Sequence record: MH051915
Length of the DNA: 64,000 nt
Reading direction: 5' to 3' (one strand)
Source of the DNA: Enterobacteria phage vB_EcoM_IME339
Part shown: piece after piece, positions 1-64,000 of the stretch
Layout of the letters: every line of letters begins with the position of its first letter
Numbering within the stretch: the first letter of the stretch is position 1
The notes under the pieces: model-generated
Databases searched by the model: none
The model's input: the letters and a program-made list of their open reading frames with translations, nothing else
Told to the model about the DNA's origin: nothing
Made by a program: the position numbers and the translations under genes

Positions 1-204
1 ATGAAATCATATAAAGTAAATTTAGAACTTTTTGATAAAGCAGTTCATCGAGAATATAGAATCATTCAACGCTTTTTCGATATGGGAGAAGCCGAAGAGT
101 TTAAAAACCGCTTTAAGGATATTAGAGATAAAATTCAATCCGACACCGCAACTAAAGATGAACTACTAGAAGTTGCTGAAGTTATTAAACGCAATATGAA
201 TTAA
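1..204 (+). CDS. hypothetical protein at the rIIA.1 position; may be 5-prime truncated by the window edge
   Basis: ORF running from window position 1 to a stop 10 bp upstream of rIIA; position only. Confidence 0.35.
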
Positions 205-214
205 TGAGGAAATT

Positions 215-2392
215 ATGATTATCACTACTGAAAAAGAAACAATTCTTGGTAATGGTGCTAAATCAAAAGCATTTAGCATCGCAGCAAATCCTAAAGTATT
301 TAAAATTCTGTCATCTGATTTGTATACAAACAAGATTCGCGCAGTAGTCCGTGAATTGATTACCAACATGATTGATGCCCATGCTCTTAATGGAAATCCT
401 GAAAAATTTATCATTCAAGTTCCAGGACGATTAGATCCGCGATTTGTTTGCCGAGATTTTGGTCCAGGTATGAGCGATTTTGATATTCAGGGTGATGATA
501 ATTCTCCTGGGTTGTATAATTCATACTTTAGTTCATCTAAGGCTGAATCTAATGATTTCATTGGTGGATTTGGTTTAGGTTCTAAATCTCCGTTTAGTTA
601 TACTGATACATTTAGTATTACTTCATATCATAAAGGTGAAATTCGTGGTTATGTAGCTTACATGGATGGTGATGGTCCACAGATTAAACCTACATTCGTA
701 AAAGAAATGGGTCCAAACGATAAAACTGGTATTGAAATCGTAGTTCCAGTTGAAGAAAAAGACTTTAGAAACTTTGCTTATGAAGTTTCTTATATCATGC
801 GACCATTCAAAGATTTGGCTATCATTAATGGTCTTGACCGCGAAATTGATTATTTTCCGGATTTTGATGACTATTACGGTGTAAATCCAGAAAGATACTG
901 GCCAGATCGTGGTGGATTGTATGCTATCTATGGCGGTATTGTTTATCCTATTGATGGTGTTATTAGAGACCGTAACTGGTTAAGCATTCGCAATGAAGTG
1001 AATTACATTAAGTTTCCAATGGGTTCACTTGATATTGCTCCATCGCGCGAGGCTCTTTCACTAGATGATCGTACTCGTAAAAATATTATTGAGCGTGTTA
1101 AAGAGCTCAGTGAGCAGGCGTTTAATGAAGATGTAAAACGATTTAAAGAATCTACATCTCCTCGTCATACATACCGTGAATTGATGAAGATGGGATATTC
1201 TGCTCGAGATTATATGATTAGCAATTCAGTCAAATTTACGACTAAAAATCTGTCATATAAAAAGATGCAGAGCATGTTTGAACCTGACAGTAAGTTATGC
1301 AATGCAGGGGTTGTGTATGAAGTAAATCTTGACCCTCGACTGAAACGCATTAAGCAAAGCCATGAAACTTCAGCCGTTGCGTCAAGCTATCGCCTGTTTG
1401 GTATTAATACGACAAAAATTAATATTGTTATTGATAATACTAAAAATCGTGTTAATATTGTCCGTGGATTAGCACGCGCGTTAGATGATAGTGAATTTAA
1501 TAACACCTTAAATATTCATCACAATGAGCGTCTTCTGTTTATTAATCCGGAAGTAGAATCGCAGATTGATTTGCTTCCTGATATTATGGCAATGTTTGAA
1601 AGTGATGAAGTTAACATTCATTATTTGTCAGAAATCGAAGCTTTAGTTAAAAGTTATATTCCAAAGGTAGTAAAAAGTGCAGCTCCTCGTCCTAAAGCTG
1701 CTACTGCATTTAAGTTTGAAATTAAAGACGGGCGCTGGGAAAAAGAGGAACTGTTTACGCTCACATCAGAAGCAGATGAAATTACTGGCTATGTAGCATA
1801 CATGCATCGTTCTGATATTTTCTCTATGGATGGTACTACATCTCTTTGTAATCCGTCTACGAGTATTTTGATTCGTATGGCTAATCTTATTGGCATTAAT
1901 GAATTTTATGTTATTCGTCCACTTTTGCAGAAAAAGGTAAAAGAACTTGGTCAGTGCCAATGTATTTTTGAAACTCTGCGTGATTTATATGTAGATGCTT
2001 TTGACGATGTAGATTATGATAAGTATGTAGGTTATTCAAGTTCAGCTCAGCGATATATTGATAAAATTATTAAGTATCCTGAACTTAATTTTATGATGAA
2101 ATATTTCAGTACAGATGAAGTTTCCGAAGAATATACTCGCCTTGGTAATATGGTTAGTTCATTGCGGGGTGTATATTTCAATGGTGGAAAAGATACCATC
2201 GGTCATGACATCTGGACCGTAACTAATCTTTTTGATGAATTATCACGTAATGCTTTAAAAAACAGTGATAAAATGGTTGCTGAGTTTACCAAGAAATTCC
2301 GTATTGTTTCCGACTTCATCGGTTATCGCAATTCTTTAAGTGATGATGAAGTTTCCCAAATCGCTAAAACTATGAAGGCCCTTGCGGCCTAA
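215..2392 (+). CDS. rIIA: rIIA protein (membrane-associated, GHKL-like ATPase region)
   Basis: 725 aa, same length as T4 rIIA; lies immediately upstream of rIIB. Confidence 0.9.
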
Positions 2393-2403
2393 TAAGGAAA
2401 ATT

Positions 2404-3342
2404 ATGTACAATATTAAATGCCTGACCAAAAACGAACAAGCTGAAATTGTCAAACTGTATTCAAGTGGTAATTACACCCAACAGGAATTGGCTGATTGGC
2501 AAGGTGTATCGGTGGACACAATCCGTCGTGTTTTGAAAAATGCTGAAGAAGCTGAGCGCTCCAAAGTTACCATTAGCGGTGACATTACAGTTACAGTTAA
2601 GAGCGATGCAGCTATTGCTCCAGTTGCTAAATCTGACATTATTTGGAATGCATCTAAAAAATTCATTTCAATTACTGTTGACGGTGTAACTTATAACGCA
2701 ACTCCTAATACTCATTCAAACTTCCAAGAAATTCTTAATCTGCTTGTTGCAGATAAATTGGAAGAAGCGGCGCAAAAAATTAACGTTCGTCGCGCTGTTG
2801 AAAAATATATTTCCGGTGATGTTCGAATTGAAGGTGGAAGCTTGTTCTATCAAAATATTGAATTGCGGTCTGGTTTAGTTGATCGTATTCTCGATTCGAT
2901 GGAAAAAGGTGAAAACTTTGAATTTTATTTTCCGTTCCTGGAAAATCTGTTGGAAAACCCAAGCCAAAAAGCGGTATCTCGACTCTTTGATTTCTTGGTA
3001 GCAAACGATATTGAAATTACAGAAGACGGTTACTTCTATGCTTGGAAAGTAGTTCGCAGCAATTACTTTGACTGCCATTCAAATACTTTTGATAACAGTC
3101 CTGGTAAAGTAGTTAAAATGCCACGTACTCGTGTGAATGACGATGATACACAAACTTGTTCTCGTGGTCTGCATGTGTGTTCTAAATCTTATATTCGTCA
3201 CTTTGGCAGTTCAACCAGCCGAGTTGTAAAAGTTAAAGTACATCCTCGCGATGTAGTATCAATTCCGATTGATTACAACGACGCTAAAATGCGTACCTGC
3301 CAATACGAAGTAGTTGAAGACGTTACTGAACAATTTAAATAA
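2404..3342 (+). CDS. rIIB: rIIB protein
   Basis: 312 aa, same length as T4 rIIB; adjacent to rIIA. Confidence 0.9.
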   Translation: MYNIKCLTKNEQAEIVKLYSSGNYTQQELADWQGVSVDTIRRVLKNAEEAERSKVTISGDITVTVKSDAAIAPVAKSDIIWNASKKFISITVDGVTYNATPNTHSNFQEILNLLVADKLEEAAQKINVRRAVEKYISGDVRIEGGSLFYQNIELRSGLVDRILDSMEKGENFEFYFPFLENLLENPSQKAVSRLFDFLVANDIEITEDGYFYAWKVVRSNYFDCHSNTFDNSPGKVVKMPRTRVNDDDTQTCSRGLHVCSKSYIRHFGSSTSRVVKVKVHPRDVVSIPIDYNDAKMRTCQYEVVEDVTEQFK

Positions 3343-3369
3343 GGGCTTCGGCCCCTTACTGAGGAAAAT
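3343..3369 (+). promoter_or_regulatory. hairpin (GGGC-UUCG-GCCC) fused to a GAGG Shine-Dalgarno, ending 1 nt before the ATG; copy 1 of a 27-nt repeated cassette
   Basis: 27-mer gggcttcggccccttactgaggaaaat is identical to 41520..41546. Confidence 0.5.
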
Positions 3370-3370
3370 T

Positions 3371-3565
3371 ATGCTAGGTTATCAAGCACGAGTAAAAGAA
3401 GAATACGATCAATTAATGCTCAAAATTAATGCATTGAGCAAATTTTTAGAAAGTGAAAAGTTTTCAACGGTTAATGCAGTTGAGCAAGAATTACTGCTTT
3501 CGCAGTTTATCTCAATGAAATCTTATGCAGATTGTTTAGAGAAAAGAATTGCACAATTCAAATAA
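3371..3565 (+). CDS. small hypothetical protein (64 aa) between rIIB and denB
   Basis: ATG follows the hairpin/SD cassette; ORF is bracketed by hairpins; in frame with table ORF 3314..3565. Confidence 0.45.
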   Translation: MLGYQARVKEEYDQLMLKINALSKFLESEKFSTVNAVEQELLLSQFISMKSYADCLEKRIAQFK

Positions 3566-3568
3566 AAT

Positions 3569-3592
3569 AAAGGGCTTCGGCCCTTTTGTTTT
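3569..3592 (+). terminator. rho-independent terminator-like hairpin with UUCG loop and T-tract
   Basis: agggcttcggccct followed by tttgtttt. Confidence 0.6.
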
Positions 3593-3651
3593 AAGGGAAG
3601 TTATGATTTATTATATGAATATCAGTAATTCCGACGTAAAAGGAAAGTTTA

Positions 3652-4209
3652 ATGCAGAAAACGAATCCGGGTTTACAGAGACTATTTCAGATTCCGACAT
3701 TTACCCTATCAAACAATGACTTGACTAGTGAAATGAAGGTCAAAATTGCTGATACAGCAAGATACTCTTTAAAACAAAATCCTAATCAGGATAAAGCAGA
3801 AGTTATCGAAAGATGCCGTATTGCGGTGTACGCAGAATTTTTTGTAGCAGATTGGCTGAGCGGGTATGTTAACAAAGGCCAAGAGGATGTTAATGACCCG
3901 TATACATATGCGTGGGATGTACTGGCGCATCCAAAATACTGTGGGCTTCGTGTAGAAGTCAAAACACATCAAACTGACTCACGTTGGATTTCGGTAACAA
4001 CTGGATGCAGTGGAGAGTATCCATACGGTTCTGGAATAAATCTAGGGCCCATTCTGAATCATCAGGTCGCTGACTGTATAATTATATTCAACACTAAAGA
4101 AATTCATCCAGGTGTCATCCAGTACACTCCGAAGTTCATCGGTGATAGAGAAGACCTTCGTAAGGTTGTAAGAAAAAGCAACTACAACGGATGGTATCTT
4201 TCCATTTAA
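3652..4209 (+). CDS. denB: endonuclease IV (dC-DNA specific)
   Basis: 185 aa, same length as T4 DenB; synteny between rIIB and ndd. Confidence 0.75.
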   Translation: MQKTNPGLQRLFQIPTFTLSNNDLTSEMKVKIADTARYSLKQNPNQDKAEVIERCRIAVYAEFFVADWLSGYVNKGQEDVNDPYTYAWDVLAHPKYCGLRVEVKTHQTDSRWISVTTGCSGEYPYGSGINLGPILNHQVADCIIIFNTKEIHPGVIQYTPKFIGDREDLRKVVRKSNYNGWYLSI

Positions 4210-4225
4210 AAATTTTCACAAAACG

Positions 4226-4256
4226 GTTTACATACCACAAGGACTGTGGTACTATA
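4226..4256 (+). promoter_or_regulatory. T4-type early promoter (GTTTAC -35, TACTAT -10)
   Basis: aaacggtttaca...gtggtactatacaactatc matches the conserved early-promoter block seen repeatedly in this window. Confidence 0.5.
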
Positions 4257-4290
4257 CAACTATCAACTGATACGGATTTGGAGAATAAAA

Positions 4291-4496
4291 TGTTTACTAC
4301 AGCTGAATTAAAACGAGCAAAAGCTAAGAAAGGGCAAGGAAAATATAAAGCTGAATTAGTTAAAGAACTTCAGTTTGCTGAGGCTGAATTGAATTCGATG
4401 ATTATTCAAAATGCTCCAGAAACTGAAATTGCTCTTAAACGTATTGCGAATAAGTGTCTTCGTGATGCAATCGTCGATCTTTTAGCGGATTATTGA
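4291..4496 (+). CDS. hypothetical protein (68 aa)
   Basis: ATG downstream of early promoter with GGAGAA SD; internal start of table ORF 4191..4496. Confidence 0.45.
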
Positions 4497-4765
4497 GTAA
4501 AATGAAATTTAAATTTTATTACGCTAAACATAAAATAACTGATGAGTTTGTGTCAGTTGAATATTCTAGCGATGATGAAGGTATGATTTATACTCGCTTG
4601 GGACTATCGCATTGGGAGTCTGATACGCCTTATTTTTCAACTCCCGAAGAAATTACACGTTTAGTTAATGGTCATATGAATGACCACTGGAATGTAATTC
4701 TTTCAGATAGTCTTAAAGCGGCTATTAATAGTAATGAAATGAAAATCGCTGAGATTGAACTATGA
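4493..4765 (+). CDS. hypothetical protein (90 aa)
   Basis: ORF with ATGA start/stop overlap to the upstream gene. Confidence 0.5.
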   Translation: MSKMKFKFYYAKHKITDEFVSVEYSSDDEGMIYTRLGLSHWESDTPYFSTPEEITRLVNGHMNDHWNVILSDSLKAAINSNEMKIAEIEL

Positions 4766-4848
4766 GTTCATTGTGGTGGTGTTTTGTTTGGTTAATTAGT
4801 ATTCCATTAATTTGTTTAGTATTTACTTTTGTGATGAGGTTATTATGA
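4762..4848 (+). CDS. micro-ORF, hydrophobic peptide (28 aa)
   Basis: MSSLWWCFVWLISIPLICLVFTFVMRLL; ATGA overlap with upstream gene. Confidence 0.35.
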   Translation: MSSLWWCFVWLISIPLICLVFTFVMRLL

Positions 4849-4943
4849 AAATTTTGAATTCTGTACTTATTGCTTGTGCATGGTGGGTTGCGCAAGTTTC
4901 AGCAGTAGTAGTTGGTATTCACATTTATTACGAATATTTTTAA
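4845..4943 (+). CDS. micro-ORF, hydrophobic peptide (32 aa)
   Basis: MKILNSVLIACAWWVAQVSAVVVGIHIYYEYF; GAGG SD upstream. Confidence 0.4.
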   Translation: MKILNSVLIACAWWVAQVSAVVVGIHIYYEYF

Positions 4944-4950
4944 AAAAGTT

Positions 4951-4980
4951 GTTTACAAGACTGTTCCTCTGTGGTATTAT
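4951..4980 (+). promoter_or_regulatory. T4-type early promoter
   Basis: gtttacaagactgttcctctgtggtattat. Confidence 0.45.
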
Positions 4981-5008
4981 TACCCTATCAACTACGGAGG
5001 AACAGAAA

Positions 5009-5122
5009 ATGAAAAAGATTGTTAAAGCTATATGGAATGTAGTTATAATACTAATAGTTTTGAGTATATTCCCAATCGTTTTAATGATTGATGTATTAAA
5101 CGCTTACTTTGGATTTATGTGA
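5009..5122 (+). CDS. micro-ORF, predicted single-pass membrane peptide (37 aa)
   Basis: GGAGG SD then ATG; MKKIVKAIWNVVIILIVLSIFPIVLMIDVLNAYFGFM. Confidence 0.45.
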   Translation: MKKIVKAIWNVVIILIVLSIFPIVLMIDVLNAYFGFM

Positions 5123-5129
5123 GGAAAAT

Positions 5130-5327
5130 ATGAAGCGTAAACGTAGTGCTTTTACATTTATGGAATGGTTTTTCGATAATATTTTTCCAGCTTTATTCAT
5201 TTTCATGCTGATTTTCGCCTTAGGTTCAGTTGTAGTTGGAATCTATTTGATGGCAGTTGTCGGAATGGATATTCACCAAAATGGTTTGAAATCTGTGGTT
5301 GAAACAATTTGGAATGGCGTAAAATGA
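5130..5327 (+). CDS. small predicted membrane protein (65 aa)
   Basis: GAGG SD then ATG; hydrophobic stretch FIFMLIFALGSVVVGIYLMAVVG. Confidence 0.45.
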   Translation: MKRKRSAFTFMEWFFDNIFPALFIFMLIFALGSVVVGIYLMAVVGMDIHQNGLKSVVETIWNGVK

Positions 5328-5434
5328 TGAATTTGCTGAGTGGTTGGTTTTATATTCTCATGTTTTACATTGGTGCAAATTTCCCATATTGGATGGGATG
5401 GTCAACAACTGCATTTGGATTTTATACTCCTTGA
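5324..5434 (+). CDS. micro-ORF, hydrophobic aromatic-rich peptide (36 aa)
   Basis: MMNLLSGWFYILMFYIGANFPYWMGWSTTAFGFYTP; ATGA overlap. Confidence 0.35.
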   Translation: MMNLLSGWFYILMFYIGANFPYWMGWSTTAFGFYTP

Positions 5435-5442
5435 GGTGAATT

Positions 5443-5658
5443 ATGAAAATTTTTAAAGATGTAAAAGTTGGTGAAATTTTCTGTTTAGATAACGGTGATC
5501 AGTTAATTCGTATTTCACCTCTTAAGAGCACTAGCGAGAAACCGACAGTTAATGCTACTTTAGCAAATAATAGTAATGAACGTTTCTGTATTGAAAATGA
5601 TACTGAAACTTATACTGTAGAAGAGTTCTGGGAATTAAGCGTCGACTGCGACGATTAA
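5443..5658 (+). CDS. hypothetical protein (71 aa)
   Basis: ORF with GAGGTG SD. Confidence 0.5.
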   Translation: MKIFKDVKVGEIFCLDNGDQLIRISPLKSTSEKPTVNATLANNSNERFCIENDTETYTVEEFWELSVDCDD

Positions 5659-5718
5659 TTTAATGGCCGTGTGTATTCATGCGGCCTTGGAGTAGAAAAT
5701 AATTTAGAGGAAATTAAT

Positions 5719-6177
5719 ATGAAATATATGACTGTTACTGATCTGAACAATGCAGGCGCTACCGTTATTGGTACAATCAAGAACGGTGAATGGCTTTTGG
5801 GAGTTCCACATAAAGATATTTTATCTAAACCTGGATTTTACTTTTTAGTAAGTAAATTAGATGGTCGTCTATTTAGTAATCCATGTGTGTCTGCACGATT
5901 TTATGTAGGTAATCAACGTTCTAAGCAAGGATTCAGCGCAGTTCTAAGTCATATTCGCCAGCGTCGGTCTCAGCTTGCGCGTACTATTGCAAATAACAAT
6001 GTTACATACACGGTATTTTATTTACCTGCTTCTAAGATGAAACCTCTGACGACGGGATTTGGTAAAGGTCAGTTAGCTTTGGCGTTTACTCGTAATCATC
6101 ATTCTGAGTATCAAACGCTTGAAGAAATGAACCGTATGTTGGCTGATAATTTTAAATTTGTTTTGCAGGCATATTAA
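5719..6177 (+). CDS. ndd: nucleoid disruption protein
   Basis: Begins [13 protein letters not shown] as T4 Ndd does (about 151 aa); GAGG SD; table ORF upstream extension begins with GTG. Confidence 0.8.
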
Positions 6178-6257
6178 TGAGCAATTTCCATAACGAACAT
6201 GTGATGCAGTTCTATCGTAACAATCTTAAAACTAAAGGCGTCTTCGGACGCCAGTGA
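6177..6257 (+). CDS. stp: Stp peptide (26 aa), activator of host PrrC anticodon nuclease
   Basis: Translation [26 protein letters not shown] matches T4 Stp as I recall it; start overlaps ndd stop. Confidence 0.8.
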
Positions 6258-6264
6258 GGAAAAT

Positions 6265-6420
6265 ATGAATATTGCGAAACTATTAGGAGTTATTTCATTT
6301 ATTTGTTGGATAGTAGCATGTGTTTTAACTATCTGTATTGATGTCAGCAGCGTGTTTTCGCAAGCTTTAGCTCAGGGTATGTGTGCATATTTAACATTTG
6401 CGTTGTTATCTAATGATTAA
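6265..6420 (+). CDS. ac: small membrane protein at the ac (acridine sensitivity) locus, 51 aa
   Basis: Position between stp and 52; hydrophobic MNIAKLLGVISFICWIVACVLTICIDV... Confidence 0.6.
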   Translation: MNIAKLLGVISFICWIVACVLTICIDVSSVFSQALAQGMCAYLTFALLSND

Positions 6421-6553
6421 GAAAATCTTGGGCTACTCGGTAGCCCTTGCTATTTTATTGATAGCACTATATTATGGAGTAATGTTCGGATTAATTCAAG
6501 TCGTGCTTTTCATTTCTGATGTTATTATGGCACTACATTCACTAGTATGGTAA
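6413..6553 (+). CDS. small hydrophobic protein (46 aa) at the 52.1 position
   Basis: MIKKILGYSVALAILLIALYYGVMFGLIQVV...; overlaps ac stop. Confidence 0.45.
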   Translation: MIKKILGYSVALAILLIALYYGVMFGLIQVVLFISDVIMALHSLVW

Positions 6554-6557
6554 ATTT

Positions 6558-7886
6558 ATGCAACTGAATAATCGCGATTTAAAAAGTATCATTGATAATG
6601 AAGCACTGGCTTATGCCATGTACACGGTTGAAAATCGTGCTATTCCAAATATGATTGATGGATTTAAGCCAGTTCAACGATTTGTTATTGCTCGAGCTCT
6701 TGATTTGGCGCGAGGAAATAAAGATAAGTTTCACAAACTTGCTTCTATTGCAGGTGGTGTAGCTGACCTTGGATATCATCATGGTGAAAACTCTGCGCAA
6801 GACGCGGGGGCTTTGATGGCTAACACGTGGAATAATAACTTTCCTTTGTTAGATGGTCAAGGAAACTTTGGTTCTCGTACCGTTCAAAAAGCAGCAGCAA
6901 GTCGTTATATTTTTGCTCGTGTAAGTAAAAATTTCTATAGTGTATATAAAGATACTGAATATGCTCCGGTACATCAAGATAAAGAACACATTCCGCCTGC
7001 TTTCTATTTGCCTATTATTCCTACTGTTCTTCTTAATGGTGTTTCCGGTATTGCAACTGGTTATGCAACTTACATTCTTCCTCATAGTGTTTCTTCTGTC
7101 AAGAAAGCTGTACTGCAAGCTCTTCAAGGAAAGAAAGTAACTAAACCGAAGGTAGAATTCCCAGAATTTCGCGGTGAAGTCGTTGAAATTGACGGTCAAT
7201 ATGAAATTCGTGGAACGTACAAGTTTACTTCACGAACTCAAATGAATATCACTGAGATTCCGTATAAGTATGATCGTGAAACTTATGTGAGTAAAATCTT
7301 AGACCCGCTTGAAGATAAAGGCTTCATTACATGGGATGATGCTTGCGGTGAGCATGGTTTTGGCTTCAAAGTTAAATTCCGCAAAGAATATTCTTTGAGC
7401 GATAACGAAGAAGAACGCCATGCAAAAATCATGAAAGACTTCGGGTTGATTGAGCGTCGTTCTCAGAATATTACAGTCATCAACGAGAAAGGAAAGCTGC
7501 AAGTTTACGATAACGTAGTTGATTTAATCAAAGACTTCGTTGAAGTTCGTAAAACTTATGTCCAAAAACGAATTGATAACAAAATTAAAGAAACTGAATC
7601 AGCATTTCGTTTAGCCTTTGCCAAGGCGCATTTCATTAAGAAAGTAATTTCAGGTGAAATTGTTGTGCAGGGTAAAACTCGTAAAGAACTGACCGAAGAA
7701 CTTTCTAAAATTGAGATGTATTCTTCTTATGTTGATAAACTAGTCGGAATGAATATTTTTCATATGACTTCCGACGAAGCAAAGAAACTTGCTGAAGAAG
7801 CTAAAGCTAAGAAAGAAGAAAACGAATATTGGAAAACTACTGATGTAGTTACAGAATACACTAAAGATTTAGAGGAAATCAAATGA
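6558..7886 (+). CDS. 52: DNA topoisomerase II medium subunit (GyrA-like)
   Basis: 442 aa, same length as T4 gp52; synteny. Confidence 0.9.
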   Translation: MQLNNRDLKSIIDNEALAYAMYTVENRAIPNMIDGFKPVQRFVIARALDLARGNKDKFHKLASIAGGVADLGYHHGENSAQDAGALMANTWNNNFPLLDGQGNFGSRTVQKAAASRYIFARVSKNFYSVYKDTEYAPVHQDKEHIPPAFYLPIIPTVLLNGVSGIATGYATYILPHSVSSVKKAVLQALQGKKVTKPKVEFPEFRGEVVEIDGQYEIRGTYKFTSRTQMNITEIPYKYDRETYVSKILDPLEDKGFITWDDACGEHGFGFKVKFRKEYSLSDNEEERHAKIMKDFGLIERRSQNITVINEKGKLQVYDNVVDLIKDFVEVRKTYVQKRIDNKIKETESAFRLAFAKAHFIKKVISGEIVVQGKTRKELTEELSKIEMYSSYVDKLVGMNIFHMTSDEAKKLAEEAKAKKEENEYWKTTDVVTEYTKDLEEIK

Positions 7887-8032
7887 GTCCATTCATTGGT
7901 ATTACAAGCGCAGCATTAGTATCTGGTAGCATTTTACTGGCGGGTTTAGGTGTTGTTCCAGCCGTAGCAGGAGGTCTTCTTGCGTTCGGCATTCAACGTG
8001 TTATTATGACAGTTATCACTGTCATGCAGTAA
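7883..8032 (+). CDS. small hydrophobic peptide (49 aa)
   Basis: ATG overlaps gene 52 stop; MSPFIGITSAALVSGSILLAGLGVVPAVAGGLLAFGIQRVIMTVITVMQ; followed by terminator. Confidence 0.4.
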   Translation: MSPFIGITSAALVSGSILLAGLGVVPAVAGGLLAFGIQRVIMTVITVMQ

Positions 8033-8037
8033 TTTTA

Positions 8038-8063
8038 GGGAGAGCCGAGGCTCTCCCTTTTTT
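8038..8063 (+). terminator. rho-independent terminator hairpin with T-tract
   Basis: gggagagccgaggctctccc then tttttt. Confidence 0.65.
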
Positions 8064-8088
8064 ATTTCAAAAATTTTTTCACAAAACG

Positions 8089-8118
8089 GTTTACAACCAA
8101 AGCATACTGTGGTACTAT
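8089..8118 (+). promoter_or_regulatory. T4-type early promoter upstream of motA
   Basis: aaaattttttcacaaaacggtttaca...ggtactatacaactatc; same block as at 25286..25339. Confidence 0.55.
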
Positions 8119-8159
8119 ACAACTATCAACTACTGATACAGAATTACGGAGATTAGAAA

Positions 8160-8795
8160 ATGTCTAAAGTAACTTACATCATCAAAGCTTCTAACGATGT
8201 TCTGAATGAAAAAACTGCTGCGATTTTAATTACCATTGCTAAGAAAGATTTCATTACAGCCGCAGAAGTTCGTGAGGTGCATCCAGATTTAGGTAACGCA
8301 GTAGTTAATAGTAATATTGGGGTATTGATTAAAAAAGGCCTGGTGGAGAAATCTGGTGATGGATTAATCATTACTGGTGAAGCTCAGGATATTATTTCAA
8401 ATGCAGCAACTTTATACGCACAGGAAAATGCTCCTGAATTACTTAAAAAACGAGCAACTCGTAAAGCTCGCGAGATTACTTCTGATATGGAAGAAGATAA
8501 AGACTTCATGTTAAAACTTTTAGATGAAAATGGATTTGTTCTTAAAAAGGTTGAAACTTATCGTAGTAACTATCTCGCTATTTTAGAAAAACGCACTCAC
8601 GGAATTCGCAATTTTGAAATTAACAACAATGGAAATATGCGAATTTTTGGATACAAAATGATGGAACATCATATTCAGAAATTTACTGATATCGGAATGT
8701 CATGTAAAATCGCTAAAAACGGTAATGTGTATCTTGACATTAAACGCTCAGCAGAAAACATTGGAGCTGTAATTACTGTAGCATCTGAACTGTGA
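8160..8795 (+). CDS. motA: MotA, activator of middle transcription
   Basis: 211 aa, same length as T4 MotA; synteny next to gene 52. Confidence 0.85.
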   Translation: MSKVTYIIKASNDVLNEKTAAILITIAKKDFITAAEVREVHPDLGNAVVNSNIGVLIKKGLVEKSGDGLIITGEAQDIISNAATLYAQENAPELLKKRATRKAREITSDMEEDKDFMLKLLDENGFVLKKVETYRSNYLAILEKRTHGIRNFEINNNGNMRIFGYKMMEHHIQKFTDIGMSCKIAKNGNVYLDIKRSAENIGAVITVASEL

Positions 8796-8805
8796 GGAAT
8801 AAATA

Positions 8806-9135
8806 ATGAACAAGTTAGAAATTGTTAATGAACTTCGTCGTTGTGCAGAACCCACTCAAGAGGGGTGGGACATCTGGTACCATGGAGCTTATCTTGGAAC
8901 TATCGTAAAGATTAAGACTGGTAAATACATGATTATTCGTGAAAGTAAAGATGCTCCAGTAGGTATTCGCAATAATTTTATGGCAGCGATAAGTTCATTT
9001 ACGGATGCAGCTTACGAAATTTACCTTGCTGATTATAAAGAATTCCAGGAATCTCAACCAGTTATTCGCTCAATTGGTGTTAACAAAGCTCAACAGAAAA
9101 CTTTGTGGCAGCGTATTAAAGGATGGTTTAAATGA
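8806..9135 (+). CDS. hypothetical protein (109 aa), motA.1 position
   Basis: ORF with SD; position only. Confidence 0.5.
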
Positions 9136-9593
9136 ATCCATTTATTAATCGTTTAAAAATGCTGAATGTTCCTTTATCTCGTGAGACTCCAGAAAGTCTT
9201 GCTGAAAAATTTAAAGCACATGGTTATAAATGCACAGAAGAAGATATTCTAAAGGAAGTTCCTGAAATCTGTTGGCAGTCTGCATACTGGGATGAAAACC
9301 AAAAGTATCAACGACGAATTGTTTGTGCAGCCAACCGTTTTAAATTAAAAGATGGACGAACTCTTGTTATTCCAGGTGCTCGTCATTATTCTAAAGATAT
9401 GGCAGCAGTTTTAGATGTAGTTAAACCTCAATTAGTTACTCAGCAAGTTTGTGATGATGACCAAGGGTTTATTGACCAATATAGTAATTATTGGACACGT
9501 GAAGAAGCAATGATTATTGCAACTTACGCTGGACAAGTACGTATTGAACGCGGTGGTAGTGAAAAAGAACTTTACTCTGAGGACCTTTACTAA
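9132..9593 (+). CDS. hypothetical protein (153 aa)
   Basis: ORF with ATGA overlap to the upstream gene. Confidence 0.5.
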
Positions 9594-9889
9594 TGAATAT
9601 TAAAAAGTTTCAAATTGATGGAATTACTAATCAAATTCAAGCATTGGAATATGCTAATAAAATGATGTCAACCAAATGGGGAATTTATGCCAATGAACCG
9701 GCATTTCAGTTCTGTAATATGGAATTCACTAAAAAGCTCGTAGGAAAAGATTATGTATGTCCATTTAGTTCTCCAGTAAATGGAATGCTAAAACCTGCTT
9801 TACGTGATCTTTATATTGCGATGAACGAAGAAATGATAAAAGAACTAAAACGTCAACTGAAGGTGATTCAATTTGGCCAGGGAAATTAA
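9593..9889 (+). CDS. hypothetical protein (98 aa)
   Basis: ORF with TAATG overlap. Confidence 0.5.
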   Translation: MNIKKFQIDGITNQIQALEYANKMMSTKWGIYANEPAFQFCNMEFTKKLVGKDYVCPFSSPVNGMLKPALRDLYIAMNEEMIKELKRQLKVIQFGQGN

Positions 9890-10091
9890 TTCAAAATCCG
9901 ATTATTTTAATTCTCTCAATGATAAAGATAAAAATCTAATACGGCATTTTATTGTTGAGATGGGATATACTGACACACGTGATTTAAGAGAACATATATT
10001 TGAATGTGGTGTAGCTAAAAAGTTTTCATTCACATGCGAATGTTTAAGAGAGGTGATTCAGCACTATGAACAATTTAGTCGCAAAACATAA
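9873..10091 (+). CDS. hypothetical protein (72 aa), Cys-containing
   Basis: ORF overlapping the previous gene by 17 nt. Confidence 0.4.
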   Translation: MAREINSKSDYFNSLNDKDKNLIRHFIVEMGYTDTRDLREHIFECGVAKKFSFTCECLREVIQHYEQFSRKT

Positions 10092-10174
10092 TTTTAATAA
10101 AGCTTCTGTTCATAAAGATAAGAAGAAAGCGTTTAAAGAATCTAATCGCAAACAGAAACATAAGGGGAAGGTCT

Positions 10175-10453
10175 ATGATTATTGATTCTCAATCTGTGGT
10201 TCAATATACAATCAAAATTGATATTCTAGAAAAGCTATATAAGTTTCTACCAAATTTATACCACTCAATTGTCAATGAATTAGTTGAAGAACTACATCTT
10301 GAGAATAATGATTTCTTGGTTGGAACTTATAAAGATAACTCAAAGGCGGGATATTTTTATGTAATTCCAGCTCCAGGAAAAAGTATTGATGATGTATTAA
10401 AAACTATAATGTTTTACGTCCATGATTACGAAATTGAAGATTATTTCGAATGA
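10175..10453 (+). CDS. arn: candidate Arn (anti-restriction nuclease, DNA mimic) homologue
   Basis: 92 aa as T4 Arn, acidic C-terminus DYEIEDYFE, between motA and asiA. Confidence 0.5.
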   Translation: MIIDSQSVVQYTIKIDILEKLYKFLPNLYHSIVNELVEELHLENNDFLVGTYKDNSKAGYFYVIPAPGKSIDDVLKTIMFYVHDYEIEDYFE

Positions 10454-10602
10454 GTCATAATCTTGAAAAGGTAATCGAGCATAATGTAGCTCAGGAACGT
10501 GAGTCGTTCAAGGAATTCGTAGAAAAAATTTTTGAAGAAAATAACACAGACCAGTTTACAAATCAAGTGTCTGATGATATTATAATAAAGTCAACTAATT
10601 GA
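10450..10602 (+). CDS. small acidic hypothetical protein (50 aa)
   Basis: ATG overlaps the arn-like stop; MSHNLEKVIEHNVAQERESFKEF... Confidence 0.35.
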   Translation: MSHNLEKVIEHNVAQERESFKEFVEKIFEENNTDQFTNQVSDDIIIKSTN

Positions 10603-10614
10603 GTGGTATAGTTA

Positions 10615-10887
10615 ATGAATAAAAACATTGATACAGTTCGTGAAATTATTACTGTTGCGTCTATTTTGATTAAATTTTCCAGAGAAGATATTGTTGAAAA
10701 TCGTGCTAATTTTATTGCATTTCTGAATGAGATTGGAGTAACGCATGAAGGTAGAAAGTTAAATCAGAATTCATTCCGTAAAATTGTTTCTGAATTAACT
10801 CAAGAAGATAAGAAAACCCTCATCGACGAATTCAACGAGGGTTTTGAGGGTGTATATCGATATCTAGAGATGTATACAAACAAATAA
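10615..10887 (+). CDS. asiA: AsiA anti-sigma70 factor
   Basis: 90 aa, same length as T4 AsiA; synteny. Confidence 0.85.
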   Translation: MNKNIDTVREIITVASILIKFSREDIVENRANFIAFLNEIGVTHEGRKLNQNSFRKIVSELTQEDKKTLIDEFNEGFEGVYRYLEMYTNK

Positions 10888-11544
10888 TTATTTAGCCCTT
10901 CCTAATATTCTGGCCGCCTGAGCACATATTGATTCAAGGCGGTCATTACTTATATGATCATTTCTATACCAGTACATGGTTATTGTTCCAGCATAGATAT
11001 TATCCAAATTGAAATATGGACAACTGTACATGTAGTTTATTTCGGGAGTAGGCTTTTTAGTCGGTAAAAAAGCAAATTTTGAATTGGAATAATAATGACG
11101 TCCATTTAAATGGACTGTATATTCATCCATAGTTTTATCAACAGGATATCCTCCAAGTGATTTTTCACTTATTGTTGAAGGTAATTTTCCTTCATATGCT
11201 ATAATATCAACAAAATAGTTTAAGTTTTTAGGGCGGAAAGAATACACCGCACTAAAGTCTGCCTCAGATGATATGTGAACTATCTGGAGTTGTTCCAGGG
11301 CGACAGATTCAAAGCGTGCATTTCTTTCCTTTTCAATAATTTCACTGTATGTTTCATACTTTGATTGCTTATAGTACTCAAAGAAACTATCTCCCCTATA
11401 CCAAACAATCGCCATCATAAATAAAAGAATTACGACAGCTACTCGGGAAGCAAGAACATTCCCGGTAGCGTTATCTTTGAACAAGCGATCTAGAACACCC
11501 AACAGAATATCAGAGGGCGAAAATGATATTCTAGGTGCTGCCAT
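10888..11544 (-). CDS. t: holin
   Basis: 218 aa, same length as T4 holin T; N-terminal TM segment; downstream of gene 38. Confidence 0.85.
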   Translation of the reverse strand: MAAPRISFSPSDILLGVLDRLFKDNATGNVLASRVAVVILLFMMAIVWYRGDSFFEYYKQSKYETYSEIIEKERNARFESVALEQLQIVHISSEADFSAVYSFRPKNLNYFVDIIAYEGKLPSTISEKSLGGYPVDKTMDEYTVHLNGRHYYSNSKFAFLPTKKPTPEINYMYSCPYFNLDNIYAGTITMYWYRNDHISNDRLESICAQAARILGRAK

Positions 11545-11574
11545 AGACCCTCCTTTTAAGGATATTTATTCAAA

Positions 11575-12360
11575 TTATACTCTTGCACCATATATTGTAC
11601 CAACTTTAGTCCAAGTTGGAGCATTACCAGTAACAGCTTTACCTGCTGCACCGCCGTTATATTCTGATCCTTGACCGCGAATATTACATTTACCTCCTGC
11701 GGCACCGGCATCACCACCATTCCCGCCATTATAGATACCGTTGACAGACCCTTTACCGGGAGCAGAAATAGTACCAGCAGTAGCACCTTGTTCCATATTA
11801 GCAGACCCACCAGCAGCGCCAAATGGACGACCGCCGCCACCGCCAAAGGTTAATCTCATTTGTGAAAAAGGAGAATAATACCCGCCGCCACCGCCGCCAC
11901 CGCCGCCTGCGATAACACCATTGTTGTTAATACGTAATCTAGTTCCAATTCCGTTATTTATTGCAGTTCCTCCTGCTCCACCGGCAGAGTTATTTCCGCC
12001 ATTCCCGCCACGGCCCCAAACATGCACGCCTGAATTGATATTAAGTGTCACATATGCATTAGTTAATGAGCTAGGAAAATCTAAGCATGGAACACCAGTA
12101 GATTGAGAAACAATATTTCCTGTAATAGTAATAACAACAGGCGTGGACCCTTGTGCTTTTATCCAGTTTATTAATGTATCTTTATTATAAGAATTACTAG
12201 CACCAATGCTATAATATACTTCTTTAGATTGTCCGGCCATTGAGCTCATCCAACCGGGAACTGAAACACGGACTGCTCTCATTGCAGCATCCATCCAACG
12301 TTGTCCAGTTTCATTCACGGCAGATTCACCAATCCAGCCAGGAACACCTACAATTGCCAT
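11575..12360 (-). CDS. 38: gp38 receptor-binding adhesin, T2-type with glycine-rich motifs
   Basis: 261 aa; N-terminus MAIVGVPGWIGESAVNETGQRWM as in T2-family gp38; several poly-Gly blocks; T4 gp38 is a 183-aa chaperone instead. Confidence 0.8.
   Translation of the reverse strand: MAIVGVPGWIGESAVNETGQRWMDAAMRAVRVSVPGWMSSMAGQSKEVYYSIGASNSYNKDTLINWIKAQGSTPVVITITGNIVSQSTGVPCLDFPSSLTNAYVTLNINSGVHVWGRGGNGGNNSAGGAGGTAINNGIGTRLRINNNGVIAGGGGGGGGGYYSPFSQMRLTFGGGGGRPFGAAGGSANMEQGATAGTISAPGKGSVNGIYNGGNGGDAGAAGGKCNIRGQGSEYNGGAAGKAVTGNAPTWTKVGTIYGARV
11829..11907 (-). repeat. (GGN)n low-complexity repeat encoding poly-glycine motifs inside gene 38
   Basis: ccgccgccaccgcc runs on the plus strand; translated GGGGGGGGG on the minus strand. 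Confidence 0.7.
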
Positions 12361-12390
12361 TAAAAATCCTTAGAGGGCCGAAGCCCTCTT

Positions 12391-15300
12391 TTACATAAGT
12401 TTAGATTCAAGTTCTTTTACACGAGAAGAAAGCGTTTTCACAGCTTCAACCAGAAGAGCAATCTGGGCTTGAGAAGAAACAGTGAGTATTTTATTACCCT
12501 TTCTATCTTCTGTTTCACGGACAGCTTCTGGTAAAACGTCTTGTAACGTTTGAGCCACAATACCCGCTTCAGTTTCAATTGCCTCTCCACCGATGTATTC
12601 AGCTTTATCGTAAATGACACCGTTAAGTTTTTCAACTTTATCAAGTGCATTTTCGATAGGTTTGAAGTTGGATTTTAAACGAATATCAGAACGAATATAA
12701 ACGTTTGGAGCATTTATATTTTTGTATGAGTACAAATCACCATTTTGGAAACGGAATACTTGTACGCTGTTCGCATATATGTCTAATAATCCATCGCCAT
12801 TTTGCTTAATACCAGTATCGTTATCACCAAATGTTATACTGTTTCCACCGAGACCATTTGATGTATTGACACCAAAGGCACCTGTTTGTGGTAGCAGTAC
12901 TTTACCAGGGCAGTCTAGAGTACCGTCCATTGTAAAGCGCCATCTTGCTTGCTGGCCATTAGCATTGTCGCCACGTATACGAATAATACCATCACGCCAT
13001 CCAGCGGTGGTACCAGAGCCGACCCATCCAAATTCAAAGGTTTGGCGATAACCCGCCGAGCCGTAGTTACTGTATGCACCTACAATAGGATAATAACTGC
13101 CTGAATTAGATAAATCCCCATGGTCTGCCATAAAGGTGATTTTAGATTTCATTGTATCCGAGTTATCAGCCCAACCAGACGCTCCTCGCCAACCTGCTAC
13201 TACACGAGACGAGATATTACCTAAACTAGTATTACCACTAGTAACATTCAAGCCACCAGTAACATTCAAGCCACCGCCGGTAATATTTAGACCATGGTTC
13301 ATACCAACGCGACCATCAGCCATATTAATGGAGAAAGGTCTTAAATTATTCCAATCACCACTAGCCGCATTGGGTTTTTCTGACGTATTCTTGTCTGTAG
13401 CTAAAATATAAAAACTTCCACCATCATTTCGAATGATAGCAGCATTCGAATCAATATCATTACCTCTGGATTTAATACGTAAACCTTTTTGGTTATTGGT
13501 AACAAATTCACCACGAGTAACAACATCAGATTCGCCAGCAGCAAACATTCCATCGATGTTATTCAATAATCTTACAGTTTTACCTACTACATGACCTTCT
13601 GGAAGTGTTTCAACAATAGGTTGAATTCCTCCGTTAAGACCGACTACGGTTACTGTACTATTACTGGTGCATGAATATTCGATGACTAAAGCATTTGAAT
13701 ATCCTCCCACATAAACATAAACGTCATATGTATCATTGCTCGTGTTAACTGTGGCAATTTGTGAAAATGCTTCAGAAGTTCTGTTCCATAATGTAGCGTT
13801 AAGTCCTTTAGGATTATTATTTCCAGTTCTAAGAATTATTTCTGCGACAGAAGCTTGCCCATAACTTTTAAAATTAAATCCTGAACCGCCATATATTTTA
13901 AATGCTACTGTTCCAGTAGATTGAGGAATATTAACTGTCGCAAACTTATACCATCCAGTTGTGGCTCCGCCTGACCAACCACCAACATCGACTTTATTGT
14001 TTAACGTTGTATTTAAGTTGGCAAAATTACCAGTACCGCCTGTGATGTTGCCATCTGTACCAATTCGAATATTATTAATTTTAAGAGGCTTAGTAATATC
14101 GACAGTATCAGAGTTTAATGCAATACCATGTGAATAGGTGTAGTTATGCATACGAACGACGTTTCCGCCATCGCCAATACCTAAATACCATTTTGTAACA
14201 TCCGCTTTACGTCCTTGGATAAAGTTAGACGCTGCTTGAGAAGAAGCATTCAAAACAATACCGTCGGAATCCATGTTAACACGAAGTCTAACATCGGTTT
14301 GAACAAATTTTGATACGTTATCAATAGTAAGCAAATTTTTTCCAGCTTGTGTATGATTGCCCATCATAACACTGCCATTTGCGAGATTGATGGTAAATGG
14401 GCGTAAATTACTTATTCCACCACTTTCGCCAGCATCTTTAGGAGTTGGGATAATATAAAAGTTAGTTTCCGAACGACGGAAAATAGCACCGTATTCAGCA
14501 TTCCAAATTCTTAATGCATCAGCAGTTCCGCCAAATTTGGCTTGGCCGTTTATAGACATTCCGTTATTAGCAACTAAACTTGATTCAGTAACAATAGAAC
14601 CGGAAGCAGTAATACCACCAGAAGTTAATAAACCACCATTAACTCGGAGTTGAATAGGCCCGACAGTCGAACCAGGTGCAGGAGCTACGCGTTGAGAATA
14701 AAAATGGTAACCTTGCCCATCTGATACTTCAAAGACTGTTTCACGATTACGATCACCAGATGCGTTAAATGAATTTCCCCATGCTTTAACTGTAACAGGG
14801 CTTTTGTTTTGACCTGCGCGAGTACCACTGTTCCAGTATATACTTCTAGTACCATCTGCAGCCGTCGGGGCGTTAAACTGGAATCCCTGATTATCAGGTC
14901 CATCAATAATTATGCCTTTATTAAGACGAAAAGCTAATGTAGAATTAATACTTCCAGTTGCGGCATTAAAGCTAATACTTTCACCGCCGGTGGTTAACTT
15001 CAATATACCTGGGTTAACGTCTACACCTTCCTGAGTATTAATATTAGTTTTGCCTTTACCGCGGAAATAATGACTCATTTTACCGCCAGCATTGTACCCA
15101 ATATGCGTCTGGCCGTCTCCAGCATTGTTATTATCAGCTTGCGTTTGAACAGACAAGAAAGCGGCATTAGTGCCAGGCATAATCCATGTGGTGCCTTGGT
15201 CCTCGGAACGACCAAATATACCTTTACGAGTACTACGGAAACTGTCAGGAGTAATAGAAGCAACAGAATATCCACCGCCAACTAGATCAAATACACCAGT

Positions 15301-16239
15301 TTTTTTGTATGACAAGCCAGTTACAGTGTCACCGAGAACAAGATATTTATCGCCCATTACACCGACGTTGCCATAATCACTAGACGGGAAATTTGTAGTG
15401 AATGTACCTAATGCAAGGCTATTACGGCCTGCCATTCGTCCGTCATTACGAATGCCATATTGTTTAGATGATGGAGTATTACCTGTCCACCAAGACATTT
15501 CATCAGCCTGGCCAGTCTGAGCAGTACAAAGCTCATGCCACATAGTGCCACCTGATTTAGCTCGAACTTTACGAAGATAGTTTACACCATTTGTTTCACC
15601 GGTTCCAGGATAAACATACTGAACTAATGATTGTGAATCGTATTGTCCAAAGGCTTTAGAATCATGATTAATTAAATTAACACTAATAGTTGGTGTACTA
15701 ATAGAAGTTAAAGCAGTTAATTTGCGTGCCTGGAAGATACCACCATCAGTAGAAATGAAATGAAATTCTGAATTTTGAGCTCCCGCAGCGGTTCCTTGAC
15801 GAACACGCATTGTAATTACGCCTTCATTTTCAGACTGCGGTTTTGAATATAAAACGCCACGTTCTGAGCCATTTGTATTTTCAAACCAAAGATGGGCATT
15901 TGCAGTATCATTTATTGCTCTTGTATAAAATGAACCGGATGTTGATCTGAATACTGTAGCAGAAACAATATTACTTGCCGTAATAGTACCACTTGTAGAA
16001 AAATTTCCAAAGTTGTTTATTGGTCCATTGACGCGTAAAGTTCCATCAATAGTTACATTTCCATCAATTTGACCTCCTTTAGCAATACCTAGATCAATGA
16101 TATTTCCTGAATCATCTTTAGTAAAAATTGTTCTATCTTTTAAGTTTATAGCCAATTCACCTTCGGCTAATACTGAAGCAGCAGGACGTGCACCTGCGGT
16201 TTTGCTTCTTTTAAATTGTATTTGTTTTAAAGTAGCCAT
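12391..16239 (-). CDS. 37: long tail fiber distal subunit gp37 with C-terminal intramolecular chaperone (peptidase S74-like) domain
   Basis: 1282 aa (T4 gp37 is 1026 aa); C-terminal region carries [11 protein letters not shown]...LDKVEKL...[15 protein letters not shown]...LLVEAVKTL, matching the self-cleaving chaperone family. Confidence 0.85.
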
Positions 16240-16247
16240 AAGTCCTC

Positions 16248-16907
16248 TTAATAATAGCCGAAATCTTGAACAGAATCCTTAATTACGATTTGGTCAAATC
16301 GTGGAACATGTGAAGGTTGAGATGCGGGATTCTGTGAGAAAAAGTTTGGCGCTGTTAAATTACCTGTCATAGTATCGCCAGAACGCAACACTCTAGAGTT
16401 CGCATTTGCTGTAACAGTATTTATTGCTCCATCCACATAGTCCTTTCTAGTAAGGTCATTTGCGGCAATGGGCGCTGCGGCTTCGGCTCGCACCTGACGC
16501 TGTGAATTTATATTACCACGGGCCGAAATTTCACCGTCACGAACGTTAAAAACAATTGTCCTGGGTCCTGTTCCTTGAGATGATTTAAATCCGATACCAT
16601 ACCAAGATACTATATCAAGGTTAACCTTATCATAAGTTGCTCCATCACCTGGCCCAACAAACACCCCGGTCAGACCATTGCCAGCTGCCGGGACTTGAAT
16701 ACCCTTGTTAAAGATAACTCGGCCTAGATAAGTACCGCCATTAGCTTTAGAAACGAAATCGTTATCAGCAGCTTGTGGTTTATTATATTCTGAATATATT
16801 TTAAATGATTTATAGAGTACATCGTCACCGGCTGGATTCAATGGAAAATTTCCTTGATGCCAAATGACAGAGCCTCCAGTTGTTGAACCTACTTTTAAAT
16901 CAGCCAT
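16248..16907 (-). CDS. 36: long tail fiber hinge connector gp36
   Basis: 219 aa (T4 gp36 221 aa); synteny. Confidence 0.85.
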
Positions 16908-16930
16908 TGTATGCCCCTTTATTTTAATAG

Positions 16931-16938
16931 TATTTATA
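16931..16938 (-). promoter_or_regulatory. late promoter TATAAATA upstream of gene 36
   Basis: Plus strand reads tatttata, 24 nt upstream of the gp36 start. Confidence 0.55.
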
Positions 16939-16969
16939 AAGAAAAAGGGAACCCGAAGGCTCCCTCAAT

Positions 16970-18085
16970 TTATACTTCTCTAAATTCTTGCCCAAACACT
17001 TTACCAGTTTTAGACGATGCTTGCGTAGGAAGTACCATTATATCCGGAGGTGAAGCAGATTCACAGATATAATTAACACGAATGCCATTTACGCCAAATT
17101 CAGCAGGTTTCGAAATTCCGCCATTTCTTGACACTTCAGAAAAACTTAAATTCCTCATGCCACCTTGACCGGCTTGTGCAGTTCTTTGTGCGTATATCGT
17201 AAATCCTACTGCATTTTCTGGAACAACTACATAATCTTCCTTTAATTCCCAAGACCCAGCTTGTCCGGTAAACTCAGCTTGTGTCGAGGAAATATATCCA
17301 TTAGATGCGTTATAAAAACGGATAGATATATTTGTGGTTCCAAGCGCAAGTAAATCAGCATCGGCATATAATTGAGCTTTAAGATAAAGCACATCGCCAG
17401 GAATTAAATTATAATCAGAGAGTTTACTTATAGCAGCTGAAGTTGGTAATCGCGCAATTTCGTTATTAGTTCCACCAACCGCTGACATAAATTGCTCAAC
17501 GCTTTCGTATGTTCTTCTTGGAAAGCCGGTAGCTCCAACGTCTTCTAAACTGTCAAATACAACATCTAAAATAGTTTGATAATCATCTGTGCTTTTTCTA
17601 TTACTTAATTTAACATGCTCTAATGCAATAGCTCTTTTAGAAGAAGTGTAAAAAGCAGCATATGATACGTCGAATCTTGACAATATAGAATCAGATGGAA
17701 AAGCAGACGTTCCTGCGGTTCTTAGCCAAGATACTACTTCAGGAGGAAAATTAACCTTTCCGCTAGTTAATATAGCAACAAGTCTATTATTCGCCAAAGA
17801 ATTCATGAAACTAACAAAAGCAGCTGATGTAGTATCATTTGAAGTCGAAAAAGCATATGACTTACTATCAACTAATGCTCCTGTAGAAGGGTCAAAAACT
17901 CTTAAATGAAGACCTGCATTAAATGTTTGATTTCCGACAGGATTATCCTGAAATTTAACGTACGGTCCTGCTGTAGAAAGCGGGCAAGAACCCGCTATAC
18001 TTATTTTGTATCTTACTGAATTACTTTCCGATAAAAATGGCGTTTGGACGTATCCTTGTCCAAACTCTGCCATAAATTTTTCCAT
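16970..18085 (-). CDS. 35: long tail fiber hinge protein gp35
   Basis: 371 aa (T4 gp35 372 aa); synteny. Confidence 0.85.
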   Translation of the reverse strand: MEKFMAEFGQGYVQTPFLSESNSVRYKISIAGSCPLSTAGPYVKFQDNPVGNQTFNAGLHLRVFDPSTGALVDSKSYAFSTSNDTTSAAFVSFMNSLANNRLVAILTSGKVNFPPEVVSWLRTAGTSAFPSDSILSRFDVSYAAFYTSSKRAIALEHVKLSNRKSTDDYQTILDVVFDSLEDVGATGFPRRTYESVEQFMSAVGGTNNEIARLPTSAAISKLSDYNLIPGDVLYLKAQLYADADLLALGTTNISIRFYNASNGYISSTQAEFTGQAGSWELKEDYVVVPENAVGFTIYAQRTAQAGQGGMRNLSFSEVSRNGGISKPAEFGVNGIRVNYICESASPPDIMVLPTQASSKTGKVFGQEFREV

Positions 18086-18093
18086 AATACCTC

Positions 18094-21000
18094 TTATTCA
18101 ACCCATTCAAATTTAACAGATTTATTCACTGGGTCAGGAATAATGCGAACATTACCAATTCGCAAGAAATCACGAATAGTAAGATTCCCCATTGTAGCAT
18201 TATCAGATGGTAAAGCACCAATATCAGATGGTTGTGGAGGGTTACCTCCGTCAAATACCTGAACAAAACTTGACCAAGAGTTTTTGGTTTTCTGCCATGT
18301 ACGTGTCCAGCGAGTGGTACGCGCTTCTGGAGTCGTTGGATAAGTAATCCAATCTTGGTAAAGCGAATCAAGTGTGTTACCAAATTGAGTCAATGTACCA
18401 GGAGATTTAACCTCTTCTCCACGTTCTAAGTATGGAAGTCCAGTCACTTCATTAGTTTTTTCAACCATTTTAAAATAACCTGGGAACTGGTTATAAGTAG
18501 CTGAATCATTAATGTCAATTGACCAGAATCCTACAGTATCAGATGTTGGCGCACGGGTGTATAGGTCAGCAGTTTTAGTGCCCTGAGAACGAATTCTCGA
18601 GTTAACAGTTAAACCACCTGAATTTATAGTAGCACCTTTGGCAATGATTAAGCTTTCACCAATCGTTACTTGACCAGATGCATTATTAATAGATAAAGGA
18701 CGTAATCCATTAAATCCGCCAGTCTGATCACCCGATGCAGTGAGCATAAAATATGTGCTGCCGCCATCATTCCTGATAAAGAATCCATAATTACCACTTA
18801 TTGCTCTAAAAGCATTCGATGATTTGCTGATGAATTCACCATTAGCAGTAACTGAACTACCAAATGTTGCAACGCCGTTCGCGTTCAAAGAACCCGAAGC
18901 ATTGACATTTATCGGCATCACAGTACCATTGATACTAAACGTTATATTCCCAGCTTTATTACGTTGAGAATAAAAGTGATTAGACGTTTCATCACCAACT
19001 TCAAATACAGTAGAACGTGTTGTATCTGAACCGCCGCCAAACTGATTTCCCCAAACTCTGATAGTCATCGTCTGTACTGGGTTAGTTCCAGTTTGAGGTC
19101 CTTTCTCAAAAATCAGACGAGTTGCCGTTCCAGTATTAGAAATAGTTAATGTACTATTTGCCGAAACTGATCCACCAAACGTAGCAGTACTAGATGATAC
19201 AAGAGGGGCATTCAGATTCGTTTGTTGGGTTAAGGTTAGTGAACCATTAACCGTCTGTGCAATATCCCTACGAATGAACTGAGATGAATCTAGACCATCT
19301 AATAAATTCGCGTCAGCAGCTTTTGCTTTTAACGGCAAATAATTTGCTAATACACGGTTTAATTCATATGGTGATACTGCATAGCTATTTTTCTCGTATA
19401 GCTCTAAGCTCTGTGTAGAACCAACTGTATCATTACCAACGAATGTAATTGAACCAGATGAAGTTTTAACAAAGCCTCTTATTGCAGTAGTAGCTGCCCA
19501 AGTAGGTTCACTCTGCACAATCCATTTTAAATTTTTTGGAGATACAGCAGTATTTGCTGACGTTCCAGCCACAGTTTCAGACTGAGTCGCAACTTTAATA
19601 ACACCTTCCTGTGCTTCAGTAGATTTAGTACCTAAAAGCTTTTTAGGAGTTATTAAAACATTATCCAATGTTCCTGCAGCAGCTTCAACTTGTGTAGCTA
19701 CACGAAGTGTACCACGCTGTGTCTCATTTGCTTCAAGAATATTAAGGGTATAATGGTCCCAGAGAGTTCCTGATTCAACTAATCCAGATAGAGCAACAAC
19801 AGAAGTACGATCAGTACTATTAAATCTGGTTTTAATTTTTAATGGTGTAGAGATACGAGTATCGTCGACGCCTGCGTCGAATTCAACTTGCGTAGCAATT
19901 TCAGCTATACCACTTAAACTTTCAGTTGCTATACGGTCATTTAAAGTTTTAGGAGTGACTGCACGAGTATAATCAGTTCCTGTATTAACTTCACTTTGTG
20001 TAGCAATTTCAATTAAACCAATTCTTGCATCAGTTGATGTCTTTTTATGTAACGTTTCTGGCGTTACAACAGCATTTGCCCATCCTTCTTGACTCTGTCC
20101 AGCAATTACTTCACTTTCAACTGCTAAAATTACTGCACCTTGTTGCGTTGGAGTAGCTTTATACTGATCCAAAGCTTTAGGCGAAACGACTAAATTATTA
20201 GTGTTTTTATTATAAACGTTTGTACCATTTAATTCACGACTAGAAGCTGGAGTAGCTCCTGTAGTAGATACAAAAGTTACAATACCAGATAATGACTCAG
20301 AACCTTGTCGAGCTTGAAGCTTTTTAGGAGTGATGATTGTAGTATCATCAGTACCTGCATTAGTTTCCTGCTGCGTAGCAATTTCAGCAACACCTCTACG
20401 AGTTTCTGTAGCAGTTCTTTCATTCAGCTTTTTAGGAGTGATGATAATATCGTCAGCAAAAGAGAATGTAGTGTTCTGATTCACTTGAGCAGTAGTTGCT
20501 ATTCTTGCGATACCTCTACGAGTTTCTGTAGCAGTACGGTTAGCTAATGTTTCTGGAGTAATTGCTAATTCTTTTTGTGGAGAATTTTCTAAATCAGCAT
20601 TAGCTTGAGCTTGTGTAGCTAAAGCAATTACGCCTAATCTTGCTCTAGTAGAATCATTTAAAGAATCAACTCTTTCTACAGTTGGAACGTTTTGCTGTAC
20701 AACCCAGTATTTTCCGTCAGAATCTTCTATATAAGCAAGTTGTAAAACTGGAACATAATTAGTTTCACCGTTAAAAACTAATTCTTGAACAGTTACCCAT
20801 TCAGCTTCAGGCGGATATTCTGAACGTTTTGGGAACTGCAGCAATTGAACTGAAGAAGCAATTTTATCTTCACCGGCAGCTTTGATTTTAACTGTTTGTC
20901 CTTTTCTCATGTAATTCATGGAAATTTTAACAGTATCACCAACAGAAATATTAGTTGGAAGCTGGAGTTCAATTGTTTGAGTTATTCCATTATTCGCTCC

Positions 21001-21963
21001 AAATACCATAACTTCTTCATTTGGACGAATGTTTGAATTAGTCGTTATGATACGTAAACGTGCTTTACTGTCTCCGTCAAACAATCTCCACAATTTTTCA
21101 TTATCATCATACATCAAGAAACCGTCAATAGATGTACGGCCTTCAATAGAATGAGTTCCATCTTCTTGTACTGATGTAGTTTCATCGTATGTAGTAACAA
21201 TTGTATGATAAAGAGGATTTAATTTATCCAAATCGACGAAATTAATAATATCGCCGTGATTAGCAAATCTCGGAAGTTTAATATTTATCGGTGCAGCAGA
21301 AGTAAATCTACGTACGATAAAATCGTTGGATTGTGCTTGATAAGTATTCGCTGGTGTTACAATTACAGCTTCTCTACTATAATCAGCAACATACATTTGC
21401 CACAGACGATTACTAAAAATTAAAACTAACTGTGACTTTGGATGAGTCATTAGTACTGAACGTACTTGTTCGCCTCTAAAGTTTACAATACTTTGCACTG
21501 GAGCTACAATTAAAACTTGGTTAACTCCAGGTTTTCCTCCAATGTCTTGGAGAACGATAGTATCACCGTCAATTGGAGTAGATGGTAAAGTAAATGTAAT
21601 ATCATTACCAGCTGCAGTGTTAACCGAAATAGCTTCACCGGATTTTAATTGATATGAACCAGATGAAACTGTAATCCAGTTAGCATCAGTACGTAATGCT
21701 CTCCAGCGCCCGCTATTAAAAGCTCCTGCCGGTTTTGGAATATCATTTATAGCAGCCCAAAAGCGGTTATCATAAATGATTACAAAATCTTTTAAATATC
21801 CACGAGTTGGATCGTATTGTTGAACTGTGTTTTCTTGAATTAGGTAATCAACGTTAACACCGTCAGTTCCTACGGTACGATCAGCTAAAGCTACGTTGAT
21901 TATTTTATCGCCACCTGCGTCCAGACCGTCTTCTGCTCTGAACTTTCTTTTAATCTCGGCCAT
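18094..21963 (-). CDS. 34: long tail fiber proximal subunit gp34
   Basis: 1289 aa, same length as T4 gp34; internal repeated ATQ...TPKKL motifs. Confidence 0.9.
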   Translation of the reverse strand: MAEIKRKFRAEDGLDAGGDKIINVALADRTVGTDGVNVDYLIQENTVQQYDPTRGYLKDFVIIYDNRFWAAINDIPKPAGAFNSGRWRALRTDANWITVSSGSYQLKSGEAISVNTAAGNDITFTLPSTPIDGDTIVLQDIGGKPGVNQVLIVAPVQSIVNFRGEQVRSVLMTHPKSQLVLIFSNRLWQMYVADYSREAVIVTPANTYQAQSNDFIVRRFTSAAPINIKLPRFANHGDIINFVDLDKLNPLYHTIVTTYDETTSVQEDGTHSIEGRTSIDGFLMYDDNEKLWRLFDGDSKARLRIITTNSNIRPNEEVMVFGANNGITQTIELQLPTNISVGDTVKISMNYMRKGQTVKIKAAGEDKIASSVQLLQFPKRSEYPPEAEWVTVQELVFNGETNYVPVLQLAYIEDSDGKYWVVQQNVPTVERVDSLNDSTRARLGVIALATQAQANADLENSPQKELAITPETLANRTATETRRGIARIATTAQVNQNTTFSFADDIIITPKKLNERTATETRRGVAEIATQQETNAGTDDTTIITPKKLQARQGSESLSGIVTFVSTTGATPASSRELNGTNVYNKNTNNLVVSPKALDQYKATPTQQGAVILAVESEVIAGQSQEGWANAVVTPETLHKKTSTDARIGLIEIATQSEVNTGTDYTRAVTPKTLNDRIATESLSGIAEIATQVEFDAGVDDTRISTPLKIKTRFNSTDRTSVVALSGLVESGTLWDHYTLNILEANETQRGTLRVATQVEAAAGTLDNVLITPKKLLGTKSTEAQEGVIKVATQSETVAGTSANTAVSPKNLKWIVQSEPTWAATTAIRGFVKTSSGSITFVGNDTVGSTQSLELYEKNSYAVSPYELNRVLANYLPLKAKAADANLLDGLDSSQFIRRDIAQTVNGSLTLTQQTNLNAPLVSSSTATFGGSVSANSTLTISNTGTATRLIFEKGPQTGTNPVQTMTIRVWGNQFGGGSDTTRSTVFEVGDETSNHFYSQRNKAGNITFSINGTVMPINVNASGSLNANGVATFGSSVTANGEFISKSSNAFRAISGNYGFFIRNDGGSTYFMLTASGDQTGGFNGLRPLSINNASGQVTIGESLIIAKGATINSGGLTVNSRIRSQGTKTADLYTRAPTSDTVGFWSIDINDSATYNQFPGYFKMVEKTNEVTGLPYLERGEEVKSPGTLTQFGNTLDSLYQDWITYPTTPEARTTRWTRTWQKTKNSWSSFVQVFDGGNPPQPSDIGALPSDNATMGNLTIRDFLRIGNVRIIPDPVNKSVKFEWVE

Positions 21964-21997
21964 TCTCCCGGGCTCCTATTGTGTTTTCAATAATAAG

Positions 21998-22005
21998 TAT
22001 TTATA
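21998..22005 (-). promoter_or_regulatory. late promoter TATAAATA upstream of gene 34
   Basis: Plus strand reads tatttata, 35 nt upstream of the gp34 start. Confidence 0.6.
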
Positions 22006-22008
22006 CTT

Positions 22009-22038
22009 GTTTACTTTAAGATTCGGATGGTATATAAT
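22009..22038 (+). promoter_or_regulatory. T4-type early promoter upstream of rnh
   Basis: gtttac -35, 18-nt spacer, tataat -10. Confidence 0.5.
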
Positions 22039-22067
22039 AGAAATCTCACTAATTGAACGAGGTTCAT

Positions 22068-22985
22068 ATGGATTTAGAAATGATGCTGGATGAAGATTAC
22101 AAAGAAGGAATCTGCTTAATTGACTTTAGTCAAATTGCGCTTTCAACTGCTTTGGTAAACTTCCCAGATAAAGAAAAAATTAATTTATCAATGGTTCGTC
22201 ATTTGATATTGAACTCAATTAAGTTTAATGTCAAAAAAGCAAAAACTCTTGGATACACTAAAATTGTACTGTGTATCGATAACGCGAAATCTGGATACTG
22301 GCGTCGTGATTTCGCTTATTACTATAAGAAAAACCGTGGAAAAGCACGAGAAGAATCTACTTGGGACTGGGAAGGTTATTTTGAATCCAGTCATAAAGTT
22401 ATAGATGAATTGAAAGCTTATATGCCATACATCGTTATGGATATTGATAAGTATGAAGCAGATGACCATATTGCTGTTCTTGTTAAAAAGTTCTCTTTAG
22501 AAGGGCATAAGATTTTAATCATTTCATCGGATGGTGACTTTACTCAACTTCACAAATACCCAAATGTTAAGCAATGGTCACCGATGCACAAGAAATGGGT
22601 TAAAATTAAAAGCGGTTCTGCTGAAATTGACTGTATGACTAAAATCCTTAAAGGCGACAAAAAGGATAACGTTGCTTCAGTTAAAGTACGGTCTGACTTT
22701 TGGTTTACCAGAGTTGAAGGTGAACGAACTCCTTCAATGAAAACCTCTATTGTTGAAGCTATTGCTAATGACCGCGAGCAAGCTAAGGTGCTTCTCACTG
22801 AATCTGAATATAATCGGTATAAAGAAAATTTAGTTCTAATTGATTTTGATTATATTCCTGATAATATTGCTTCAAATATTGTGAATTACTATAATTCATA
22901 TAAATTACCACCGCGTGGCAAAATTTATTCATATTTTGTAAAAGCGGGTCTTTCTAAATTAACTAATAGCATTAATGAATTTTGA
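22068..22985 (+). CDS. rnh: RNase H (5-prime to 3-prime exonuclease, FEN family)
   Basis: 305 aa from MDLEMM, same length and N-terminus as T4 RNase H. Confidence 0.9.
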   Translation: MDLEMMLDEDYKEGICLIDFSQIALSTALVNFPDKEKINLSMVRHLILNSIKFNVKKAKTLGYTKIVLCIDNAKSGYWRRDFAYYYKKNRGKAREESTWDWEGYFESSHKVIDELKAYMPYIVMDIDKYEADDHIAVLVKKFSLEGHKILIISSDGDFTQLHKYPNVKQWSPMHKKWVKIKSGSAEIDCMTKILKGDKKDNVASVKVRSDFWFTRVEGERTPSMKTSIVEAIANDREQAKVLLTESEYNRYKENLVLIDFDYIPDNIASNIVNYYNSYKLPPRGKIYSYFVKAGLSKLTNSINEF

Positions 22986-22993
22986 GGTGAATA

Positions 22994-23263
22994 ATGGCTA
23001 AAAAAGAAATGGTTGAATTTGATGAAGCTATCCATGGCGAAGACTTAGCTAAATTTATTAAAGAAGCATCTGACCATAAACTGAAAATTTCCGGTTATAA
23101 TGAATTGATTAAAGACATTCGAATTCGCGCCAAAGATGAACTCGGTGTTGATGGCAAGATGTTTAATCGTCTATTAGCTTTGTATCATAAAGATAACCGT
23201 GATGTGTTTGAAGCTGAAACTGAAGAGGTAGTTGAACTTTATGACACAGTTTTCTCTAAATGA
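22994..23263 (+). CDS. dsbA: DsbA, dsDNA-binding protein enhancing late transcription
   Basis: 89 aa, same length as T4 DsbA; synteny. Confidence 0.8.
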   Translation: MAKKEMVEFDEAIHGEDLAKFIKEASDHKLKISGYNELIKDIRIRAKDELGVDGKMFNRLLALYHKDNRDVFEAETEEVVELYDTVFSK

Positions 23264-23579
23264 TATTCGTCCGGTCGATGAGACCGGTCTTTCAGAAAAA
23301 GAACTTTCAATTAAGAAAGAAAAGGATGAAATAGCAAAGCTTCTTGACCGCCAAGAAAATGGATTTATTATTGAAAAAATGGTAGAAGAGTTTGGAATGA
23401 GTTATCTTGAAGCTACAACAGCATTCTTGGAAGAAAATTCTATTCCTGAAACTCAATTTGCTAAATTTATTCCTTCGGGTATAATTGAAAAAATTCAGTC
23501 AGAAGCTATTGACGAAAATCTTTTACGTCCTTCTGTTGTTCGTTGTGAAAAAACTAATACATTAGATTTTCTACTATGA
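23241..23579 (+). CDS. 33: gp33 late transcription co-activator
   Basis: 112 aa from MTQFSLNDIRPV, same length as T4 gp33. Confidence 0.85.
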   Translation: MTQFSLNDIRPVDETGLSEKELSIKKEKDEIAKLLDRQENGFIIEKMVEEFGMSYLEATTAFLEENSIPETQFAKFIPSGIIEKIQSEAIDENLLRPSVVRCEKTNTLDFLL

Positions 23580-24229
23580 TTAAACTCCGCATGCCTGCTG
23601 GTGGTGAAAGATACATTGATGGTAAATCAGTTTATAAATTATACTTAATGATAAAACAACATATGAATGGAAAGTATGATGTAATTAAGTATAATTGGTG
23701 CATGCGGGTGTCTGATGCCGCTTATCAAAAGCGAAGGGATAAGTATTTTTTCCAGAAGTTATCAGAAAAATATAAATTAAAGGAACTTGCTTTAATTTTT
23801 ATAAGTAATTTGGTTGCTAACCAAGATGCTTGGATTGGTGACATCTCTGACGCTGATGCACTTGTGTTTTATCGTGAATATATCGGACGCTTAAAGCAAA
23901 TTAAATTTAAGTTTGAAGAAGATATTCGCAACATTTATTATTTTAGTAAAAAAGTTGAAGTTTCTGCTTTTAAAGAAATCTTTGATTATAATCCAAAAGT
24001 TCAATCAAGTTATATTTTTAAACTACTTCAATCGAATATAATTTCGTTTGAAACGTTTATCTTGCTTGATTCGTTTTTAAATATAATCGATAAACATGAT
24101 GAACAGACTGATAATTTAGTCTGGAATAATTATTCTATAAAGTTAAAGGCTTATAGAAAAATTTTAAATATTGACTCACAGAAAGCTAAAAGTGTTTTTA
24201 TTGAAACTGTGAAATCTTGCAAGTATTAA
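23576..24229 (+). CDS. 59: gp59 helicase loader
   Basis: 217 aa, same length as T4 gp59; synteny. Confidence 0.9.
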   Translation: MIKLRMPAGGERYIDGKSVYKLYLMIKQHMNGKYDVIKYNWCMRVSDAAYQKRRDKYFFQKLSEKYKLKELALIFISNLVANQDAWIGDISDADALVFYREYIGRLKQIKFKFEEDIRNIYYFSKKVEVSAFKEIFDYNPKVQSSYIFKLLQSNIISFETFILLDSFLNIIDKHDEQTDNLVWNNYSIKLKAYRKILNIDSQKAKSVFIETVKSCKY

Positions 24230-24230
24230 T

Positions 24231-24328
24231 TGCTTATTATAAATAGATTATAATTATCTCACTGACCAGCTATGAGGTCATACATCGTCATAGCACCAAC
24301 TGTTAATTAAATTAAAAAGGAAATAAAA
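24231..24328 (+). promoter_or_regulatory. gene 32 control region: MotA box plus -10 (middle promoter), overlapping TATAAATA late promoter, and AU-rich 5-prime leader matching the gp32 autoregulatory translational operator
   Basis: tgctta at 24231..24236, tataaata at 24238..24245, tataat at 24249..24254, leader ...uuaauuaaauuaaaaaggaaauaaaaAUG. Confidence 0.65.
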
Positions 24329-25237
24329 ATGTTTAAACGTAAATCTACTGCTGAACTCGCTGCACAAATGGCTAAACTGGCTGGAAATAAAGGTGGTTTT
24401 TCTTCTGAAGATAAAGGCGAGTGGAAACTGAAACTCGACAATGCGGGTAACGGTCAAGCAGTAATTCGTTTTCTTCCGTCTAAAAATGATGAACAAGCAC
24501 CATTCGCAATTCTTGTAAATCATGGTTTCAAGAAAAATGGTAAATGGTATATTGAAAACTGTTCATCTACCCACGGTGATTACGATTCTTGTCCAGTATG
24601 TCAGTACATCAGTAAAAATGATTTGTATAACACTGACAATAAAGAGTACGGTCTTGTTAAACGTAAAACTTCTTACTGGGCTAACATTCTTGTTGTAAAA
24701 GACCCAGCTGCTCCAGAAAATGAAGGTAAAGTATTTAAATATCGTTTCGGTAAGAAAATCTGGGATAAAATCAATGCAATGATTGCAGTTGATGTTGAAA
24801 TGGGTGAAACTCCGGTTGATGTAACTTGTCCGTGGGAAGGTGCTAACTTTGTACTGAAAGTTAAACAAGTTTCTGGTTTTAGTAACTACGACGAATCTAA
24901 ATTCCTGAATCAATCTGCGATTCCAAACATTGATGATGAATCTTTCCAGAAAGAATTGTTCGAACAAATGGTTGACCTTTCTGAAATGACTTCTAAAGAT
25001 AAATTCAAATCGTTTGAAGAACTGAGCACTAAGTTCAGTCAAGTTATGGGAACTGCTGCTATGGGTGGTGCCGCAGCGACTGCCGCTAAGAAAGCTGATA
25101 AAGTTGCTGATGATTTGGATGCATTCAATGTTGATGACTTCAAAACAAAAACTGAAGATGATTTTATGAGCTCAAGCTCTGGCAGTTCATCTAGTGCTGA
25201 TGACACGGACCTGGATGACCTTTTGAATGACCTTTAA
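24329..25237 (+). CDS. 32: gp32 single-stranded DNA-binding protein
   Basis: Same length as T4 gp32 (301 aa) with acidic Ser/Asp-rich C-terminal tail; sequence matches my recall of T4 gp32. Confidence 0.95.
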
Positions 25238-25259
25238 TAGATTATATTACTAATTAATT

Positions 25260-25285
25260 GGGGACCCTAGAGGTCCCCTTTTTTA
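25260..25285 (+). terminator. rho-independent terminator after gene 32
   Basis: ggggaccctagaggtcccc then ttttttt. Confidence 0.7.
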
Positions 25286-25309
25286 TTTCAAAAATTTTTT
25301 CACAAAACT

Positions 25310-25339
25310 GTTTACAAGCATAAAGCTTTATGGTACTAT
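25310..25339 (+). promoter_or_regulatory. T4-type early promoter
   Basis: gtttacaagcataaagctttatggtactat; leading block identical to 8059..8088. Confidence 0.55.
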
Positions 25340-25385
25340 ACAACTATCGGCAATACTGCTGATGATGATTAAAGAGGAAAATAAC

Positions 25386-25613
25386 ATGGCTAAAATTGAT
25401 ATTGATGTTGTTGATTTTGAATATATTGAAGAAATTATTCGTAATCGTTATCCTGAACTCCGTATTACAAGCGCACTAAATGACCCCAATTGCAATGTTT
25501 CAGTTGTTATTGAAGGTCCTTTAAATCGTCTTAAACAGTTTATGGTTAATGAATACTGTGATGGTATGGATGCTGAAGATGTAGAATTTTACACAGGATT
25601 TATTGAGCAGTAA
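25386..25613 (+). CDS. hypothetical protein (75 aa), frd.x region
   Basis: GAGGAAAA SD then ATG; internal start of table ORF 25362..25613. Confidence 0.45.
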
Positions 25614-25657
25614 TTATCAAGGGGCTATCAAGCCCCTATTAAAATGAGGAAAACGCA

Positions 25658-26020
25658 ATGTATACTGGTAGAAAATATGAACTTGTTCCAAGACTTATTG
25701 ATACATTTATTAATTATCGCCCGCGTTCTAATTCATTAATAGTTAAAATTATTCAAGAAAATGGCGGATGGTTTGAAGTTAAAGAAGCTTTCTTTGCTGA
25801 TGGATTTAGAGTAATAAAACACATTGAATGCGCAAATGGAAAGCATTTTTACTTCAACGTCTGTGAAGACGAATTTCATTGTTTTCGTGAGTATAAAGAA
25901 CCGACTTCTGAAGATGAAGTCGAAGACAAGGTTTCTGGCGTAACAAAAATTCACTGCATTGTTGACGAAAACAATGTAGATGAAATCATTGAACTTTTAC
26001 GAAAAACTTTCAAAAAGTAG
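25658..26020 (+). CDS. hypothetical protein (120 aa)
   Basis: ORF with SD. Confidence 0.5.
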   Translation: MYTGRKYELVPRLIDTFINYRPRSNSLIVKIIQENGGWFEVKEAFFADGFRVIKHIECANGKHFYFNVCEDEFHCFREYKEPTSEDEVEDKVSGVTKIHCIVDENNVDEIIELLRKTFKK

Positions 26021-26074
26021 TTTACAGTAGGGTAGTAGTGTGATACTATTACCCTATCAACTAAGGAGAATAAA

Positions 26075-26317
26075 ATGAGATTACAACGTCAGAGCATTAA
26101 AGATTCAGAAGTTAGGGGTAAATGGTATTTTAATATCATCGGTAAAGATTCTGAACTCGTTGAAAAAGCTGAACGTCTTTTGCGTGATATGGGATGGGAA
26201 GATGAATGCGATGGATGTCCTCTTTATGAAGATGGAGAAAGCGCAGGATTCTGGATTTACCATTCTGATGTTGATCAGTTTAAAGCTGATTGGAAAACTG
26301 TGAAAAAGTCTGTTTAA
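26075..26317 (+). CDS. hypothetical protein (80 aa)
   Basis: ORF downstream of an early promoter-like block at 26021..26060. Confidence 0.5.
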   Translation: MRLQRQSIKDSEVRGKWYFNIIGKDSELVEKAERLLRDMGWEDECDGCPLYEDGESAGFWIYHSDVDQFKADWKTVKKSV

Positions 26318-26327
26318 GGAAAATAAT

Positions 26328-27359
<1,032 letters not shown>

Positions 27360-27360
<1 letters not shown>

Positions 27361-28220
27361 TGAAACAATACCAATTTTTAATTAAAGATATCCTGGAAAA
27401 CGGTTATGAAACCGATGACCGAACAGGCACAGGAACAATTGCTTTGTTCGGTACTAAATTACGCTGGGATTTAACTAAAGGTTTTCCTGCAGTAACGACT
27501 AAGAAGCTTGCCTGGAAAGCTTGCATTGCTGAGCTCCTTTGGTTTTTATCAGGAAGCACAAATGTTAATGATTTACGATTAATTCAACACGATTCATTAA
27601 TTCAAGGCAAAACAGTCTGGGATGAAAATTACGAAAATCAAGCAAAAGATTTAGGATATCATAGCGGTGAACTTGGTCCAATTTATGGAAAACAGTGGCG
27701 TGATTTTGGCGGTGTAGACCAAATTGTAGAAGTTGTTGATCGTATTAAAAAACTGCCAAATGATAGACGTCAAATTGTTTCAGCATGGAATCCGGCAGAA
27801 CTCAAGCAGATGGCATTGCCACCTTGTCATATGTTCTATCAGTTTAATGTGCGTAATGGCTATTTGGATTTGCAGTGGTATCAACGTTCGGTAGATGTTT
27901 TCCTCGGTCTTCCATTTAATATTGCATCATATGCTACGTTAGTTCATATTGTAGCTAAGATGTGTAATCTTATTCCAGGAGATTTGATATTTTCTGGTGG
28001 TAATACTCATATCTATATGAATCACGTAGAACAATGTAAAGAAATTTTACGTCGTGAACCTATGGATTTATGTGAATTACAATTAAAATTTCCAGATGAA
28101 TTTGATGAATGGGGCACAGAATCTCAGGTATTTTGGTTGAGTCAATTCGCAAAGCCACATAATTTTGTTCTTAACAACTATGTATCTCATCCGCCAATTA
28201 AAGGAAAGATGGCGGTGTAA
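27360..28220 (+). CDS. td: thymidylate synthase, uninterrupted (no group I intron)
   Basis: 286 aa from MKQYQ; one continuous frame where T4 carries the intron. Confidence 0.9.
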
Positions 28221-28231
28221 TTTTAATTTAA

Positions 28232-28507
28232 TTGAGAGGATATATGATTTTACGATTTAAGGATACTTCTGGTGTCGTTCTTTTTACACTTCCTAATCCA
28301 AGTGAACTGGAAGTTCCAGGGCCAGAACAGCCTATTATCATTTATGGCAAAAAATATTATACTCATAAAATGACTCGTGAGTATTTTGATAATAAAATTT
28401 CTACAGTTAAAACTTCTTCTGATTGTTATTATGATATTACTGTTTTAACGGAAAAACAATATGACGAACTATTACCACGCGGGCCGTCTATGCCGGGTAG
28501 TGAATAA
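28232..28507 (+). CDS. hypothetical protein (91 aa)
   Basis: ORF with SD. Confidence 0.45.
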
Positions 28508-28787
28508 ATATAAATCCGACTTTGATGTTAATATTCACCGTGGTACATTTTGGGGAAATTACGTCGGTAAAGATGCTGGCAGCCGGGAGGCTGCCATTGA
28601 ATTATTCAAAAAAGATTTTATACGTCGAATTAAATCCGGAGAAATAACTAAAGCACATTTAGAGCCTTTACGTGGAATGAGGCTAGGATGCACATGTAAA
28701 CCAAAGCCGTGTCATGGTGATATAATAGCTCATATAGTTAACCGATTGTTTAAAGACGATTTTCAAGTTGAGGACTTATGCAATTAA
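28461..28787 (+). CDS. hypothetical protein (108 aa) with Cys/His motif
   Basis: [12 protein letters not shown] motif; ORF overlaps neighbours. Confidence 0.45.
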
Positions 28788-31042
28788 TTAATGTTATCAA
28801 AAGTAGTGGTGTTTCTCAGAGCTTTGACCCGCAAAAAATTATTAAAGTTTTATCTTGGGCAGCTGAAGGAACATCTGTAGATCCTTATGAATTATATGAA
28901 AATATTAAATCATATCTCCGTGATGGAATGACAACTGATGACATTCAGACTATTGTCATTAAGGCTGCTGCGAATTCTATTTCAGTTGAAGAGCCTGATT
29001 ATCAATATGTAGCTGCACGCTGTTTAATGTTCGCTCTTCGTAAGCATGTTTATGGGCAGTATGAACCACGTTCATTTATTGATCATATTTCTTACTGTGT
29101 AAATGAAGGTAAATACGACCCTGAATTGTTGTCAAAATATTCTGCCGAAGAAATTACATTTTTAGAATCAAAAATTAAGCATGAGCGGGATATGGAATTT
29201 ACTTATTCCGGGGCGATGCAATTAAAAGAAAAATATCTAGTTAAAGATAAAACCACTGGTCAAATTTATGAAACTCCACAGTTTGCATTTATGACTATTG
29301 GAATGGCATTGCATCAAGATGAACCTGTTGATAGATTAAAACACGTTATCCGTTTTTATGAAGCAGTATCTACTCGACAGATTTCATTGCCAACTCCTAT
29401 TATGGCTGGTTGTCGTACTCCAACTCGACAGTTTAGTTCATGCGTTGTTATTGAAGCAGGTGATTCGCTGAAGTCTATCAATAAGGCTTCTGCTTCAATT
29501 GTTGAGTATATTTCTAAACGAGCTGGAATTGGCATTAACGTTGGTATGATTCGTGCTGAAGGTTCTAAGATTGGCACAGGTGAAGTGCGTCATACTGGCG
29601 TTATTCCTTTTTGGAAACATTTTCAGACTGCTGTTAAATCATGTTCACAAGGCGGAATTCGTGGCGGCGCTGCTACTGCTTATTATCCTATTTGGCATTT
29701 GGAAGTTGAAAATCTTCTCGTTTTGAAAAATAATAAAGGTGTAGAAGAAAACCGTATCCGTCATATGGATTATGGTGTTCAGCTGAATGATTTGATGATG
29801 GAACGATTCGGAAAGAACGATTACATTACTTTATTCAGTCCGCATGAAATGGGTGGCGAGCTTTATTATTCTTATTTTAAAGACCAAGACCGTTTCCGCG
29901 AATTATACGAAGCAGCAGAAAAAGACCCTAATATTCGCAAAAAGCGTATTAAAGCCCGTGAACTATTTGAATTACTTATGACTGAACGCTCAGGAACAGC
30001 AAGGATTTATGTACAGTTCATTGATAATACGAATAACTATACTCCATTTATTCGTGAAAAGGCACCTATTCGTCAGAGTAACTTGTGCTGTGAAATTGCT
30101 ATTCCAACAAATGATGTGAATAGTCCTGATGCCGAAATTGGATTGTGTACGTTATCTGCATTTGTGTTAGATAACTTCGATTGGCAAGACCAAGATAAAA
30201 TTAATGAATTAGCAGAAGTCCAAGTTCGTGCTCTTGATAATCTTTTGGATTACCAAGGATATCCAGTTCCTGAAGCAGAAAAGGCTAAAAAGCGTCGAAA
30301 TCTTGGTGTAGGTGTTACTAACTATGCAGCTTGGTTGGCAAGTAACTTTGCTTCTTATGAAGATGCTAACGATTTAACACATGAACTATTTGAGAGATTA
30401 CAGTATGGACTCATTAAAGCATCCATTAAGCTCGCCAAAGAAAAAGGACCTTGCGAATATTATTCAGACACTCGTTGGTCTCGAGGCGAATTACCTATCG
30501 ACTGGTACAATAAAAAGATTGACCAAATCGCAGCTCCAAAATACGTTTGTGACTGGTCGGCGCTGCGGGAAGACCTTAAGCTCTTTGGCATCCGTAATAG
30601 CACATTATCAGCACTTATGCCATGTGAGTCATCTTCCCAAGTTTCTAACAGTACAAACGGTATCGAGCCTCCACGTGGACCAGTCTCTGTTAAAGAGTCA
30701 AAAGAGGGTTCCTTTAATCAAGTCGTGCCCAATATTGAACATAACATAGACCTCTATGATTATACGTGGAAATTAGCTAAGAAAGGTAATAAACCTTATC
30801 TTACGCAGGTAGCTATTATGCTGAAATGGGTATGTCAATCAGCTTCAGCGAATACATATTATGACCCGCAGATTTTTCCAAAAGGAAAGGTTCCAATGTC
30901 AATAATGATTGATGACCTTTTGTACTTTTGGTATTTTGGCGGAAAAAATTTCTATTATCATAATACCCGCGATGGTTCTGGTACTGATGATTATGAAATA
31001 GAAACTCCAAAAGCTGAAGATTGTTCATCCTGTAAATTATGA
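28778..31042 (+). CDS. nrdA: aerobic ribonucleotide reductase large subunit
   Basis: 754 aa, same length as T4 NrdA; N-terminal ATP-cone. Confidence 0.9.
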   Translation: MQLINVIKSSGVSQSFDPQKIIKVLSWAAEGTSVDPYELYENIKSYLRDGMTTDDIQTIVIKAAANSISVEEPDYQYVAARCLMFALRKHVYGQYEPRSFIDHISYCVNEGKYDPELLSKYSAEEITFLESKIKHERDMEFTYSGAMQLKEKYLVKDKTTGQIYETPQFAFMTIGMALHQDEPVDRLKHVIRFYEAVSTRQISLPTPIMAGCRTPTRQFSSCVVIEAGDSLKSINKASASIVEYISKRAGIGINVGMIRAEGSKIGTGEVRHTGVIPFWKHFQTAVKSCSQGGIRGGAATAYYPIWHLEVENLLVLKNNKGVEENRIRHMDYGVQLNDLMMERFGKNDYITLFSPHEMGGELYYSYFKDQDRFRELYEAAEKDPNIRKKRIKARELFELLMTERSGTARIYVQFIDNTNNYTPFIREKAPIRQSNLCCEIAIPTNDVNSPDAEIGLCTLSAFVLDNFDWQDQDKINELAEVQVRALDNLLDYQGYPVPEAEKAKKRRNLGVGVTNYAAWLASNFASYEDANDLTHELFERLQYGLIKASIKLAKEKGPCEYYSDTRWSRGELPIDWYNKKIDQIAAPKYVCDWSALREDLKLFGIRNSTLSALMPCESSSQVSNSTNGIEPPRGPVSVKESKEGSFNQVVPNIEHNIDLYDYTWKLAKKGNKPYLTQVAIMLKWVCQSASANTYYDPQIFPKGKVPMSIMIDDLLYFWYFGGKNFYYHNTRDGSGTDDYEIETPKAEDCSSCKL

Positions 31043-31093
31043 TATAATTTGACTCACGGACGAGTCACTATCTATTAACTAAGCGGAAAATTT

Positions 31094-32272
31094 ATGAGCA
31101 CAGTTTTTAATACAAATCCAGTTGATGTTTTAAAAGAACCTATGTTCTTCGGTTCAGGTCTTGGTATTGCACGTTATGATATTCAACGCCATAAAGTTTT
31201 TGAAGATTTAACCGAAAAGCAATTGTCATTTTTCTGGCGTCCTGAAGAAGTAAACTTGATGATGGATGCTGCACAATTTAACAAGCTTCCTCAATATCAG
31301 CAAGATATTTTTACTAATAACCTGAAGTATCAATCACTTTTGGATAGCATTCAGGGTCGTGCGCCGTCTGCTGTACTTATATCATTAATTTCAGACCCAA
31401 GTCTTGATACATGGGTTGCTACATGGACTTTTAGTGAAACTATTCACAGCCGTTCATATACTCATATCATGCGAAATCTTTATACTGATCCGTCAAAGGT
31501 ATTTGATGAGATTGTACTAGATAAAGCTATTATGAAACGTGCTGAGTCCATTGGTCGCTATTACGATGATGTTCTTAAGAAGACCCGTGAATGGGAAAAT
31601 GCTAAAGAATTTGTAGAACTAGCTAAAGAATCTCCTGATGCTGATTTTCGTTTAAATCGAGCTATTAAACAAGAAGCCGAAGCTAAACGAGCACTAATGA
31701 AATCTCTTTACCTCTGCCTGCATGTAATCAACGCATTGGAAGCTATTCGTTTTTATGTATCTTTCGCATGTACCTTTAACTTCCATAAGAACATGGAAAT
31801 CATGGAAGGTAATGCCAAGATTATGAAGTTCATTGCTCGTGATGAACAGCTACACCTTAAAGGCACCCAATATATTATTCGTCAACTTCAGCTTGGCACT
31901 GATGGTGATGAATGGGTTAAAATCGCCCAAGAGTGTGAACAAGAAGCAGTTGATATTTTCATGGAAGTTAACCGTCAAGAAAAAGACTGGGCAGTTCATT
32001 TATTTAAAGATGGCGATGTTCCTGGATTAAATACAAATAGCATGTGGAGCTTTATTGATTACTTAACTGTATCTCGTATGAAACAGTGCGGTCTTCCATG
32101 CCCAATTACTGATGCTCCGGTTAAACATCCGTATCCTTGGATTCGTGAATATCTTAATTCTGATAATGTTCAATCAGCGCCACAAGAAGTAGAACTGTCA
32201 TCTTACCTTGTTGCACAGATTGATAATGATGTTGATGATAAAGTTATGATGAGTTTTAAAAAATATTTTTAA
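31094..32272 (+). CDS. nrdB: aerobic ribonucleotide reductase small subunit, uninterrupted (no intron)
   Basis: 392 aa continuous frame; only about 50 bp between nrdA and nrdB. Confidence 0.9.
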   Translation: MSTVFNTNPVDVLKEPMFFGSGLGIARYDIQRHKVFEDLTEKQLSFFWRPEEVNLMMDAAQFNKLPQYQQDIFTNNLKYQSLLDSIQGRAPSAVLISLISDPSLDTWVATWTFSETIHSRSYTHIMRNLYTDPSKVFDEIVLDKAIMKRAESIGRYYDDVLKKTREWENAKEFVELAKESPDADFRLNRAIKQEAEAKRALMKSLYLCLHVINALEAIRFYVSFACTFNFHKNMEIMEGNAKIMKFIARDEQLHLKGTQYIIRQLQLGTDGDEWVKIAQECEQEAVDIFMEVNRQEKDWAVHLFKDGDVPGLNTNSMWSFIDYLTVSRMKQCGLPCPITDAPVKHPYPWIREYLNSDNVQSAPQEVELSSYLVAQIDNDVDDKVMMSFKKYF

Positions 32273-32299
32273 GGAGTGGGCCGCAAGGCCCATTTTATT

Positions 32300-33887
<1,588 letters not shown>

Positions 33888-33890
33888 GCT

Positions 33891-33944
33891 GTTTACAAGT
33901 CCCTCGTGTTGTGTTATAGTAATTTTACTGACATAACATGAGGA
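33891..33944 (+). promoter_or_regulatory. early promoter-like element, copy 1 of a 54-nt exact repeat
   Basis: gtttacaagtccctcgtgttgtgttatagtaattttactgacataacatgagga, identical to 49669..49722. Confidence 0.5.
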
Positions 33945-33948
33945 CTTT

Positions 33949-34455
33949 ATGATGGATTTGCAGCTTATTACTACTGAGATGGTCGTTGAAGCATACGGTG
34001 ATACTACAGATGGGATTTCTGTATTTAAAGGAAATCGTCGAGTTGGATATATCACCGATCTTAAGAAAGATTTAGCTAAGCAAGTCAAGCGGAAAACGAC
34101 CATTAAAGAATATCGAAATCGTCGTCTTGAGCAAGCCCGTGATATGCTTCCTGATGCAGTTGAGGAGATGAAAGTCTTTTTAGAAAATCAGCTTGCGAAA
34201 TATGATTGTGATGTGTTCATTAATCAGACTCAACCTAATGTTCATATCAATAATTGTAAATGCTACATCATCGTTAATCCTTTGACGGGAAAACATCGTC
34301 TTGGAATCAGTAATCCAAATCGTAGCGCATCGGATATGGCAGAAGATGTTGAGGCATGCTTTAAAATTTCTAAATCTCCTGCTGAACATCATATTTTAAT
34401 TAACGGTCTTTCTCAAGACGATATTATAGAGGTTATTAAAACTTTATGCAATTAA
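33949..34455 (+). CDS. alc: Alc, inhibitor of host (dC-DNA) transcription
   Basis: About 167 aa as T4 Alc; synteny after rnlA. Confidence 0.8.
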   Translation: MMDLQLITTEMVVEAYGDTTDGISVFKGNRRVGYITDLKKDLAKQVKRKTTIKEYRNRRLEQARDMLPDAVEEMKVFLENQLAKYDCDVFINQTQPNVHINNCKCYIIVNPLTGKHRLGISNPNRSASDMAEDVEACFKISKSPAEHHILINGLSQDDIIEVIKTLCN

Positions 34456-34799
34456 ATAATACGACAGCAGGCTTGCTATTAATTGTAATTGCATTGGGCG
34501 GAACTTCTTTAATTTTAAAAAGTAAAATTGAAAGATTAGAAACGTCTGTTGTAGAAATTACAAAAACGGCCAATGAAAACGCTTTAGCATTAGATAATTT
34601 GCGAATTCAGTATAATTATATTGATGCGATGAATAATAAAAATCGTGAGGCAATTGCTGCTATTGAGCGTGAAAATGAAAAACTGCGCAAAGACGCAAAG
34701 AAGGCGGATGTGGTGGCTCATAAGCCAGGATTGGTTGAAAAACAAATCAACAACTCCTTCAACAAGTTCGCAGAAGACATCCAGGACCTTTCTAAATGA
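34446..34799 (+). CDS. pseT.3: i-spanin (inner-membrane spanin subunit)
   Basis: N-terminal TM helix then coiled-coil-rich domain; adjacent lipoprotein gene; position matches T4 pseT.3. Confidence 0.7.
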   Translation: MQLNNTTAGLLLIVIALGGTSLILKSKIERLETSVVEITKTANENALALDNLRIQYNYIDAMNNKNREAIAAIERENEKLRKDAKKADVVAHKPGLVEKQINNSFNKFAEDIQDLSK

Positions 34800-35095
34800 T
34801 TAAACTATCAGCAGTAATATTATCTATTGGTCTTCTAGTTGGTTGTTCGACAAAGCCTCTAGAAGTAAAGAAAGAAACAGTTCATCCTAATTGGCCTGTG
34901 CAGATAAAGTCATATGATGAAGCTAAACTATCCTGGCAAGTTAAAGTTATTGATGGTAAAGCTTGGGTCGGTATGCCATTCGAAGATTCCCAGGAATTTC
35001 GTATTTGGCTTAATGATGTAAAACGATATGTACATGACCAAAAAACTATGATATGTTATTATCGCCAAGAGTTAAAAGAGGATAAATGCAAATGA
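34796..35095 (+). CDS. pseT.2: o-spanin (outer-membrane lipoprotein spanin subunit)
   Basis: Signal peptide with lipobox LVGC (MIKLSAVILSIGLLVGC); position matches T4 pseT.2. Confidence 0.7.
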   Translation: MIKLSAVILSIGLLVGCSTKPLEVKKETVHPNWPVQIKSYDEAKLSWQVKVIDGKAWVGMPFEDSQEFRIWLNDVKRYVHDQKTMICYYRQELKEDKCK

Positions 35096-35318
35096 TTTCA
35101 TGGCATCAATTTGAACATCTCAAAGGATTGATTTATGAATCCGAGATGGCTGCAATGATTTATGGACGCCAGATTCAACGATTAGAATCTTTACCTCCAA
35201 CCAATGATGTTTTATTAGCTCAATCACGTGCTAATCTTAAAAATGAATATCAAAATAAGTGGGGTAAAGCATCTAAAGACCTGCATGATTATATTCAATC
35301 ATTAGTTGAGAAAAATAA

Positions 35319-35322
<4 letters not shown>
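35086..35322 (+). CDS. hypothetical protein (78 aa)
   Basis: ORF overlapping neighbours. Confidence 0.5.
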
Positions 35323-36525
<1,203 letters not shown>

Positions 36526-36526
<1 letters not shown>

Positions 36527-36723
36527 TGGCGTGGCATCATGAAACTTGGTCTATTGTTATTGTAAATAGCGGTTTAGTTGGTACTAGTAATGGGCAATTT
36601 TGCGTATTCACTAGTGAAATTAGAGCTTGGGAGGAATGTCTTAAATTAAGAGAAAAGAATCCTGATGTTGAACTAACAGTAAAGAAAACTAAACTGCCTT
36701 TACCATGGAAAACTTATGAATAA
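36526..36723 (+). CDS. hypothetical protein (65 aa)
   Basis: ATG overlapping the pseT stop. Confidence 0.4.
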
Positions 36724-36916
36724 CATAGAAAAGATTTATCGACTTTGTGATAAAATTGAAAAAGAAAAGAAATATCTATTTTGTTTATGGCCTATTGTTG
36801 ATGGAAGAGTAGGCTTAGATGTTCTTGATTATGAAACAGAAGACAAAGTAGATGGTTCAACTTTTGATAATGCGTTGGATGTTATTGATTGGCTTGAAGA
36901 AAATTATGTGAGGTAA
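36716..36916 (+). CDS. hypothetical protein (66 aa)
   Basis: ORF from table. Confidence 0.45.
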   Translation: MNNIEKIYRLCDKIEKEKKYLFCLWPIVDGRVGLDVLDYETEDKVDGSTFDNALDVIDWLEENYVR

Positions 36917-36918
36917 AT

Positions 36919-37194
36919 ATGTTTCCGACTTATTCTAAAATCGTAGAAGTAGTGTTTAGCCAAATTATTGCTAATAATATGTTTGAAAAGCTTGATAACG
37001 CAGCTGAGCTTCGAATTCATGCTCAGGTGACTCATGTATTGAACGCTTTGCTTCCAGACCAAGTGGATTCTATTGCAATTACGCTGTATCCAGGTTCCGC
37101 GCATATCATTGTCGTATTCGGTTTTGATGCTGAGCTAGTCATCAAAGGCGATATTCGCTTTGAATCACAGACATCAGAATTCAAAGCAATTTAA
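36919..37194 (+). CDS. hypothetical protein (91 aa)
   Basis: ORF from table. Confidence 0.45.
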   Translation: MFPTYSKIVEVVFSQIIANNMFEKLDNAAELRIHAQVTHVLNALLPDQVDSIAITLYPGSAHIIVVFGFDAELVIKGDIRFESQTSEFKAI

Positions 37195-37256
37195 TAGTTT
37201 ACTTTAAGGTAGAGTTGTGATATTATAGCTCTACCAAAACAAATGAGGAAATTGAA

Positions 37257-37784
37257 ATGAGCGAATGGTTTGAAGAAGATAAGGTTTATCGCTTTAAAGC
37301 TGGGTATAAAGATATTTTTAATGAAACCTGCGGGGCTAATAAACGAATTGCCCAGTTTATTGGGGAAAATTCATTTAAAGTAAAAATAGATCCTGCGAAA
37401 AATGTTATTAGCATTAAACGTGAAATTGATGATTGCTGGTATAAAGCTGTTGATGTAATGGGCGAATCCTATAAAGTTAGCCCGTTATTTTCAATTGCTT
37501 ATATGTTAGAATATTCTTTTTTCGAAGAAGTTCAAAAAGATGATTCTACAAGTAAATTTGAAATTAAAACTGATAAAGAAATTAAGTGGAAAGTAGTAGG
37601 TATTACTGGTTGTATGTTTTATATCTATGCTCAAACTGATACGAAGGAAGAAGCTAAAAAGAAAGCTCTAGAATATCTTGAAGAGTATGAAGAAGGCCCG
37701 GTAATGATTACCCAAGATGCCGAATTAGTTTCTGTCAAATTAGTTAAAAACGTTGAAAGTAAGGAGCTGGGATCAACATGCTAA
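37257..37784 (+). CDS. hypothetical protein (175 aa)
   Basis: ORF downstream of an early promoter-like block at 37196..37240. Confidence 0.55.
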   Translation: MSEWFEEDKVYRFKAGYKDIFNETCGANKRIAQFIGENSFKVKIDPAKNVISIKREIDDCWYKAVDVMGESYKVSPLFSIAYMLEYSFFEEVQKDDSTSKFEIKTDKEIKWKVVGITGCMFYIYAQTDTKEEAKKKALEYLEEYEEGPVMITQDAELVSVKLVKNVESKELGSTC

Positions 37785-38014
37785 GTGAAAAACCAATTAC
37801 TACTAAAGAATTCCAAGAAAAAGTTAAACTATTTGCTCAAGAATTGGTAAATAAGGTTTCTGAACGATTTCCTGAAACGTCGGTTCGTGTTATTACCGAA
37901 ACTCCTCGTTCAGTATTAGTAATTGTGAATCCAGGTGATGGTGACCAAATAACACATCTTAAACTGGATTTTGATGGATTAGTTGAAGCACAAAGGGTGT
38001 ATGGCGTACTATGA
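37778..38014 (+). CDS. hypothetical protein (78 aa)
   Basis: ORF from table. Confidence 0.45.
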   Translation: MLSEKPITTKEFQEKVKLFAQELVNKVSERFPETSVRVITETPRSVLVIVNPGDGDQITHLKLDFDGLVEAQRVYGVL

Positions 38015-38349
38015 TGAATTTAACTGATATAATTGATAATTGTCTTGAAAATGATACTGGCGATCATAGAGCGCTTGATTCTGAAACAGCACAGTTCATT
38101 AGAATAACTTTAATGAATGATACTCTAGTGAATAGTATTCATCCTTCTGTGTATGATGCTATTATTGTGACGAAGTATCCAGTTGAGCTTCACAAAAAGA
38201 TGGCTGGTGCAATTTTTATTGATAAGAAAAACCGCTTTAAAGATGGGCAGAATATAATTAGTTCTGTTATTAAAAGTATAACTAAACTTCGTCACGAAAT
38301 TTATCGTGTTGAAACTGCTAAATCTGCTTATCTGGTGATTATGAAATGA
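38011..38349 (+). CDS. hypothetical protein (112 aa)
   Basis: ORF from table. Confidence 0.45.
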   Translation: MMNLTDIIDNCLENDTGDHRALDSETAQFIRITLMNDTLVNSIHPSVYDAIIVTKYPVELHKKMAGAIFIDKKNRFKDGQNIISSVIKSITKLRHEIYRVETAKSAYLVIMK

Positions 38350-38927
38350 AAGCGAGTACAGTACTTCAAATTGCATATTTAGTATCACAAGAATCAAAAT
38401 GTTGCTCCTGGAAGGTAGGAGCAGTAATTGAAAAGAATGGACGTATTATTTCTACCGGATATAATGGTTCTCCGGCAGGTGGTGTGAATTGCTGCGATTA
38501 TGCTGCCGAGCAAGGTTGGTTGCTGAATAAGCCTAAACATACTATCATTCAAGGTCATAAGCCTGAATGCGTATCGTTTGGTTCAACTGACCGTTTTGTT
38601 TTGGCGAAAGAACACCGCAGCGCTCACTCTGAATGGTCGTCTAAAAATGAAATTCATGCTGAACTAAATGCGATTTTGTTTGCTGCACGAAACGGTTCTT
38701 CAATTGAAGGTGCTACTATGTATGTAACACTTTCTCCTTGCCCGGATTGTGCAAAAGCCATAGCTCAATCTGGAATTAAAAAACTGGTTTATTGCGAAAC
38801 ATACGATAAGAATAAACCTGGCTGGGATGATATTCTGCGAAATGCAGGTATTGAAGTGTTTAATGTTCCTAAGAAAAACTTGAATAAGTTAAATTGGGAA
38901 AATATCAACGAATTCTGTGGTGAATAA
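38346..38927 (+). CDS. cd: dCMP deaminase
   Basis: 193 aa, same length as T4 Cd; zinc-binding HAE and PCxxC motifs. Confidence 0.9.
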   Translation: MKASTVLQIAYLVSQESKCCSWKVGAVIEKNGRIISTGYNGSPAGGVNCCDYAAEQGWLLNKPKHTIIQGHKPECVSFGSTDRFVLAKEHRSAHSEWSSKNEIHAELNAILFAARNGSSIEGATMYVTLSPCPDCAKAIAQSGIKKLVYCETYDKNKPGWDDILRNAGIEVFNVPKKNLNKLNWENINEFCGE

Positions 38928-39163
38928 TGAAATTTCGTTTGGTACAGCTCACAGCAATTAGTTCTTATTCTAACGAGAACATTTCATTTGCTGTAGAGTA
39001 TAAGAAGTATTTTTTCTCTAAATGGAAACAGTATTATAAGTCAGAATGGGTTTGTATTGATAGGCCGTATAGTTGGAAATCTGATTTAGAAAAATGCCAA
39101 AAGTTGCTTTCCACTCTTAAAGAACGTGGAACAACCCATATTAAAACTGTAATAGGTAAATAA
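38927..39163 (+). CDS. hypothetical protein (78 aa)
   Basis: ORF from table. Confidence 0.45.
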   Translation: MKFRLVQLTAISSYSNENISFAVEYKKYFFSKWKQYYKSEWVCIDRPYSWKSDLEKCQKLLSTLKERGTTHIKTVIGK

Positions 39164-39472
39164 ATGAAATTGACAACTGAACAGAAAGTAGCAATTCGTG
39201 AAATTTTGAAAACTAAATTGTCCATGGGTATTTCAAACGTGGTTTTTGAAAAGTCTGATGGTACTATTCGTACTATGAAAGGCACTCGTGATGCTGACTT
39301 TATGCCAACTATGCAAACCGGTAAATTGACTGAATCTACTCGGAAAGAATCTACTGATATGATTCCAGTATTTGATGTTGAACTCGGTGCATGGCGAGGT
39401 TTTTCTATTGACAAATTGATTTCCGTTAATGGCATGAAAGTTGAGCATTTGCTCCAATTTATTGGTAAATAA
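39164..39472 (+). CDS. hypothetical protein (102 aa)
   Basis: ORF from table. Confidence 0.5.
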   Translation: MKLTTEQKVAIREILKTKLSMGISNVVFEKSDGTIRTMKGTRDADFMPTMQTGKLTESTRKESTDMIPVFDVELGAWRGFSIDKLISVNGMKVEHLLQFIGK

Positions 39473-39528
39473 ATGCTTTAAGAATTATTTGTTATTATTA
39501 ATTCATCTGTTAACAAAAAGGAAAAACG

Positions 39529-39864
39529 ATGTCTGAAGTACAACAGCTACCAATTCGTGCTGTCGGTGAATATGTGATTTTAGTTTCTGAACCTGCACAA
39601 GCCGGTGATGAAGAAGTTACAGAATCAGGACTTATTATTGGTAAACGTGTCCAAGGTGAAGTTCCTGAACTGTGTGTAGTTCACTCTGTTGGTCCTGATG
39701 TTCCTGAAGGTTTCTGCGAAGTTGGTGATTTGACTTCTCTTCCAGTTGGTCAAATTCGAAACGTTCCTCATCCTTTTGTAGCTCTGGGTCTTAAGCAGCC
39801 AAAAGAAATTAAACAAAAATTCGTAACCTGTCACTATAAAGCTATTCCGTGTTTTTATAAGTGA
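39529..39864 (+). CDS. 31: gp31 co-chaperonin (GroES functional analogue)
   Basis: 111 aa, same length as T4 gp31; synteny beside rIII. Confidence 0.9.
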
Positions 39865-39872
39865 TATAAATA
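39865..39872 (+). promoter_or_regulatory. late promoter TATAAATA between gene 31 and rIII
   Basis: tataaata immediately after the gene 31 stop. Confidence 0.45.
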
Positions 39873-40011
39873 ATAATATGAATTGGGTGTCGGAATAATA
39901 AGTTAACCGAACAATTCTATGTGGTAGTCTACAACTGAGAGATCTGTCGAAAGAAGATGAAATTCAGAAGAACGTGACTACCGAGTTTTAATCTCTAACG
40001 AGAATTTTTAA

Positions 40012-40260
40012 ATGATTAAACAATTACAACACGCTCTTGAACTGCAACGAAACGCATGGAATAATGGTCACGAAAACTATGGCGCATCTATTGATGTTGA
40101 AGCCGAAGCTCTTGAAATCCTGCGTTATTTCAAACATCTGAATCCTGCTCAAACTGCATTAGCTGCTGAGCTTCAGGAAAAAGATGAACTTAAGTATGCT
40201 AAGCCTCTGGCTTCTGCTGCACGAAAAGCAGTTCGTCACTTTGTGGTAACACTGAAGTAA
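40012..40260 (+). CDS. rIII: rIII lysis-inhibition accessory protein
   Basis: 82 aa, same length as T4 RIII; synteny. Confidence 0.8.
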   Translation: MIKQLQHALELQRNAWNNGHENYGASIDVEAEALEILRYFKHLNPAQTALAAELQEKDELKYAKPLASAARKAVRHFVVTLK

Positions 40261-40454
40261 TTTATTGGAGAGTCACTGCCTTAGTGTGAAGTTAAAACGA
40301 GGAGCCGTCGAACTTTGTTTTACGGTGTACCTCTTGAATGTTGACGAGGTTTATGGTTATCCTGTCGGTAAATATTCAAAACCTAAGTACCCCTTGAGGG
40401 CTTTCGCAGGCAATGCCAATAAGTCCTGCATTTTCATTTAAAAGAGAATTTATA

Positions 40455-40631
40455 ATGGCAAAACAAGCTAAAGCAAAGAAAGCAGTTGAAAAGAAAGTTG
40501 GTGATTCTAAACGCGCTGGTTACAAGCGTGGGTCGAACTCTCGTATCAATCAAACTGTTGAGAAGATCATGCGCCGAGCACGTGCGGTTCTTCGAGATGA
40601 TGCTTCTCGTTTTGGTAAGCAGAAAGCATAA
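40455..40631 (+). CDS. small basic hypothetical protein (58 aa)
   Basis: MAKQAKAKKAVEKKVGDSKRAGYKRGSNSR...; internal start of table ORF 40413..40631. Confidence 0.45.
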   Translation: MAKQAKAKKAVEKKVGDSKRAGYKRGSNSRINQTVEKIMRRARAVLRDDASRFGKQKA

Positions 40632-40635
40632 GTTG

Positions 40636-40660
40636 AGGACTCCTTCGGGAGTCCTTTTTT
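40636..40660 (+). terminator. rho-independent terminator
   Basis: aggactccttcgggagtcct then tttttt. Confidence 0.65.
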
Positions 40661-40741
40661 ATTTTCCAAAGATTGCATAAAGTTGTTTACAGTATAGTTC
40701 CTTTGTGATAGTATTATCTTACACAAACAAAGGAGAATAAA

Positions 40742-41074
40742 ATGAAAACGATTAATCTGAACGCTACAGTTAAAACTAAATGCTTCAATGGTAAATATGA
40801 TGAAACTATGTGGTTCTTAATGGCAGTTGAAGGTGATATTATTGAAGTAGAAACAACAGAAGGTATGGGAACAGATTTCACCTTTACAATTCAAGTTCAT
40901 AATTTCTTTACTGGTTGGATTTATGAATTGAATACAGTAATCGTTGGAAAAATTGAACAAAATGAATTGGGTGAATGGTATTATGTTACAGCCCGCCAAC
41001 GTGCCGAACGCTTAATTGAGAAGATGAAAAAAGTTGGTAAACTTGACATGCAACATTGGAAAGTAGTAAAATAA
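40742..41074 (+). CDS. hypothetical protein (110 aa)
   Basis: ORF downstream of an early promoter-like block at 40670..40720. Confidence 0.5.
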   Translation: MKTINLNATVKTKCFNGKYDETMWFLMAVEGDIIEVETTEGMGTDFTFTIQVHNFFTGWIYELNTVIVGKIEQNELGEWYYVTARQRAERLIEKMKKVGKLDMQHWKVVK

Positions 41075-41142
41075 TTGTTTACTTTGGTACAGGATATGAT
41101 ATTATATACCTGTACCGCAATTAAACATCTCGGAGAATAAAA

Positions 41143-41508
41143 ATGAACTACATCAACTTTGAACGTAAATATGTTTCTAATGGTATTGTAGGTTCTATTG
41201 ATACTATCTGCCTTTGGAAACATCAAAATGGATCAGTATGCGAAATTGAACAGTATATGACTCCTAACTACGTTTATATGCGATTTGAAAATGGCATCAC
41301 GGTTTCAATCACGAAAGAAGGTTCTTCTTTTAAAATCGCATTAGATGATGATTTCCGTCAACGCGATTTAGGTACTCATCCTTGCTGGAATGGCGTCAAT
41401 CGTAAGCTTCTGGTTAAAACTTGGATTCGTCATATTCTGAGTAACAGAGCTAAACCTGAGCATCTTGAAGCGATCTTTGATGTAGTTCTTAACGAATTTG
41501 ATATTTAA
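41143..41508 (+). CDS. hypothetical protein (121 aa)
   Basis: ORF downstream of an early promoter-like block at 41075..41130. Confidence 0.5.
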   Translation: MNYINFERKYVSNGIVGSIDTICLWKHQNGSVCEIEQYMTPNYVYMRFENGITVSITKEGSSFKIALDDDFRQRDLGTHPCWNGVNRKLLVKTWIRHILSNRAKPEHLEAIFDVVLNEFDI

Positions 41509-41519
41509 AATAAAATGAG

Positions 41520-41546
41520 GGGCTTCGGCCCCTTACTGAGGAAAAT
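41520..41546 (+). promoter_or_regulatory. hairpin plus SD cassette, copy 2 of the 27-nt repeat
   Basis: gggcttcggccccttactgaggaaaat identical to 3343..3369. Confidence 0.5.
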
Positions 41547-41549
41547 ACT

Positions 41550-41837
41550 ATGTTTATGACTACTTATTTTGATACCCGCAAAAATTTCTGTGAAGTGGTT
41601 TTCTCTAAGGCACCTAAAGACCTTCCTGCTCATTTGCAACCTACCAGTGAATCAATTAAAAACTACGTTAATGTAGTCTGCCCTTTAGAGTTCCGTACTG
41701 TAAATGGGCGTGATACTCTAGCTATTACTAAACTCAATCGTGAAATTGACATTGACCCTTCAATTGCGCGCGAAATTAATATTTCTGATATTGGCGGCGG
41801 TAATGTTAAATCGCACGGTTTTCAGATGAGGTTTTAA
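41550..41837 (+). CDS. hypothetical protein (95 aa)
   Basis: ORF following the hairpin/SD cassette. Confidence 0.5.
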   Translation: MFMTTYFDTRKNFCEVVFSKAPKDLPAHLQPTSESIKNYVNVVCPLEFRTVNGRDTLAITKLNREIDIDPSIAREINISDIGGGNVKSHGFQMRF

Positions 41838-42034
41838 TGAAATTCTTTTTAGGTCAAACTGTTGAATTAAAGGGAGTTGGTATACCTGGATTAATTTCTA
41901 AGGTTCTACCTCCATTTAAATGGAGTGGTATTCAAATAAAAGAGGCTTATATTGTTTCCTGGGTAGATGGAAATGAAGACCTTCGTATGGGTGATGAATT
42001 ATCTCCTATCTATGGATTAAAGGAATTAATATGA
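41837..42034 (+). CDS. hypothetical protein (65 aa)
   Basis: ORF with TAATG overlap. Confidence 0.45.
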   Translation: MKFFLGQTVELKGVGIPGLISKVLPPFKWSGIQIKEAYIVSWVDGNEDLRMGDELSPIYGLKELI

Positions 42035-42237
42035 ATATAATTAATAAGATTTTTGGAATTCAGTACATTAAGGTCACATATAAAGTAACGTATAAAGGTC
42101 CGTATACCGATGAACATGAAGAGCCACAAGTTCAGTCTATTATATTAGAAAAGGACCCTAACTGGCCAGTTGAATTTCGTCTTCCTTGCTATGGTCATTG
42201 GGCTGATGTTGAAATTATAAGTATTGAAAATGTCTGA
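42031..42237 (+). CDS. hypothetical protein (68 aa)
   Basis: ORF with ATGA overlap. Confidence 0.45.
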   Translation: MNIINKIFGIQYIKVTYKVTYKGPYTDEHEEPQVQSIILEKDPNWPVEFRLPCYGHWADVEIISIENV

Positions 42238-42688
42238 GTTAGAGATTAGAAGCAATTTTAGATGGCCATCATGTGCATTAAGTAATTTCGCCCAATGGCC
42301 TTTTGTTATGGATGGTATCCAATTTGGAGGTCTCGAAGGATTCCTCCAAGGATGCAAGGTGAAAAATGTTGAACAACAGCGTCGTATATTTGGGTTATCC
42401 GGGCTTGCCGCCCAACAAGCTGGAAGGTCTTATGCAAGAGCTCAGGACCGTGGCACGTTGTTCTGGCTTGGAACTCCGTTTTCAAGATATTCCGAAGCAT
42501 GGAAAGAATTATACACAAATGCATATTTTGAAGCAGCGATCCAAAACAAGGGATTTCGCAATGCATTACAAGCCTCGAAAGGAAAAGTTTTGAAGCATAG
42601 CATGGCTAGTGGTCTAACAAAAGATGATACAATACTAACCGAAGCTGAATTTATTGATGTGTTAAACCTATTAAGAGACTCTCTATGA
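42224..42688 (+). CDS. NADAR/YbiA-like (DUF1768) protein, candidate ADP-ribose-processing hydrolase
   Basis: N-terminal block CALSNFAQWPFVMDGIQFGGLEGFLQGCKV resembles the YbiA/NADAR signature; about 154 aa, typical family size. Confidence 0.5.
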   Translation: MKMSELEIRSNFRWPSCALSNFAQWPFVMDGIQFGGLEGFLQGCKVKNVEQQRRIFGLSGLAAQQAGRSYARAQDRGTLFWLGTPFSRYSEAWKELYTNAYFEAAIQNKGFRNALQASKGKVLKHSMASGLTKDDTILTEAEFIDVLNLLRDSL

Positions 42689-43548
42689 AGCCAACTATTT
42701 TGACTGATATTGATGGAGTATGTTTAAGCTGGCAATCAGGCCTTCCTTATTTTGCTCAGAAATATAATCTTCCATTAGAACATATTTTAAAAATGATCCA
42801 AGATGAGAAATTTATTTCTCCAGGTAAACTCTTTAATTGTGACGAAGAACTTGGCGTCAAGTTAATTGAAAAATACAATCGTTCAGATTTTATTCGTTAT
42901 TTGTCTCCGTATAAAGATGCCCTGTGTGTAATTAACAAATTAAAAGAAGATTATAATTTTGTAGCTGTTACAGCATTGGGTGATTCTATTGACGCTCTGT
43001 TGAATCGTCAATTTAATTTGAATGCTCTTTTTCCTGGTGCCTTCTCAGAAGTAATGATGTGTGGTCATGATTCTTCAAAAGAAGAGTTATTCAAAAAGGC
43101 AAAAGAGAAATATAACGTAATTTGTTATATTGACGATCTCGCTCACCACTGCGACCATGCGAGTGAAATATTAAATGTTCCGGTTTATTGGATGGCTCGA
43201 GGAGAGCGTGATAAAATTCCAAAAACTGCGCAGCGAGTTTATACATGGAATGATGTAGAAAATAAGCTTTTTTCACCAAAGGAAAATAAAGAAAGTTTTG
43301 ATAGTGAAAAAGCTATAAAAGATGTAATTGAGAAGATGGTTAAAAACGATTCTTTTCGTTGGAACACTACCTGGAGAACTCCTGGATTTAATCCGTATAA
43401 TCCATATTATACACATCCATATAATCCATATTATACACACCCGTATCATATGAATCCATTCCATACGTGGAGTTATACCAAGCCTGGCGATGCAGGGTAT
43501 TTTAATAGATTTACTAGTGGTGATAATATTTTCCAAGGAGCATTCTAA
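42685..43548 (+). CDS. HAD-superfamily hydrolase-like protein (nucleotidase-like N-terminus) with Tyr/Pro/His-rich repeat tail
   Basis: HAD motif I LTDIDGV near the N-terminus; C-terminus NPYNPYYTHPYNPYYTHPYHMNPFHTW. Confidence 0.5.
   Translation: MKPTILTDIDGVCLSWQSGLPYFAQKYNLPLEHILKMIQDEKFISPGKLFNCDEELGVKLIEKYNRSDFIRYLSPYKDALCVINKLKEDYNFVAVTALGDSIDALLNRQFNLNALFPGAFSEVMMCGHDSSKEELFKKAKEKYNVICYIDDLAHHCDHASEILNVPVYWMARGERDKIPKTAQRVYTWNDVENKLFSPKENKESFDSEKAIKDVIEKMVKNDSFRWNTTWRTPGFNPYNPYYTHPYNPYYTHPYHMNPFHTWSYTKPGDAGYFNRFTSGDNIFQGAF
43393..43440 (+). repeat. 24-bp tandem repeat (2 copies, near-identical) inside the HAD-like ORF
   Basis: ccgtataatccatattatacacat / ccatataatccatattatacacac. Confidence 0.7.
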
Positions 43549-43817
43549 TGTTTGTCGTTCACACTATTTATGAAAATGAAGGTAATACTACGCGTGATTA
43601 CGGTCACGTAAATCAATTTTTTAGATGCAATCCAGAGTTCCGAGCTCAAAAGGATGAACGAATTTTTAAAAAATGTGTAGAGCAAGGTTTCATTTATATC
43701 AAGCACTGGATGCAAGGAAATAAAGTTAGAACTACATATCATAGGTCTTTAACTGAGCTTAATGATGAATTGATTTATAATAGAGCTGTAAATCAAACTC
43801 TGAAGGATGAACAATGA
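43548..43817 (+). CDS. hypothetical protein (89 aa)
   Basis: ORF with TAATG overlap. Confidence 0.5.
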   Translation: MFVVHTIYENEGNTTRDYGHVNQFFRCNPEFRAQKDERIFKKCVEQGFIYIKHWMQGNKVRTTYHRSLTELNDELIYNRAVNQTLKDEQ

Positions 43818-45277
43818 TTCTTAAAATTCTGAATGAAATAGCATCTATTGGATCAACTAAGCAGAAGCAAGCAATTCTTGAAAAGAATAAAGATAATGAA
43901 TTGCTTAAACGAGTATATCGTCTGACTTATTCTCGTGGGTTACAGTATTATATCAAGAAATGGCCTAAACCTGGTATTGCTACCCAGAGTTTTGGAATGC
44001 TGACTATTACCGATATGCTTGACTTCATTGAATTCACGTTAGCTACTCGGAAATTGACTGGAAATGCTGCAATTGAGGAATTAACTGGATATATCACTGA
44101 TGGTAAAAAGGATGATGTTGAAGTTTTGCGTCGAGTTATGATGCGAGACCTTGAATGTGGTGCTTCAGTATCTATTGCAAACAAAGTTTGGCCAGGTTTA
44201 ATTCCTGAACAACCTCAAATGCTAGCAAGTTCTTATGATGAAAAAGGCATTAATAAGAATATCAAGTTTCCAGCTTTTGCACAGCTAAAAGCAGATGGAG
44301 CTCGGTGTTTTGCTGAAGTTCGAGGTGATGAATTAGATGATGTTCGTCTTTTATCACGAGCTGGTAATGAATATCTAGGATTAGATCTTCTTAAGGAAGA
44401 GTTAATCAAAATGACTGCTGAAGCCCGCCAGATTCATCCAGAAGGTGTGTTAATTGATGGCGAATTGGTATACCATGAGCAAGTTAAAAAGGAACCAGAA
44501 GGCCTAGATTTTCTTTTTGATGCTTATCCTGAAATTAGTAAAGCTAAAGAATTCGCCGAAGTAGCGGAATCTCGTACTGCTTCTAATGGAATCGCCAATA
44601 AATCCTTAAAAGGAACCATTTCTGAAAAAGAAGCTCAATGCATGAAGTTTCAGGTCTGGGATTATGTCCCGTTGGTAGAAATATACGGTCTTCCGGCATT
44701 TCGTTTAAAATATGATGTACGTTTTTCTAAACTAGAACAAATGACATCAGGATATGATAAAGTAATTTTAATTGAAAACCAAGTAGTAAATAACCTAGAT
44801 GAAGCTAAGGTAATTTATAAAAAGTATATTGACCAAGGTCTCGAAGGTATTATTCTCAAAAATACCGATGGATTGTGGGAAAATGCTCGTTCAAAAAATC
44901 TCTATAAATTTAAAGAAGTAATTGATGTTGATTTAAAAATTGTAGGAATTTATCCTCACCGTAAAGACCCTACTAAAGCGGGTGGGTTTATTCTTGAATC
45001 AGAGTGTGGAAAAATTAAAGTAAATGCAGGTTCAGGCTTAAAAGATAAAGCCGGTGTAAAATCGCATGAACTTGACCGTACTCGCATTATGGAAAACCAA
45101 AATTATTATATTGGAAAAATTCTAGAGTGCGAATGCAACGGTTGGTTAAAATCTGATGGCCGCACTGATTACGTTAAATTATTTCTTCCGATTGCGATTC
45201 GTTTGCGTGAAGATAAAACTAAAGCTAATACATTCGAAGATGTATTTGGTGATTTTCATGAGGTAACTGGTCTATGA
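43814..45277 (+). CDS. 30: ATP-dependent DNA ligase
   Basis: 487 aa, same length as T4 DNA ligase; N-terminus MILKILNEIASIGSTKQKQAILEKNKDNELLKRVYRLTYSRGLQYYIKKWPKPG matches T4 ligase; catalytic KADG motif. Confidence 0.95.
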   Translation: MILKILNEIASIGSTKQKQAILEKNKDNELLKRVYRLTYSRGLQYYIKKWPKPGIATQSFGMLTITDMLDFIEFTLATRKLTGNAAIEELTGYITDGKKDDVEVLRRVMMRDLECGASVSIANKVWPGLIPEQPQMLASSYDEKGINKNIKFPAFAQLKADGARCFAEVRGDELDDVRLLSRAGNEYLGLDLLKEELIKMTAEARQIHPEGVLIDGELVYHEQVKKEPEGLDFLFDAYPEISKAKEFAEVAESRTASNGIANKSLKGTISEKEAQCMKFQVWDYVPLVEIYGLPAFRLKYDVRFSKLEQMTSGYDKVILIENQVVNNLDEAKVIYKKYIDQGLEGIILKNTDGLWENARSKNLYKFKEVIDVDLKIVGIYPHRKDPTKAGGFILESECGKIKVNAGSGLKDKAGVKSHELDRTRIMENQNYYIGKILECECNGWLKSDGRTDYVKLFLPIAIRLREDKTKANTFEDVFGDFHEVTGL

Positions 45278-45462
45278 AAGCTTACTTAGAAACAATTGTC
45301 GTTGCTCAAAAAGAAGGTGGAGATGTTTCTACTTCTGTATCACAAATTATGATTGAATTTATAGATGCATATGCTTATAATAAATTCACAGAAACATTTG
45401 ATGCCTATGAAAAAGGTCCAAAGTTTGAAATATACCGTACTCTCTTACCAATAGATTATTAA
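45274..45462 (+). CDS. hypothetical protein (62 aa)
   Basis: ORF with ATGA overlap to ligase. Confidence 0.45.
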   Translation: MKAYLETIVVAQKEGGDVSTSVSQIMIEFIDAYAYNKFTETFDAYEKGPKFEIYRTLLPIDY

Positions 45463-45485
45463 AGGCCTTCGGGCCTTTAATTTTA
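45461..45485 (+). terminator. terminator-like hairpin
   Basis: aaaggccttcgggccttt followed by A/T-rich tract. Confidence 0.5.
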
Positions 45486-45514
45486 TAAATAGAATAAACA
45501 CTAGAGAGGATATG

Positions 45515-47608
45515 ATGGAACTCATTACAGAATTATTTGACGAAGATACTACTCTTCCGATTACAAACTTAAATCCAAAGAAGAAAATACCACAAATTTT
45601 TTCAGTTCATGTTGATGACGCAATTGAACAACCAGGCTTTCGTTTATGTACCTATACATCTGGAGGTGATACTAACCGTGATCTAAAGATGGGCGATAAA
45701 ATGATGCATATTGTTCCTTTTACATTAACTGCTAAAGGTTCAATTGCTAAATTAAAAGGTCTCGGTCCAAGCCCAATTAATTATATCAATTCAGTTTTTA
45801 CTGTTGCGATGCAGACGATGCGTCAGTATAAAATTGATGCCTGTATGCTCCGTATTCTTAAGTCTAAAACTGCTGGTCAAGCTCGTCAAATTCAACTTAT
45901 TGCTGATAGACTTATCCGTAGTCGCTCAGGCGGCAGATACGTCCTTCTTAAGGAACTTTGGGATTACGATAAAAAGTATGCATATATTCTTATACATCGC
46001 AAAAATGTATCACTAGAAGACATTCCAGGAGTTCCGGAAATTAGTACCGAGCTCTTTACTAAAGTTGAATCGAAGGTCGGTGATGTTTATATCAATAAAG
46101 ATACTGGAGCTCAAGTAACTAAAAATGAGGCAATTGCTGCATCTATTGCGCAAGAAAATGATAAACGTTCTGACCAAGCTGTAATCGTTAAAGTTAAAAT
46201 TTCCCGTAGAGCAATTGCACAAAGTCAATCATTAGAATCTTCTAGATTTGAAAGTGAATTATTCCAGAAGTATGAATCTACCGCAGCTAATTTCAATAAA
46301 CCTGCTACCGCTCCTTTAATTCCCGAAGCGGAAGAAATGAAACTTGGAATTAATTCAATAGCTTCTAAAACTAAGGCAGCAAAAATCATTGCCGAAGGAA
46401 CTGCAGATGAACTTCACTATGATTATAAATTCTTTTCAAAAAGTGAGGTTAATGAAGTTTCTGAAAAAATTAAAGATGTAATTCTTAATGCGATTAAAAA
46501 TGAACCAACTACTTCAATAAAATGTTTAGAGAAATACGCAGCAGCTGTTAATCAATTCTTTGAAGAATATAAAGATAATTGGCTTGATAAACATAATAAA
46601 ACTCGTAAAGGGCAGCCAGATGAAGTCTGGGAAGAAATAACTAAAAATTCCTGGAATGCAGCAAAAACTAAATTCCTTAAAAGAATGATTTATAGCTTTT
46701 CTGGAATTGGTGCAGGTCCAATGATTGATATTACTATTGCCCGTGATGGTTCTAAATATACTCCATCACAAAAGCGCGGCATTAGAGAGTATTGTGGTTC
46801 AGGATATACTGACATCAATAATCTTCTTTTGGGTCGTTACAATCCAGAACGATATGATGTAATGAGTGAAAAAGAAATTGAATCTGCTATAAATAACTTA
46901 GATTCAGCTTTTGAAAATGGCGACCGTATACCAGAAGGCATTACAGTTTATCGTGCTCAAAGCATGACTGCTCCTATATACGAAGCATTAGTTAAAAATA
47001 AAGTATTCTATTTCAGAAATTTTGTATCTACTTCTTTAACTCCTATCATTTTTGGACGTTTTGGAATTACGCATGCTGGTATTGGTCTTTTAGAACCAGA
47101 AGCTCGTAATGAATTGACAGTTGATAAAAATGAAGAAGGAATAACTATTAATCCAAACGAAATAAGAGCGTATAAAGAAAATCCTGAATACGTTAAAGTT
47201 CAAATAGGATGGGCAATTGATGGAGCTCATAAAGTTAATGTTGTATATCCAGGAAGTCTCGGAATAGCAACAGAAGCTGAAGTTATTCTACCACGCGGAT
47301 TGATGGTCAAAGTTAATAAAATAACTGATGCTTCTAATAACGATGGAACAACATCTAATAATACAAAACTCATTCAAGCTGAAGTTATGACTACGGAAGA
47401 ACTCACCGAATCGGTAATTTATGACGGTGACCGTCTAATGGAAACTGGTGAAGTAGTTGCAATGACAGGTGATATTGAAATAGAAGACAGAGTTGACTTT
47501 GCATCATTTGTTTCATCAAATGTTAAACAAAAAGTAGAATCATCTCTTGGAATTATTGCGTCTTGCATAGATATTACAAACATGCCTTACAAGTTCGTTC
47601 AAGGATAA
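45515..47608 (+). CDS. alt: Alt ADP-ribosyltransferase (packaged, modifies host RNA polymerase)
   Basis: About 697 aa from MELITELFDEDTTLPITNLNPKKKIPQIF (T4 Alt N-terminus as I recall it); C-terminal R / STS / ExE ADP-ribosyltransferase motifs (YRAQ, FVSTSL, EAEVILPRG). Confidence 0.85.
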   Translation: MELITELFDEDTTLPITNLNPKKKIPQIFSVHVDDAIEQPGFRLCTYTSGGDTNRDLKMGDKMMHIVPFTLTAKGSIAKLKGLGPSPINYINSVFTVAMQTMRQYKIDACMLRILKSKTAGQARQIQLIADRLIRSRSGGRYVLLKELWDYDKKYAYILIHRKNVSLEDIPGVPEISTELFTKVESKVGDVYINKDTGAQVTKNEAIAASIAQENDKRSDQAVIVKVKISRRAIAQSQSLESSRFESELFQKYESTAANFNKPATAPLIPEAEEMKLGINSIASKTKAAKIIAEGTADELHYDYKFFSKSEVNEVSEKIKDVILNAIKNEPTTSIKCLEKYAAAVNQFFEEYKDNWLDKHNKTRKGQPDEVWEEITKNSWNAAKTKFLKRMIYSFSGIGAGPMIDITIARDGSKYTPSQKRGIREYCGSGYTDINNLLLGRYNPERYDVMSEKEIESAINNLDSAFENGDRIPEGITVYRAQSMTAPIYEALVKNKVFYFRNFVSTSLTPIIFGRFGITHAGIGLLEPEARNELTVDKNEEGITINPNEIRAYKENPEYVKVQIGWAIDGAHKVNVVYPGSLGIATEAEVILPRGLMVKVNKITDASNNDGTTSNNTKLIQAEVMTTEELTESVIYDGDRLMETGEVVAMTGDIEIEDRVDFASFVSSNVKQKVESSLGIIASCIDITNMPYKFVQG

Positions 47609-47611
47609 ATC

Positions 47612-49669
47612 ATGGAACTTATTACAGAATTATTTGACGGCGCTTCGGCGCCGGTTGTTAACTTAAATCCTAAGCATAAAATACCTCAAATTTTTGCTAT
47701 TCAAGCTGGTGAAGAAAGCGTGCTTCCTGGATTTAGATTTTGTACATACACCTCTGGCGGTGATACAAATAAAAACGTTAAGCCAGGCGATAAAATGATG
47801 CATATCGTAATGATAGGTGTTAATGAGAAACTATCATTAGTTAAACTTAAAAACTTGGGTGGAAATCCAATTGGTGTCATTAATGCGGTTTTTGATACTG
47901 CTCTTCAAACAATGAAACAGTATAAAATTGATGCATGCTTATTCCGCGTACTAAAAAGTAAAACAAATGGCGCTGCTCGTCAAATGCAAGTTATTGCTGA
48001 CCGTTTAGTACGTACTAAAGGAGCAGGTCGATATGTTCTTTTAAAGGAAATCTGGGATTATGATAAAAAGTATGCATATATTATGGTTTACCGTAAAAAT
48101 GCCAATTTAGAAGACATTCCAGGTGTACCTCCTATTTCAACTGAGTTATTCACAAAAGTTGAATCAAAGGTTGGTGATGTTTATGTAGATGTTAAAACAG
48201 GTAATGCTGTTCCTAAAGCTGTTGCTGTTGCTGCTTCTATTGCTTTAGAAAATGATAAGCGCACGGATCAAGCTGTTATTCAGAAAACTAAAATTAGTCG
48301 TCGATTAGCAGCACAAGCTCAATATTCTACTGTCGATGCTTCACTACAGGGTGATAGCTTCGCTGCCAAGAAATATCAAGAGTTTGAATCTAAAGTTCCG
48401 GTATATAAAGCAGAAGGACCAATGAACTCTGGCGTTATTCAGATTGGTTCAAACTTCGGCAAAGGAGCTATCGGTGGTATGAGAAGTGCTTCTCGTTTTA
48501 AATCTAACGATTATGAACTAGAAAGCTTCCGAAATCATATTGCATTGGCCCATGCACGTTTACGTGATCCGTCTATCAGGCTGCAGAGCGATATAACACA
48601 TCAAGGTTCTCAAGAATATTTAAAGAATAAAGAATTCTTTGATTATAAAACCGATAAAATTTTGAGCGATCTCGCTGACATTAATATTTCTAATAGCTTT
48701 GATGTTATTAAGAAAATTATCAATGATTTAGTTAAAGGTTCTAAAGCCACGCCAGATGAAAAGGTAGCTATTATTCAATTTGTCATGAATGGCATTTATA
48801 AATTGATTAATGAATCTGCTGCTCAGGCATATGAATACGCAAGCACCGAAGTAACTCCAAAAGGACTGACTCAGGCTGAGTCTAATGTAATTGAAGATTA
48901 TTGTGCAGATTCATATGTTGAAATGAACTCGTTCCTCTTGGGTAAACCAGATTCTACCCGTGAAGAATACATGGAACGAGCTATTAAACACATCGAGACG
49001 CTGGATTCTGCATTCGCCAAAGGATCAGTTCTTCCTCCAGGAACTACGCTTTATCGTGGACAAGAAGTTACTTTTAAAACTTTACGCCATAATATTGAAA
49101 ATAAAATGTTCTATTTCAAGAACTTCGTATCAACATCGCTTAAACCAAATATCTTCGGTGAGCATGGTAAAAACTATATGGCTCTAGATGATTCCGGCGC
49201 AGTATTTTCTGGTGAAGGAGAAGGTTCTGTTGATGCTGAAGATTTAATGCATATGGGTAGTCATTCTGCATATGCTAATGAAGATGCTGAAACTAGCGTA
49301 GGTATGGTAATTAAAGGGGCTGAGCGAATCAAAGTTATCGTTCCAGGTCATTTATCAGGATTTCCATCAGAAGCTGAAGTTATTCTACCGCGTGGAATTT
49401 TGTTGAAGATTAATAAAGTAAGCACGTATATGATGAAAGAAACTGCTTATAACAAGTATCTAATCGAAGGCACAATCGTTCCTCCTTCTGAACAATTAGA
49501 AGAATCGGTATATGATGGCGATCATCTAATGGAAACTGGCGAAGTTCGTCCAATGGCTGGGTTTAATCAATTCCTTGTAGAAGAATCAAAAGAAGAGGAA
49601 AACGAAGTTTCTCAAATCTTGGCTTCTTTGGTTAACATCAACGGAATGTCTAAAAAGTTCAAGATGTAG
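47612..49669 (+). CDS. Alt-like ADP-ribosyltransferase paralogue (tandem)
   Basis: 685 aa; N-terminus MELITELFDGASAPVVNLNPKHKIPQIF and C-terminal YRGQ, FVSTSL, EAEVILPRG shared with alt; central region diverged. Confidence 0.8.
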   Translation: MELITELFDGASAPVVNLNPKHKIPQIFAIQAGEESVLPGFRFCTYTSGGDTNKNVKPGDKMMHIVMIGVNEKLSLVKLKNLGGNPIGVINAVFDTALQTMKQYKIDACLFRVLKSKTNGAARQMQVIADRLVRTKGAGRYVLLKEIWDYDKKYAYIMVYRKNANLEDIPGVPPISTELFTKVESKVGDVYVDVKTGNAVPKAVAVAASIALENDKRTDQAVIQKTKISRRLAAQAQYSTVDASLQGDSFAAKKYQEFESKVPVYKAEGPMNSGVIQIGSNFGKGAIGGMRSASRFKSNDYELESFRNHIALAHARLRDPSIRLQSDITHQGSQEYLKNKEFFDYKTDKILSDLADINISNSFDVIKKIINDLVKGSKATPDEKVAIIQFVMNGIYKLINESAAQAYEYASTEVTPKGLTQAESNVIEDYCADSYVEMNSFLLGKPDSTREEYMERAIKHIETLDSAFAKGSVLPPGTTLYRGQEVTFKTLRHNIENKMFYFKNFVSTSLKPNIFGEHGKNYMALDDSGAVFSGEGEGSVDAEDLMHMGSHSAYANEDAETSVGMVIKGAERIKVIVPGHLSGFPSEAEVILPRGILLKINKVSTYMMKETAYNKYLIEGTIVPPSEQLEESVYDGDHLMETGEVRPMAGFNQFLVEESKEEENEVSQILASLVNINGMSKKFKM

Positions 49670-49722
49670 TTTACAAGTCCCTCGTGTTGTGTTATAGTAA
49701 TTTTACTGACATAACATGAGGA
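49669..49722 (+). promoter_or_regulatory. early promoter-like element, copy 2 of the 54-nt exact repeat
   Basis: Identical to 33891..33944. Confidence 0.5.
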
Positions 49723-49729
49723 ACACAAA

Positions 49730-50020
49730 ATGAAATCTTCTTTACGCTTTTTAGGTCAAGAACTTGTAGTTGAAGGCGTTATTCCTGCTGATAACGCTTT
49801 TAATGAAGCAGTTTATGATGAATTTATCAAAATTTTTGGAACAGATAAAAAGTTCGGAATTTTTCCTTCTGAAAATTTTTCAAAGCCAGAACAGACTGAA
49901 AGCATTTTCCAAGGTGTAGTAACAGGCAAATTTGAGTCAGAAGCTCCGGTAAAAATTGAAGTTTATATTGAAGACAGTTTAGTTGCTTCAGTTGCTGCTT
50001 TTATTTCATTCCGTAAATAA
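49730..50020 (+). CDS. hypothetical protein (96 aa)
   Basis: ORF following the promoter repeat; GAGGAACA SD. Confidence 0.5.
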   Translation: MKSSLRFLGQELVVEGVIPADNAFNEAVYDEFIKIFGTDKKFGIFPSENFSKPEQTESIFQGVVTGKFESEAPVKIEVYIEDSLVASVAAFISFRK

Positions 50021-50026
50021 AAATAT

Positions 50027-50044
50027 GGGGACCTTTCGGTCCCC
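50027..50044. terminator. bidirectional terminator hairpin between convergent genes
   Basis: ggggacctttcggtcccc. Confidence 0.6.
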
Positions 50045-50048
50045 ATTG

Positions 50049-51014
50049 TTATATTGCTCCTAATATTTTACTTTGCGAATTGACAATTCCTGTCATAGTA
50101 TTAATGTTTGAAATACTTCCAGCAGTTCCCCCTAATCTACTAAGTCGTGAAAGCGAATTAGATAATCCAGTAACACCTCCACTATTTCCGAGAACGCTTT
50201 GAATGCCATTTATAGCAGCAGATTCAAGCCACTCAAGCGCAGCTTGTCTATCAACCGACCCAGCCTGCATGACTCTATACGCAAAAGTAACATCAAATGT
50301 AGTTATTTGGTTATCTCCATCATATGATAACTCAGGAGCGCTCACTGACACTGGAATGCATCCGGTGAACATCACCGCAGTATGAGGTAATCCATTACGA
50401 GCATGAAGATTAACCTGAATATCTGCCTCGACATCTTGTGGCAAAGCACGCAGTCCAGTTACTGGGTCTTGAACAGCGTTAACCCAGTCTTGCATCGCAC
50501 GATAGTTACAAGCTTCTGAATCCATTCTAAATGAAATAACCAAAGGGTCCAATTCTCTCCCAGTTATACGAATATTAGGAGAGTTATAGTTCCAGTCAGT
50601 TTCATAGGATAATCTATTCTCTGGCATTTTTACAGAATATATCATCAATCCAGATGAATTATATGCCATATTAAAGAAATCAATTAAATATGTACCAACT
50701 GTAAATGAGCCCAATAAACTTTGAACTGTACGTTGACTCATGGCACCAATAAGATATTTACTAACCCCTGATTTTCTTATCAGTTTTTGTGTGCCAGCGG
50801 TAATTAGCGTGGTAATTCCCTGATTAATATCGCCTTGAGTCAATCCTAACCAATCTGAATTTAGGCCCAAGTTATTATAAGAAAAGTTGCTAATTGAACT
50901 TATCAACGAAGAGCTTTTAGTTGATGGAGTTGTCGCAAAAACACAGCTAAACATATTATTACGTTGGAAATCTGCGTTTATTGCTTGATTATTAAATTCC
51001 TCTAAAGAATACAT
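50049..51014 (-). CDS. 54: baseplate tail-tube initiator gp54
   Basis: 321 aa (T4 gp54 320 aa); synteny. Confidence 0.85.
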   Translation of the reverse strand: MYSLEEFNNQAINADFQRNNMFSCVFATTPSTKSSSLISSISNFSYNNLGLNSDWLGLTQGDINQGITTLITAGTQKLIRKSGVSKYLIGAMSQRTVQSLLGSFTVGTYLIDFFNMAYNSSGLMIYSVKMPENRLSYETDWNYNSPNIRITGRELDPLVISFRMDSEACNYRAMQDWVNAVQDPVTGLRALPQDVEADIQVNLHARNGLPHTAVMFTGCIPVSVSAPELSYDGDNQITTFDVTFAYRVMQAGSVDRQAALEWLESAAINGIQSVLGNSGGVTGLSNSLSRLSRLGGTAGSISNINTMTGIVNSQSKILGAI

Positions 51015-52108
51015 TAAAAAGTCCCCGCATATAAAGAAGCACGGTTTAACGTGATAATTTCTCTCATAGTAATCTCAAGAGTAAATGTACTAGGGAGGTT
51101 TGGAGCAATAGCTAATCCGTTAAAGTTACCATTAGGTGTTTTATCAAATCTGATGCTCTGTATTTGGCATGGGCCAAATATTTCCGTTTTTCCATCAAAC
51201 TTAGATGTTGCACCAAAGTTTTTCACCATCCAAATTGTCGGGTTTGAAACCACTAGAACGTTAGTTAAGCTCGATGTCATTTTCTCAAATAGTGTTTTAT
51301 TTTTAGCTGCATCTTCCGGAGATAAAGGTTCAATTAACGTAGAACGATACCAATCATCTAAATACCCCTTTATTTCAGCAGCATATTGAGATTTACCAGT
51401 TTCACCATAAGAAAAATAGTTAAAATATTGATAGATATTGATAATAGCCATTAAATCTTCTGTTGAACGTGGAGTCAAATCCCATGTAAACACTTTAGTT
51501 CTATTCTCAGCACCACCATACATACTTCTGGCTGTCGTATAAATCTGTTCATTATTATCAGCCATTATACCCTGTGTTATACTTTCCAGTGCCCCAAATA
51601 CTGCAGTTGAAGCAATATTACTTAACACACCAGTAGCAGTACCTCCGCCTCTGCTGATAAGACTTTCTTGAACATCATTAAATCTGTGTGATGATGTATC
51701 AACATCAGATTTAGATCTCGGTAAAAGAATGTTTGCGACAGGAGCTTTACTTATTGTTCCTGAATTGTTATTTGATATTAATCCATTTGATAGTTTTGAT
51801 ACTGTACTACTAATAGTGTTTCTAGCTGTACTTAAAATACTCGAAGATGAAGAAGAGTAGTTAGATCTCATCGATCTAAGACTTCCAGAATCCCTAGATG
51901 ACATATTGTATGCAGTAAATAATAATCCATTCTTATATAGATCTGTTACCTGGAAGTCCCCTGTAGTGTCATTACCACTAGCACGCCCAGTTGGAAACTG
52001 GGCAGTGTATGTTTTAGTTGCTACTTCTGATTTAGTACTCTGTCCGGCTGAAATTTTCTCACCAGACTTTTTAATTAAATCAGCAGTTATTTCTTTAACA
52101 ATTGCCAT
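51014..52108 (-). CDS. 48: baseplate tail-tube cap gp48
   Basis: 364 aa, same length as T4 gp48. Confidence 0.85.
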   Translation of the reverse strand: MAIVKEITADLIKKSGEKISAGQSTKSEVATKTYTAQFPTGRASGNDTTGDFQVTDLYKNGLLFTAYNMSSRDSGSLRSMRSNYSSSSSSILSTARNTISSTVSKLSNGLISNNNSGTISKAPVANILLPRSKSDVDTSSHRFNDVQESLISRGGGTATGVLSNIASTAVFGALESITQGIMADNNEQIYTTARSMYGGAENRTKVFTWDLTPRSTEDLMAIINIYQYFNYFSYGETGKSQYAAEIKGYLDDWYRSTLIEPLSPEDAAKNKTLFEKMTSSLTNVLVVSNPTIWMVKNFGATSKFDGKTEIFGPCQIQSIRFDKTPNGNFNGLAIAPNLPSTFTLEITMREIITLNRASLYAGTF

Positions 52109-52116
52109 ATTATTCC

Positions 52117-53889
52117 TTAATTAACTCCAGTCGCATCAAATACACCAGGAGCAGTCGTGCTCGTTACGGGTGTCATATTATGAACGACAGTATTTTTCTT
52201 AATAACATTATTAGTATTATTGATCGAAGGAGATGCTTGTTGAACAGGAGCTTGCTGTGCTTTGTTCTTTTCTATTACCTGGACTTGTTTTGCTTCTGGC
52301 GATTTAGCAGAAGTTTCAGGCTTGGCATTAGGCTGATTTTTCTTGAGCTCTTGATAAGTAGCATCAATTTTAGAAAATCTAGCAGCAAGTTCTTTTTTAA
52401 CTGCCGGTGAATTATTTAAATCCGGGTCATCCATTCGTTTTTTAAGGTCTTCATAGGCAGCTTCAACTGATTTAACCGTTGAGTCTTTACTCATATCAGC
52501 CGAATCAGCGTATTTTTCAAAACGAATCATCGCGGCACGGGCTTCATTAGCCTTCATTAAAGCATTTTTTCTTTCTTCTGGTGAAAGTTGCTTTAATTTT
52601 TCTTCTTCTGCTGCACGTTCTTCGTCGGTAGTTAGTGCTTCTTTATTATCAACGCCACGAATCCAGTTAGATGCACGTGTTTTCCAATTAGCAATTTTAT
52701 CTAATCCTTTTGCTATCGGACCAAGGTCTCCGTTCATTCGTTTATCTTGATAATTTGCAACTTTTTCCTGGTCTTCTTTATTGAGAGATGCTCCAGTAGA
52801 ATTTTGGAAATTTTCCAGCGCTCTTCCTTCTACTTCATCAGCAGTATCCTTCATACCAGGAATGACTCGAAGAATTGCAGCAGATAATTTAGCCATTCCA
52901 AGCTGAATAAGTTCTCCTAAATTATAAAGAACCTTTCCAAGCCCTTCTACAATAGCTACCGTCAAACCGCCCCAATCTCCCTCTTCCCAGAATTTTTTAA
53001 TTTCATCAATAGAACTAAAGATGCTCTGTAATAAAGGACCCCATGTTCCGGTTTCGCTAGAGAATTTAGTAAAGTCTGTACTAAACAAATCCCAAGCCTG
53101 CGAAAATTTATCTGACCAATATTTGAAATGAACCATCAGCAGATCTATTCCAACAACAACAGCCAATATCATTGCAGTCATTTTAGCGGCTTCAATAGCA
53201 GCACTGACGGTATACTTAAATAACATGCTTGATATTTTATCAGTAATTGAAATAGATTTCTTAAATCCGAAATCAACAGTCTTTGTTAATTTATCTAAAG
53301 CTTGAGATAATTTTAAGTTAAATGCGTCTTTTTTCTGTTTTTCTTCTGGCGATTCTTGTTTAGGTTCAACTGGCTGAGGGGTAGGGAAAAAATCAGCATC
53401 AGGATCATTATTAACTGCTTCAGGAGCTGGTAATAAAGGACCAACAGATTCAGCTGTATCGTCCTCAACAACTTTAACAGGAATAGCGCTTTCAACCGTA
53501 GCTAAACTAGTTCCAGTCTGTTGAATTCCGGCTGTCTGGATTTTTTGCTCAAGTAAACTCGTTAATTTATCTAATTTACTTCCGAGCGATTCACCGATTT
53601 CTTTATTAATATTATTGCCAATTTCGACAGTTTCAGCAATTAACTCAGAACCAGCAGTAGTATCACTCACTGCGCTTTCTACATTGTCAATTGCTCCAAT
53701 TATTTCATTCGATTTTTCTTCAACAGTTTGAGCAATTAATTCAGAAGCAGCTTGAGCATCATCCAATTTCGTAGATATATCGTTAAGTCCAGATAAAGTG
53801 TTAGAAGCGGATTTAGCCGCTTCCTGTGTTGGTTTATTATCTGAAATAACTTTTCTACGCATCGTTTGCATTTCTTGTGGCTTTTTCAT
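52117..53889 (-). CDS. 29: tail tape-measure / baseplate hub protein gp29
   Basis: 590 aa, same length as T4 gp29. Confidence 0.85.
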   Translation of the reverse strand: MKKPQEMQTMRRKVISDNKPTQEAAKSASNTLSGLNDISTKLDDAQAASELIAQTVEEKSNEIIGAIDNVESAVSDTTAGSELIAETVEIGNNINKEIGESLGSKLDKLTSLLEQKIQTAGIQQTGTSLATVESAIPVKVVEDDTAESVGPLLPAPEAVNNDPDADFFPTPQPVEPKQESPEEKQKKDAFNLKLSQALDKLTKTVDFGFKKSISITDKISSMLFKYTVSAAIEAAKMTAMILAVVVGIDLLMVHFKYWSDKFSQAWDLFSTDFTKFSSETGTWGPLLQSIFSSIDEIKKFWEEGDWGGLTVAIVEGLGKVLYNLGELIQLGMAKLSAAILRVIPGMKDTADEVEGRALENFQNSTGASLNKEDQEKVANYQDKRMNGDLGPIAKGLDKIANWKTRASNWIRGVDNKEALTTDEERAAEEEKLKQLSPEERKNALMKANEARAAMIRFEKYADSADMSKDSTVKSVEAAYEDLKKRMDDPDLNNSPAVKKELAARFSKIDATYQELKKNQPNAKPETSAKSPEAKQVQVIEKNKAQQAPVQQASPSINNTNNVIKKNTVVHNMTPVTSTTAPGVFDATGVN

Positions 53890-54419
53890 TCAAATAATCC
53901 AATAATATTGCCAATTCCGGTTATTGGACCATTAGGGCCAGGAATTGCTAAAGTTGTAAAAATATCATTTGCCCATTTTAAAACGAATGCTGGCATCTCA
54001 AGAAAATTAATTTCTTTAACTTCATCATTGACCTTAAGCAAGCATTTGGATAACATATCGCTCACCGTTAAAAATTGTTCAAATTTTCCAGGAGGTCTAA
54101 AATAAAATGTATTTCCTTGGTATTGAAATTCTAATCTTTGGCATACATAAACATCATTAATGTCATAAGTATAACCATCTATTTCTTTACGAGATTTAAT
54201 CTTTCCATTAAATTCCAATAAATGAATGGAAACGAAATCAACTTCTGCTGGTGATAAATTCGGACAAATAGAATCAATAAGAAGTTTTAAATTTTCATCA
54301 GGACCTTTAACATCTTTTAAAATGTTATAATGTTTAAGACCCATTTTAGGAATAGAAACTTCTTTATTGCTTATTGGAAGAACTACTTTCTTCAGTGGTA
54401 GTATCAGATTTAAATTCAT
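53886..54419 (-). CDS. 28: baseplate hub distal subunit gp28
   Basis: 177 aa, same length as T4 gp28. Confidence 0.8.
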
Positions 54420-55539
54420 TTTTAACCTTAACTGGGTCTATTGTTTCCAGTTTCGTTGCATTAGTGAACATATATAGATGAGTTACTGAATTATTATTGG
54501 ATAATTCATGGATAACTTCATCAACGTAAAATTCTGTTTTAAATTGGTTTTTACTATCATTAAAAATAATTTTAACGCCAGGAGTCAAGTTAAAATTACC
54601 GACAGTAGAACATTTAGCATAGCCATCGTATTGTGCCATAGTTTGAAGACGAATAGCTTCTTCATATCCATTCCTATAAGTCATTTCAGAATAAGCACCT
54701 GACCTTGATACTACAATAGAGTTTTCGCCCTTTCCTGTAGTAATCATTGGCAATGAAGAATCTAAAAATGAATGAGCATAGATAGTAGCATTTTTCATTG
54801 GGTCGCGTTTATGAGGATTCGATTTAGTCAACCAAACGAAATCATATGCTAATGGATATTTTAATTCTTGGATGAATTGACCTATTAAAGATGGCTCACC
54901 GACAATCATTGGATATGGTTCTTGATTTATCATCATATCATAGTCCATCATGTTAACTCCCATGATGTCTTGCCACACAAATACAAATTTGTCACTTCCT
55001 ACAGCTAGAGCAACTTCCCTGACATACGACAAATAGTTTTCAAATGTGCTAGTCCATGGAATATCAGGAACATAGGCATTTATGGCATTTATAGCTGGAG
55101 TTAATAACGTGCGATCCTGATAAATGACACCAAGCATTTCCTTTATAGATTCACCCGCATCAGAGAAAAACGGTCTGCCAAATTTAAGATTTTCTATAGA
55201 ATGAATAGTTCCCAATTCAATAGCAATGATGTTATCACCCTTTGAATCTACTGACACGGAAAAATGCTTACATCCATAAATTCGTGTTTTAACATTATTA
55301 ATATCGTTTGCGTTAGCTACAGAAATCTGAATTATTTCATTTCCATCCATTTTTGTATGGATATTTTTAGAATCATAAAACTGCAGCATTCCTTCATTTC
55401 GGCCATAAAGAGAATCCCGCATAGTTAATGTGGTAATAGTAGCAGCTAATTCAACAAATCTATTATTACTCCAAGCGTCGTAGCTATCAAATAATTTAAC
55501 GCTGAGATTTGGATATCCTGGGCGTTGCAACATACTCAT
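54364..55539 (-). CDS. 27: baseplate hub subunit gp27
   Basis: 391 aa, same length as T4 gp27. Confidence 0.85.
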
Positions 55540-56288
55540 TATTGTTTATCCTTCTCAATCAGTTTTAATACGAATCCGCGCTCAGCAGGAATCATTTTCA
55601 TTATTGAATTTAAGCTATAATTACTTTTTACGAGCGTGTGATTGATTTGATAAAAAGTAAATATTTCATCTGGGTTAACTAATAGCTTAAACACATCTAC
55701 TATATCAGTGTATTTTTTTACATACTTATTACAACATGACATATGCAATGTTAAATTAATAGGATTCATTGCATCGAGAATTTTTTCTAATGTTTCTATC
55801 TCGATGGCATCAACAAGTTCTATTTGACTTGATTCGCTAATTTCCTTCCAATCATACCACATTTCATCTACTTGAACGGAATGAATATTTTCAGTAATCA
55901 TCTTTGCTTTATTTTCATAAAACTCAGAAGGAAACTTTAATTTAATTTTAACATTAGCTACATCAAAAACAGGTTCCTTTAATTCTTTTTGATATATTTC
56001 AAATGGAACTGTCTTTTCTTTTTTACATTTTGGACATACAAATGTGACCGGTACTTTAGTTTTACCTATTGACCCTACAAATACCTGCAAAAATATAAAT
56101 GGTTGCCAAGTCTTCGGATAGTCTCCAAAATAATCGGCAATTAAATCAGCAATTATTTCTTTTTGTTCTTGTGGTGACCGATGTTCTATATCGTTTCGAA
56201 CTAACAAAAAATCTCGATAATCTTCTACCGTAAATGGTTTAAAACGATGAACACCATCTGGTAATTTACAACGAATAATGTTTGCCAT
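55539..56288 (-). CDS. 51: baseplate hub assembly catalyst gp51
   Basis: 249 aa, same length as T4 gp51. Confidence 0.85.
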
Positions 56289-56305
56289 AGATGCTCCTTT
56301 TATTC

Positions 56306-56317
56306 TATTTATAAATA
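56306..56317. promoter_or_regulatory. divergent overlapping late promoters (TATAAATA on both strands) between genes 51 and 26
   Basis: tatttataaata: minus-strand TATAAATA at 56306..56313, plus-strand TATAAATA at 56310..56317. Confidence 0.55.
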
Positions 56318-56338
56318 TGATAAATAAAGGAGCTAAAT

Positions 56339-56965
56339 ATGTATGAATACAAATTTGATGTGAGAGTTGGTTCTAAAATAATCAACTGTCGCGCATTTAC
56401 TCTTAAAGAATATCTAGAACTTATTACTGCTAAAAAGAACGGTTCAGTAGAAGAGATCGTTAAAAAGCTAATTAAAGACTGTACAAATGCAAAAGATTTA
56501 AACCGTCAAGAATCAGAACTACTGCTGATTCATTTATGGGCGCATTCTCTTGGAGAAGTTAATCACGAAAACTCCTGGAAGTGCACCTGTGGAACTGAAA
56601 TACCAACCCATATAAATCTATTACATACACAAATAGATGCACCAGAAGACCTCTGGTATACACTGGGTGACATTAAAATTAAGTTCCATTACCCTAAAAT
56701 TTTTGATGATAAAAATATAGCCCACATGATAGTATCATGTATAGAAACGATTCATGCTAACGGTGAAAGCATTCCAGTTGAAGACTTAAATGAAAAAGAA
56801 TTGGAAGATTTATATTCTATCATCACAGAGTCAGATATTGTAGCTATAAAAGATATGCTTTTAAAGCCTACTGTTTATTTGGCTGTTCCAATTAAGTGTC
56901 CAGAGTGTGGAAAAACTCACGCTCATGTAATAAGAGGACTCAAAGAATTCTTTGAGCTATTGTAA
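56339..56965 (+). CDS. 26: baseplate hub subunit gp26
   Basis: 208 aa, same length as T4 gp26. Confidence 0.85.
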
Positions 56966-57363
56966 TGGCAAATATTAATAAGCTTTATTCTGACATTGAC
57001 CCAGAAATGAAAATGGATTGGGACAAAGACGTTTCCAGATCTCTTGGATTAAGGTCAATTAAAAATAGCCTTTTAGGAATTATTACAACCAGGAAAGGGT
57101 CAAGGCCATTTGACCCGGAATTTGGATGTGATTTATCTGACCAGCTTTTTGAGAATATGACTCCTCTTACTGCTGATACTGTTGAGCGTAACATTGAAAG
57201 CGCAGTAAGAAACTACGAGCCGCGTATTGATAAATTAGCAGTTAATGTAATACCGGTTTATGATGATTATACTCTAATAGTAGAAATACGCTTTTCAGTC
57301 ATCGATAACCCTGATGATATTGAGCAGATAAAACTGCAACTGGCTTCTAGTAACAGAGTATAA
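56965..57363 (+). CDS. 25: baseplate wedge subunit gp25
   Basis: 132 aa, same length as T4 gp25. Confidence 0.85.
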   Translation: MANINKLYSDIDPEMKMDWDKDVSRSLGLRSIKNSLLGIITTRKGSRPFDPEFGCDLSDQLFENMTPLTADTVERNIESAVRNYEPRIDKLAVNVIPVYDDYTLIVEIRFSVIDNPDDIEQIKLQLASSNRV

Positions 57364-57389
57364 TGCTTCACGTATAAACGTGGTATAAT
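57363..57389 (+). promoter_or_regulatory. MotA-dependent middle promoter upstream of uvsY
   Basis: MotA box atgcttca at 57363..57370, then tataat at 57384..57389. Confidence 0.55.
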
Positions 57390-57429
57390 GAATCTAAGTC
57401 CATCCAATAACAATTGAATAGAGAACAAT

Positions 57430-57843
57430 ATGAAATTAGAAGATCTTCAAGAAGAATTGAAGAAAGATGTGTTTATAGATTCGACTAAATTACAGTATGA
57501 AGCAGCTAATAACGTAATGTTATATAGTAAATGGCTTAATAAGCATTCAAGTATTAAAAAGGAAATGCTTAGAATTGACGCGCAGAAAAAAGTTGCTCTT
57601 AAAGCTAAATTAGACTACTACTCGGGACGAGGAGATGGTGATGAATTTAGTATGGATCGTTATGAGAAATCAGAAATGAAGACAGTTCTATCAGCTGATA
57701 AGGATGTTTTAAAAGTTGATACTTCATTGCAATATTGGGGAATTTTATTGGATTTCTGTAGCGGAGCTCTTGATGCTATTAAATCACGCGGATTTGCTAT
57801 TAAGCATATTCAAGACATGCGAGCATTTGAGGCTGGAAAATAA
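57430..57843 (+). CDS. uvsY: UvsY recombination mediator
   Basis: 137 aa, same length as T4 UvsY. Confidence 0.85.
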   Translation: MKLEDLQEELKKDVFIDSTKLQYEAANNVMLYSKWLNKHSSIKKEMLRIDAQKKVALKAKLDYYSGRGDGDEFSMDRYEKSEMKTVLSADKDVLKVDTSLQYWGILLDFCSGALDAIKSRGFAIKHIQDMRAFEAGK

Positions 57844-58067
57844 TGAAATATAGCATTGATGATGCTTTTAATTATGAAGAAGAATTTGAAACGGAAATTC
57901 AATTCTTAATGAAAAAGTATAATCTCAAGCGTCAGGATATTCGTATCCTGGCCGACCATCCATGCGGTGAAGATGTACTTTATATTAAAGGAAAATTTGC
58001 CGGATATCTTGATGAATATTTTTATTCTAAAGATATGGGCATTGATATGCATATGAGAGTTATATAA
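57843..58067 (+). CDS. hypothetical protein (74 aa), uvsY.-1 position
   Basis: ORF with TAATG overlap. Confidence 0.5.
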   Translation: MKYSIDDAFNYEEEFETEIQFLMKKYNLKRQDIRILADHPCGEDVLYIKGKFAGYLDEYFYSKDMGIDMHMRVI

Positions 58068-58095
58068 ATAGATATATAATTTAGAGGAGACAATC

Positions 58096-58263
58096 ATGTC
58101 AGATAAGATTTGTGTTGTCTGTAAAACTCCAATCGATTCTGCATTGGTTGTTGAAACAGACAAAGGTCCTGTACATCCTGGGCCTTGCTATAATTACATT
58201 AAAGAACTACCAGTTTCAGAAAGTTCGGAAGAACAATTAAATGAAACACAACTTTTGCTATAG
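58096..58263 (+). CDS. small Cys-rich hypothetical protein (55 aa), uvsY.-2 position
   Basis: MSDKICVVCKTPIDSALVVETDKGPVHPGPC...; GGAGA SD. Confidence 0.4.
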   Translation: MSDKICVVCKTPIDSALVVETDKGPVHPGPCYNYIKELPVSESSEEQLNETQLLL

Positions 58264-58318
58264 TGTGACCTTTAGTCTATAGTTTTGGCCCTTCCTTTTT
58301 GGTTGGGCCTTTTTTAAT

Positions 58319-58621
58319 TTAAAAGCTTTCTTCTACTTCATCGTCTGAATCTTCTAATTCAGCTCTTTTTCCTGCCAAAGCATCTCTCACAGAGATGTCA
58401 TCAGTATCTTTTAATTCAGTTTCTTTAACTCTTTTCTTATAATAAGCTTCAAGTTCTTCTAGACCTTCTAATGTTTGACAATCTTTAACTCTTTTCTTAT
58501 AATAAGCTTCAAGTTCTTCTAGACCTTCTAATGTTTGACAAGAGGCAATTTTACCCATAAATTCATCAATAGAAGCTTCATAAAGAAATTGTTTAAATTC
58601 TAGTAACATCTTTTTCTCCAA
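58319..58621 (-). CDS. uvsW.1: UvsW.1-like small acidic protein with internal 20-aa tandem duplication
   Basis: 100 aa immediately downstream of uvsW on the same strand; duplicated CQTLEGLEELEAYYKKRVK block. Confidence 0.65.
   Translation of the reverse strand: MEKKMLLEFKQFLYEASIDEFMGKIASCQTLEGLEELEAYYKKRVKDCQTLEGLEELEAYYKKRVKETELKDTDDISVRDALAGKRAELEDSDDEVEESF
58422..58541. repeat. perfect 60-bp tandem duplication (2 copies), in frame within uvsW.1
   Basis: 58422..58481 is identical to 58482..58541. Confidence 0.85.
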
Positions 58622-58634
58622 AGGGCCGAAGCCC

Positions 58635-60146
58635 TTATAAATTAACTGTTTTCATTACGTAATTAAATTTTTCATCTGCGTAGCGCTGAATACGATCAAT
58701 ACCGTGTTTTAAAAGATAGTTCAAATGAACATATTTCTTTTTCGTATTAGCAGATTTTGGCTTAACACCGCAATCATCAATGAGGTCCCAGACCGTTGCG
58801 ATTGTTTTAGAACCGTGCTTACGTAATACGCGACCTATTGTTTGCAATACAATAATTTTAGATTTAACACCGTGCGCTAAAACAACGTGATGTAGATTTT
58901 TAACTGAAATACCAGTAGAAAATACACCATAACTAGCTACTATAATTATTCCTTTACCGTTTTCAGCTAAGGTTTTCATTACGTTGCGTGTTTCGGTATC
59001 AACTTCCCCTGATACGTAATAAACTTTATCGTATTCATTTTTAATTAAATCGAAAATAGCTTTACCGTGCGATACGTGTTTAAACATGACAAAAGCGTTT
59101 TCATCTTTTTGTGCAAGTTTAATAGCTAATTTAGCGATCCATTTATTTCTTTTACTGAGCCCAGTAATAATTTTTATTTCTTCTTGGTAAGTTTTTCCCT
59201 TTAATTTAGTAGTGAACTCATCGGGATAGCGAAGAAAAATACTATTAATTTTTAGCTCAGTTACTTGTCCATCTTCCATTAATTTAGAAGTCGTTACTGG
59301 CTTAAATATTTCACCAAACATTCCAACATACTGCATGATATTGGCTTTGCCATCACGTAATGAACCAGACAAACCGAATTTGAACATGCAGTTATTTAAA
59401 CCTGATATGATAGATGAAATACTTTTTCCTGTAGCAAGATGGCATTCATCATTCATCATCATTCCAAACTGTGAGAACCATTCTTTTGGTTGTTTTACTA
59501 CAGTTTGCCATGTACCAACAATTACCGGTGCATCATTTTTATATTTATCATCTTTTGATGCTCCGCCGCCGATTTTCTTTATCATTGCATGACTGAATAA
59601 ACGATAATCAACAAAGTCATCAGCCATCTGAGTTGTTAAAGCAGTTGTTGGAACAATGATAAGAATTTTACCTTCATAATTTTCCAAATAATAACGTGCA
59701 AGCAAAGCTTGAATTAAAGATTTACCTGCGGATGTTGGAAGATTAAGAATTCTACGACGATTAACTAATCCTTCGAACACTGCATCTTTTTGATACCAGT
59801 GTGGTTCAATTCTTTTATTTCCTGAATAGATTTCTAACTTAGAAAGCCATTCATCAAAATCTTTTCTTGATAATTCTTCTTTTTCGTTAATTTGCGGGTC
59901 AATCCAAGCTTTATAGCCAAAGTTATCGCAGAACTTTTTAATTTGCCCGACTAAACCAAACGGAAGAAGGCGATTATAATCTAATAGACGGATTCGTCCA
60001 TCCCAGTGACCATACTTGTATTTCGGATTAAAACGATACCCATCAGCTTCGAAGCTAAAGAAATCACGGAGTTCATGAAATGTACTTTCTTCACAATCAA
60101 TTCTCACGTGACTAAAATCATAAAAATGCACTTTAATGTCAGTCAT
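58635..60146 (-). CDS. uvsW: UvsW RNA-DNA / DNA helicase (SF2)
   Basis: 503 aa (T4 UvsW 502 aa); helicase motifs; sequence matches my recall of T4 UvsW. Confidence 0.9.
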   Translation of the reverse strand: MTDIKVHFYDFSHVRIDCEESTFHELRDFFSFEADGYRFNPKYKYGHWDGRIRLLDYNRLLPFGLVGQIKKFCDNFGYKAWIDPQINEKEELSRKDFDEWLSKLEIYSGNKRIEPHWYQKDAVFEGLVNRRRILNLPTSAGKSLIQALLARYYLENYEGKILIIVPTTALTTQMADDFVDYRLFSHAMIKKIGGGASKDDKYKNDAPVIVGTWQTVVKQPKEWFSQFGMMMNDECHLATGKSISSIISGLNNCMFKFGLSGSLRDGKANIMQYVGMFGEIFKPVTTSKLMEDGQVTELKINSIFLRYPDEFTTKLKGKTYQEEIKIITGLSKRNKWIAKLAIKLAQKDENAFVMFKHVSHGKAIFDLIKNEYDKVYYVSGEVDTETRNVMKTLAENGKGIIIVASYGVFSTGISVKNLHHVVLAHGVKSKIIVLQTIGRVLRKHGSKTIATVWDLIDDCGVKPKSANTKKKYVHLNYLLKHGIDRIQRYADEKFNYVMKTVNL

Positions 60147-60175
60147 GTCTAAATACCATGTAATAAATATATCTA

Positions 60176-60183
60176 TATTTATA
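60176..60183 (-). promoter_or_regulatory. late promoter TATAAATA upstream of uvsW
   Basis: Plus strand reads tatttata, 30 nt upstream of the uvsW start. Confidence 0.5.
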
Positions 60184-60196
60184 CTGAGGAAATATT

Positions 60197-60877
60197 ATGA
60201 TAGATAAAGATTATATTGCAGAGCTGAAGGCTCTTGATGATAATAAAGAAGCTAAGGCTAAATTAGCTGAATATGCTGAACAGTTTGGTATAAAGGTCAA
60301 AAAGAATAAATCTTTTGATAATATCGTTATTGATATTGAAGAAGCCCTCCAGAAGCTCGCTAGTGAACCTATGCCAGAGACTGATGGGTTATCTATTAAA
60401 GACTTAATCAATGCTGCTGATGCCGCAGACGGATTAAAATATGACGATGAAGAAGTCAATCCAGAGGCAGCACTTCTGATTGATTCTCCGGTTAAATCTG
60501 ACATTAAAATTGAAGTAGTCGAAACGGATAAAATTCCCGAAAATACCGATGTTTTGATTGAAGATACTCCTTTTGTTGAAGAAAAATTCGAGAAGGCTGT
60601 AGCTGAGATTATTGAATCTGAAAAGCCGTCTGTATTTACTCTTCCGGAAAACTTTAGTCCGAATCTTCAGCTGATTGGAAAAAATCCAGGATTCTGTACT
60701 GTTCCTTGGTGGATTTACCAGTGGATTGCTGAAACTCCGGATTGGAAATCTCACCCAACTAGTTTTGAACACGCGTCGGCACATCAAACTTTATTTAGCT
60801 TAATTTACTACATTAACCGTGACGGATCAGTTCTAATTCGTGAAACACGCAACTCTTCTTTCGTAACATTAAAATAA
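60197..60877 (+). CDS. inh: Inh, inhibitor of prohead protease
   Basis: 226 aa, same length as T4 Inh; synteny beside hoc. Confidence 0.8.
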   Translation: MIDKDYIAELKALDDNKEAKAKLAEYAEQFGIKVKKNKSFDNIVIDIEEALQKLASEPMPETDGLSIKDLINAADAADGLKYDDEEVNPEAALLIDSPVKSDIKIEVVETDKIPENTDVLIEDTPFVEEKFEKAVAEIIESEKPSVFTLPENFSPNLQLIGKNPGFCTVPWWIYQWIAETPDWKSHPTSFEHASAHQTLFSLIYYINRDGSVLIRETRNSSFVTLK

Positions 60878-60886
60878 GGATAACTT

Positions 60887-62017
60887 ATGGCTTTTACAGT
60901 TGATATAACTCCTAAAACACCTACTGGAGTTATAGATCAGACTCAGCAGTTTACTGCTACACCCAGTGGTGAAACTGGAGGTGGAACTATTACCTATGCT
61001 TGGACTGTAGACGATGTTCCACAGGATGGAGCTGAAGCAACTTTTAGTTATGTACTAAAAGGACCTGCCGGTCAAAAGACTATTAAAGTAGTTGCAACAA
61101 ACACAGTTCCAGATACTGATGCTGAAACAGCAGAAGCTACTACAACTATCACAGTTCAAAATAAGACACAGACAACTACCTTAGCTGTAACTCCTGATAG
61201 TCCTGCTGCTGGAGTGATTGGAACTCCTGTTGAATTTACTGCTGCTTTAGCTTCTCAACCATCAGGCGCATCTGCTACGTATCAGTGGCATGTAGATGAT
61301 TCTCCTGTTAGTGAAGCAACTTCCGCTACATTTAACTATACTCCAACTACAAGTGGAGTAAAAAGAATTAAATGCGTAGCCCAAGTAACTGCAGAAAATT
61401 ATAATGAAAAGGAAGTTACTTCCAATGAAGTATCATTGACAGTTAATAAGAAGACAATGAATCCACAGGTTACATTGACTCCTCCTTCTATTAACGTTCA
61501 GCAAGATGCTTCGGCTACATTTACTGCTAACGTTACGGATGCTCCGGAAGAAGCACAAATTACGTATTCATGGAAGAAAGATTCTTCTCCTGTAGAAGGG
61601 TCAACTAATGTATACACCGTTGATACATCATCTATTGGAAGTCAAACTATTGAAGTTACTGCAACTGTTACTGCCACTGATTATGATAGCAAAACTATTA
61701 CAGCAGAAGGTCAAGTTCAGGTAACTGATAAAGTTGCTCCGGAACCAGAAGGTGAATTACCTTATGTTCATCCTCTTCCACATCGCACTTCAGCTTATAT
61801 CTGGTGCGGTTGGTGGGTTATGGATGAAATCCAAAAAATGACTGAAGAAGGTAAAGATTGGAAAACTGAAGATCCAGACAGTAAATACTACCTGCATCGT
61901 TACACTCTTCAGAAGATGATGAAAGACTATCCAGAAGTTGATGTTCAAGAATCGCGCAATGGATACATCATTCATAAAACTGCTTTAGAAACTGGTATCA
62001 TCTATACCTATCCATAA
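60887..62017 (+). CDS. hoc: Hoc, highly immunogenic outer capsid protein (Ig-like domains)
   Basis: 376 aa, same length as T4 Hoc; repeated Ig-like segments and conserved C-terminus ...NGYIIHKTALETGIIYTYP. Confidence 0.9.
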   Translation: MAFTVDITPKTPTGVIDQTQQFTATPSGETGGGTITYAWTVDDVPQDGAEATFSYVLKGPAGQKTIKVVATNTVPDTDAETAEATTTITVQNKTQTTTLAVTPDSPAAGVIGTPVEFTAALASQPSGASATYQWHVDDSPVSEATSATFNYTPTTSGVKRIKCVAQVTAENYNEKEVTSNEVSLTVNKKTMNPQVTLTPPSINVQQDASATFTANVTDAPEEAQITYSWKKDSSPVEGSTNVYTVDTSSIGSQTIEVTATVTATDYDSKTITAEGQVQVTDKVAPEPEGELPYVHPLPHRTSAYIWCGWWVMDEIQKMTEEGKDWKTEDPDSKYYLHRYTLQKMMKDYPEVDVQESRNGYIIHKTALETGIIYTYP

Positions 62018-62021
62018 TCTC

Positions 62022-62043
62022 AGGGGCTTCGGCCCCTTTCTTC
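62022..62043 (+). terminator. rho-independent terminator after hoc
   Basis: aggggcttcggcccct then tttctt. Confidence 0.6.
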
Positions 62044-62105
62044 ATTTTGAAAGCACACAAAACACACTCAGAAAATGATGTATATAATGGCACCAACTCG
62101 ATAAC

Positions 62106-62321
62106 ATGAGATTGATTATGAGAACTGAGGTTGTGGTGTTTACACTCCATGAGTCTGGAAAGTCATTCATTGAAATTGCTCGTGAATTGAACTTACAGGC
62201 GAAAGAAGTGGCTGTATTATGGGCTCGAGCTATGACTGCTAAGAATAAATTTGAGACTCGAGAAAAAGTTGTCTATAGAAAAAGACATATTAATAAGAAG
62301 GTGAAAAATGGAACAGTATGA
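62106..62321 (+). CDS. hypothetical protein (71 aa)
   Basis: ORF from table; possible helix-turn-helix-like segment. Confidence 0.4.
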   Translation: MRLIMRTEVVVFTLHESGKSFIEIARELNLQAKEVAVLWARAMTAKNKFETREKVVYRKRHINKKVKNGTV

Positions 62322-62586
62322 TCTTTATGAAAATGAATCTTTTGCTAATCAATTACGCGAAAAAGCACTTAAAAGTAAACAGTTTAAGCTAGAGTGTTTT
62401 ATTAAAGATTTTTCGGAACTTGCTAATAAAGCAGCTGAGCAAGGTAAAACATATTTTAGTTATTATTGCACTGCTCGCGATAAATTGATTACTGAAGAAA
62501 TTGGTGATTGGCTGAGAAAAGAAGGATTTAGCTTTAAAGTCAATAGTGATCAGCGTGATGGTGATTGGTTAGAAATTACATTTTGA
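62308..62586 (+). CDS. hypothetical protein (92 aa)
   Basis: ORF with GGTGAAAA SD. Confidence 0.5.
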   Translation: MEQYDLYENESFANQLREKALKSKQFKLECFIKDFSELANKAAEQGKTYFSYYCTARDKLITEEIGDWLRKEGFSFKVNSDQRDGDWLEITF

Positions 62587-62595
62587 GGATTAATT

Positions 62596-63600
62596 ATGTT
62601 TAAAAAGTATAGCAGTCTTGAAAATCATTATAATTCTAAATTCATTGAAAAACTTTACAGCTTAGGATTGACTGGCGGCGAATGGGTAGCTCGTGAAAAG
62701 ATTCATGGCACAAATTTCTCACTGATTATTGAACGCGATAAAGCAACTTGTGCTAAACGTACTGGACCGATTCTTCCTGCTGAAGATTTCTTTGGGTATG
62801 AAATTATTCTAAAGAATTACGCTGATTCCATTAAAGCAGTACAAGATATTATGGAAACTTCGGCAGTTGTATCTTATCAAGTCTTCGGCGAATTCGCTGG
62901 ACCTGGCATTCAGAAGAATGTCGATTATGGTGATAAAGATTTTTATGTATTTGACATTATTGTTACTACAGAAAGTGGTGATGTGACTTATGTCGATGAT
63001 TATATGATGGAATCATTCTGTAATACATTCAAATTTAAAATGGCTCCACTTTTGGGTCGTGGTAAATTTGAAGAACTTATTAAATTGCCAAATGATTTAG
63101 ATTCTGTCGTCCAGGATTATAATTTTACAGTAGACCATGCTGGATTAGTTGATGCAAATAAATGCGTTTGGAATGCCGAAGCAAAAGGCGAAGTATTTAC
63201 TGCTGAAGGATATGTATTGAAACCTTGTTATCCTTCTTTGATGCCTAATGGCAATCGTGTCGCTATTAAATGCAAGAATTCTAAATTCAGTGAAAAGAAA
63301 AAGTCCGATAAGCCTATTAAAGCTAAAGTTGAGCTATCAGAAGCTGATAATAAATTGCTGGGAATTTTAGCTTGCTACGTTACACTGAACCGAGTAAATA
63401 ACGTTATTTCTAAAATTGGCGAAATTGGTCCGAAGGATTTTGGAAAGGTGATGGGACTAACTGTTCAAGATATTTTGGAAGAAACTTCTCGTGAAGGTAT
63501 TACTCTAACTCAAGCGGATAATCCTTCTCTGATTAAAAAGGAATTAGTTAAAATGGTACAAGATGTACTTCGTCCGGCTTGGATTGAATTGGTAAGTTAA
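62596..63600 (+). CDS. rnlB: RNA ligase 2
   Basis: 334 aa, same length as T4 Rnl2; ligase motif I K-x-H-G (REKIHGTN). Confidence 0.9.
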
Positions 63601-63603
63601 ATA

Positions 63604-63628
63604 AAAAGGGACCGAAAGGTCCCTTTGT
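63604..63628. terminator. bidirectional terminator hairpin between rnlB and gene 24
   Basis: aaagggaccgaaaggtcccttt flanked by A-run and T-run. Confidence 0.65.
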
Positions 63629-63629
63629 T

Positions 63630-64000
63630 TTATTCATCAACGATAATTTTTGGTAGCTTAACACCTAATAAAACAGACAAATCTGAACGACCCGCCATTT
63701 TATCCATGTCTCCACCATCAATTATTCTTGCTTCTTTTTCATCTTTTGCTACAGTGTAAGGATTTGCAGATAAAGCATATCTAACTAATAAACCGATAGA
63801 TGGCTGCAAACTTTCTGGATCAACTACAACTTTAAATGCACCTACATGTTCAGGGTCATCTAAGTCAAGACCTTCTGTATACGGAGCATAGAAAATTGAT
63901 CCAACAATTTCTTTTTCGCCAATATTTTCTACTACGCCAACGATTACATAATCTAATGGGCTGTTAGTATCGCAATAAAGCGGTAAACCATTAGCTAAGA
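63630..64000 (-). CDS. 24: head vertex protein gp24, C-terminal part (gene continues beyond the window)
   Basis: Minus-strand ORF open to the window edge, ending ...KLPKIIVDE; position after rnlB as in T4. Confidence 0.65.
   Translation of the reverse strand, partial: LANGLPLYCDTNSPLDYVIVGVVENIGEKEIVGSIFYAPYTEGLDLDDPEHVGAFKVVVDPESLQPSIGLLVRYALSANPYTVAKDEKEARIIDGGDMDKMAGRSDLSVLLGVKLPKIIVDE

Follow-up and report, generated by a model that had tools for sequence, protein, structure and literature searches.

An exact 27-nucleotide repeat at two gene junctions of a T4-like phage, probably explained by reused intercistronic RNA parts and a rare allele

The locus raises the question of why the same 27 nucleotides, a hairpin followed by a ribosome-binding site (RBS), should stand before two different small genes that lie 38 kb apart in one phage genome. 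The window analysed is a 64,000-nt stretch of Enterobacteria phage vB_EcoM_IME339 (MH051915), a Tequatrovirus sequence oriented opposite to the T4 reference. The initial annotation took the exact reuse as a sign of a mobile regulatory cassette that shuffles small genes. Our preferred reading, to which we assign a probability of roughly 0.6, is that each copy is an intercistronic RNA element within an early polycistronic transcript, and that reused parts together with a rare allele at the first site explain the identity.

The repetition itself holds as first noted. The 27-mer, GGGCTTCGGCCCCTTACTGAGGAAAAT, is present in exactly two copies in the window, at 3343-3369 (site 1) and at 41520-41546 (site 2), both on the + strand; it was found 0 times in 100 dinucleotide shuffles, and no further copy with up to three mismatches exists in the window. 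The copies end, as had been claimed, 1 to 3 nt before an ATG (1 nt at copy 1, ATG 3371; 3 nt at copy 2, ATG 41550), and the downstream open reading frames of 64 and 95 aa are those of DenB.1 and gp30.6. The bases adjoining the 27-mer already differ between the copies (a versus g on the 5' side, t versus a on the 3' side), and local comparison of the 300-nt neighbourhoods of both sites found no similarity outside the 27 nt. Paralogy of the neighbouring genes is rejected, DenB.1 and gp30.6 showing no similarity at E values up to 100. The features concerned are the following.

2404-3342, + strand: rIIB, whose stop codon UAA (3340-3342) adjoins the hairpin of copy 1.
3343-3369, + strand: copy 1 of the 27-mer, between rIIB and denB.1; hairpin GGGC-UUCG-GCCC (3343-3354), linker CUUACU, Shine-Dalgarno (SD) sequence GAGG (3361-3364), A-rich spacer, then ATG at 3371.
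3371-3565, + strand: denB.1, 64 aa, Pfam PF21825, served by copy 1.
41143-41508, + strand: gene 30.7, Pfam Phage_T4_Gp30_7, upstream of copy 2; its SD GGAGAATAAAA (41132-41142) fits the RegB consensus.
41520-41546, + strand: copy 2 of the 27-mer, between 30.7 and 30.6; SD GAGG (41538-41541), ATG at 41550.
41550-41837, + strand: gene 30.6, 95 aa, served by copy 2.

Three pieces make up the 27-mer, namely a hairpin core with C(UUCG)G, a linker of 5-6 nt and the RBS TGAGGAAAAT. The core GGGCUUCGGCCC occurs six times in the window, as does GGGCTTCGGCCC; TGAGGAAAAT serves as an RBS four times, one of them hairpin-free at 5120, and the junction of the parts, CTTACTGAGG, is confined to the two 27-mer sites. 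The RBS reads GAGGAAAAT and lacks GGAG. Structure prediction for the 27-mer alone gives a 4-bp GGGC/GCCC stem with a UUCG loop at -7.1 kcal/mol. In the predicted structures SD GAGG and AUG stay largely free of pairing (mean P(unpaired) 0.74 and 0.67). In its setting at site 2 the hairpin is longer than the repeat:

41516-41535, + strand: full site-2 hairpin, UGAGGGGC-UUCG-GCCCCUUA, 8 bp, -13.5 kcal/mol, beginning 4 nt 5' of the 27-mer.

At site 1 the extra (fourth) C is predicted to be bulged, without a partner, and the stem remains at 4 bp and -7.3 kcal/mol. The earlier description of a stable UUCG hairpin fused to a GAGG RBS is correct as to the hairpin, the SD and the start codon, with the correction that the two hairpins are unequal in strength, being predicted at -7.3 and -13.5 kcal/mol. 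Part of the linker is itself structural, with UUA pairing with the rIIB stop UAA in the common allele of site 1 and with UGA at site 2.

The two sites do not stand alone. A scan for C(UUCG)G hairpins returned 11 in the window, 10 of them intergenic, and in 10 of 10 intergenic cases UUCG is on the sense strand of both neighbour genes. Half of the ten then run into a U-run (for example at 3569-3594 and 40635-40662) and the other five directly into an SD and ATG (3343, 6237, 12372 on the - strand, 41516, and 58621 on the - strand), so that the two 27-mer sites are two members of a recurrent hairpin-then-RBS design. Rfam gave no match at the gathering threshold anywhere in the window. Two further hairpins illustrate the two outcomes:

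3569-3594, + strand: classical intrinsic terminator after denB.1, with the GGGCUUCGGCCC core and a 7-bp stem, then UUUUGUUUU, in contrast to the 27-mer.
6237-6267, + strand: third cassette of the same design with another stem, GGCGUC-UUCG-GACGCC, then AGUGAGGAAAAU and AUG.

Comparison with relatives was based on BLAST identity bands in a phage collection and on about 15 fetched loci; an IMG/VR pattern scan and two protein-anchored scans yielded 5 site-1 and 13 site-2 loci, which are too few for a census. The exact site-2 34-mer, including the ATG, was matched in 248 phage records in the band of at least 99% identity, and the window form at the 30.7/30.6 junction is the common form. The gene order 30.9-30.8-30.7-hairpin-30.6-30.5-30.4-30.3 was found at 16 of 17 loci, including relatives at about 80% amino-acid identity. 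The stems at this site differ among phages (GGGGC/GCCCC or GGAGGC/GCCUCC) and always pair perfectly, the loops are UUCG, UUCA, UUUG or GAAA, and the RBS UGAGGAAAAU is invariant among the loci compared. The linker varies (UUAC, UAU, UU, U), UUACU being seen only in part of Tequatrovirus while distant relatives have UU or U. The compensated variation of the stem points to selection on RNA structure. In T4 the two sites are non-identical, with GGGCTTCAGCCCCTTACTGAGGAAAAT at site 2 and GGCTTCGGCCCTTAACTAAGGAAAAT at site 1.

At site 1, rIIB-denB.1-denB was covered to at least 80% in 490 of 519 matching phage records, and an orthologous hairpin-SD was seen in all genomes examined. The commonest allele, CCCTTAACTAAGG (384 records in the 80-90% identity band), is predicted to form a perfect 7-bp stem, UAAGGGC/GCCCUUA, at -10.1 kcal/mol, in which the rIIB stop pairs with the UUA 3' of the stem. 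A second allele, CCCTTAACTGAGG, accounts for about 44 records (about 10%) and was sequence-verified in TB004, JB75 and fFiEco06; phage EP01 has CCCATTACTGAGG, with A where the window has C, and there is an additional longer allele, CCCTTATCGCATTAAGG. The window form, CCCCTTACTGAGG, was found in only five records, SH-1, SH-2, WL-3, JE01 and ZJUN4, and its local stem is weaker than that of the common allele by about 2.8 kcal/mol (about 3). The T4 hairpin at this site is predicted to be weaker still (-4.0 kcal/mol), and because the T4 and window hairpins are so feeble compared with -10.1 kcal/mol, stability at site 1 is not tightly constrained. Two changes (T>C and A>T, or +C and -A) lead from the 10% allele to the window form, and single-step alleles connect the window form with the common one. 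In view of this allele series, and of the orthologous hairpin-SD in all genomes examined, nothing was inserted at site 1; the exact 27-nt identity is a rare derived state of that site.

What the element does is suggested by its layout. A G+C-rich C(UUCG)G hairpin would form right after the upstream stop codon (that of rIIB or 30.7), to be followed 5-6 nt on by an unpaired GAGG SD and the start of the small gene (denB.1 or 30.6). We infer that, once formed in the mRNA, such a hairpin would weakly and leakily terminate transcription or make it pause, and would hold up 3'-exonucleases, stabilising the upstream cistron and setting the level of message that reaches the downstream genes; with the G- and C-runs locked in the hairpin, the adjacent RBS would stay accessible, so that initiation there could be independent. 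An element that works at the RNA level is indicated by the bias to the sense strand, by compensated stems, by loops of the UUCG and GNRA classes and by the position after a stop codon; it is most likely a sense-strand hairpin combining leaky termination and 3' stabilisation beside an exposed RBS. It shares its hairpin core with the canonical rho-independent terminators of T4-like phages, the denB.1 terminator at 3569-3594 using GGGCUUCGGCCC, but differs from them in that the 27-mer copies have a hairpin without a 3' U-run and an RBS follows immediately. On the + strand the U-tract is absent at both copies, where the tail is CUUACUGAGG, and a simple terminator scan calls neither; any termination must therefore be weak. 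In GenBank the records of G50 and JB75 already carry a putative rho-independent terminator at the site-1 hairpin. T4 transcript ends, boundaries or half-lives for the two junctions were not found in the searchable literature.

Two other functions have to be weighed against this one. The hairpins might be antisense terminators on the opposite strand, or DNA-level signals, the fit to a sense RBS being incidental. T-rich runs do follow both hairpins on the - strand, where the scan calls them terminator-like (AGGGGCCGAAGCCCCT CATTTTATTT at site 2, ...CCCTT ATTTAAATTG at site 1), and in the GiZh record a rho-independent terminator is annotated at the site-2 hairpin, on the opposite strand. However, the T-richness of the - strand simply mirrors the A-rich surroundings of the upstream stop codon, all 10 intergenic hairpins carry the extra-stable UUCG on the sense strand whereas the antisense loop, CGAA, has no special stability, and the loop swaps seen among relatives are GAAA or UUCA as read on the sense strand, all of which makes an antisense role improbable. 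It had also been suggested that the RBS contains GGAG and is a plausible target of the RegB endoribonuclease. On this reading, cleavage would shut off the downstream small genes. RegB targets are unpaired; the enzyme cuts after the GG of GGAG/U, and its strong sites fit the consensus GGAGRAYARAA (PMC3014915). The location between early genes and the A-rich tract 3' of the SD are as at RegB sites, but the cassette RBS is UGAGGAAAAU, with GGAA only, and the 27-mer, which holds GAGGAAAAU, has neither GGAG nor GGAU; the suggestion fails at this point, and we consider cleavage of the cassette scarcely credible. Sequences that do fit the RegB consensus, GGAGAATAAAA, occur four times on the + strand, each just 5' of an ATG (4280, 26065, 40732 for 30.8 and 41132 for 30.7), which places RegB-type sites in the SDs of 30.7 and 30.8, one and two genes upstream of site 2; experiments in T4 have established the 30.7 site as a RegB target (PMC9409239). 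As the 27-mer lacks GGAG and GGAU, gene 30.6 would have an RBS of RegB-resistant type behind its hairpin, one gene 3' of a RegB-sensitive RBS.

With regard to origin, the proposal that a 27-mer like a PeSL (promoter-early stem-loop) moves or shuffles small genes, its identity reflecting recent spread, has turned out to be very unlikely. Hundreds of Tequatrovirus genomes have both sites as orthologous junctions, in a conserved gene order, and the element lacks a promoter. The search of phage records for the 27-mer, which had been recommended, gave at most two places per genome among the matches listed, always rIIB/denB.1 and 30.7/30.6, and the downstream genes are mutually unrelated and conserved in place. 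Strict conservation of the downstream genes had been named beforehand as the mark of a fixed element; by that comparison the element at site 1 is fixed, with an orthologous hairpin-SD throughout the genomes examined, as is that at site 2 in relation to the gene that follows, but the 5' edge of site 2 is the end point of a natural 30.8-30.7 indel. A crossover between the copies would be lethal, because the direct repeats, 38,177 bp apart, span gene 32, gene 59, rnh, the nrd/td/frd genes and the tail-fibre genes, and 38 kb including gene 32 and the tail-fibre genes would be lost.

This indel is in keeping with a modular view. Genes 30.8 and 30.7 (window 40738-41519) are missing in G8, LZ9, F26, ESh24, AV121 and three BCP phages. 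In G8 (IMG/VR locus L010) homology restarts exactly at 41520, with the 30.8 promoter fused to the 30.6 hairpin-SD, and a query for the G8 junction was covered to at least 80% by nine phage records, a duplicate G8 entry and LZ9 (as a targeted sequence) included. T4-type phages recombine at short dispersed repeats, and PeSLs end in stem-loop, SD and ATG (PMC2839356), and GGGC/GCCC motifs lie at about half of one set of T4 deletion endpoints (Mosig 1998, as quoted in a citing paper). The window-type site-1 allele on at least two denB.1 haplotypes would also be in agreement with mobility. Since homology in G8 resumes at 41520, the 5' edge of the site-2 hairpin is a natural module boundary, which is consistent with the GGGC/GCCC endpoints, although the 27-mer would not thereby be mobile. 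A 10-nt direct repeat, AATAAAATGA (40736-40745 and 41509-41518), was considered as the agent of the 30.8-30.7 deletion and rejected, the G8 junction not being the expected product.

The defining features of a PeSL are AT-richness in one region, a -35/-10 promoter resembling those of sigma70, a stem-loop, and the SD and ATG (Arbiol 2010, PMC2839356; Comeau 2014, PMC4122927), and in the T4/PST type the stem-loop is just 5' of TTTACW-N17-TAYWAT (PMC2839356; PMC4122927). The 27-mer resembles it in having a G/C-rich stem-loop, then the SD and ATG of a small accessory gene, in the early regions of T4-type phages, and in that one natural indel (30.8-30.7) ends at its site-2 hairpin. It differs in having neither the AT-rich UP region nor the -35/-10 promoter: a sigma70-like promoter is absent between stem and SD (5-6 nt) and over the stem, none was called at site 1, and the nearest at site 2 is a 9/12 match upstream (41489-41516), matches of this grade being at background frequency (12 found vs 10.3 in shuffles). 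PeSLs form a multi-copy family in hyperplastic regions, beside indels and replacements, whereas the 27-mer has only two copies at fixed orthologous sites, of which site 1 is outside a variable region and only site 2 adjoins an indel. For lack of a promoter, the 27-mer is not a PeSL. The window does have a true one:

40635-40744, + strand: PeSL-type composite; UUCG terminator hairpin and T-run (40635-40662), promoter of early type TTTACA-17-TAGTAT (40686-40714), SD GGAG, then the 30.8 ATG at 40742.

If no cassette moved, we infer that the copies are identical because both are built from reused parts (core GGGCUUCGGCCC six times, RBS UGAGGAAAAU four times) and because, in a rare lineage, two or three linker bases at site 1 came to match the site-2 state, either by point and slippage mutations or by very short ectopic conversion from site 2. 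The latter route, a short-patch gene conversion in which site 2 as donor overwrote the linker of site 1, concerns the origin only and is compatible with the function preferred above, and we regard it as a real possibility, though one we would not bet on. Its arms would be the 12 nt of hairpin core and the 8-10 nt of RBS that both sites share; every derived change at site 1 matches the site-2 state, and the changes fall within 7 nt between identical flanks. Moreover, they add a C that is bulged at site 1, at a cost of about 2.8 kcal/mol, and paired at site 2, so that they are not locally compensatory, which favours a short conversion. The window and JE01, read at both sites, have the donor allele at site 2, and the other window-type records, whose site 2 is known by match only, each have two matching places, as would be consistent; however, the donor is the majority allele, and its co-occurrence is for that reason uninformative. 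The homology arms are very short, and the alternative common site-2 allele, CCCCTATTGAGG, was found at site 1 in 0 of 442 matching records. Intermediates are known as well: some 10% of records have only the A>G change in the SD, and EP01 has A for C; with homopolymer slippage (CCC to CCCC, AA to A) they make a stepwise mutational path available. The occurrence of the window-type allele on at least two denB.1 haplotypes does not discriminate between these origins, the phages being highly recombining.

By extension, the hairpin-RBS elements of T4-like genomes may homogenise by very short ectopic conversion with arms of about 10-12 nt, or, in a weaker variant, cassettes may be exchanged between T4-like and phiX174-like coliphages; we offer this tentatively and think it rather doubtful. 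If true, it would mean concerted evolution of regulatory parts in a lytic phage genome at the cost of local hairpin stability. The rare site-1 allele is a small natural test case of ectopic micro-conversion in a highly recombinogenic phage.

The exchange with phiX174 deserves to be considered by itself, because the phiX174 J-F intercistronic region, GGGGCTTCGGCCCCTTACTTGAGGATAAATTATG, matches a window 30-mer at 30 of 32 positions (E = 1e-3), the best match outside T4-like phages in 2.3 Gb of phage sequence. Transfer of a cassette between a phiX174-like microvirus and a T4-like phage would make this likeness a homology, and the match takes in the linker UUACU, the upstream 8 nt AACAATTT also agree with window site 1, and E. 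coli is the host of both phages. The shared stretch of about 35-50 nt, however, is a maximally stable hairpin and a canonical RBS, and Pseudomonas PB1-like phages have GGGGCTTCGGCCCCTTACT alone. The UUACU linker is confined to part of Tequatrovirus, and the window-type site-1 form, which gives the best match to phiX174, is a recent rare allele. As G4 and alpha3 reach the same J-F-like layout with other stems, we read the likeness as probable convergence on the same optimal parts, and hold transfer to be a most improbable source of it.

On the preferred reading of reused parts and a rare allele, the significance of the repeat is little beyond bookkeeping, the mildly novel possibility being micro-scale ectopic conversion between dispersed regulatory parts. 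It illustrates that T4-like phages assemble their gene junctions from a limited stock of RNA parts used repeatedly (UUCG hairpins, ribosome sites of the form UGAGGAAAAU or GGAGAAUAAAA, and early promoters of TTTAC type), and with such reuse short exact repeats between distant junctions are to be expected, rather than mobile elements.

C(UUCG)G intercistronic hairpins of bacteriophage T4 mRNA were reportedly described by Tuerk et al. in 1988. The 27-mer sites share with them the same hexamer closing a G-C-rich stem, the sense-strand position between co-oriented cistrons (here + genes), the occurrence in early and late mRNAs, and a structure kept across relatives. Nothing essential sets them apart; what is added is that 27 nt, the adjacent RBS included, are common to two of them in this phage and five relatives. 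The element is of an ordinary kind already described in T4 in 1988, and the exact repeat is a minor allelic curiosity. PMC4371310, which summarises the class, states that T4 mRNA was where UUCG hairpins were first described.

The closest characterised counterpart is found in phiX174, of an unrelated ssDNA phage family but with the same host, in which the J-F hairpin is the terminator TJ. It is leaky, with a read-through of 68% at 37 C and 34% at 42 C, and its disruption leads to faster decay of the upstream mRNA (PMC3335065). The two systems have nearly the same sequence, GGGGCUUCGGCCCCUUACU(U)GAGGA(U)AAAU, and the same succession of stop codon, hairpin, short linker, SD and AUG, and in both GGGGC-UUCG-GCCCC lacks a strong U-tract and lies directly 5' of the next RBS. 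They differ in the gene that follows, which in phiX174 is gene F, for the major capsid protein, and in the T4-like phage a small accessory gene. Because the host RNA polymerase is modified by T4, behaviour in T4-like phages may differ from that in phiX174. TJ is leaky and stabilises upstream mRNA by experiment, whereas its T4-like counterpart is putative, by sequence and layout, and the near-identity of the two provides a testable functional prediction for the U-tract-less UUCG hairpins of T4 early operons.

Genes 30.8 and 30.7 are both missing from phages G8, BCPEco_001, BCPShso_001, BCPSen_003, F26, LZ9, ESh24 and AV121, in which the hairpin and Shine-Dalgarno (SD) sequence of 30.6 are joined straight to the 30.8 early promoter. 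The first base of the 27-mer (the UUCG hairpin, linker and GAGG SD) is the exact point where homology to the window restarts in these G8-like phages.

Window 40738-41519: segment absent in G8-like phages (compared loci L010, from G8, 1440-1500, and L034, LZ9 FN868251)
Window 40736-40745 and 41509-41518, + strand: 10-nt direct repeat AATAAAATGA

One copy of the repeat lies across the 30.8 start codon and the other in the spacer just 5' of the hairpin at the 41520-41546 copy of the 27-mer, the pair flanking the absent segment almost exactly. Simple recombination between the two copies was considered as the source of the G8 junction and rejected, as the junction sequence differs from that product.

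At the rIIB-denB locus, JE01, ZJUN4 and G8 carry about 200-330 additional bases. These make up one further ORF, about 105-110 aa long, in JE01 and ZJUN4, where denB is also shorter.

Window ~3640: extra-sequence point, 3' of the denB.1 terminator and ahead of the start of denB (3652) (compared loci L023 1099-1428, L029 1474-1791 and L007 1254-1460)

Therefore, the variable junction of this locus is 3' of the second, terminator hairpin and not at the 27-mer. The T4 annotation of DenB.1 (64 aa; window 3371-3562, + strand) is hypothetical protein; the protein has a match to the 'crAss001_48 related protein' family of Pfam (PF21825, E = 7e-20), as well as to several PHROG families of unknown function.

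Across 41200-42200, the 30.x kilobase, the window is 100% identical to phage G50; across 3000-4000, the rIIB-denB kilobase, the best database record is SH-1 (97.8%), and G50 reaches only 96.1%. Judged by these identities, the window has a mosaic make-up when set against database records.

The sequence GGAGAATAAAA, a perfect fit to the RegB strong-site consensus GGAGRAYARAA, has four exact copies in the window.

4280-4290, + strand: GGAGAATAAAA, ATG directly 3'
26065-26075, + strand: GGAGAATAAAA
40732-40742, + strand: GGAGAATAAAA, ATG directly 3', serving 30.8
41132-41142, + strand: GGAGAATAAAA, ATG directly 3', serving 30.7

The following ATG was read in sequence for those three copies. The T4 30.7 site is a RegB target known by experiment (PMC9409239).

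In two more distant relatives (gp30.6 identity 79-84%), the predicted helix is lengthened by CUUAAA...UUUGAG, which leaves the 30.6 SD mostly paired, its predicted unpaired probability being about 0.25 vs 0.67 in the window. This folding hints that their 30.6 translation is coupled to 30.7.

L015 1454-1503 and L017 1454-1503: 30.7|30.6 hairpin region of these relatives

Counterparts of the hairpin-SD arrangement are found in phiX174, G4 and alpha3.

L026 150-183 (EF380009 970-1003): phiX174 J-F hairpin and gene F RBS
L036 2555-2602: G4 counterpart region
L037 3032-3069: alpha3 counterpart region

The phiX174 element, GGGGCTTCGGCCCCTTACTTGAGGATAAATTATG, is the J-F intercistronic hairpin (terminator TJ) with the gene F RBS; it shows 30/32 identity to the 30-mer spanning the window's hairpin and SD, and the 8 nt 5' of it, AACAATTT, are matched at the window's rIIB|denB.1 site (27-mer copy at 3343-3369) too. 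All three phages have the order stop-hairpin-SD-ATG in common, although the stems differ in G4 and alpha3, and the alpha3 hairpin likewise has a UUCG loop.

Follow-up and report, generated by a model that had tools for sequence, protein, structure and literature searches.

AcrZ, MgrB and MgtS of E. coli, the E protein of phiX174 and levivirus M Lys are single-helix proteins of 30-90 residues, which bind polytopic proteins of the inner membrane through their transmembrane (TM) helix, some of them needing a mid-helix proline. Among phage proteins, Imm, Sp and RI are small, membrane-located and dispensable in simple laboratory infections. T4 also carries, in its non-essential denB-ndd region, a run of very small genes that has been part of the annotation for decades, and which is listed as ndd.6, ndd.5, ndd.4, ndd.3/ndd.2a and ndd.2 (T4p275-T4p270).

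The stretch of DNA analysed here (the window) is 64,000 nucleotides of one strand of Enterobacteria phage vB_EcoM_IME339 (sequence record MH051915), and belongs to a Tequatrovirus, a T4-like phage. An earlier reading of this DNA made without database searches (the sequence-only reading) had picked out five consecutive ORFs between denB and ndd, and all five are present where it placed them. They are T4 ndd.6, ndd.5, ndd.4, ndd.2a (in its true 65-aa form) and ndd.2, conserved genes of a T4-like phage that are transcribed early (Table 1). The same reading supposed that annotation usually misses such genes. As a statement about overlooked genes this is wrong, given that T4p270-275 are annotated, with PHROG families and, for one of them, the Pfam family DUF7248; what is left of it is that annotation is patchy, since several genome records omit some of the ORFs, and TTG-start homologues of ndd.6 in VR7, VR26, AnYang and IME523 (Gaprivervirus, Dhakavirus and Kanagawavirus records) are unannotated.

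Between T4 and the window the DNA of the block is 95% identical, the peptides of four of the five families are 92-100% identical, and the gene order is common to both, with denB upstream and ndd.1, ndd, stp, ac, 52.1 and 52 downstream. The window phage differs in having two extra genes, orf68 and orf87, between denB and ndd.6, where T4 retains only an 8-codon remnant. Furthermore, ndd.2a is one ORF in the window, whereas in the T4 reference a 1-nt deletion, which is absent from resequenced T4, splits it into 'ndd.3' and 'ndd.2a', and the T4 record opens ndd.4 at an ATG peculiar to T4, five codons further upstream. For annotation, 'ndd.3' of T4 should be merged into the 65-aa ndd.2a, and the T4 record places the starts of ndd.4 and ndd.2 elsewhere than at the conserved codons.

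Table 1. Genes, promoters and translation signals in and around the ndd.6-ndd.2 block of the window (SD, Shine-Dalgarno site)
Feature	Coordinates	Strand	Identifiers	Remarks
Early-type promoter-like site, TTTACA-17-TG-TACTAT	4227..4255	+		precedes orf68-orf87-ndd.6-ndd.5
orf68, RB32ORF266c-type soluble 68-aa protein	4290..4496	+	phrog_4535	VR26 homologue; absent from T4
orf87, RB69ORF270c-type acidic 87-aa protein	4502..4765	+	phrog_2390	absent from T4
ndd.6 (ORF 1), 28-aa hydrophobic peptide	4762..4848	+	T4p275; phrog_8851	no SD; start overlaps orf87 stop (ATGA 4762-4765)
ndd.5 (ORF 2), 32-aa peptide	4845..4943	+	T4p274; phrog_5011	SD GAGG 4836-4839; overlaps ndd.6 (ATGA 4845-4848)
Internal early-type promoter, TTTACA-17-TG-TATTAT	4952..4980	+		precedes ndd.4-ndd.2a-ndd.2-ndd.1(-ndd)
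ndd.4 (ORF 3), 37-aa peptide, basic N-terminus MKKIVK, one TM segment	5009..5122	+	T4p273; phrog_3098	SD GGAGG 4996-5000
ndd.2a full-length (ORF 4), 65 aa	5130..5327	+	phrog_2401; Pfam DUF7248	SD GAGGA 5121-5125; spans T4-reference 'ndd.3' and 'ndd.2a'
ndd.2 (ORF 5), 35-aa uncharged aromatic-rich peptide	5327..5434	+	T4p270; phrog_4135	no SD; overlaps ndd.2a (ATGATG 5324-5329); between ndd.2a and ndd.1
ndd.1, soluble acidic 71-aa protein, not a membrane peptide	5443..5658	+	phrog_2183	next gene after ndd.2
ndd, nucleoid disruption protein	5719..6177	+		downstream limit of cluster
ac, acridine resistance protein, 51 aa	6265-6420	+		tiny hydrophobic early protein
gp52.1, 46 aa	6413-6553	+		tiny hydrophobic early protein

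Each peptide matches its own PHROG family (8851, 5011, 3098, 2401 and 4135, in gene order) and no other, and the five are unrelated families, not one module. Ndd.6 aligns from residue 1 to 28 with all 28 profile positions (E 4.8e-16) and shares 26 of 28 residues with T4 Ndd.6; its place on the same strand, 3' of denB and 5' of ndd, and the overlap of its start with the stop codon of the preceding ORF fit the family. Its homologues in four other genera carry the motif MSSxxWCxxWxLSIPxIC, and the start codon is TTG in VR7, AnYang and IME523. Ndd.5, encoded directly 3' of ndd.6, is identical to its T4 counterpart and covers the whole of its profile (1-32 of 32, E 3.6e-26). Ndd.4, which has an early promoter 5' of its gene, matches over its full length (E 3.9e-21). 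The only source of the label PF26889 for ndd.4 is a precomputed assignment on a fusion protein of Shigella phage Sf25, and it is absent from our local Pfam scan. Ndd.2a scores 73.4 bits against PF23906 (DUF7248; cutoff 27), its residues 5-63 aligning with positions 3-57 of the 58-position profile. It combines a basic N-terminus (MKRKR), a TM segment and a conserved C-terminal NGLKSVVxxIWNGxK, and its AF2 model (pLDDT 78), with helices at 5-17 and 19-64, gives one long helix for the protein. Ndd.2 also matches its profile over the full length (E 1.7e-24), with the motif GWxxxxxxxGxNxPYWxGW. An alternative ATG at 5324 would give 36 aa and is not conserved; because this first ATG is ATA in a common haplotype, we take the second, at 5327, as the conserved start, which overlaps the ndd.2a stop as TGATG or TAATG.

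Database labels such as 'outer membrane protein', 'periplasmic protein' and 'naphthalene 1,2-dioxygenase' on these genes are unfounded. The first of these likely stems from residues 8-11 of Ndd.5 (L-I-A-C), which are compatible with a lipobox; the putative signal has only 10 residues, and known lipoprotein signals are longer.

Conservation among relatives, which had been proposed as a check on the cluster, proved to be strong. A search of IMG/VR with Ndd gave six loci only, and the comparative work was therefore based on GenBank phage records. Using single-frame tblastn and requiring at least 80% of the peptide, 97-100% of the 489-666 records carrying each gene hold an intact copy (ndd.6, 653 of 666; ndd.4, all of 599; ndd.2a, 496 full-length of 499; ndd.2, 514 of 517, plus about 25 Klebsiella phages at 46-49% identity). 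The 489 records with ndd.5 are all at least 90% identical, and all are Tequatrovirus. Taking the five genes together, variable sites fall on codon positions 1, 2 and 3 in the proportions 16:8:47, and pN/pS for the peptides is 0.04-0.17, the same range as for denB, ndd, stp and ndd.1. By gene, it is 0.14-0.17 for ndd.6, 0.04-0.05 for ndd.5 (variable columns 2:0:7), 0.09-0.10 for ndd.2a (3:3:22) and 0.14-0.15 for ndd.2; for orf87 it is 0.14. Within Tequatrovirus, where the peptides are nearly invariant, ndd.4 gives a value of about 2, on six variable sites only. We treat the low synonymous diversity of ndd.4 as a small-number effect. An RNA-level cause was considered and rejected: the Rfam match to potC, at 20.5 bits, falls short of the gathering score of 44, folding of the mRNA gives z = -1.6, and the between-genus dN/dS of the gene is normal.

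In other genera of the Tevenvirinae, diverged homologues of four of the five families occupy the corresponding position and are still recognisable, with a between-genus dN/dS of 0.12-0.3 at saturated synonymous sites. For ndd.4 this ratio is 0.12-0.18, with the motif KAIWN...VLSIFPIVxMID, and conservation runs contiguously along residues 17-28 instead of following one helical face. Presence and absence of the families vary independently between genera, making the repertoire a mosaic in which ndd.4 and ndd.6 are the most widely conserved. Disrupted copies occur in occasional genomes (ndd.6 in one, ndd.2 in two others), and individual members are therefore losable. In Sf25 a natural in-frame fusion joins Ndd.4(1-31) to Ndd.2a(35-65), suggesting that the two proteins have a common topology. 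From the constraint and distribution, we have almost no doubt that the five ORFs are genuine protein-coding genes that are translated.

The expression signals described in the sequence-only reading bore inspection: the three GAGG-type ribosome-binding sites, the internal early promoter and the ATGA or TGATG overlaps between neighbours, the last by direct reading of the sequence, are all confirmed at the positions in Table 1. The internal promoter is the top sigma-70-like match in the surrounding 3 kb, and its position and form are kept in five genera (Tequatro-, Gapriver-, Dhaka-, Kanagawa- and Marfavirus). At the upstream site, the GTTTACA...TAnnAT arrangement is kept in T4, and is found 5' of the orf87 homologue in AnYang, HX01 and IME523 also; homologues of orf87 lie immediately 5' of ndd.6 in VR7, VR26, AnYang and HX01. 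Judging from their lack of an SD, ndd.6 and ndd.2 probably depend on the stop/start overlap. An upstream translated ORF always adjoins ndd.6; T4, which has lost orf68 and orf87, has before ndd.6 a mini-ORF of 8 codons that carries an SD of its own and again terminates at this ATGA.

For early transcription we rely on published T4 data, in which the transcript class of these genes is early (PMC9697503 Table S2). LC-MS in T4 detected Ndd.1 as an early protein, and none of Ndd.2-6; stp and ac, which are genetically proven genes, were likewise missed, and Ndd.4 was named by the authors as too small for detection (PMC9697503).

That small genes for hydrophobic, probably membrane-inserted peptides lie in this early region is supported by our results. 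The more specific claim of one predicted TM helix in each holds for four peptides, in which the best 19-residue Kyte-Doolittle window is 2.2-3.1 and the hydrophobic segment can span a bilayer, and is weaker for ndd.2, a borderline case at 1.17. With no charged residue and 34% Trp/Phe/Tyr, Ndd.2 may be interfacial instead of membrane-spanning. It is important to note that T makes up 40.6% of the block, compared with 31.6% of the window, and that of the window's 126 ATG-initiated micro-ORFs of 25-70 aa on this strand, 20 (16%) reach the same hydrophobicity threshold. Against this baseline, hydrophobicity is insufficient as evidence of function: alone it is within chance, and it is the conservation that is beyond chance. 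Taking both together with the basic N-termini of Ndd.5, Ndd.4 and Ndd.2a, we consider it likely that the products are single-pass microproteins of the inner membrane.

Searches for relatives led to no characterised family and found none outside T4-like phages. At E <= 0.1 the only Pfam or NCBIfam match for any of the five is DUF7248. Among the five peptides, Ac, 52.1, MotA.1 and a 36-aa ORF of HX01, no pair is significantly related (best z 2.6 in 36 tests). For the 65-aa protein a word-indexed search gave 7 close relatives, and exhaustive phmmer against 1.84 billion representatives gave 5 hits, two of them full-length (a 76-aa homologue and the Sf25 fusion) and the others fragment or spurious; neither offered a bacterial or functional lead. 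We found no literature on ndd.2a, the ndd-denB interval or DUF7248, and nothing specific to the interval in Petrov et al. 2010. A further candidate, Emp/Gp94 of Mosigvirus AV110, is an unrelated 109-aa alpha/beta protein encoded beside motA; the screen that yielded it covered proteome-detected T4 early proteins only, with Ndd.2-6 outside it (bioRxiv 10.64898/2026.09.14.751387).

We infer the following on how the peptides are translated, inserted in the membrane and oriented there, and on what host target they may have. In the first minutes of infection the two conserved early promoters would be transcribed, the upstream one giving orf68-orf87-ndd.6-ndd.5 and the internal one ndd.4-ndd.2a-ndd.2-ndd.1. 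The ndd.5, ndd.4 and ndd.2a messages would be translated from their own SD sites, and those of ndd.6 and ndd.2 by termination-reinitiation at the overlapping stop and start codons. Each product would be a separate, unrelated microprotein with one hydrophobic helix inserted in the host inner membrane, in an N-in/C-out topology for Ndd.5, Ndd.4 and Ndd.2a as predicted from the basic N-terminus, and the peptides would act singly, not as one complex. The conserved helix, with its mid-helix proline motifs (SIP, SIFP) and aromatic periplasmic ends, may pack on a host inner-membrane protein, and the outcome would be a retuning of envelope physiology, such as lipid synthesis or permeability, that is relevant only on some hosts or under some conditions. 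On balance we lean towards this chain as a whole, namely real early microproteins that insert in the membrane and individually adjust the host envelope; that they do so as independent modulators of host membrane proteins is a tentative proposal. A bolder version, in which one microprotein binds a host inner-membrane enzyme through its proline-containing helix and is the T4 determinant, made within 5 min, that redirects phospholipid synthesis towards phosphatidylglycerol (PG), or else neutralises a membrane-embedded defence sensor, we think unlikely. If true, it would establish a new class of phage-encoded single-helix effector.

The sequence-only reading had offered superinfection exclusion, modulation of host transporters or membrane sensors, and anti-defence as candidate functions. 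Dispensability and the sole phenotype lead both come from published work. In laboratory E. coli, CRISPRi-ART knock-down scored every gene from ndd.6 to ndd.2 as 'Not Fit', i.e. with no fitness effect (PMC11879866). The deletion sa-delta-9, extending from 52.1 to denB and including ndd.1-6, is viable, and abolishes the stimulation of phospholipid and PG synthesis that follows infection; the partly overlapping rII-delta-DD2 loses the PG-specific stimulation, and the phospholipid stimulation depends on a protein produced in the first 5 min (PMC6071114). The interval missing in sa-delta-9 is about 3.4 kb long and also takes in denB, ndd, ndd.1, stp, ac and 52.1, so that the phenotype does not point to these peptides in particular. 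It is from these mutants that the case is drawn for one or more peptides being the specific determinant of PG stimulation, or of acridine permeability, acting on a host inner-membrane enzyme. The peptides are early and are predicted in the membrane, where PG and PE synthesis occurs, and the product of the neighbouring ac, hydrophobic and 51 aa long, has an acridine phenotype that is genetically defined. However, the mapping resolves no further than the entire deletion, with eleven or more genes, the mutant strains carried further lesions (legend to Figure 9 of PMC6071114), and rII-delta-DD2 is given without stated end-points relative to the ndd.x genes. An older study by Merlie, as cited in that paper, disagreed on the stimulation of PG synthesis, and our Pfam and NCBIfam scans gave no similarity to lipid-metabolism proteins. 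We therefore regard such a specific role as improbable.

Similarly improbable is that the peptides counter, or mask the trigger of, membrane-associated abortive-infection systems of particular hosts. Host-conflict genes abound nearby (rIIB, denB, stp, ndd), rIIA/rIIB being known to counter RexAB, and a mosaic, genus-specific repertoire with conditional dispensability is typical of arms-race genes. There is also a weak match of Ndd.4 to a TM segment of Kiwa KwaA (PADLOC PDLC00208; E 0.008, 13.8 bits), which none of 10 shuffled sequences reproduced. This match is not a property of the family: four divergent homologues do not give it, nor does the T4 variant, with its two conservative substitutions, and we attribute it to chance. 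The other four peptides have no PADLOC match, and near-invariance within Tequatrovirus is unlike the diversification of many anti-defence genes.

Small early membrane proteins in an accessory region could also serve in superinfection exclusion or immunity, preventing secondary phages from delivering their DNA or penetrating the envelope, like T4 Imm and Sp, and such a role would predict dispensability in single-phage laboratory assays. We consider it quite unlikely, since imm and sp already explain T4 exclusion genetically, most of the peptides have next to no periplasmic part that could touch an incoming phage, and the PHROG, Pfam and NCBIfam scans return their own families only, without a match to Imm or Sp or to a PHROG family with an exclusion annotation.

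Very unlikely, in our view, is that they are viroporin-like or type-I-toxin-like peptides, which would oligomerise and depolarise or permeabilise the inner membrane in host shut-off or lysis timing. In size and hydrophobicity they are like small hydrophobic toxins, the contiguous conservation of Ndd.4 could fit self-packing, and many of the small early genes of T4 kill the host once cloned (Kutter et al.). Yet Pfam and NCBIfam give no match to holins, to Hok, Ldr, TisB or Ibs-type toxins, or to AcrZ and MgrB. Lysis timing in T4 is explained by t, rI and rIII, and the knock-down left phage fitness unchanged (PMC11879866).

Finally, that the ORFs are chance products of a T-rich stretch, or that translation itself is what matters (by keeping ribosomes on early mRNA and avoiding polarity on ndd), would accommodate the base composition, the hydrophobic micro-ORFs elsewhere in the window, the failure of MS to detect any peptide, the tolerated sporadic frameshifts and the two genes without an SD, but is most improbable and largely refuted by the conservation data, given purifying selection on the amino-acid sequences as strong as on denB, ndd and stp, recognisable peptides across genera at saturated synonymous sites, an antisense frame sharing the third positions of ndd.6 that is not open in AnYang, and no RNA family or unusually stable structure overlapping the block by Rfam and mRNA folding.

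As a discovery the cluster carries little weight, consisting as it does of long-annotated genes. Its interest is that these are near-universal early microproteins of Tequatrovirus, as constrained as denB or ndd, lying inside the only T4 deletion known to abolish the phage-induced change in host phospholipid synthesis, which makes them a short and testable list of candidates.

Compared with known systems, the five peptides are smaller than Imm, Sp and RI (approximately 83-97 aa), which have functional periplasmic or multi-TM parts, and share no sequence similarity with them. They resemble Ac and gp52.1, encoded on the same strand 0.8-1.1 kb downstream with similar hydropathy and constraint, although neither has a detectable sequence relationship to any of the five; going by its annotation, Ac is a precedent for a tiny hydrophobic protein from this region with a genetically defined phenotype in envelope permeability. 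With AcrZ, MgrB, MgtS, phiX174 E and levivirus M Lys there is no Pfam or NCBIfam match from the five, and the likeness we draw is one of analogy, not of family membership: the invariant mid-helix SIP of Ndd.6 and SIFP of Ndd.4 recall the mid-helix proline that some of these proteins need.

For the 1.5 kb around the micro-ORFs there are 507 matching phage records, with identities of 80-99%; Escherichia phage BYEP01 is closest (98.7%), and the five-ORF block is 95% identical in T4; thus the window belongs to Tequatrovirus, presented in the reverse of the standard T4 map. The sequence-only reading had placed five ORFs for hydrophobic peptides between denB and ndd, and all five are indeed there. 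The T4 reference names them ndd.6, ndd.5, ndd.4, ndd.3 plus ndd.2a, and ndd.2 (T4p275-270), all hypothetical predicted membrane proteins, and similar annotations are present in RB14 and ime09. Every peptide is a full-length match to its own PHROG family (E 5e-16 to 6e-30), and the 65-aa Ndd.2a scores 73 bits for Pfam DUF7248 (threshold 27). Our conclusion is that the micro-ORFs are real genes, already known and named, and that what is new here is limited to annotation corrections and comparative description. The suggestion that automated annotation misses such genes fails for T4, which names all five, yet applies to ndd.6 in four relatives (VR7, VR26, AnYang and IME523), where the homologue starts with TTG and is unannotated.

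Coordinates of the features discussed (window numbering unless a locus is named) and tblastn matches to the five peptides among 50,697 phage records, with the number that span ≥80% of the peptide in a single frame in brackets
Feature	Position	Remark	Records
denB	3652-4209	heads the gene order	
Early-type promoter 1	4227-4255	precedes orf68-orf87-ndd.6-ndd.5	
orf68	4290-4496	small soluble ORF between denB and the micro-ORFs	
orf87	4502-4765	small soluble ORF between denB and the micro-ORFs	
ndd.6	4762-4848	28 aa	666 (653)
ndd.5	4845-4943	32 aa	489 (489)
Early-type promoter 2	4952-4980	precedes ndd.4-ndd.2a-ndd.2-ndd.1	
ndd.4	5009-5122	37 aa	599 (599)
ndd.2a	5130-5327	65 aa	499 (496)
ndd.2	5327-5434	35 aa from conserved start	517 (514)
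ndd.1	5443-5658	follows the micro-ORFs	
Stem-loop	5665-5686	between ndd.1 stop and ndd SD	
ndd	5719-6177	then stp, ac, 52.1, gene 52	
ac	6265-6420	tiny hydrophobic ORF, same strand	
52.1	6413-6553	tiny hydrophobic ORF, same strand	
motA.1	7883-8032	tiny hydrophobic ORF, same strand	
48-aa hydrophobic ATG-ORF	20333-20479 (+)	SD-like sequence	
TTG-start ndd.6, VR7 (Gaprivervirus)	L016 2395-2478	overlaps orf87-type stop	
TTG-start ndd.6, VR26 (Gaprivervirus)	L017 2395-2478	overlaps orf87-type stop	
TTG-start ndd.6, AnYang (Dhakavirus)	L018 2375-2464	overlaps orf87-type stop	
TTG-start ndd.6, IME523 (Kanagawavirus)	L021 2381-2467		

Four of the peptides are as hydrophobic as had been claimed for all five (19-residue Kyte-Doolittle maximum 2.2-3.1), while Ndd.2 is weaker at 1.17, uncharged and 34% aromatic. 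Hydrophobicity by itself is unremarkable: among micro-ORFs of 25-70 aa that start with ATG on the same strand of the window, 16% are as hydrophobic, mainly out-of-frame artefacts of the T-rich strand. With an SD as second filter five baseline micro-ORFs remain, four of them annotated genes; the other, the 48-aa ORF, may lie out of frame inside a larger gene. Adding ac, 52.1 and motA.1 gives eight single-helix microproteins in ∼3.3 kb. Residues 16-19 of Ac (I-V-A-C) are lipobox-like, and residues 8-11 of Ndd.5 (L-I-A-C) match the lipoprotein lipobox consensus, which may be the source of its 'outer membrane protein' label; lipoprotein processing of Ndd.5 seems unlikely, given that the putative signal peptide would be just 10 residues.

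That these are non-functional ORFs is contradicted by their conservation, which the sequence-only reading had itself named as a check: each peptide is conserved in tblastn matches to 489-666 phage records. Across 15 Tequatrovirus genomes the peptides are nearly invariant despite ∼95% DNA identity over the block, and variable columns fall 16:8:47 at codon positions 1:2:3. Purifying selection on the amino acids is seen in pN/pS of 0.14 (ndd.6), 0.04 (ndd.5), 0.09 (ndd.2a) and 0.15 (ndd.2), with ratios of about 1 or above in the other sense frames. Established neighbours give similar values in the same genomes (denB 0.04, ndd 0.11, ndd.1 0.09, stp 0.07, ac 0.08, 52.1 0.24), and thus the micro-ORFs are constrained as much as proven genes. 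Low ratios are inevitably mirrored in the antisense frame with common third positions; opposite ndd.6, however, the antisense ORF is closed in AnYang, and the early promoters all face the sense direction. Sporadic lesions in relatives, in which real mutation and sequencing error are indistinguishable, align to 4798-4850 and 5324-5380: a GG insertion lengthening ndd.6 to 83 aa (IMG/VR 2974742932), a 55-bp tandem duplication at the ndd.6/ndd.5 junction leaving both ORFs intact (101112UKE3-1), a 12-nt deletion removing the ndd.2 start (ECP52) and a +1 T frameshift within ndd.2 (slur04).

The outlier within Tequatrovirus is ndd.4, with pN/pS ∼2 from only six variable columns and synonymous variation near zero (pS 0.009 vs 0.08-0.2 for neighbours). 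Of the whole block, ndd.4 alone gave blastn matches in other genera. An Rfam search and RNA folding (z = -1.6) suggested no nucleotide-level constraint on ndd.4. Between genera its dN/dS is normal at 0.12-0.18 (pS 0.45-0.94, pN 0.08-0.40), so the outlier probably reflects small numbers or a recent recombinational sweep. A match of Ndd.4 to KwaA of Kiwa (E 0.008) held up against shuffled sequences, but was rejected as it was missing in all divergent homologues.

Signals for expression are those described from the sequence alone. The overlaps ATGA (4762-4765 and 4845-4848) and ATGATG (5324-5329) are present, as are GAGG-type sites at 4836-4839 (GAGG), 4996-5000 (GGAGG) and 5121-5125 (GAGGA), and the internal early promoter, TTTACA-17-(TG)TATTAT, is the top sigma-70-like site in its 3-kb surroundings. 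The position and form of this promoter (GT[T/G/A]TACA, ∼17 nt, TG-extended TAnnAT, followed by an SD) are conserved in Tequatro-, Gapriver-, Dhaka-, Kanagawa- and Marfavirus. One start required correction: the first ATG of ndd.2, at 5324, reads ATA in a common haplotype, and the conserved start is thus the second. For its part, ndd.6 has no SD and starts inside the upstream ORF's stop codon in the window, T4, VR7, VR26 and AnYang. Relatives carry orf68 and orf87, orf87 alone, or neither. T4, with neither, retains promoter and SD in the equivalent of 4227-4765, together with a mini-ORF of 8 codons, MKIAEIEL, which joins the orf68 start codon to the last seven orf87 codons and ends in the same ATGA overlap. 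Such an arrangement points to selection for continued translational coupling, and its preservation argues for translation of ndd.6 by termination-reinitiation. The small G+C-rich stem-loop before ndd (GGCCG...CGGCC) lacks a T-run and went unflagged in a terminator scan; it might serve in processing or stability.

Annotation of ndd.2a needs revision. Relative to resequenced T4 (OZ035787), the T4 reference (NC_000866.4 166432-166628) differs over 1,873 nt only in lacking one G; the loss, in codon 2 of the 65-aa ORF (ATGAAGCG to ATGAACG), splits the annotation into 'ndd.3' (26 aa, a PHROG singleton, also listed as such in PMC11879866) and a shortened 'ndd.2a' (40 aa). The 65-aa ORF is intact in three other T4 records. 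'ndd.3' is no gene but the result of a sequencing error or stock mutation. An AlphaFold2 model of Ndd.2a (pLDDT 78, shallow alignment) has two helices, a short one at 5-17 and a continuous one at 19-64, separated by a break at the conserved NIFP, and so predicts a single-pass helix with a helical extension rather than a hairpin. Exhaustive phmmer against 1.84 billion representatives found no relatives beyond T4-like phages. In one genome, Shigella phage Sf25, gp120 (MF327009, ∼90626-90718; 62 aa; precomputed Pfam domains PF26889 and PF23906) fuses Ndd.4 1-31 in frame to Ndd.2a 35-65; if functional, this would mean that the two have a common topology and that the C-terminal tail forms a module of its own. 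Unfounded product names are propagated in GenBank/RefSeq. Records call ndd.4 'naphthalene 1,2-dioxygenase', and hydrophobic peptides of 28-65 aa 'outer membrane protein' or 'periplasmic protein'; in T6 the stretch of ndd.2 is labelled 'chaperone for long tail fiber formation', and in ZCEC14 that of ndd.2a 'DnaB-like helicase | tail fibers protein'.

Each genus has its own selection of micro-ORFs between denB and ndd, gained and lost independently. Gaprivervirus has orf87, ndd.6, ndd.4, ndd.2a and ndd.1; Dhakavirus the same without ndd.2a; Mosigvirus HX01 orf87, ndd.6 and ndd.1, without ndd.4, ndd.2a or ndd.2, and with an unrelated 36-aa hydrophobic ORF at the expected place of ndd.5, which is restricted to Tequatrovirus. 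Kanagawavirus has ndd.6, ndd.4 and an ndd.2-like ORF, Marfavirus (a Klebsiella phage) an ndd.4-like ORF and ndd.2, and in a distant relative (L009) denB directly precedes ndd. Conserved motifs are MSSxxWCxxWxLSIPxIC (Ndd.6), KAIWN...VLSIFPIVxMID (Ndd.4), GWx7GxNxPYWxGW (Ndd.2) and, C-terminally, NGLKSVVxxIWNGxK (Ndd.2a). Pairwise comparison of the five peptides, Ac, 52.1 and MotA.1 gave no similarity above shuffles. From this and the genus-specific selections we conclude that the cluster is accessory and mosaic, made up of five unrelated families, and is neither a duplicated cassette nor an obligate complex. The recently described Mosigvirus Emp peptide was rejected as a lead, being an unrelated 109-aa protein.

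In T4, ndd.2, 2a, 3, 4, 5 and 6 are early transcripts; LC-MS detected ndd and ndd.1 as early proteins and left the ndd.2-ndd.6 products undetected, likewise Stp and Ac, the authors citing P39249 (Ndd.4, 5 kDa) as too small (PMC9697503). The genes are dispensable: genome-wide dCas13d knock-down scored ndd.1 to ndd.6 all 'Not Fit' (PMC11879866), and deletion sa-delta-9, which removes 52.1 through denB including ndd.1-6, yields 50% of wild type (PMC6071114). Our literature search found no paper treating the peptides individually. We propose that they are translated as independent early microproteins that would each insert into the inner membrane as a single-pass protein, three with basic N-termini probably N-in/C-out, where they would contact host membrane proteins helix-to-helix and adjust envelope physiology conditionally. 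Superinfection exclusion, counter-defence and membrane-active toxicity are possible but less likely functions. The best lead, although weakly mapped, is a phosphatidylglycerol phenotype known from T4: with sa-delta-9, phospholipid synthesis is no longer stimulated after infection; rII-delta-DD2, which overlaps it in part, lacks the PG-specific stimulation; and earlier work ascribed the effect to a protein produced within 5 min (PMC6071114).

Follow-up and report, generated by a model that had tools for sequence, protein, structure and literature searches.

A T2-type distal tail-fibre module with a predicted self-cleaving gp37 and a putative Tsx-binding gp38 adhesin in Enterobacteria phage vB_EcoM_IME339

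Introduction

What kind of tip do the long tail fibres of Enterobacteria phage vB_EcoM_IME339 carry, how would it mature, and which bacterial receptor is it likely to recognize? The locus that raises these questions lies in a 64,000-nucleotide stretch of sequence record MH051915 (the window, meaning the whole stretch that was analysed), for which an earlier note had proposed a T2-type distal module consisting of a gp37 with a self-cleaving C-terminal chaperone and a glycine-rich gp38 adhesin. We regard it as very probable that the locus belongs to a Tequatrovirus and encodes a T2-type distal module of the long tail fibre, an assessment made jointly for the whole reading: a T2-type tip, a self-cleaving gp37, a docked gp38 and binding to Tsx.

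Organization and mosaic composition of the locus

The module and its neighbours comprise the following features.

10888..11544, minus strand: gene t, holin, the downstream module boundary (Pfam Phage_holin_T, E 1e-116)
11575..12360, minus strand: gene 38, predicted tail-fibre tip adhesin, 261 aa, 25.8 kDa (ORF, Pfam)
12372..12389, minus strand: C(UUCG)G hairpin between the gene 37 stop codon and the gene 38 ribosome-binding site
12391..16239, minus strand: gene 37, long tail fibre distal subunit precursor, 1282 aa, 136.6 kDa (ORF, PHROG 1699, Pfam)
16248..16907, minus strand: gene 36, distal connector, 219 aa, T2-type (Pfam Phage_T4_gp36)
16931..16938, minus strand: T4-type late promoter motif TATAAATA, upstream of gene 36
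16970..18085, minus strand: gene 35, 371 aa, with gene 34 forming the hinge/proximal half-fibre genes
18094..21963, minus strand: gene 34, 1289 aa

The open reading frames of genes 37 and 38 have exactly the coordinates and lengths reported earlier, and the 1026 aa quoted there for T4 gp37 also agrees. Gene 38 is placed between the chaperone-domain end of gene 37 and the holin gene t, an order shared with T2, T6, Bas39 and IsaacDaniel. Transcription of genes 36-37-38 is probably driven from the late promoter motif; this assignment is based on position, as in T4, because the motif itself is not enriched across the window (10 occurrences versus 9.3 expected). The hairpin downstream of gene 37 may act as an mRNA stabiliser or attenuator. 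Scans of the whole window for tRNAs and Rfam families gave no matches. Short reading frames that overlap genes 37 and 38, on either strand, were regarded as spurious, since the long frames have strong homologues.

Judged from its relatives, the locus is a patchwork of T-even tail-fibre parts. Genes 34 and 35 are conserved in all T-even phages compared, with gp34 and gp35 being 93-98% identical in T4, T2 and T6 alike, and identity to T4 amounts to 95% for gene 34, 98% for gene 35, 83% for gene 36 and 56% for the first ~800 aa of gp37. The statement that genes 34 to 36 are T4-like is correct only loosely, insofar as T4 homologues exist, but gp36 is T2-type (97.3% identical to T2 versus 82.6% to T4). 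The tip alone had been suggested to be of the other type; besides the T2-type gp36, the similarity of gp37 to T4 becomes undetectable after about aa 800, BLAST with T4 gp37 aa 801-1026 returned chance-level matches only (E at least 0.3), and gp37 passes from T4-like to 98-99% T2 identity across its last ~280 aa. T4 gp37 has its own receptor-binding tip without an S74 domain, and T4 gp38 is an unrelated 183-aa chaperone.

Phage T2 (LC348380) has the same gene order, 36-37-38-t. Its gp37 is longer (1341 versus 1282 aa) and 71.8% identical overall, although the last ~280 aa are 98-99% identical and the first ~1000 aa only 30-85%. The T6 gp37 is a 994-aa protein with a different C-terminus and chaperone subtype, about 42% identical. 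The gp37 of Hafnia phage vB_HpaM_IsaacDaniel also has 1282 aa and is 99.5% identical, whereas its gp38 (267 aa) is just 67% identical with other loops, and its gp36 80%. Where practically the same adhesin is present, gp37 differs: gp37 of Bas39 (FriedrichMiescher) has 1260 aa and 57.6% identity, and that of a 166,607-bp metagenome contig with the same gp38 has 1293 aa and 85.8% identity, the gp36 of both being 221 aa long.

gp37 and its S74 chaperone domain

The gp37 protein belongs to PHROG 1699 ('long tail fiber protein distal subunit', E 0) and carries the Pfam domains Gp34_trimer, gp37_trimer and Peptidase_S74. The Peptidase_S74 match (PF13884) covers aa 1184-1241 and the full profile (1-58/58) with 56.5 bits and E 3.4e-15, which is far above chance level, the curated cut-off being 22 bits. 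It is preceded by trimerisation domains that have homologues among the solved structures of gp34 and gp37. The relevant parts of the protein are as follows.

12394..12690, minus strand: S74 C-terminal intramolecular chaperone domain, aa 1184-1282, 99 aa, 10.9 kDa
12688-12690 and 12673-12675, minus strand: codons of catalytic Ser1184 and Lys1189
12691..16239, minus strand: predicted mature gp37, aa 1-1183, 125.7 kDa, ending in ...NAPNVYIR (by alignment to S16 gp37)

The S74 domain constitutes the last 99 aa of gp37, at its extreme C-terminus, and opens with a Ser-x4-Lys dyad, Ser1184 and Lys1189, in the sequence SDIRLK. This motif aligns with SDRRIK of S16 gp37 (6F45_A) and ADLRAK of MYRF (structure 7DC3), and the spacing equals that of T5 Ser1264/Lys1269. 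The hallmarks of the family that had been pointed out before are present: YIRSDIRLK at aa 1181, LDKVEKL at 1199, a 15-residue motif at 1226 and LLVEAVKTL at 1262. Alignment of the gp37 C-terminus to known S74 domains, which the earlier note had recommended, bears this out through the PF13884 match and the agreement of SDIRLK with S16 and MYRF. The chaperone domain is identical to that of T2 gp37 at 97 of 99 positions, and the preceding 100 aa at 99 of 100. Membership in the S74 family is settled by the Pfam match, the sequence matches to PDB entries and the identity to T2. The fold of the family is a trimeric helical coiled coil flanked by alpha/beta elements; a single-sequence AlphaFold2 model of aa 1084-1282 predicted helices in the chaperone region at an untrustworthy pLDDT of 47.

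The same Pfam family includes T5 pb1, the K1F endosialidase and MYRF, which have the same Ser/Lys dyad and spacing and likewise bear the S74 domain where a trimeric beta-helix ends. Its release in T5 and K1F uncovers a binding or enzyme domain of the same chain, whereas here it would make a docking site accessible to an adhesin that is a separate protein. The last 100 aa of mature gp37 are predicted to form this gp38 docking surface. The structural model for such a mechanism is the gp37-gp38 tip of Salmonella phage S16 (PDB 6F45; PMC7917993, PMC6851490), in which the gp37 C-terminus aligns with that described here, including the S-D-x-x-x-K site. The S16 chaperone domain is longer (113 aa versus 99 aa), and the pre-cut sequence of T2-type fPS gp37s has been reported to differ greatly from the S16 sequence (PMC7917993).

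Predicted position and occurrence of the cleavage

Autoproteolysis is predicted to occur at R1183|S1184 and to free 99 residues. The placement follows S16 (VS^SDRRIKK), T5 and K1F, in all of which the serine leaves with the chaperone (PMC7917993, PMC4690869). The earlier estimate of 98 residues, assigned to 12391..12687, would accordingly need to be revised by one residue: that interval holds 98 codons plus the stop and starts at Asp1185, one codon past Ser1184. A cut after Ser1184, so that mature gp37 would end with this serine, corresponds to the phi29 model, in which the serine was retained; however, the phi29 density was called less convincing, T5 and K1F lose the serine (PMC4690869), and S16, the closest structurally studied gp37, is cut before the serine of SDxxxK (PMC7917993), all of which makes this alternative quite improbable. 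Among structurally studied S74 proteins, the cut position varies by one residue.

It is less probable still that the S74 domain is kept in the virion, either uncleaved or as a folding aid only, with gp38 binding elsewhere. Both catalytic residues are intact, and the domain differs at only two of 99 positions from that of T2 gp37, which is presented as the classical case of C-terminal processing (Drexler et al. 1986, as cited in PMC3157838). An uncleaved chaperone covers the fibre tip in T5 (PMC4690869), and in S16 it is the autocleavage at VS^SD that exposes the gp38 docking surface (PMC7917993).

The gp38 adhesin

The gp38 protein is supported as a T2/S16-type polyglycine adhesin, predicted to sit at the fibre tip. 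It matches Pfam GP38 (PF05268; 241.8 bits, E 9.3e-72) and Gp38_N (PF21721; 64.6 bits, E 8.2e-18), both with a cut-off of 25 bits, as well as PHROG 2056 ('tail fiber protein; host specificity', E 8e-105), the crystal structure of the S16 adhesin (6F45_D; E 4.5e-49, aligned over aa 8-259) and PP01 gp38 (9V85; E 6e-33). All 261 residues are identical to the gp38 of vB_EcoM_IME339. The S16 protein is homologous over its full length and has the three tryptophans and the polyglycine motifs in common, although its receptor is Salmonella OmpC. The described blocks of glycine separating variable segments were readily found: glycine makes up 23% of the protein, with runs at G152-G160 and G173-G177 (G9 and G5), and a five-phage alignment showed conserved glycine blocks and variable intervening segments, in keeping with the published scheme of glycine motifs alternating with hypervariable segments (PMC3157838).

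That gp38 could instead be a T4-type assembly chaperone, absent from the virion, finds its basis in legacy annotations of homologues ('distal long tail fiber assembly catalyst') only. BLAST of gp38 against T4 gp38 gave no match even at E 10, the protein matches adhesin families and the S16 adhesin structure, and gp37 does not have the T4-type C-terminal receptor-binding domain. The chaperone reading is refuted at the sequence level and retains a practically negligible probability, in agreement with the assignment to the T2 adhesin family made earlier. The adhesin can be divided into the following regions.

12235..12360, minus strand: N-terminal attachment domain, T2-type, aa 1-42, with Trp9/Trp22/Trp37 (Pfam Gp38_N)
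11578..12015, minus strand: glycine-rich (PGII sandwich) receptor-binding region, aa 116-261
aa 161-172, 182-212 and 224-237 of gp38: T6-type variable loops

By alignment, gp38 is a natural chimera, its attachment domain being T2-type and its variable loops T6-type. Over residues 1-45, identity is 98% to T2 and 67% to T6, whereas aa 116-261 show 79% identity to T6 and 55% to T2, and aa 151-180 show 97% and 53%, respectively. The T6 protein is just 34-67% identical in its N-terminal attachment domain and central beta-helix; in the loops, comparison with T6 sets YYSPFSQMRLTF against YYSPFPQMRLTF, and CNIRGQGSEY is identical. The attachment domain of T2 gp38 is 98% identical, but its variable loops are unlike those found here (about 51-55%). 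W9, W22 and W37 align with the three S16 tryptophans, whose role has been described together with the (gp37)3-gp38 architecture (PMC6851490).

Receptor prediction

The variable segments, which the earlier note had proposed to align with known adhesins for receptor prediction, are T6-type and point to the Escherichia coli outer-membrane nucleoside channel Tsx as the most likely receptor of gp38. T6 uses Tsx, and adhesins alike in their C-terminal parts share a receptor (PMC3157838). The prediction also draws on the gp38 of BASEL phage Bas39, which is identical at 259 of 261 positions (99.2%); the primary receptor of Bas39 was determined experimentally to be Tsx (PMC8594841, supplementary table), and Bas43, whose gp38 is 84% identical, uses Tsx as well (PMC8594841). 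At the DNA level, Bas39 and IME339 differ from the present sequence by 11-34 changes, almost all synonymous. A difference from Bas39, R169K, is located inside a variable loop, at a position where T6 has arginine as well. The FadL/OmpF specificity known from T2 is not expected here, as the gp38 loops are not T2-like. A literature search for a paper on a gp38-Tsx structure returned nothing relevant.

Use of OmpA or of a receptor of another enterobacterium, in place of Tsx or in addition to it, appears unlikely. In phage PST, a few residue changes in T6-type loops were enough to add OmpA or other specificities and extended the phage to Yersinia (PMC3157838). Phages isolated on Shigella carry gp38s that are almost identical, and a receptor of another enterobacterium is conceivable because the gp37 shaft is shared (99.5% identity) with a phage isolated on Hafnia paralvei. 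The gp38 of the Hafnia phage, however, has only the 67% identity given above, and for S16-type fibres it is gp38, not the gp37 shaft, that has been proposed to carry the binding site (PMC6851490). Weighed together with the close agreement with the Tsx-using adhesins of Bas39 and Bas43, this leaves Tsx as the preferred prediction.

Proposed assembly of the tip

Three gp37 chains would fold into a beta-helical fibre aided by their own C-terminal S74 domains (aa 1184-1282). After the trimer has folded correctly, Ser1184 is expected, on activation by Lys1189, to cut the Arg1183|Ser1184 bond, freeing one 99-aa (10.9 kDa) fragment per chain and exposing a blunt fibre end. A single gp38 monomer may then dock on this end through its N-terminal helical domain, with W9, W22 and W37 inserting into three symmetry-related pockets, which predicts a 3:1 stoichiometry of gp37 to gp38. 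The docked adhesin would display its T6-type hypervariable loops on a polyglycine-II sandwich, and these loops most likely bind Tsx and would thereby set the host range. T2 gp37 works only with a gp38 bearing a T2-type N-terminus, and the present pair has this compatible combination.

A block of ~650 bp at about 12200-12870 runs from the last ~60 codons of mature gp37 through the 99-aa chaperone to the gp38 attachment domain, and shows 93-100% conservation among phages that share just 55-86% identity in their fibre shafts. Because of this conservation across divergent shafts, the block may do more than assist folding and then be discarded. It is a speculative and rather doubtful suggestion that it is kept invariant for coupling cleavage to gp38 loading, serves as a recombination linker, or both; if true, such a linker would have let the phage pair a Hafnia-phage-type shaft with a Tsx-type adhesin.

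Significance

The module's architecture, its processing, the fold of the adhesin and the sequence-based prediction of receptors are already known and published. Earlier work reportedly includes studies of T2 in the 1980s, the S16 structure in 2018, the BASEL collection in 2021 and gp38 surveys in 2011 and 2025. What is new is only a further mosaic of known parts, in which a Hafnia-phage-type shaft is paired with an adhesin of the Tsx type; this pairing was absent from the phage collection searched. The literature treats the tip as the determinant of host range, as the earlier note did. Since this module decides bacterial attachment, reading it correctly aids host-range prediction and fibre engineering; the reading given here predicts dependence on Tsx and shows which gp37/gp38 pairs are compatible.

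Organization and expression of the tail-fiber operon

The minus strand of the window, which belongs to a Tequatrovirus, carries at 10888-21963 the canonical T-even long-tail-fiber operon, whose distal module, composed of the fiber subunit gp37 and the tip adhesin gp38, is a textbook T2-type fiber tip and already known. The coordinates, lengths and four motifs quoted in the earlier note all proved correct against the ORF calls and a motif check.

Features of the operon
21998-22005, minus, T4-type late promoter motif TATAAATA just upstream of gene 34
18094..21963, minus, gene 34, ORF of 1289 aa
16970..18085, minus, gene 35 (fiber hinge), ORF of 371 aa
16945-16966, minus, intergenic C(UUCG)G tetraloop hairpin after gene 35, followed by a T-run and late promoter motif
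16931-16938, minus, T4-type late promoter motif TATAAATA just upstream of gene 36
16248..16907, minus, gene 36, ORF of 219 aa
12391..16239, minus, gene 37, ORF of 1282 aa
12394..12690, minus, predicted released gp37 fragment of 99 aa (cut-site prediction)
12372-12389, minus, intergenic C(UUCG)G tetraloop hairpin after the stop of gene 37 and ahead of the ribosome-binding site of gene 38
11575..12360, minus, gene 38, ORF of 261 aa
11563-11570, minus, 7/8 variant late-promoter motif AATAAATA, 19 nt upstream of the holin t start
10888..11544, minus, holin t, ORF of 218 aa

Because TATAAATA lies upstream of gene 36, genes 36-37-38 are probably co-transcribed late in infection, a reading drawn from the position of the motif, as the octamer itself shows no enrichment across the window. 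No late-promoter motif was found directly upstream of gene 37 or gene 38. Both hairpins resemble the stable structures that typically lie between cistrons in T4-like mRNAs. The G+C content of gene 38 (0.47 vs approximately 0.35 in the flanks) probably reflects the GGN codons of its glycine-rich product (23% glycine).

Elsewhere, gp35 aa 58-126 matches the Pfam ILEI domain ("interleukin-like EMT inducer", PF15711; 34.3 bits, cut-off 27), a match also recorded for gp35 of related contigs. The RNase H ORF (22053-22985, plus strand) has a mechanical start at TTG 22053 (310 aa), while the T4-like start is ATG 22068 (MDLEMML...; 305 aa, as in T4). Neither tRNA genes nor Rfam families at the gathering threshold were found in the whole window (1-64000).

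The S74 domain of gp37 and its predicted cleavage

The C-terminus of gp37 belongs to the Peptidase_S74 intramolecular chaperone family, as the earlier note had proposed. Residues 1184-1241 cover 58/58 profile positions (56.5 bits against a Pfam cut-off of 22, E 3.4e-15), and aa 1128-1280 align with 6F45_A, the gp37 construct of Salmonella phage S16. The profile starts at Ser1184 of SDIRLK (Ser1184, Lys1189). This motif lines up position by position with S16 gp37 (SDRRIK) and with structure 7DC3 (ADLRAK) of myelin regulatory factor, also an S74 protein, and its serine and lysine are as far apart as in T5 pb1 (Ser1264/Lys1269). The S74 domain of T2 gp37 is identical at 97/99 residues and the preceding 100 residues at 99/100. 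AlphaFold, run on the single sequence of aa 1084-1282, gave a model (pLDDT 47) too poor for fold assessment.

Upstream of the S74 domain, Pfam places trimerization domains common to gp34 and gp37. Two segments of gp37, aa 463-627 and 904-1001, are homologous to the C-terminal trimerization region of the same phage's gp34 (33-39% identity), which points to a putative internal duplication or an exchange between proximal and distal half-fibers.

According to the passage of PMC3157838 citing Drexler et al. 1986, the C-terminus of T2 and T6 gp37 is proteolytically cleaved before gp38 caps the fiber. In S16, the chaperone domain reportedly cleaves itself at DLNVS^SDRRIKK, separating the two serines and exposing the gp38 docking surface; in T2-type Yersinia phages the corresponding position reads DVYIR^SDGRLKI (PMC7917993). 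The serine likewise departs with the chaperone in T5 and K1F, phi29 alone being modeled otherwise, on weaker density (PMC4690869). From the S16, Yersinia phage, T5 and K1F positions, gp37 is predicted to be cut at Arg1183|Ser1184 (NVYIR^SDIRLKS), with computed products of 125.7 kDa (mature gp37) and 10.9 kDa (99 aa). The 98-residue release at 12391..12687 proposed earlier is thus one codon short by the S16/T5/K1F position.

The gp38 adhesin and its receptor

In Pfam, gp38 matches two adhesin families, PF05268 (E 9.3e-72) and PF21721 (E 8.2e-18); its aa 8-259 align with the crystallized S16 adhesin 6F45_D (E 4.5e-49), and a further alignment is with 9V85, the PP01 gp38 receptor-binding domain. 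S16 gp38 is anchored to the gp37 trimer by three tryptophans (PMC6851490), which are conserved in the window protein as W9, W22 and W37. The alternative, a T4-type tip in which gp38 is a chaperone, is excluded, since T4 gp38 gives no BLAST match to the window protein even at E 10 and the receptor-binding tip of T4 gp37 (aa 801-1026) has no counterpart in the window. Assignment to the T2-family adhesins stands.

Identity of gp38 segments in the five-phage alignment
aa 1-45 (attachment domain): T2 98%, T6 67%
aa 151-180: T2 53%, T6 97%
aa 116-261: T2 55%, T6 79%

Judged from these identities, gp38 is a natural chimera of a T2-type attachment domain and T6-type loops, the latter reading YYSPFSQMRLTF (T6, YYSPFPQMRLTF), GSANMEQGATAGTISAPGKGSVNGIYNGG (T6, GSINMQSGATGGTISSPGSGSVNGIYNGG) and CNIRGQGSEY (same in T6). 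Engineering has demonstrated that a foreign gp38 must carry a T2-type N-terminus to be accepted by T2 gp37 (PMC12892980); the gp37 end and the gp38 N-terminus are both T2-type here, so the pair should be compatible.

Aligning the variable segments also yields a receptor prediction. The gp38 of Bas39 FriedrichMiescher (BASEL collection) is identical at 259/261 residues, and the primary receptor of this phage was experimentally determined as Tsx, the E. coli nucleoside channel (PMC8594841); Bas43, whose gp38 is 84% identical, also uses Tsx. Two surveys (one PMC3157838) found that adhesins alike in their C-terminal parts share a receptor, with Tsx the most frequent predicted target. Together these predict Tsx for the window gp38, with the caveat that in phage PST a few loop substitutions can widen specificity (PMC3157838). 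Bas39 gp38 differs at two positions; one difference, R169K, falls in a loop, and T6 also has arginine there.

Mosaic ancestry and module exchange

Percent identity between the window proteins and the corresponding proteins of T4, T2, T6, Bas39 and Hafnia phage vB_HpaM_IsaacDaniel
gp34: 94.7, 93.2, 93.3, 97.8, 98.4
gp35: 98.4, 96.8, 96.0, 98.4, 98.9
gp36: 82.6, 97.3, 67.1, 81.3, 80.4
gp37: 52.9, 71.8, 31.9, 57.6, 99.5
gp38: 17.5 (no BLAST hit), 65.9, 65.1, 99.2, 67.4

Genes 34 to 36 had been described as T4-like, with only the tip of another type. Identity does not tell the phage types apart for gp34 and gp35, and by the same measure gp36 is T2-type (97.3 vs 82.6%). The first 400 aa of gp37 are nearer T4, and aa 1000-1282 are 98-99% identical to T2. 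At the DNA level, the window tracks IsaacDaniel from approximately 12300 upward and Bas39 across 11575 to approximately 12800; where these tracts overlap lies a block nearly identical in all compared phages. On these comparisons the locus combines pieces of several types in a patchwork rather than joining a T2 tip to a T4 body.

No record matching the window at 99% or more over 25 kb was found in the phage collection, the nearest being approximately 95% identical over its first 25 kb, and the exact gp37 sequence was not found in a large protein collection; this particular combination thus appears unrecorded, although every part is already known. The observation in the earlier note is confirmed and its interpretation supported, refined by the predicted 99-residue fragment, the patchwork and the predicted receptor Tsx.

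Identical copies of the gp38 protein occur in vB_EcoM_IME339 and other contigs, where the 11-34 nucleotide changes are all synonymous. Across the many phages that carry it identical or 99% identical, nearly all of the changes, again 11-34, are silent at the protein level; from Bas39, 29 codons differ synonymously and 2 non-synonymously. The same gp38 adjoins differing gp37 versions (one of 1293 aa at 85.8% identity, another at 54.6%) and quite different gp36 versions. The predominance of synonymous differences, together with these varied gp37 neighbors, indicates an adhesin held under strong purifying selection while modules are exchanged around it, both already known for this locus (PMC3157838).

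Follow-up and report, generated by a model that had tools for sequence, protein, structure and literature searches.

Two copies of an early-promoter cassette in a T4-type phage, with a promoter spacer predicted to pair with the Shine-Dalgarno sequence of alc and alt.-3

Two identical cassettes upstream of alc and alt.-3

The window, by which we mean the whole 64,000-nt stretch of Enterobacteria phage vB_EcoM_IME339 (record MH051915), is Tequatrovirus DNA with ~98-99% identity to many T4-like coliphages. Its early genes run, from left to right, nrdB, denA, rnlA, alc, pseT, cd, 31, 30, alt, a second alt-like gene (the homologue of T4 alt.-2) and alt.-3, with late gene 54 next after alt.-3 and convergent with it. 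An earlier note on this DNA had reported an exact direct repeat in this region, and we confirmed that the 54-mer GTTTACAAGTCCCTCGTGTTGTGTTATAGTAATTTTACTGACATAACATGAGGA has two exact + strand matches, at 33891-33944 and 49669-49722, whose starts are 15,778 bp apart; no third site with three or fewer mismatches was found in the window, and none in 100 shuffles. Identity ends sharply at both borders (...aagct before and cttt after copy 1 vs ...atgta and acac at copy 2). Copy 1 fills most of the gap between the rnlA stop (taa, 33885-33887; the copy begins 4 nt later) and the start of alc, the inhibitor of host transcription (33952-34455, + strand, from the ORF list and relatives' annotations). It ends 4 nt before an extra in-frame ATG at 33949 and 7 nt before the ATG at 33952, which is the start annotated in T4. 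Copy 2 lies upstream of alt.-3 (49730-50020, + strand; a 96-aa product from the ORF list with tblastn matches in 835 phage records), whose ATG comes 7 nt after the copy end, and its first G is at the same time the last letter of the TAG stop (49667-49669) with which the second alt-like gene (47612-49669) closes. Both copies are thus directly preceded by the 3' end of a coding gene, and T4 has an equivalent of each, before alc and before alt.-3.

Both copies carry an early promoter of the sigma-70 type on the + strand. Copy 1 (promoter at 33892-33920) has a -35 hexamer TTTACA (33892-33897), a 17-nt spacer with TG at 33912-33913, and a -10 hexamer TATAGT (33915-33920), and copy 2 (49670-49698) has TTTACA at 49670-49675 and TATAGT at 49693-49698. 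In a consensus scan both sites scored 10/12, with a TG extended -10 (TGnTATAGT), and both agree with the T4/PST early-promoter consensus TTTACW-N17-TAYWAT (PMC4122927). The early-promoter reading put forward in the earlier note is supported by these sequence elements, which T4 also has before alc and alt.-3, and both promoters are probably already in the published lists of T4 early promoters. The predicted transcription starts, placed 7 nt beyond the -10 end, would be A33927 and A49705, corresponding to T4 minus-strand positions of about 136,300 and 123,057. The last bases of each copy are the Shine-Dalgarno (SD) sequence GAGGA (33940-33944 and 49718-49722). By eye, an A/T-rich run (aaaaattataaaaaattt) lies ~20-38 nt 5' of the alc -35 hexamer, and none is obvious at alt.-3.

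The copies have the GTTTAC(A) -35 element, 17-nt spacer, TG and TAnnnT -10 element in common with the canonical T4 early promoters (Pe) of the window, represented by repeat families D1, D3, D5 and D7. These and the remaining early-promoter-like repeat families are only 60-84% alike, which makes a 100% pair exceptional within the window. The canonical promoters have A/T-rich tracts upstream and often follow a terminator, whereas the 54-mer copies directly follow coding sequence; apart from the promoter at 40686, they also lack the pairing with the downstream SD that is predicted for the 54-mer copies. Short palindromes occur in the -35/-10 spacers of families D1, D3, D5 and D7 (4208-4268, 8071-8131, 25292-25352 and 26002-26062; for example, ACCACAAGGACTGTGGT and CATAAAGCTTTATG) and stop short of the SD, and the alt.-3 promoters of other genera likewise have spacer palindromes not reaching the SD. 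T4-type early promoters may in general have such spacer palindromes, as yet unexplained. Among other repeats of the window, direct-repeat families D4, D12 and D15 (~72-78% identity, with 2.1 kb between copies) trace back to the alt/alt.-2 duplication, and an exact 60-bp tandem duplication (58422-58541) repeats 20 amino acids (CQTLEGLEELEAYYKKRVKD/E) in frame within a - strand ORF (58319-58621), on the strand opposite the early genes and by position apparently a uvsW.1 homologue. This duplication could be recent slippage or recombination, or an assembly artefact.

The earlier note had proposed looking for the 54-mer in related phages, and it is widespread there: blastn found 995 places in 498 phage records, T4 included, at 90-100% identity, with ~2 per Tequatrovirus genome. 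At that level of identity a 100% pair is unexceptional among relatives. The T4 copies differ from the window 54-mer at 2 and 3 positions, AATT of both window copies being AGTC in both T4 copies. Among 13 genomes in which both copies were read, paralogs differ at 0-5 positions, with 0 only in the window and one metagenome contig, and phages FelixPlatter and SA20RB share the 104-nt alc-locus sequence of the window without a single difference. Both loci are present in the same order in 10/10 complete or near-complete genomes fetched and in 3 metagenome contigs. Scans of IMG/VR and metagenomes with the 54-mer gave only 6 and 8 stretches, and the population comparison drew on INPHARED records instead. 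An Rfam search placed no family over the cassette, its sole hit being a sub-threshold chance match at 40587-40670.

A predicted hairpin from promoter spacer to ribosome site

When RNA that enters from upstream is folded, each cassette is predicted to form a long hairpin that includes the SD. At alc (33897-33947, + strand) the 5' arm comprises 33897-33902 and 33904-33915 in the promoter spacer, from which C33903 bulges out, the apex helix is formed by 33918-21/33926-29, and the 3' arm comprises 33930-33941 and 33942-33947, with the SD (33940-33944) inside. The alt.-3 hairpin (49677-49724, + strand) pairs 49677-78/49723-24 and 49680-49693/49708-49721, with an apex at 49696-99/49704-07 and the SD again in the stem. 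The minimum free energy (MFE) is -27.3 kcal/mol for 33885-33960 (z -5.8; 0/200 shuffles as stable) and -24.6 kcal/mol for 49663-49738 (z -5.1; no shuffle as stable). In both cases a stem of 18-22 bp extends from just past the -35 hexamer to the SD, the apex consists of the -10 hexamer and a 4-bp helix, and the 3' arm is made of the leader, the SD and 2-3 locus-specific bases outside the repeat. The imperfect inverted repeat that the earlier note saw around the -10 region is therefore real, but it is merely the inner part of this ~22-bp hairpin.

The predicted unpaired probability of the SD in read-through RNA is 0.00 at both copies. Because the 5' arm lies within the -35/-10 spacer, upstream of any start there, it is absent from the RNA of the embedded promoter; RNAs from the predicted starts contain the 3' arm alone and are nearly unstructured (-4.8 kcal/mol for alc and -2.2 kcal/mol for alt.-3). 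The predicted cost of opening the region from SD to AUG accordingly differs between the two kinds of RNA, at 9.8 kcal/mol in read-through vs 1.7 in own-promoter RNA for alc, and 14.1 vs 3.3 kcal/mol for alt.-3. When 68 SD-preceded ORF starts of the window were ranked by opening cost (median 4.3, 90th percentile 8.0 kcal/mol), alc came first (20.4 kcal/mol) and alt.-3 joint second (16.4 kcal/mol). The switch from a closed to an open SD was found in 3/10 early-promoter cassettes of the window, namely alc, alt.-3 and 40686. Neither stem is followed by a U-tract (alc CUUUAUGAUGG; alt.-3 AACACAAAAUG), and a terminator scan left both hairpins unflagged, though it flagged 50025-50046 and 40635-40656. 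Some variants have weakened stems, such as the alt.-3 copy of LF73P3 (-14.6 kcal/mol).

Two other elements of the cassette were considered and dropped. A mini-ORF (ATGAGGACTTTATGA / ATGAGGAACACAAAATGA) with a stop that overlaps the gene start has no SD and would begin ~11 nt from the predicted 5' end. We also compared UUGUGUUAUAGUAA with AAAAUUGUUAUGUAA, the SELEX consensus of the RegA operator, and set this likeness aside, as UUGUGUUAUAGUAA precedes the predicted start and is ~25 nt away from the AUG.

Structured leaders were also predicted elsewhere in the window. The third cassette (40686-40744; GTTTACAGTATAGTTCCTTTGTGATAGTAT...CAAAGGAGAATAAAATG), upstream of a 110-aa ORF (40742-41074) at the position of T4 gene 30.8, follows the same logic with unrelated sequence: pairing of its spacer UUCCUUUGU with ACAAAGGAG is predicted, with a fold of -18.9 kcal/mol (z -3.4) and an SD opening cost of 12.1 vs 0.5 kcal/mol. 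It comes after the terminator at 40635-40656 and has the classic look of a promoter-early stem-loop (PeSL) cassette. At the denA-like start (ATG 32300), a GC hairpin and T-run (GGGCCGCAAGGCCC TTTTATT; 32262-32302) lie between the SD AAGGAG and the ATG, with an opening cost of 16.4 kcal/mol; by analogy with T4 genes 38 and 25, this may be a terminator that also draws the SD near the AUG. The divergent ORF starts at 56288 (-) and 56339 (+) have predicted SD opening costs of 10.6 and 11.0 kcal/mol, with overlapping TATAAATA motifs on both strands between them (56306-56317), and may mark a divergent late-promoter region with structured leaders.

Covariation at alc and the origin of the alt.-3 copy

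Sequences of the rnlA-alc gap were taken from INPHARED genomes of other genera and from 41 IMG/VR loci. In most alc cassettes an anti-SD run (UCUCC, UCCUC, CCCUC and similar) comes right after GTTTACA and the 3' arm closes with the SD; the rnlA stop lies 0-3 nt before GTTTAC in other genera. This design is kept in Dhaka-, Jiaoda-, Gelderland-, Karam-, Winkler-, Gualtar- and Gaprivervirus, with fold z scores of -2.9 to -7.1 (seven sequences), and in Gualtarvirus the anti-SD is placed between the -10 element and the start site. The arm sequences diverge while their complementarity stays, as seen in the pairs AUCUCCGUUU/AAACGGAGAU, AUCCUCAUCAG/CUGAUGAGGAU, UCCUCAUUUCGUUG/CAACGAAAUGAGGA and CCUCUCGUUUUUG/CAAAAACGAGAGG, and further arm pairs that differ between genera are CCGUUUUG/CAAACGG, CUCAUCAG/CUGAUGAG and CCUCGUGUU/AACAUGAGG. 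A cross-genus MAFFT alignment misplaced the 3' arms, and pairs were counted per sequence from MFE structures anchored at the -35 hexamer. At least 3/4 of the SD bases are paired with the promoter spacer in 27 of 33 distinct alc cassettes. Since every sequence was folded by itself to define the partners, the value of 100% paired is partly by construction, and the weight lies on the z scores and on the both-side (compensatory) changes, which were found in 13 of 15 stem columns. In a seven-sequence subset, both-side changes occur in 10/13 columns and the observed pairing was unmatched by any partner shuffle. Within Tequatrovirus, one stem pair forms the series C-G to U.G (T6, T2) to U-A (PV654517), and where the alt.-3 copy has a C/A mismatch, T6-type copies have U-A, which suits the alt.-3-specific flank.

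On these sequence comparisons, the covariation proves selection for pairing, without telling whether it acts on RNA or on DNA. Across 27 cassettes of the whole family, sense and antisense strands are equally stable (-19.8 vs -19.7 kcal/mol; 13 vs 14 cassettes), so that strand asymmetry cannot settle the level, and the sense RNA is favoured only in Tequatrovirus, where three G.U pairs give it ~9 kcal/mol over the antisense. SD sequestration at alc is absent in Mosigvirus and a few other lineages, and the design is therefore dispensable. The locus also has local variations, one being Gaprivervirus VR20 (locus L026, 5448-5770), which contains an additional small alc-like ORF (5520-5753) between rnlA and alc. 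This ORF is preceded by a terminator, with a -35-like TGTACA in its loop, and by its own SD-sequestering hairpin, and the full-length alc next after it has no promoter of its own.

The alt.-3 copy has a different history. In Marfa-, Karam-, Mosig-, Gapriver- and Dhakavirus the alt.-3 early promoters are of another, mutually similar type (GTTTACAAcACCACAAGGAyGTGG...ACATGAGGA) with an open SD, for which the opening cost is 1-6 vs 16.5 kcal/mol in the window, and in Dhakavirus the alc cassette can be recognised as a homologue of the Tequatrovirus 54-mer (TGTGTTAGTATAGACTTAC vs TGTGTTATAGTAGACTTAC). Given an open and different alt.-3 promoter in five other genera, the parsimonious reading of the sequences is that the alt.-3 promoter of the Tequatrovirus ancestor was replaced by a copy of the alc cassette, in which case the shared GTTTACA and CATGAGGA microhomologies would mark the limits of the converted tract. 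The gene upstream of this copy also varies. The second Alt-like ADP-ribosyltransferase (47612-49669) is full length in the window phage, as in T2, T6 and many others, and T4, with a deletion in alt.-2 just upstream of the cassette, retains only the remnants alt.-1 and alt.-2 (locus L001, 11066-11451); the same 3' end abuts the cassette in both versions.

Since the replacement, the copies appear to have exchanged sequence. Between 20 alc and 22 alt.-3 copies there are 0 fixed differences and 3 haplotypes in common, 7 of the 8 polymorphic sites at alc are polymorphic at alt.-3 too (hypergeometric 7e-5), and paralog distance is 2.62 within vs 3.09 between genomes (permutation p ~0.02, 13 genomes). 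This modest evidence suggests occasional non-reciprocal exchange (gene conversion) between the copies, and is suggestive only, because several of the shared polymorphic sites lie in the unconstrained loop. The loop variant of the window, AATTTT, is rare at alc and commoner at alt.-3, a pattern that is likewise only suggestive of a recent alt.-3-to-alc conversion in the window's lineage that would have produced the 54/54 identity.

A possible translational gate and its alternatives

From predicted folds and covariation, we consider it probable that the cassette unites a T4-type early promoter with an RNA hairpin over the SD of the next gene, ancient at alc and copied before alt.-3. The -35/-10 spacer would double as an anti-SD arm: in RNA entering from upstream, it would pair with the leader and SD and bury the ribosome site, whereas RNA from the embedded promoter would start inside the hairpin apex and carry the 3' arm alone, leaving the SD open. 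Translation of alc and alt.-3 would thereby be tied to their own immediate-early promoters, and read-through RNA would be silent or only weakly coupled. A ribosome ending at the adjacent upstream stop could melt the stem base, in which case such RNA may be coupled instead of silent. The upstream RNA at alc would come from early or middle promoters before nrdA, nrdB and rnlA; in T4, PnrdA, PnrdB and PI-TevIII are middle promoters located upstream of rnlA/alc (PMC2988021, Table 1). At alt.-3 it would come from the late promoter of alt, for which a motif search found TATAAATA at 45484-45491 (+ strand), 21 nt upstream of the alt start (ATG 45512), the likely source of late RNA running through alt and the alt.-2-like gene into alt.-3. 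A terminator-like hairpin between alt.-3 and gene 54 (50025-50046), flagged on both strands, ends the transcription unit.

Several lines of evidence favour translational gating. The 3' arm coincides with the SD though leader length is free to vary, the hairpin is escaped only by the promoter's own RNA, and RNA from upstream is expected at both genes from the middle promoters, the late motif before alt and the terminator placed after alt.-3. Timing in T4 agrees as well, since time-resolved omics (PMC9697503) place Alc and Alt.-3 among the early RNAs and early proteins, with rnlA as early RNA and late protein and alt as late. The logic also matches that of T4 e, soc, 49 and I-TevI, with the timing reversed.

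A stem of ~22 bp is of RNase III substrate size, sense and antisense fold equally well family-wide as a true DNA palindrome would, and the PeSL papers regard such stem-loops as attenuators (PMC2839356), all of which would fit a hairpin that acts on DNA, as a cruciform affecting promoter activity or recombination, or in RNA processing such as an RNase III cut between the genes. We regard this as unlikely, given that the SD is inside the 3' arm in 27/33 cassettes despite a free leader length, that Tequatrovirus sense RNA is the more stable strand, and that the stem has no U-tract and drew no call in the terminator scan. The copies may instead be plain paralogous early promoters of recent ancestry, strong ones under ordinary promoter constraint, with an incidental hairpin that has no role in RNA. 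Both sites do match the T4 early consensus, and Tequatrovirus genomes are so little diverged (a few percent) that duplication at the base of the genus would alone yield 90-100% paralog identity. Spacers are normally unconstrained, however, yet complementarity between spacer and SD is kept across genera with both-side changes in nearly all stem columns, folding z scores reach down to -7, and seven other early promoters of the window have no such pairing, so that we find this explanation improbable.

Translational coupling, in which the SD would become accessible only when a ribosome at the end of rnlA or alt.-2 melts the stem base and long RNAs would give Alc or Alt.-3 only in step with the upstream protein, would explain why the upstream stop abuts the cassette (the TAG overlapping its first G at alt.-3, the TAA 4 nt before it at alc, and the rnlA stop at 0-3 nt in other genera), the first bases that pair with the SD lying 7-8 nt from its start. 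Of an 18-22 bp stem, however, no more than the first few pairs would be opened by a ribosome at the upstream stop, and in T4 the upstream products (rnlA protein, alt) are late while Alc and Alt.-3 appear early, which is the reverse of what coupling would give and leaves a coupling device quite improbable. The earlier note itself had suggested an operator-like site, presumably one for an early protein of the phage, and direct repeats through which the intervening 15.8-kb alc-to-alt block could be excised or duplicated by recombination. In favour of recombination, a repeat of 54 bp is close to the shortest homology that T4 recombination uses (Singer 1982, as cited in PMC2839356), nearby PeSL cassettes recombine to give mini-circles in RB49/phi1 (PMC2839356), and shared polymorphisms suggest that the copies exchange sequence. 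Against it, both copies are retained in ~498 genomes, gene order is the same in all genomes fetched, and none of these has an empty-site or duplicated variant. DNA ligase (gene 30) and gene 31, both in the block, are essential in T4, which would make deletion lethal, and T4 terminal redundancy is a few percent, so that a 15.8-kb tandem duplication would exceed the headful slack. Reciprocal recombination between the copies may occur at low frequency without viable progeny. As for the operator, the arm sequences drift across genera while complementarity is kept, which is the signature of base pairing and argues against a sequence-specific protein site. We therefore consider an operator with excision highly improbable, and the first interpretation of the repeat is only partly supported.

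The translational gate has close relatives among known systems. In T4 e (lysozyme), soc, 49 and I-TevI, the SD or AUG lies in a helix of the upstream RNA, and a promoter inside or just before the helix gives an RNA without the 5' arm that is translated, which uncouples translation from read-through (review PMC3014915). The 54-nt cassette, as modelled, has both features of this type, an SD paired in upstream RNA and an own RNA without the 5' arm. It differs in the class of its internal promoter, which in those four genes is late, depends on gp55 and serves to silence early read-through, and in the cassette is of the early sigma-70 type; a motif search found no TATAAATA late motif within it. The cassette also has its anti-SD arm written into the -35/-10 spacer, exists in two near-identical copies and is a prediction, and alc is not mentioned in the review (PMC3014915).

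The cassette also resembles the PeSL cassettes of T4-type phages (Arbiol 2010, PMC2839356; Comeau 2014, PMC4122927), in which a sigma-70-like early promoter is combined with a stem-loop, which may be placed between -35 and -10 or over -10, and with an SD at the 3' end. Both copies are PeSL units in extent and content, reaching from the upstream stop to the downstream ATG with early promoter, stem-loop and SD, and like PeSLs, which are repeated, recombining and moving regulatory modules, the 54-mer is repeated in its genome. PeSL stem-loops are, however, terminators or attenuators, typically GGGG..CCCC, whereas the cassette stem has no U-tract and pairs with the SD, and the 2010 paper (PMC2839356) mentions neither sequestration nor translation. 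PeSLs cluster by indels in hyperplastic regions, whereas the 54-mer copies lie 15.8 kb apart around conserved, essential genes, and what can be seen at the 54-mer is promoter replacement and conversion in place of genes gained or lost. With respect to flank changes of the PeSL type, the order of the block between the copies is constant in all genomes fetched, while the cassette replaced the alt.-3 promoter and T4 has the alt.-2 deletion. The alc gate and the replacement of the alt.-3 promoter are undescribed in the T4 reviews and PeSL papers, as far as these show.

In its fullest form, our proposal is of a dual-coded promoter of the Tevenvirinae through which Alc would be made only from the RNA of its own promoter, within the first minutes of infection, and never from middle or late read-through RNA, and of a movable gate that was pasted before alt.-3 and homogenised by conversion; taken as a whole, we put this forward as a tentative possibility. 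For annotation, repeats of this kind should not be taken as the borders of mobile or excisable segments. The alt.-3 copy would offer a clean natural example of ectopic conversion, the process proposed for PeSLs, in which one cassette displaces a different promoter, and the gate would provide a testable explanation for the early-only timing of Alc and Alt.-3 although later RNA crosses both genes. If gating is true, a promoter spacer, usually treated as free sequence, can hold a second, RNA-level code, and the T4 trick of placing a promoter in an inhibitory hairpin would extend from late to immediate-early genes.

Follow-up and report, generated by a model that had tools for sequence, protein, structure and literature searches.

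The closest described relative of the protein analyzed here is gp30.3 of phage T4, which was named AdfN, for anti-DarT factor NADAR, by Johannesman et al. (Nat Commun 2025, PMC11825919). T4 gp30.3 is a guanine-specific DNA ADP-ribosylglycohydrolase, necessary as well as sufficient for DarTG1 resistance. In that work, chimeras with RB69 traced the DarTG1 resistance of T2 and T4 to the 3′ portion of gene 30.3. Without adfN, neither T4 nor T2 could form plaques on DarTG1 hosts, and RB69 was rescued by ectopic adfN, a rescue that was impaired by the substitutions E36A and K43A and by an RB69-like truncation (PMC11825919). The purified protein takes ADP-ribose off DarT1-modified DNA, shows no interaction with DarT1 in a two-hybrid assay, and is without effect on DarTG2 (PMC11825919). 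In vitro, T4 gp30.3 hydrolyzes guanosine-ADP-ribose but not thymidine-ADP-ribose, and uninfected cells are not protected by it from DarT1 toxicity (Toxins 2024, PMC11125620). AdfN-T4 is fully active only during T-even infection, with non-T-even phages helped weakly, which implies a phage cofactor (PMC11825919). Independently, a transposon-sequencing preprint (HIDEN-SEQ) found that phages with insertions in 30.3/adfN are selectively lost when the host carries DarTG1 (bioRxiv 10.1101/2025.11.20.689424). AdfN-T4-like NADARs span the T4 superfamily (PMC11825919), and T4 gp30.3 was, as the later papers state, already among the phage NADARs of earlier bioinformatic work (PMC11825919; PMC11543638).

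Three further kinds of NADAR serve as points of comparison. The DarT1-associated BC4488 NADARs, or DarG1 proteins, of G. lovleyi (Protein Data Bank [PDB] entry 8bat) and E. coli C7 hydrolyze guanine-ADP-ribose on DNA, a chemistry that they have in common with AdfN (PMC11543638; PMC11825919). AdfN-Bas32 and AdfN-Bas60, from T5-like phages and Vequintavirinae, are also phage encoded and guanine specific and also counter DarTG1; they differ from AdfN-T4 in belonging to other, independently acquired NADAR clades and in being active without a phage cofactor, even in uninfected cells (PMC11825919). E. coli YbiA likewise hydrolyzes guanine-ADP-ribose in vitro (PMC11125620), but it is a housekeeping enzyme from a LexA-controlled operon, without an anti-defense role, and its family consists of riboflavin-intermediate N-glycosidases. 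Within the active site, a glutamate and a lysine touch ADP-ribose in the NADAR of P. nicotianae (PnNADAR; E43 and K50), and the equivalent residues E88 and K95 are required in the E. coli C7 NADAR (PMC11543638). A further position, occupied by Glu in YbiA, Asp in BC4488, and His in the phage proteins, separates the NADAR subfamilies (PMC11543638; PMC11825919).

The window, a stretch of 64,000 nucleotides from Enterobacteria phage vB_EcoM_IME339 (sequence record MH051915), contains an open reading frame on the plus strand that the initial annotation placed at positions 42224 to 42688, with 154 amino acids counted from a TTG codon, and read as a NADAR/YbiA-like protein. The frame is genuine and its end at 42688 holds, but its start has to be moved by 6 nucleotides. 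TTG 42224, in frame with and 6 nucleotides upstream of ATG 42230, is no more than the earliest codon at which translation could begin. Given that ATG 42230 overlaps the stop codon of the upstream gene (ATGTCTGA), that a gene beginning there measures 459 nucleotides, equal in size to the annotated T4 gene 30.3, and that this ATG is the annotated start in the 100%-identical gene of Shigella phage vb_GEC_SH_GT, the true start is almost certainly ATG 42230. The gene then runs from 42230 to 42688, stop codon included, and encodes 152 amino acids. The string on which the initial annotation had relied, CALSNFAQWPFVMDGIQFGGLEGFLQGCKV, corresponds to residues 17 to 46 of the 154-residue reading and 15 to 44 of the 152-residue reading, the latter being the numbering used below. 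An alternate-frame ORF of 75 amino acids lies inside the gene (42366 to 42593, plus strand) and corresponds to the annotated 30.3′ of T4, a product of internal translation. The window, T4, and TH55 all keep this frame open and share its ATG, whereas RB69 has a stop codon within it and a 58%-identical homologue shows no recognizable trace of it; the last two observations argue against a conserved overlapping 30.3′ protein. A scan of positions 40200 to 45600 for sigma-70-like sites found 22, against 20.5 ± 4.7 in shuffled sequences, and thus no excess.

The encoded protein is identical to T4 gp30.3 (NP_049816) at 148 of 152 positions (97%). It matches the Pfam family Phage_30_3 (PF08010, "Bacteriophage protein GP30.3") over profile positions 1 to 138 of 138 with an E value of 5.8e-69 and a score of 230.7 bits, the gathering cutoff being 36, and it also matches PHROG 652. 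The genes follow one another as in T4, read on the opposite strand, in the order cd, 31, rIII, 30.9 through 30.4, 30.3, 30.2, 30.1, DNA ligase (30), alt.1, and alt, so that 30.3 is flanked, as in T4, by 30.4 on one side and by 30.2, 30.1, and the ligase gene on the other. Judged by sequence and gene order, the window comes from a Tequatrovirus genome, and this ORF is its counterpart, by orthology, of T4 gene 30.3 (adfN).

The surrounding region (41500 to 44000) was matched by 696 phage records in a megablast search, the best of them a Tequatrovirus with 99.2% identity, and the hosts of these phages are almost all Escherichia, Shigella, or Yersinia. At the protein level, a search of 5.8 billion proteins returned 102 homologues (best E value, 2.3e-86), and tblastn found the protein in 1,509 of 50,697 phage records, 1,502 of them at a coverage of at least 80%. 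The host genera of the tblastn matches include Escherichia, Klebsiella, Shigella, Aeromonas, Acinetobacter, and Vibrio, a spread that agrees with the published T4-superfamily range of AdfN-T4-like NADARs. Conservation of this kind marks the ORF as a gene far beyond chance.

Whether gp30.3 is a NADAR depends on the level at which the family is drawn. YbiA belongs to the Pfam NADAR family PF08719, whereas the window protein falls short of it when searched directly: the initial annotation had proposed to give up the assignment if no significant NADAR HMM hit were found, and the window protein gave nothing against PF08719 at an E value of ≤1. That demand was too strict, because Pfam files gp30.3 in the separate family PF08010. 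No NCBIfam model matched the window protein, and a single-sequence search of PDB sequences with it returned nothing at an E value of ≤10. We aligned 57 full-length homologues, which are 35 to 97% identical to the window protein. Individually, 22 of these 57 relatives match PF08719 (best E value, 1.5e-7), and the profile built from the family reaches E. coli YbiA (2b3w) among the PDB sequences with an E value of 0.0039, across the motif SNFA...E-x6-K. Comparison of the family alignment with the MG1655 sequence of E. coli YbiA by hhalign gave a probability of 94% and an E value of 1.3e-7 over 91 columns, spanning phage residues 15 to 122 and YbiA residues 27 to 124. A confident AlphaFold2 model computed on the family alignment (mean pLDDT, 93.2; pTM, 0.88) has a YbiA-like alpha+beta fold that begins at residue 3. 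When the PDB was searched with this model using Foldseek, the top match was YbiA (2b3w; E value, 1.3e-4; TM score, 0.67), together with PnNADAR bound to ADP-ribose (8bau; E value, 1.1e-2) and the DarT1-associated NADAR of G. lovleyi (GlNADAR, 8bat; E value, 9.4e-2). Only these three NADAR structures reached a probability of at least 0.97, while all others had E values above 3 and probabilities of at most 0.04. The fold search, the hhalign comparison, the PF08719-matching relatives, and the conserved Glu and Lys residues agree at the superfamily level, and NADAR membership is solid at that level, through a sister Pfam family.

The catalytic core, E36-x6-K43 (EGFLQGCK; codons at 42335 to 42358, plus strand), aligns with the E-HYFQAQ-K of YbiA, E36 and K43 matching the Glu and the Lys in the SEHYFQAQK motif of that protein. 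All 57 homologues retain E36 and H123, and at least 90% of them have K43. The H123 codon (42596 to 42598, plus strand) marks the clade of phage gp30.3 NADARs. In the AlphaFold2 model, this residue directly follows the last strand (residues 120 to 122), and it comes to lie opposite E125 of YbiA once the hhalign alignment, which ends at K122/V124, is extended by one residue. The C-terminal helix (residues 138 to 152, EAEFIDVLNLLRDSL; 42641 to 42685, plus strand) is modeled as helical from residue 138 to 151. Compared with AdfN-T4, the window protein has the same length of 152 residues, the same genomic position, the same catalytic residues, and the same C-terminal helix, and differs in four substitutions (T4 to window: V82T, P89E, D111N, and I125M). 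None of these is at a known catalytic position; E89 and M125 are the consensus residues of the 57-homologue alignment, and M125 lies two positions from H123.

The allele might alternatively be a decayed, inactive 30.3 retained by descent only, like that of RB69, and truncated or fused forms of the gene are indeed known from certain T4-like phages (P0007, P0015, P0017, P0060, and RB69). In RB69, a single-T insertion near nucleotide 411 truncates the inactive allele, whose tblastn match spans only residues 1 to 137; neither the window nor T4 or TH55 has this insertion. Nothing is missing from the window allele, which has its full length, E36, K43, H123, and an intact C-terminal helix, and an allele 100% identical to it is found in another isolate, so that we regard decay as having next to no chance of being the right description. 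The allele is instead predicted to be functional, and we infer that it behaves like the T4 protein.

Among the other genomes, the truncated or fused 30.3 fragments measure 83 to 109 amino acids and were seen in four otherwise complete T4-like genomes of ∼165 kb (P0007, P0015, P0017, and P0060), while the RB69 gene is frameshifted (L015, positions 301 to 714). This pattern suggests recurrent natural loss of adfN in T4-like phages, and phages with a truncated 30.3 would be predicted to be DarTG1 sensitive.

With DarG1, the window protein shares the fold and the Glu/Lys pair. The differences are that the window gene is an orphan with no DarT among its neighbors (30.4 and 30.2), that the protein lacks the N-terminal extension, and that His replaces the last-strand catalytic Asp; the T4 protein is furthermore no substitute for DarG1 in uninfected cells (PMC11825919; PMC11125620). 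With YbiA, it shares the SNFA...E-x6-K motif and, as the best structural match, the fold, at an identity of only ∼19 to 24%. The window protein lacks the conserved last-strand Glu of the YbiA family; it has H123 opposite YbiA E125, with His in all 57 homologues. This replacement bears on the question of whether gp30.3 could process soluble metabolites or signals rather than DNA adducts, as might be thought from the annotation of its best structural match, YbiA, as an N-glycosidase and from the proposal that phage NADARs target mainly soluble ADP-ribose derivatives (Iyer et al. 2022, PMC9503650). Not only is the Glu of the YbiA family replaced by His in the gp30.3 clade, but experiments on the T4 orthologue have directly demonstrated both DNA de-ADP-ribosylation and a phenotype specific to DarTG1, and we consider a soluble substrate highly improbable as the explanation of this gene, although a soluble compound may be a secondary substrate.

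The evidence favors, with high confidence, the reading of the window protein as a NADAR-fold anti-DarTG1 ADP-ribosylglycohydrolase, orthologous to AdfN-T4. The idea of counterdefense against DarTG, put forward in the initial annotation, is thus borne out by what has been shown for the 97%-identical T4 orthologue (PMC11825919; PMC11125620; bioRxiv 10.1101/2025.11.20.689424). The activity is directed specifically at guanine-ADP-ribose on DNA, and DarTG1 is countered but DarTG2 is not.

A different role was hinted at by the neighborhood of the gene, which the initial annotation had placed no more than 3 kb from two ADP-ribosyl writers. This is correct for the first Alt-like gene, which begins at 45512, 2.8 kb downstream, but not for the second, which begins at 47612, 4.9 kb downstream. 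Both genes are on the plus strand, like 30.3, and match PF03496. The first (45512 to 47608) encodes an Alt-like ADP-ribosyltransferase of 698 amino acids that is 70% identical to T4 Alt, and the second (47612 to 49669) encodes one of 685 amino acids. The members of this tandem pair are both intact and share 41% identity. In the second, the N-terminal ∼116 residues are 95 to 98% identical to the small T4 ORFs alt.-1 and alt.-2, which look like the remnant of a second Alt paralogue that is still whole in the window phage.

Colocation of NADAR and ADP-ribosyltransferase genes in T4-like early regions was noted in 2022 (PMC9503650), and it could be read as a module in which the NADAR acts as an eraser for the phage's own writers, be they the neighboring Alt-like enzymes or ModA/ModB. 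Two intact Alt-like transferases on the same strand, 2.8 and 4.9 kb downstream, would suit such a module, as would the need of AdfN-T4 for a T-even factor (PMC11825919). However, four genes (30.2, 30.1, the ligase gene, and alt.1) separate 30.3 from alt, and the linkage does not extend far. We examined the surroundings of the genes for homologues P0041, P0073, P0012, and P0050, and compared both Alt-like proteins, gp30.2, and gp30.1 with all fetched loci using tblastn. A Tevenvirinae-like metagenomic contig, whose gp30.3 is 58% identical, has the same gene order with a single Alt. Around the distant homologues sampled (3 proteins in 9 loci, 38 to 41% identity), which sit in large phage-like contigs, no relative of Alt, gp30.2, or gp30.1 was detected within ±7 to 8 kb at an E value of ≤1e-3. 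Linkage to Alt solely in the Tevenvirinae-like contig points to inherited Tevenvirinae synteny and not to a conserved functional module, so that we set aside the proximity of Alt as evidence for a writer/eraser pair, and with it the functional pairing hinted at earlier. In addition, Alt is annotated as a protein (RNA polymerase) mono-ADP-ribosyltransferase, all published NADAR tests point to guanine-ADP-ribose in DNA (PMC11125620; PMC11825919), and DarTG1 fully explains the adfN deletion phenotype (PMC11825919; bioRxiv 10.1101/2025.11.20.689424). Taken together, a role of gp30.3 as an eraser for phage writers appears very unlikely.

The distant loci also showed other neighbors. In one of them (L012), whose gp30.3 homologue is 41% identical, an ATP-dependent DNA ligase gene (1690 to 3186) precedes that for the NADAR (7001 to 7456) by ∼4 kb; the encoded ligase is 28% identical to the window ligase and is the sole element of the T4 neighborhood found near a distant homologue. 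In another (L003, positions 11115 to 13294; homologue P0041), from jumbo-phage-like contigs of >300 kb, Nudix and Thg1-like genes are located 3 to 5 kb from the NADAR gene, and the Nudix gene fits the reported co-occurrence of NADAR and Nudix in large phages (PMC9503650).

Directly downstream of 30.3, and translationally coupled to it, is gene 30.2 (42685 to 43548, plus strand), which encodes 287 amino acids and whose start overlaps the 30.3 stop codon (ATGA). The N terminus of its product carries a DIDGV motif, which we take, on our own reading and without a domain match, to be of the kind typical of HAD phosphatases. The protein has a weak PHROG match to polynucleotide kinase, is labeled 5′-3′ deoxyribonucleotidase in one record, and gave no match when compared with Pfam and PDB sequences. 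Its C-terminal part includes NPYNPYYTHPY repeats, which a 24-nucleotide tandem repeat (43391 to 43446; 2.3 copies) encodes, and its T4 homologue is 9 amino acids shorter. Gene 30.2 adjoins 30.3 in the sampled Tevenvirinae-like contig and is absent beside the sampled distant homologues. As a conserved partner of 30.3 it was rejected, the gene downstream of the L003 homologue being unlike it and the distant loci containing no match. The T-even factor might nonetheless be encoded in this same block, with 30.2 as the most obvious choice, or the Glu-to-His clade might have a second substrate; we rate such an extension as improbable. Candidate second substrates of the clade may include ADP-ribosylated RNA and adducts of other guanine-targeting ADP-ribosyltransferases.

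For the favored anti-DarTG1 function, the mechanism would be as follows. The DarTG1 toxin-antitoxin system of the host would sense infection, and its DarT1 toxin would ADP-ribosylate guanines of the phage DNA, thereby blocking replication. AdfN would hydrolyze the guanine-ADP-ribose bond by means of the Glu/Lys pair (E36 and K43) and the clade-specific His (H123), and the phage would replicate from the detoxified DNA. The protein would act as an enzyme, without binding DarT1; thymine-ADP-ribose made by DarT2 would not be reversed, and the T4 version requires a T-even factor for full activity. Against this reading stand two observations on AdfN-T4, namely its failure to neutralize DarT1 when cells are uninfected and the weak benefit it brings to non-T-even phages. 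For finding the T-even potentiator of AdfN, the window offers no advantage over T4.

The gene and its anti-DarTG1 role are already known for the T4 protein, from biochemistry in 2024 and genetics in 2025. The practical value of the present analysis is one of annotation, since it provides the name adfN for a gene that most of the deposited records listed call a "hypothetical protein," and from its allele the window phage is predicted to be DarTG1 resistant.
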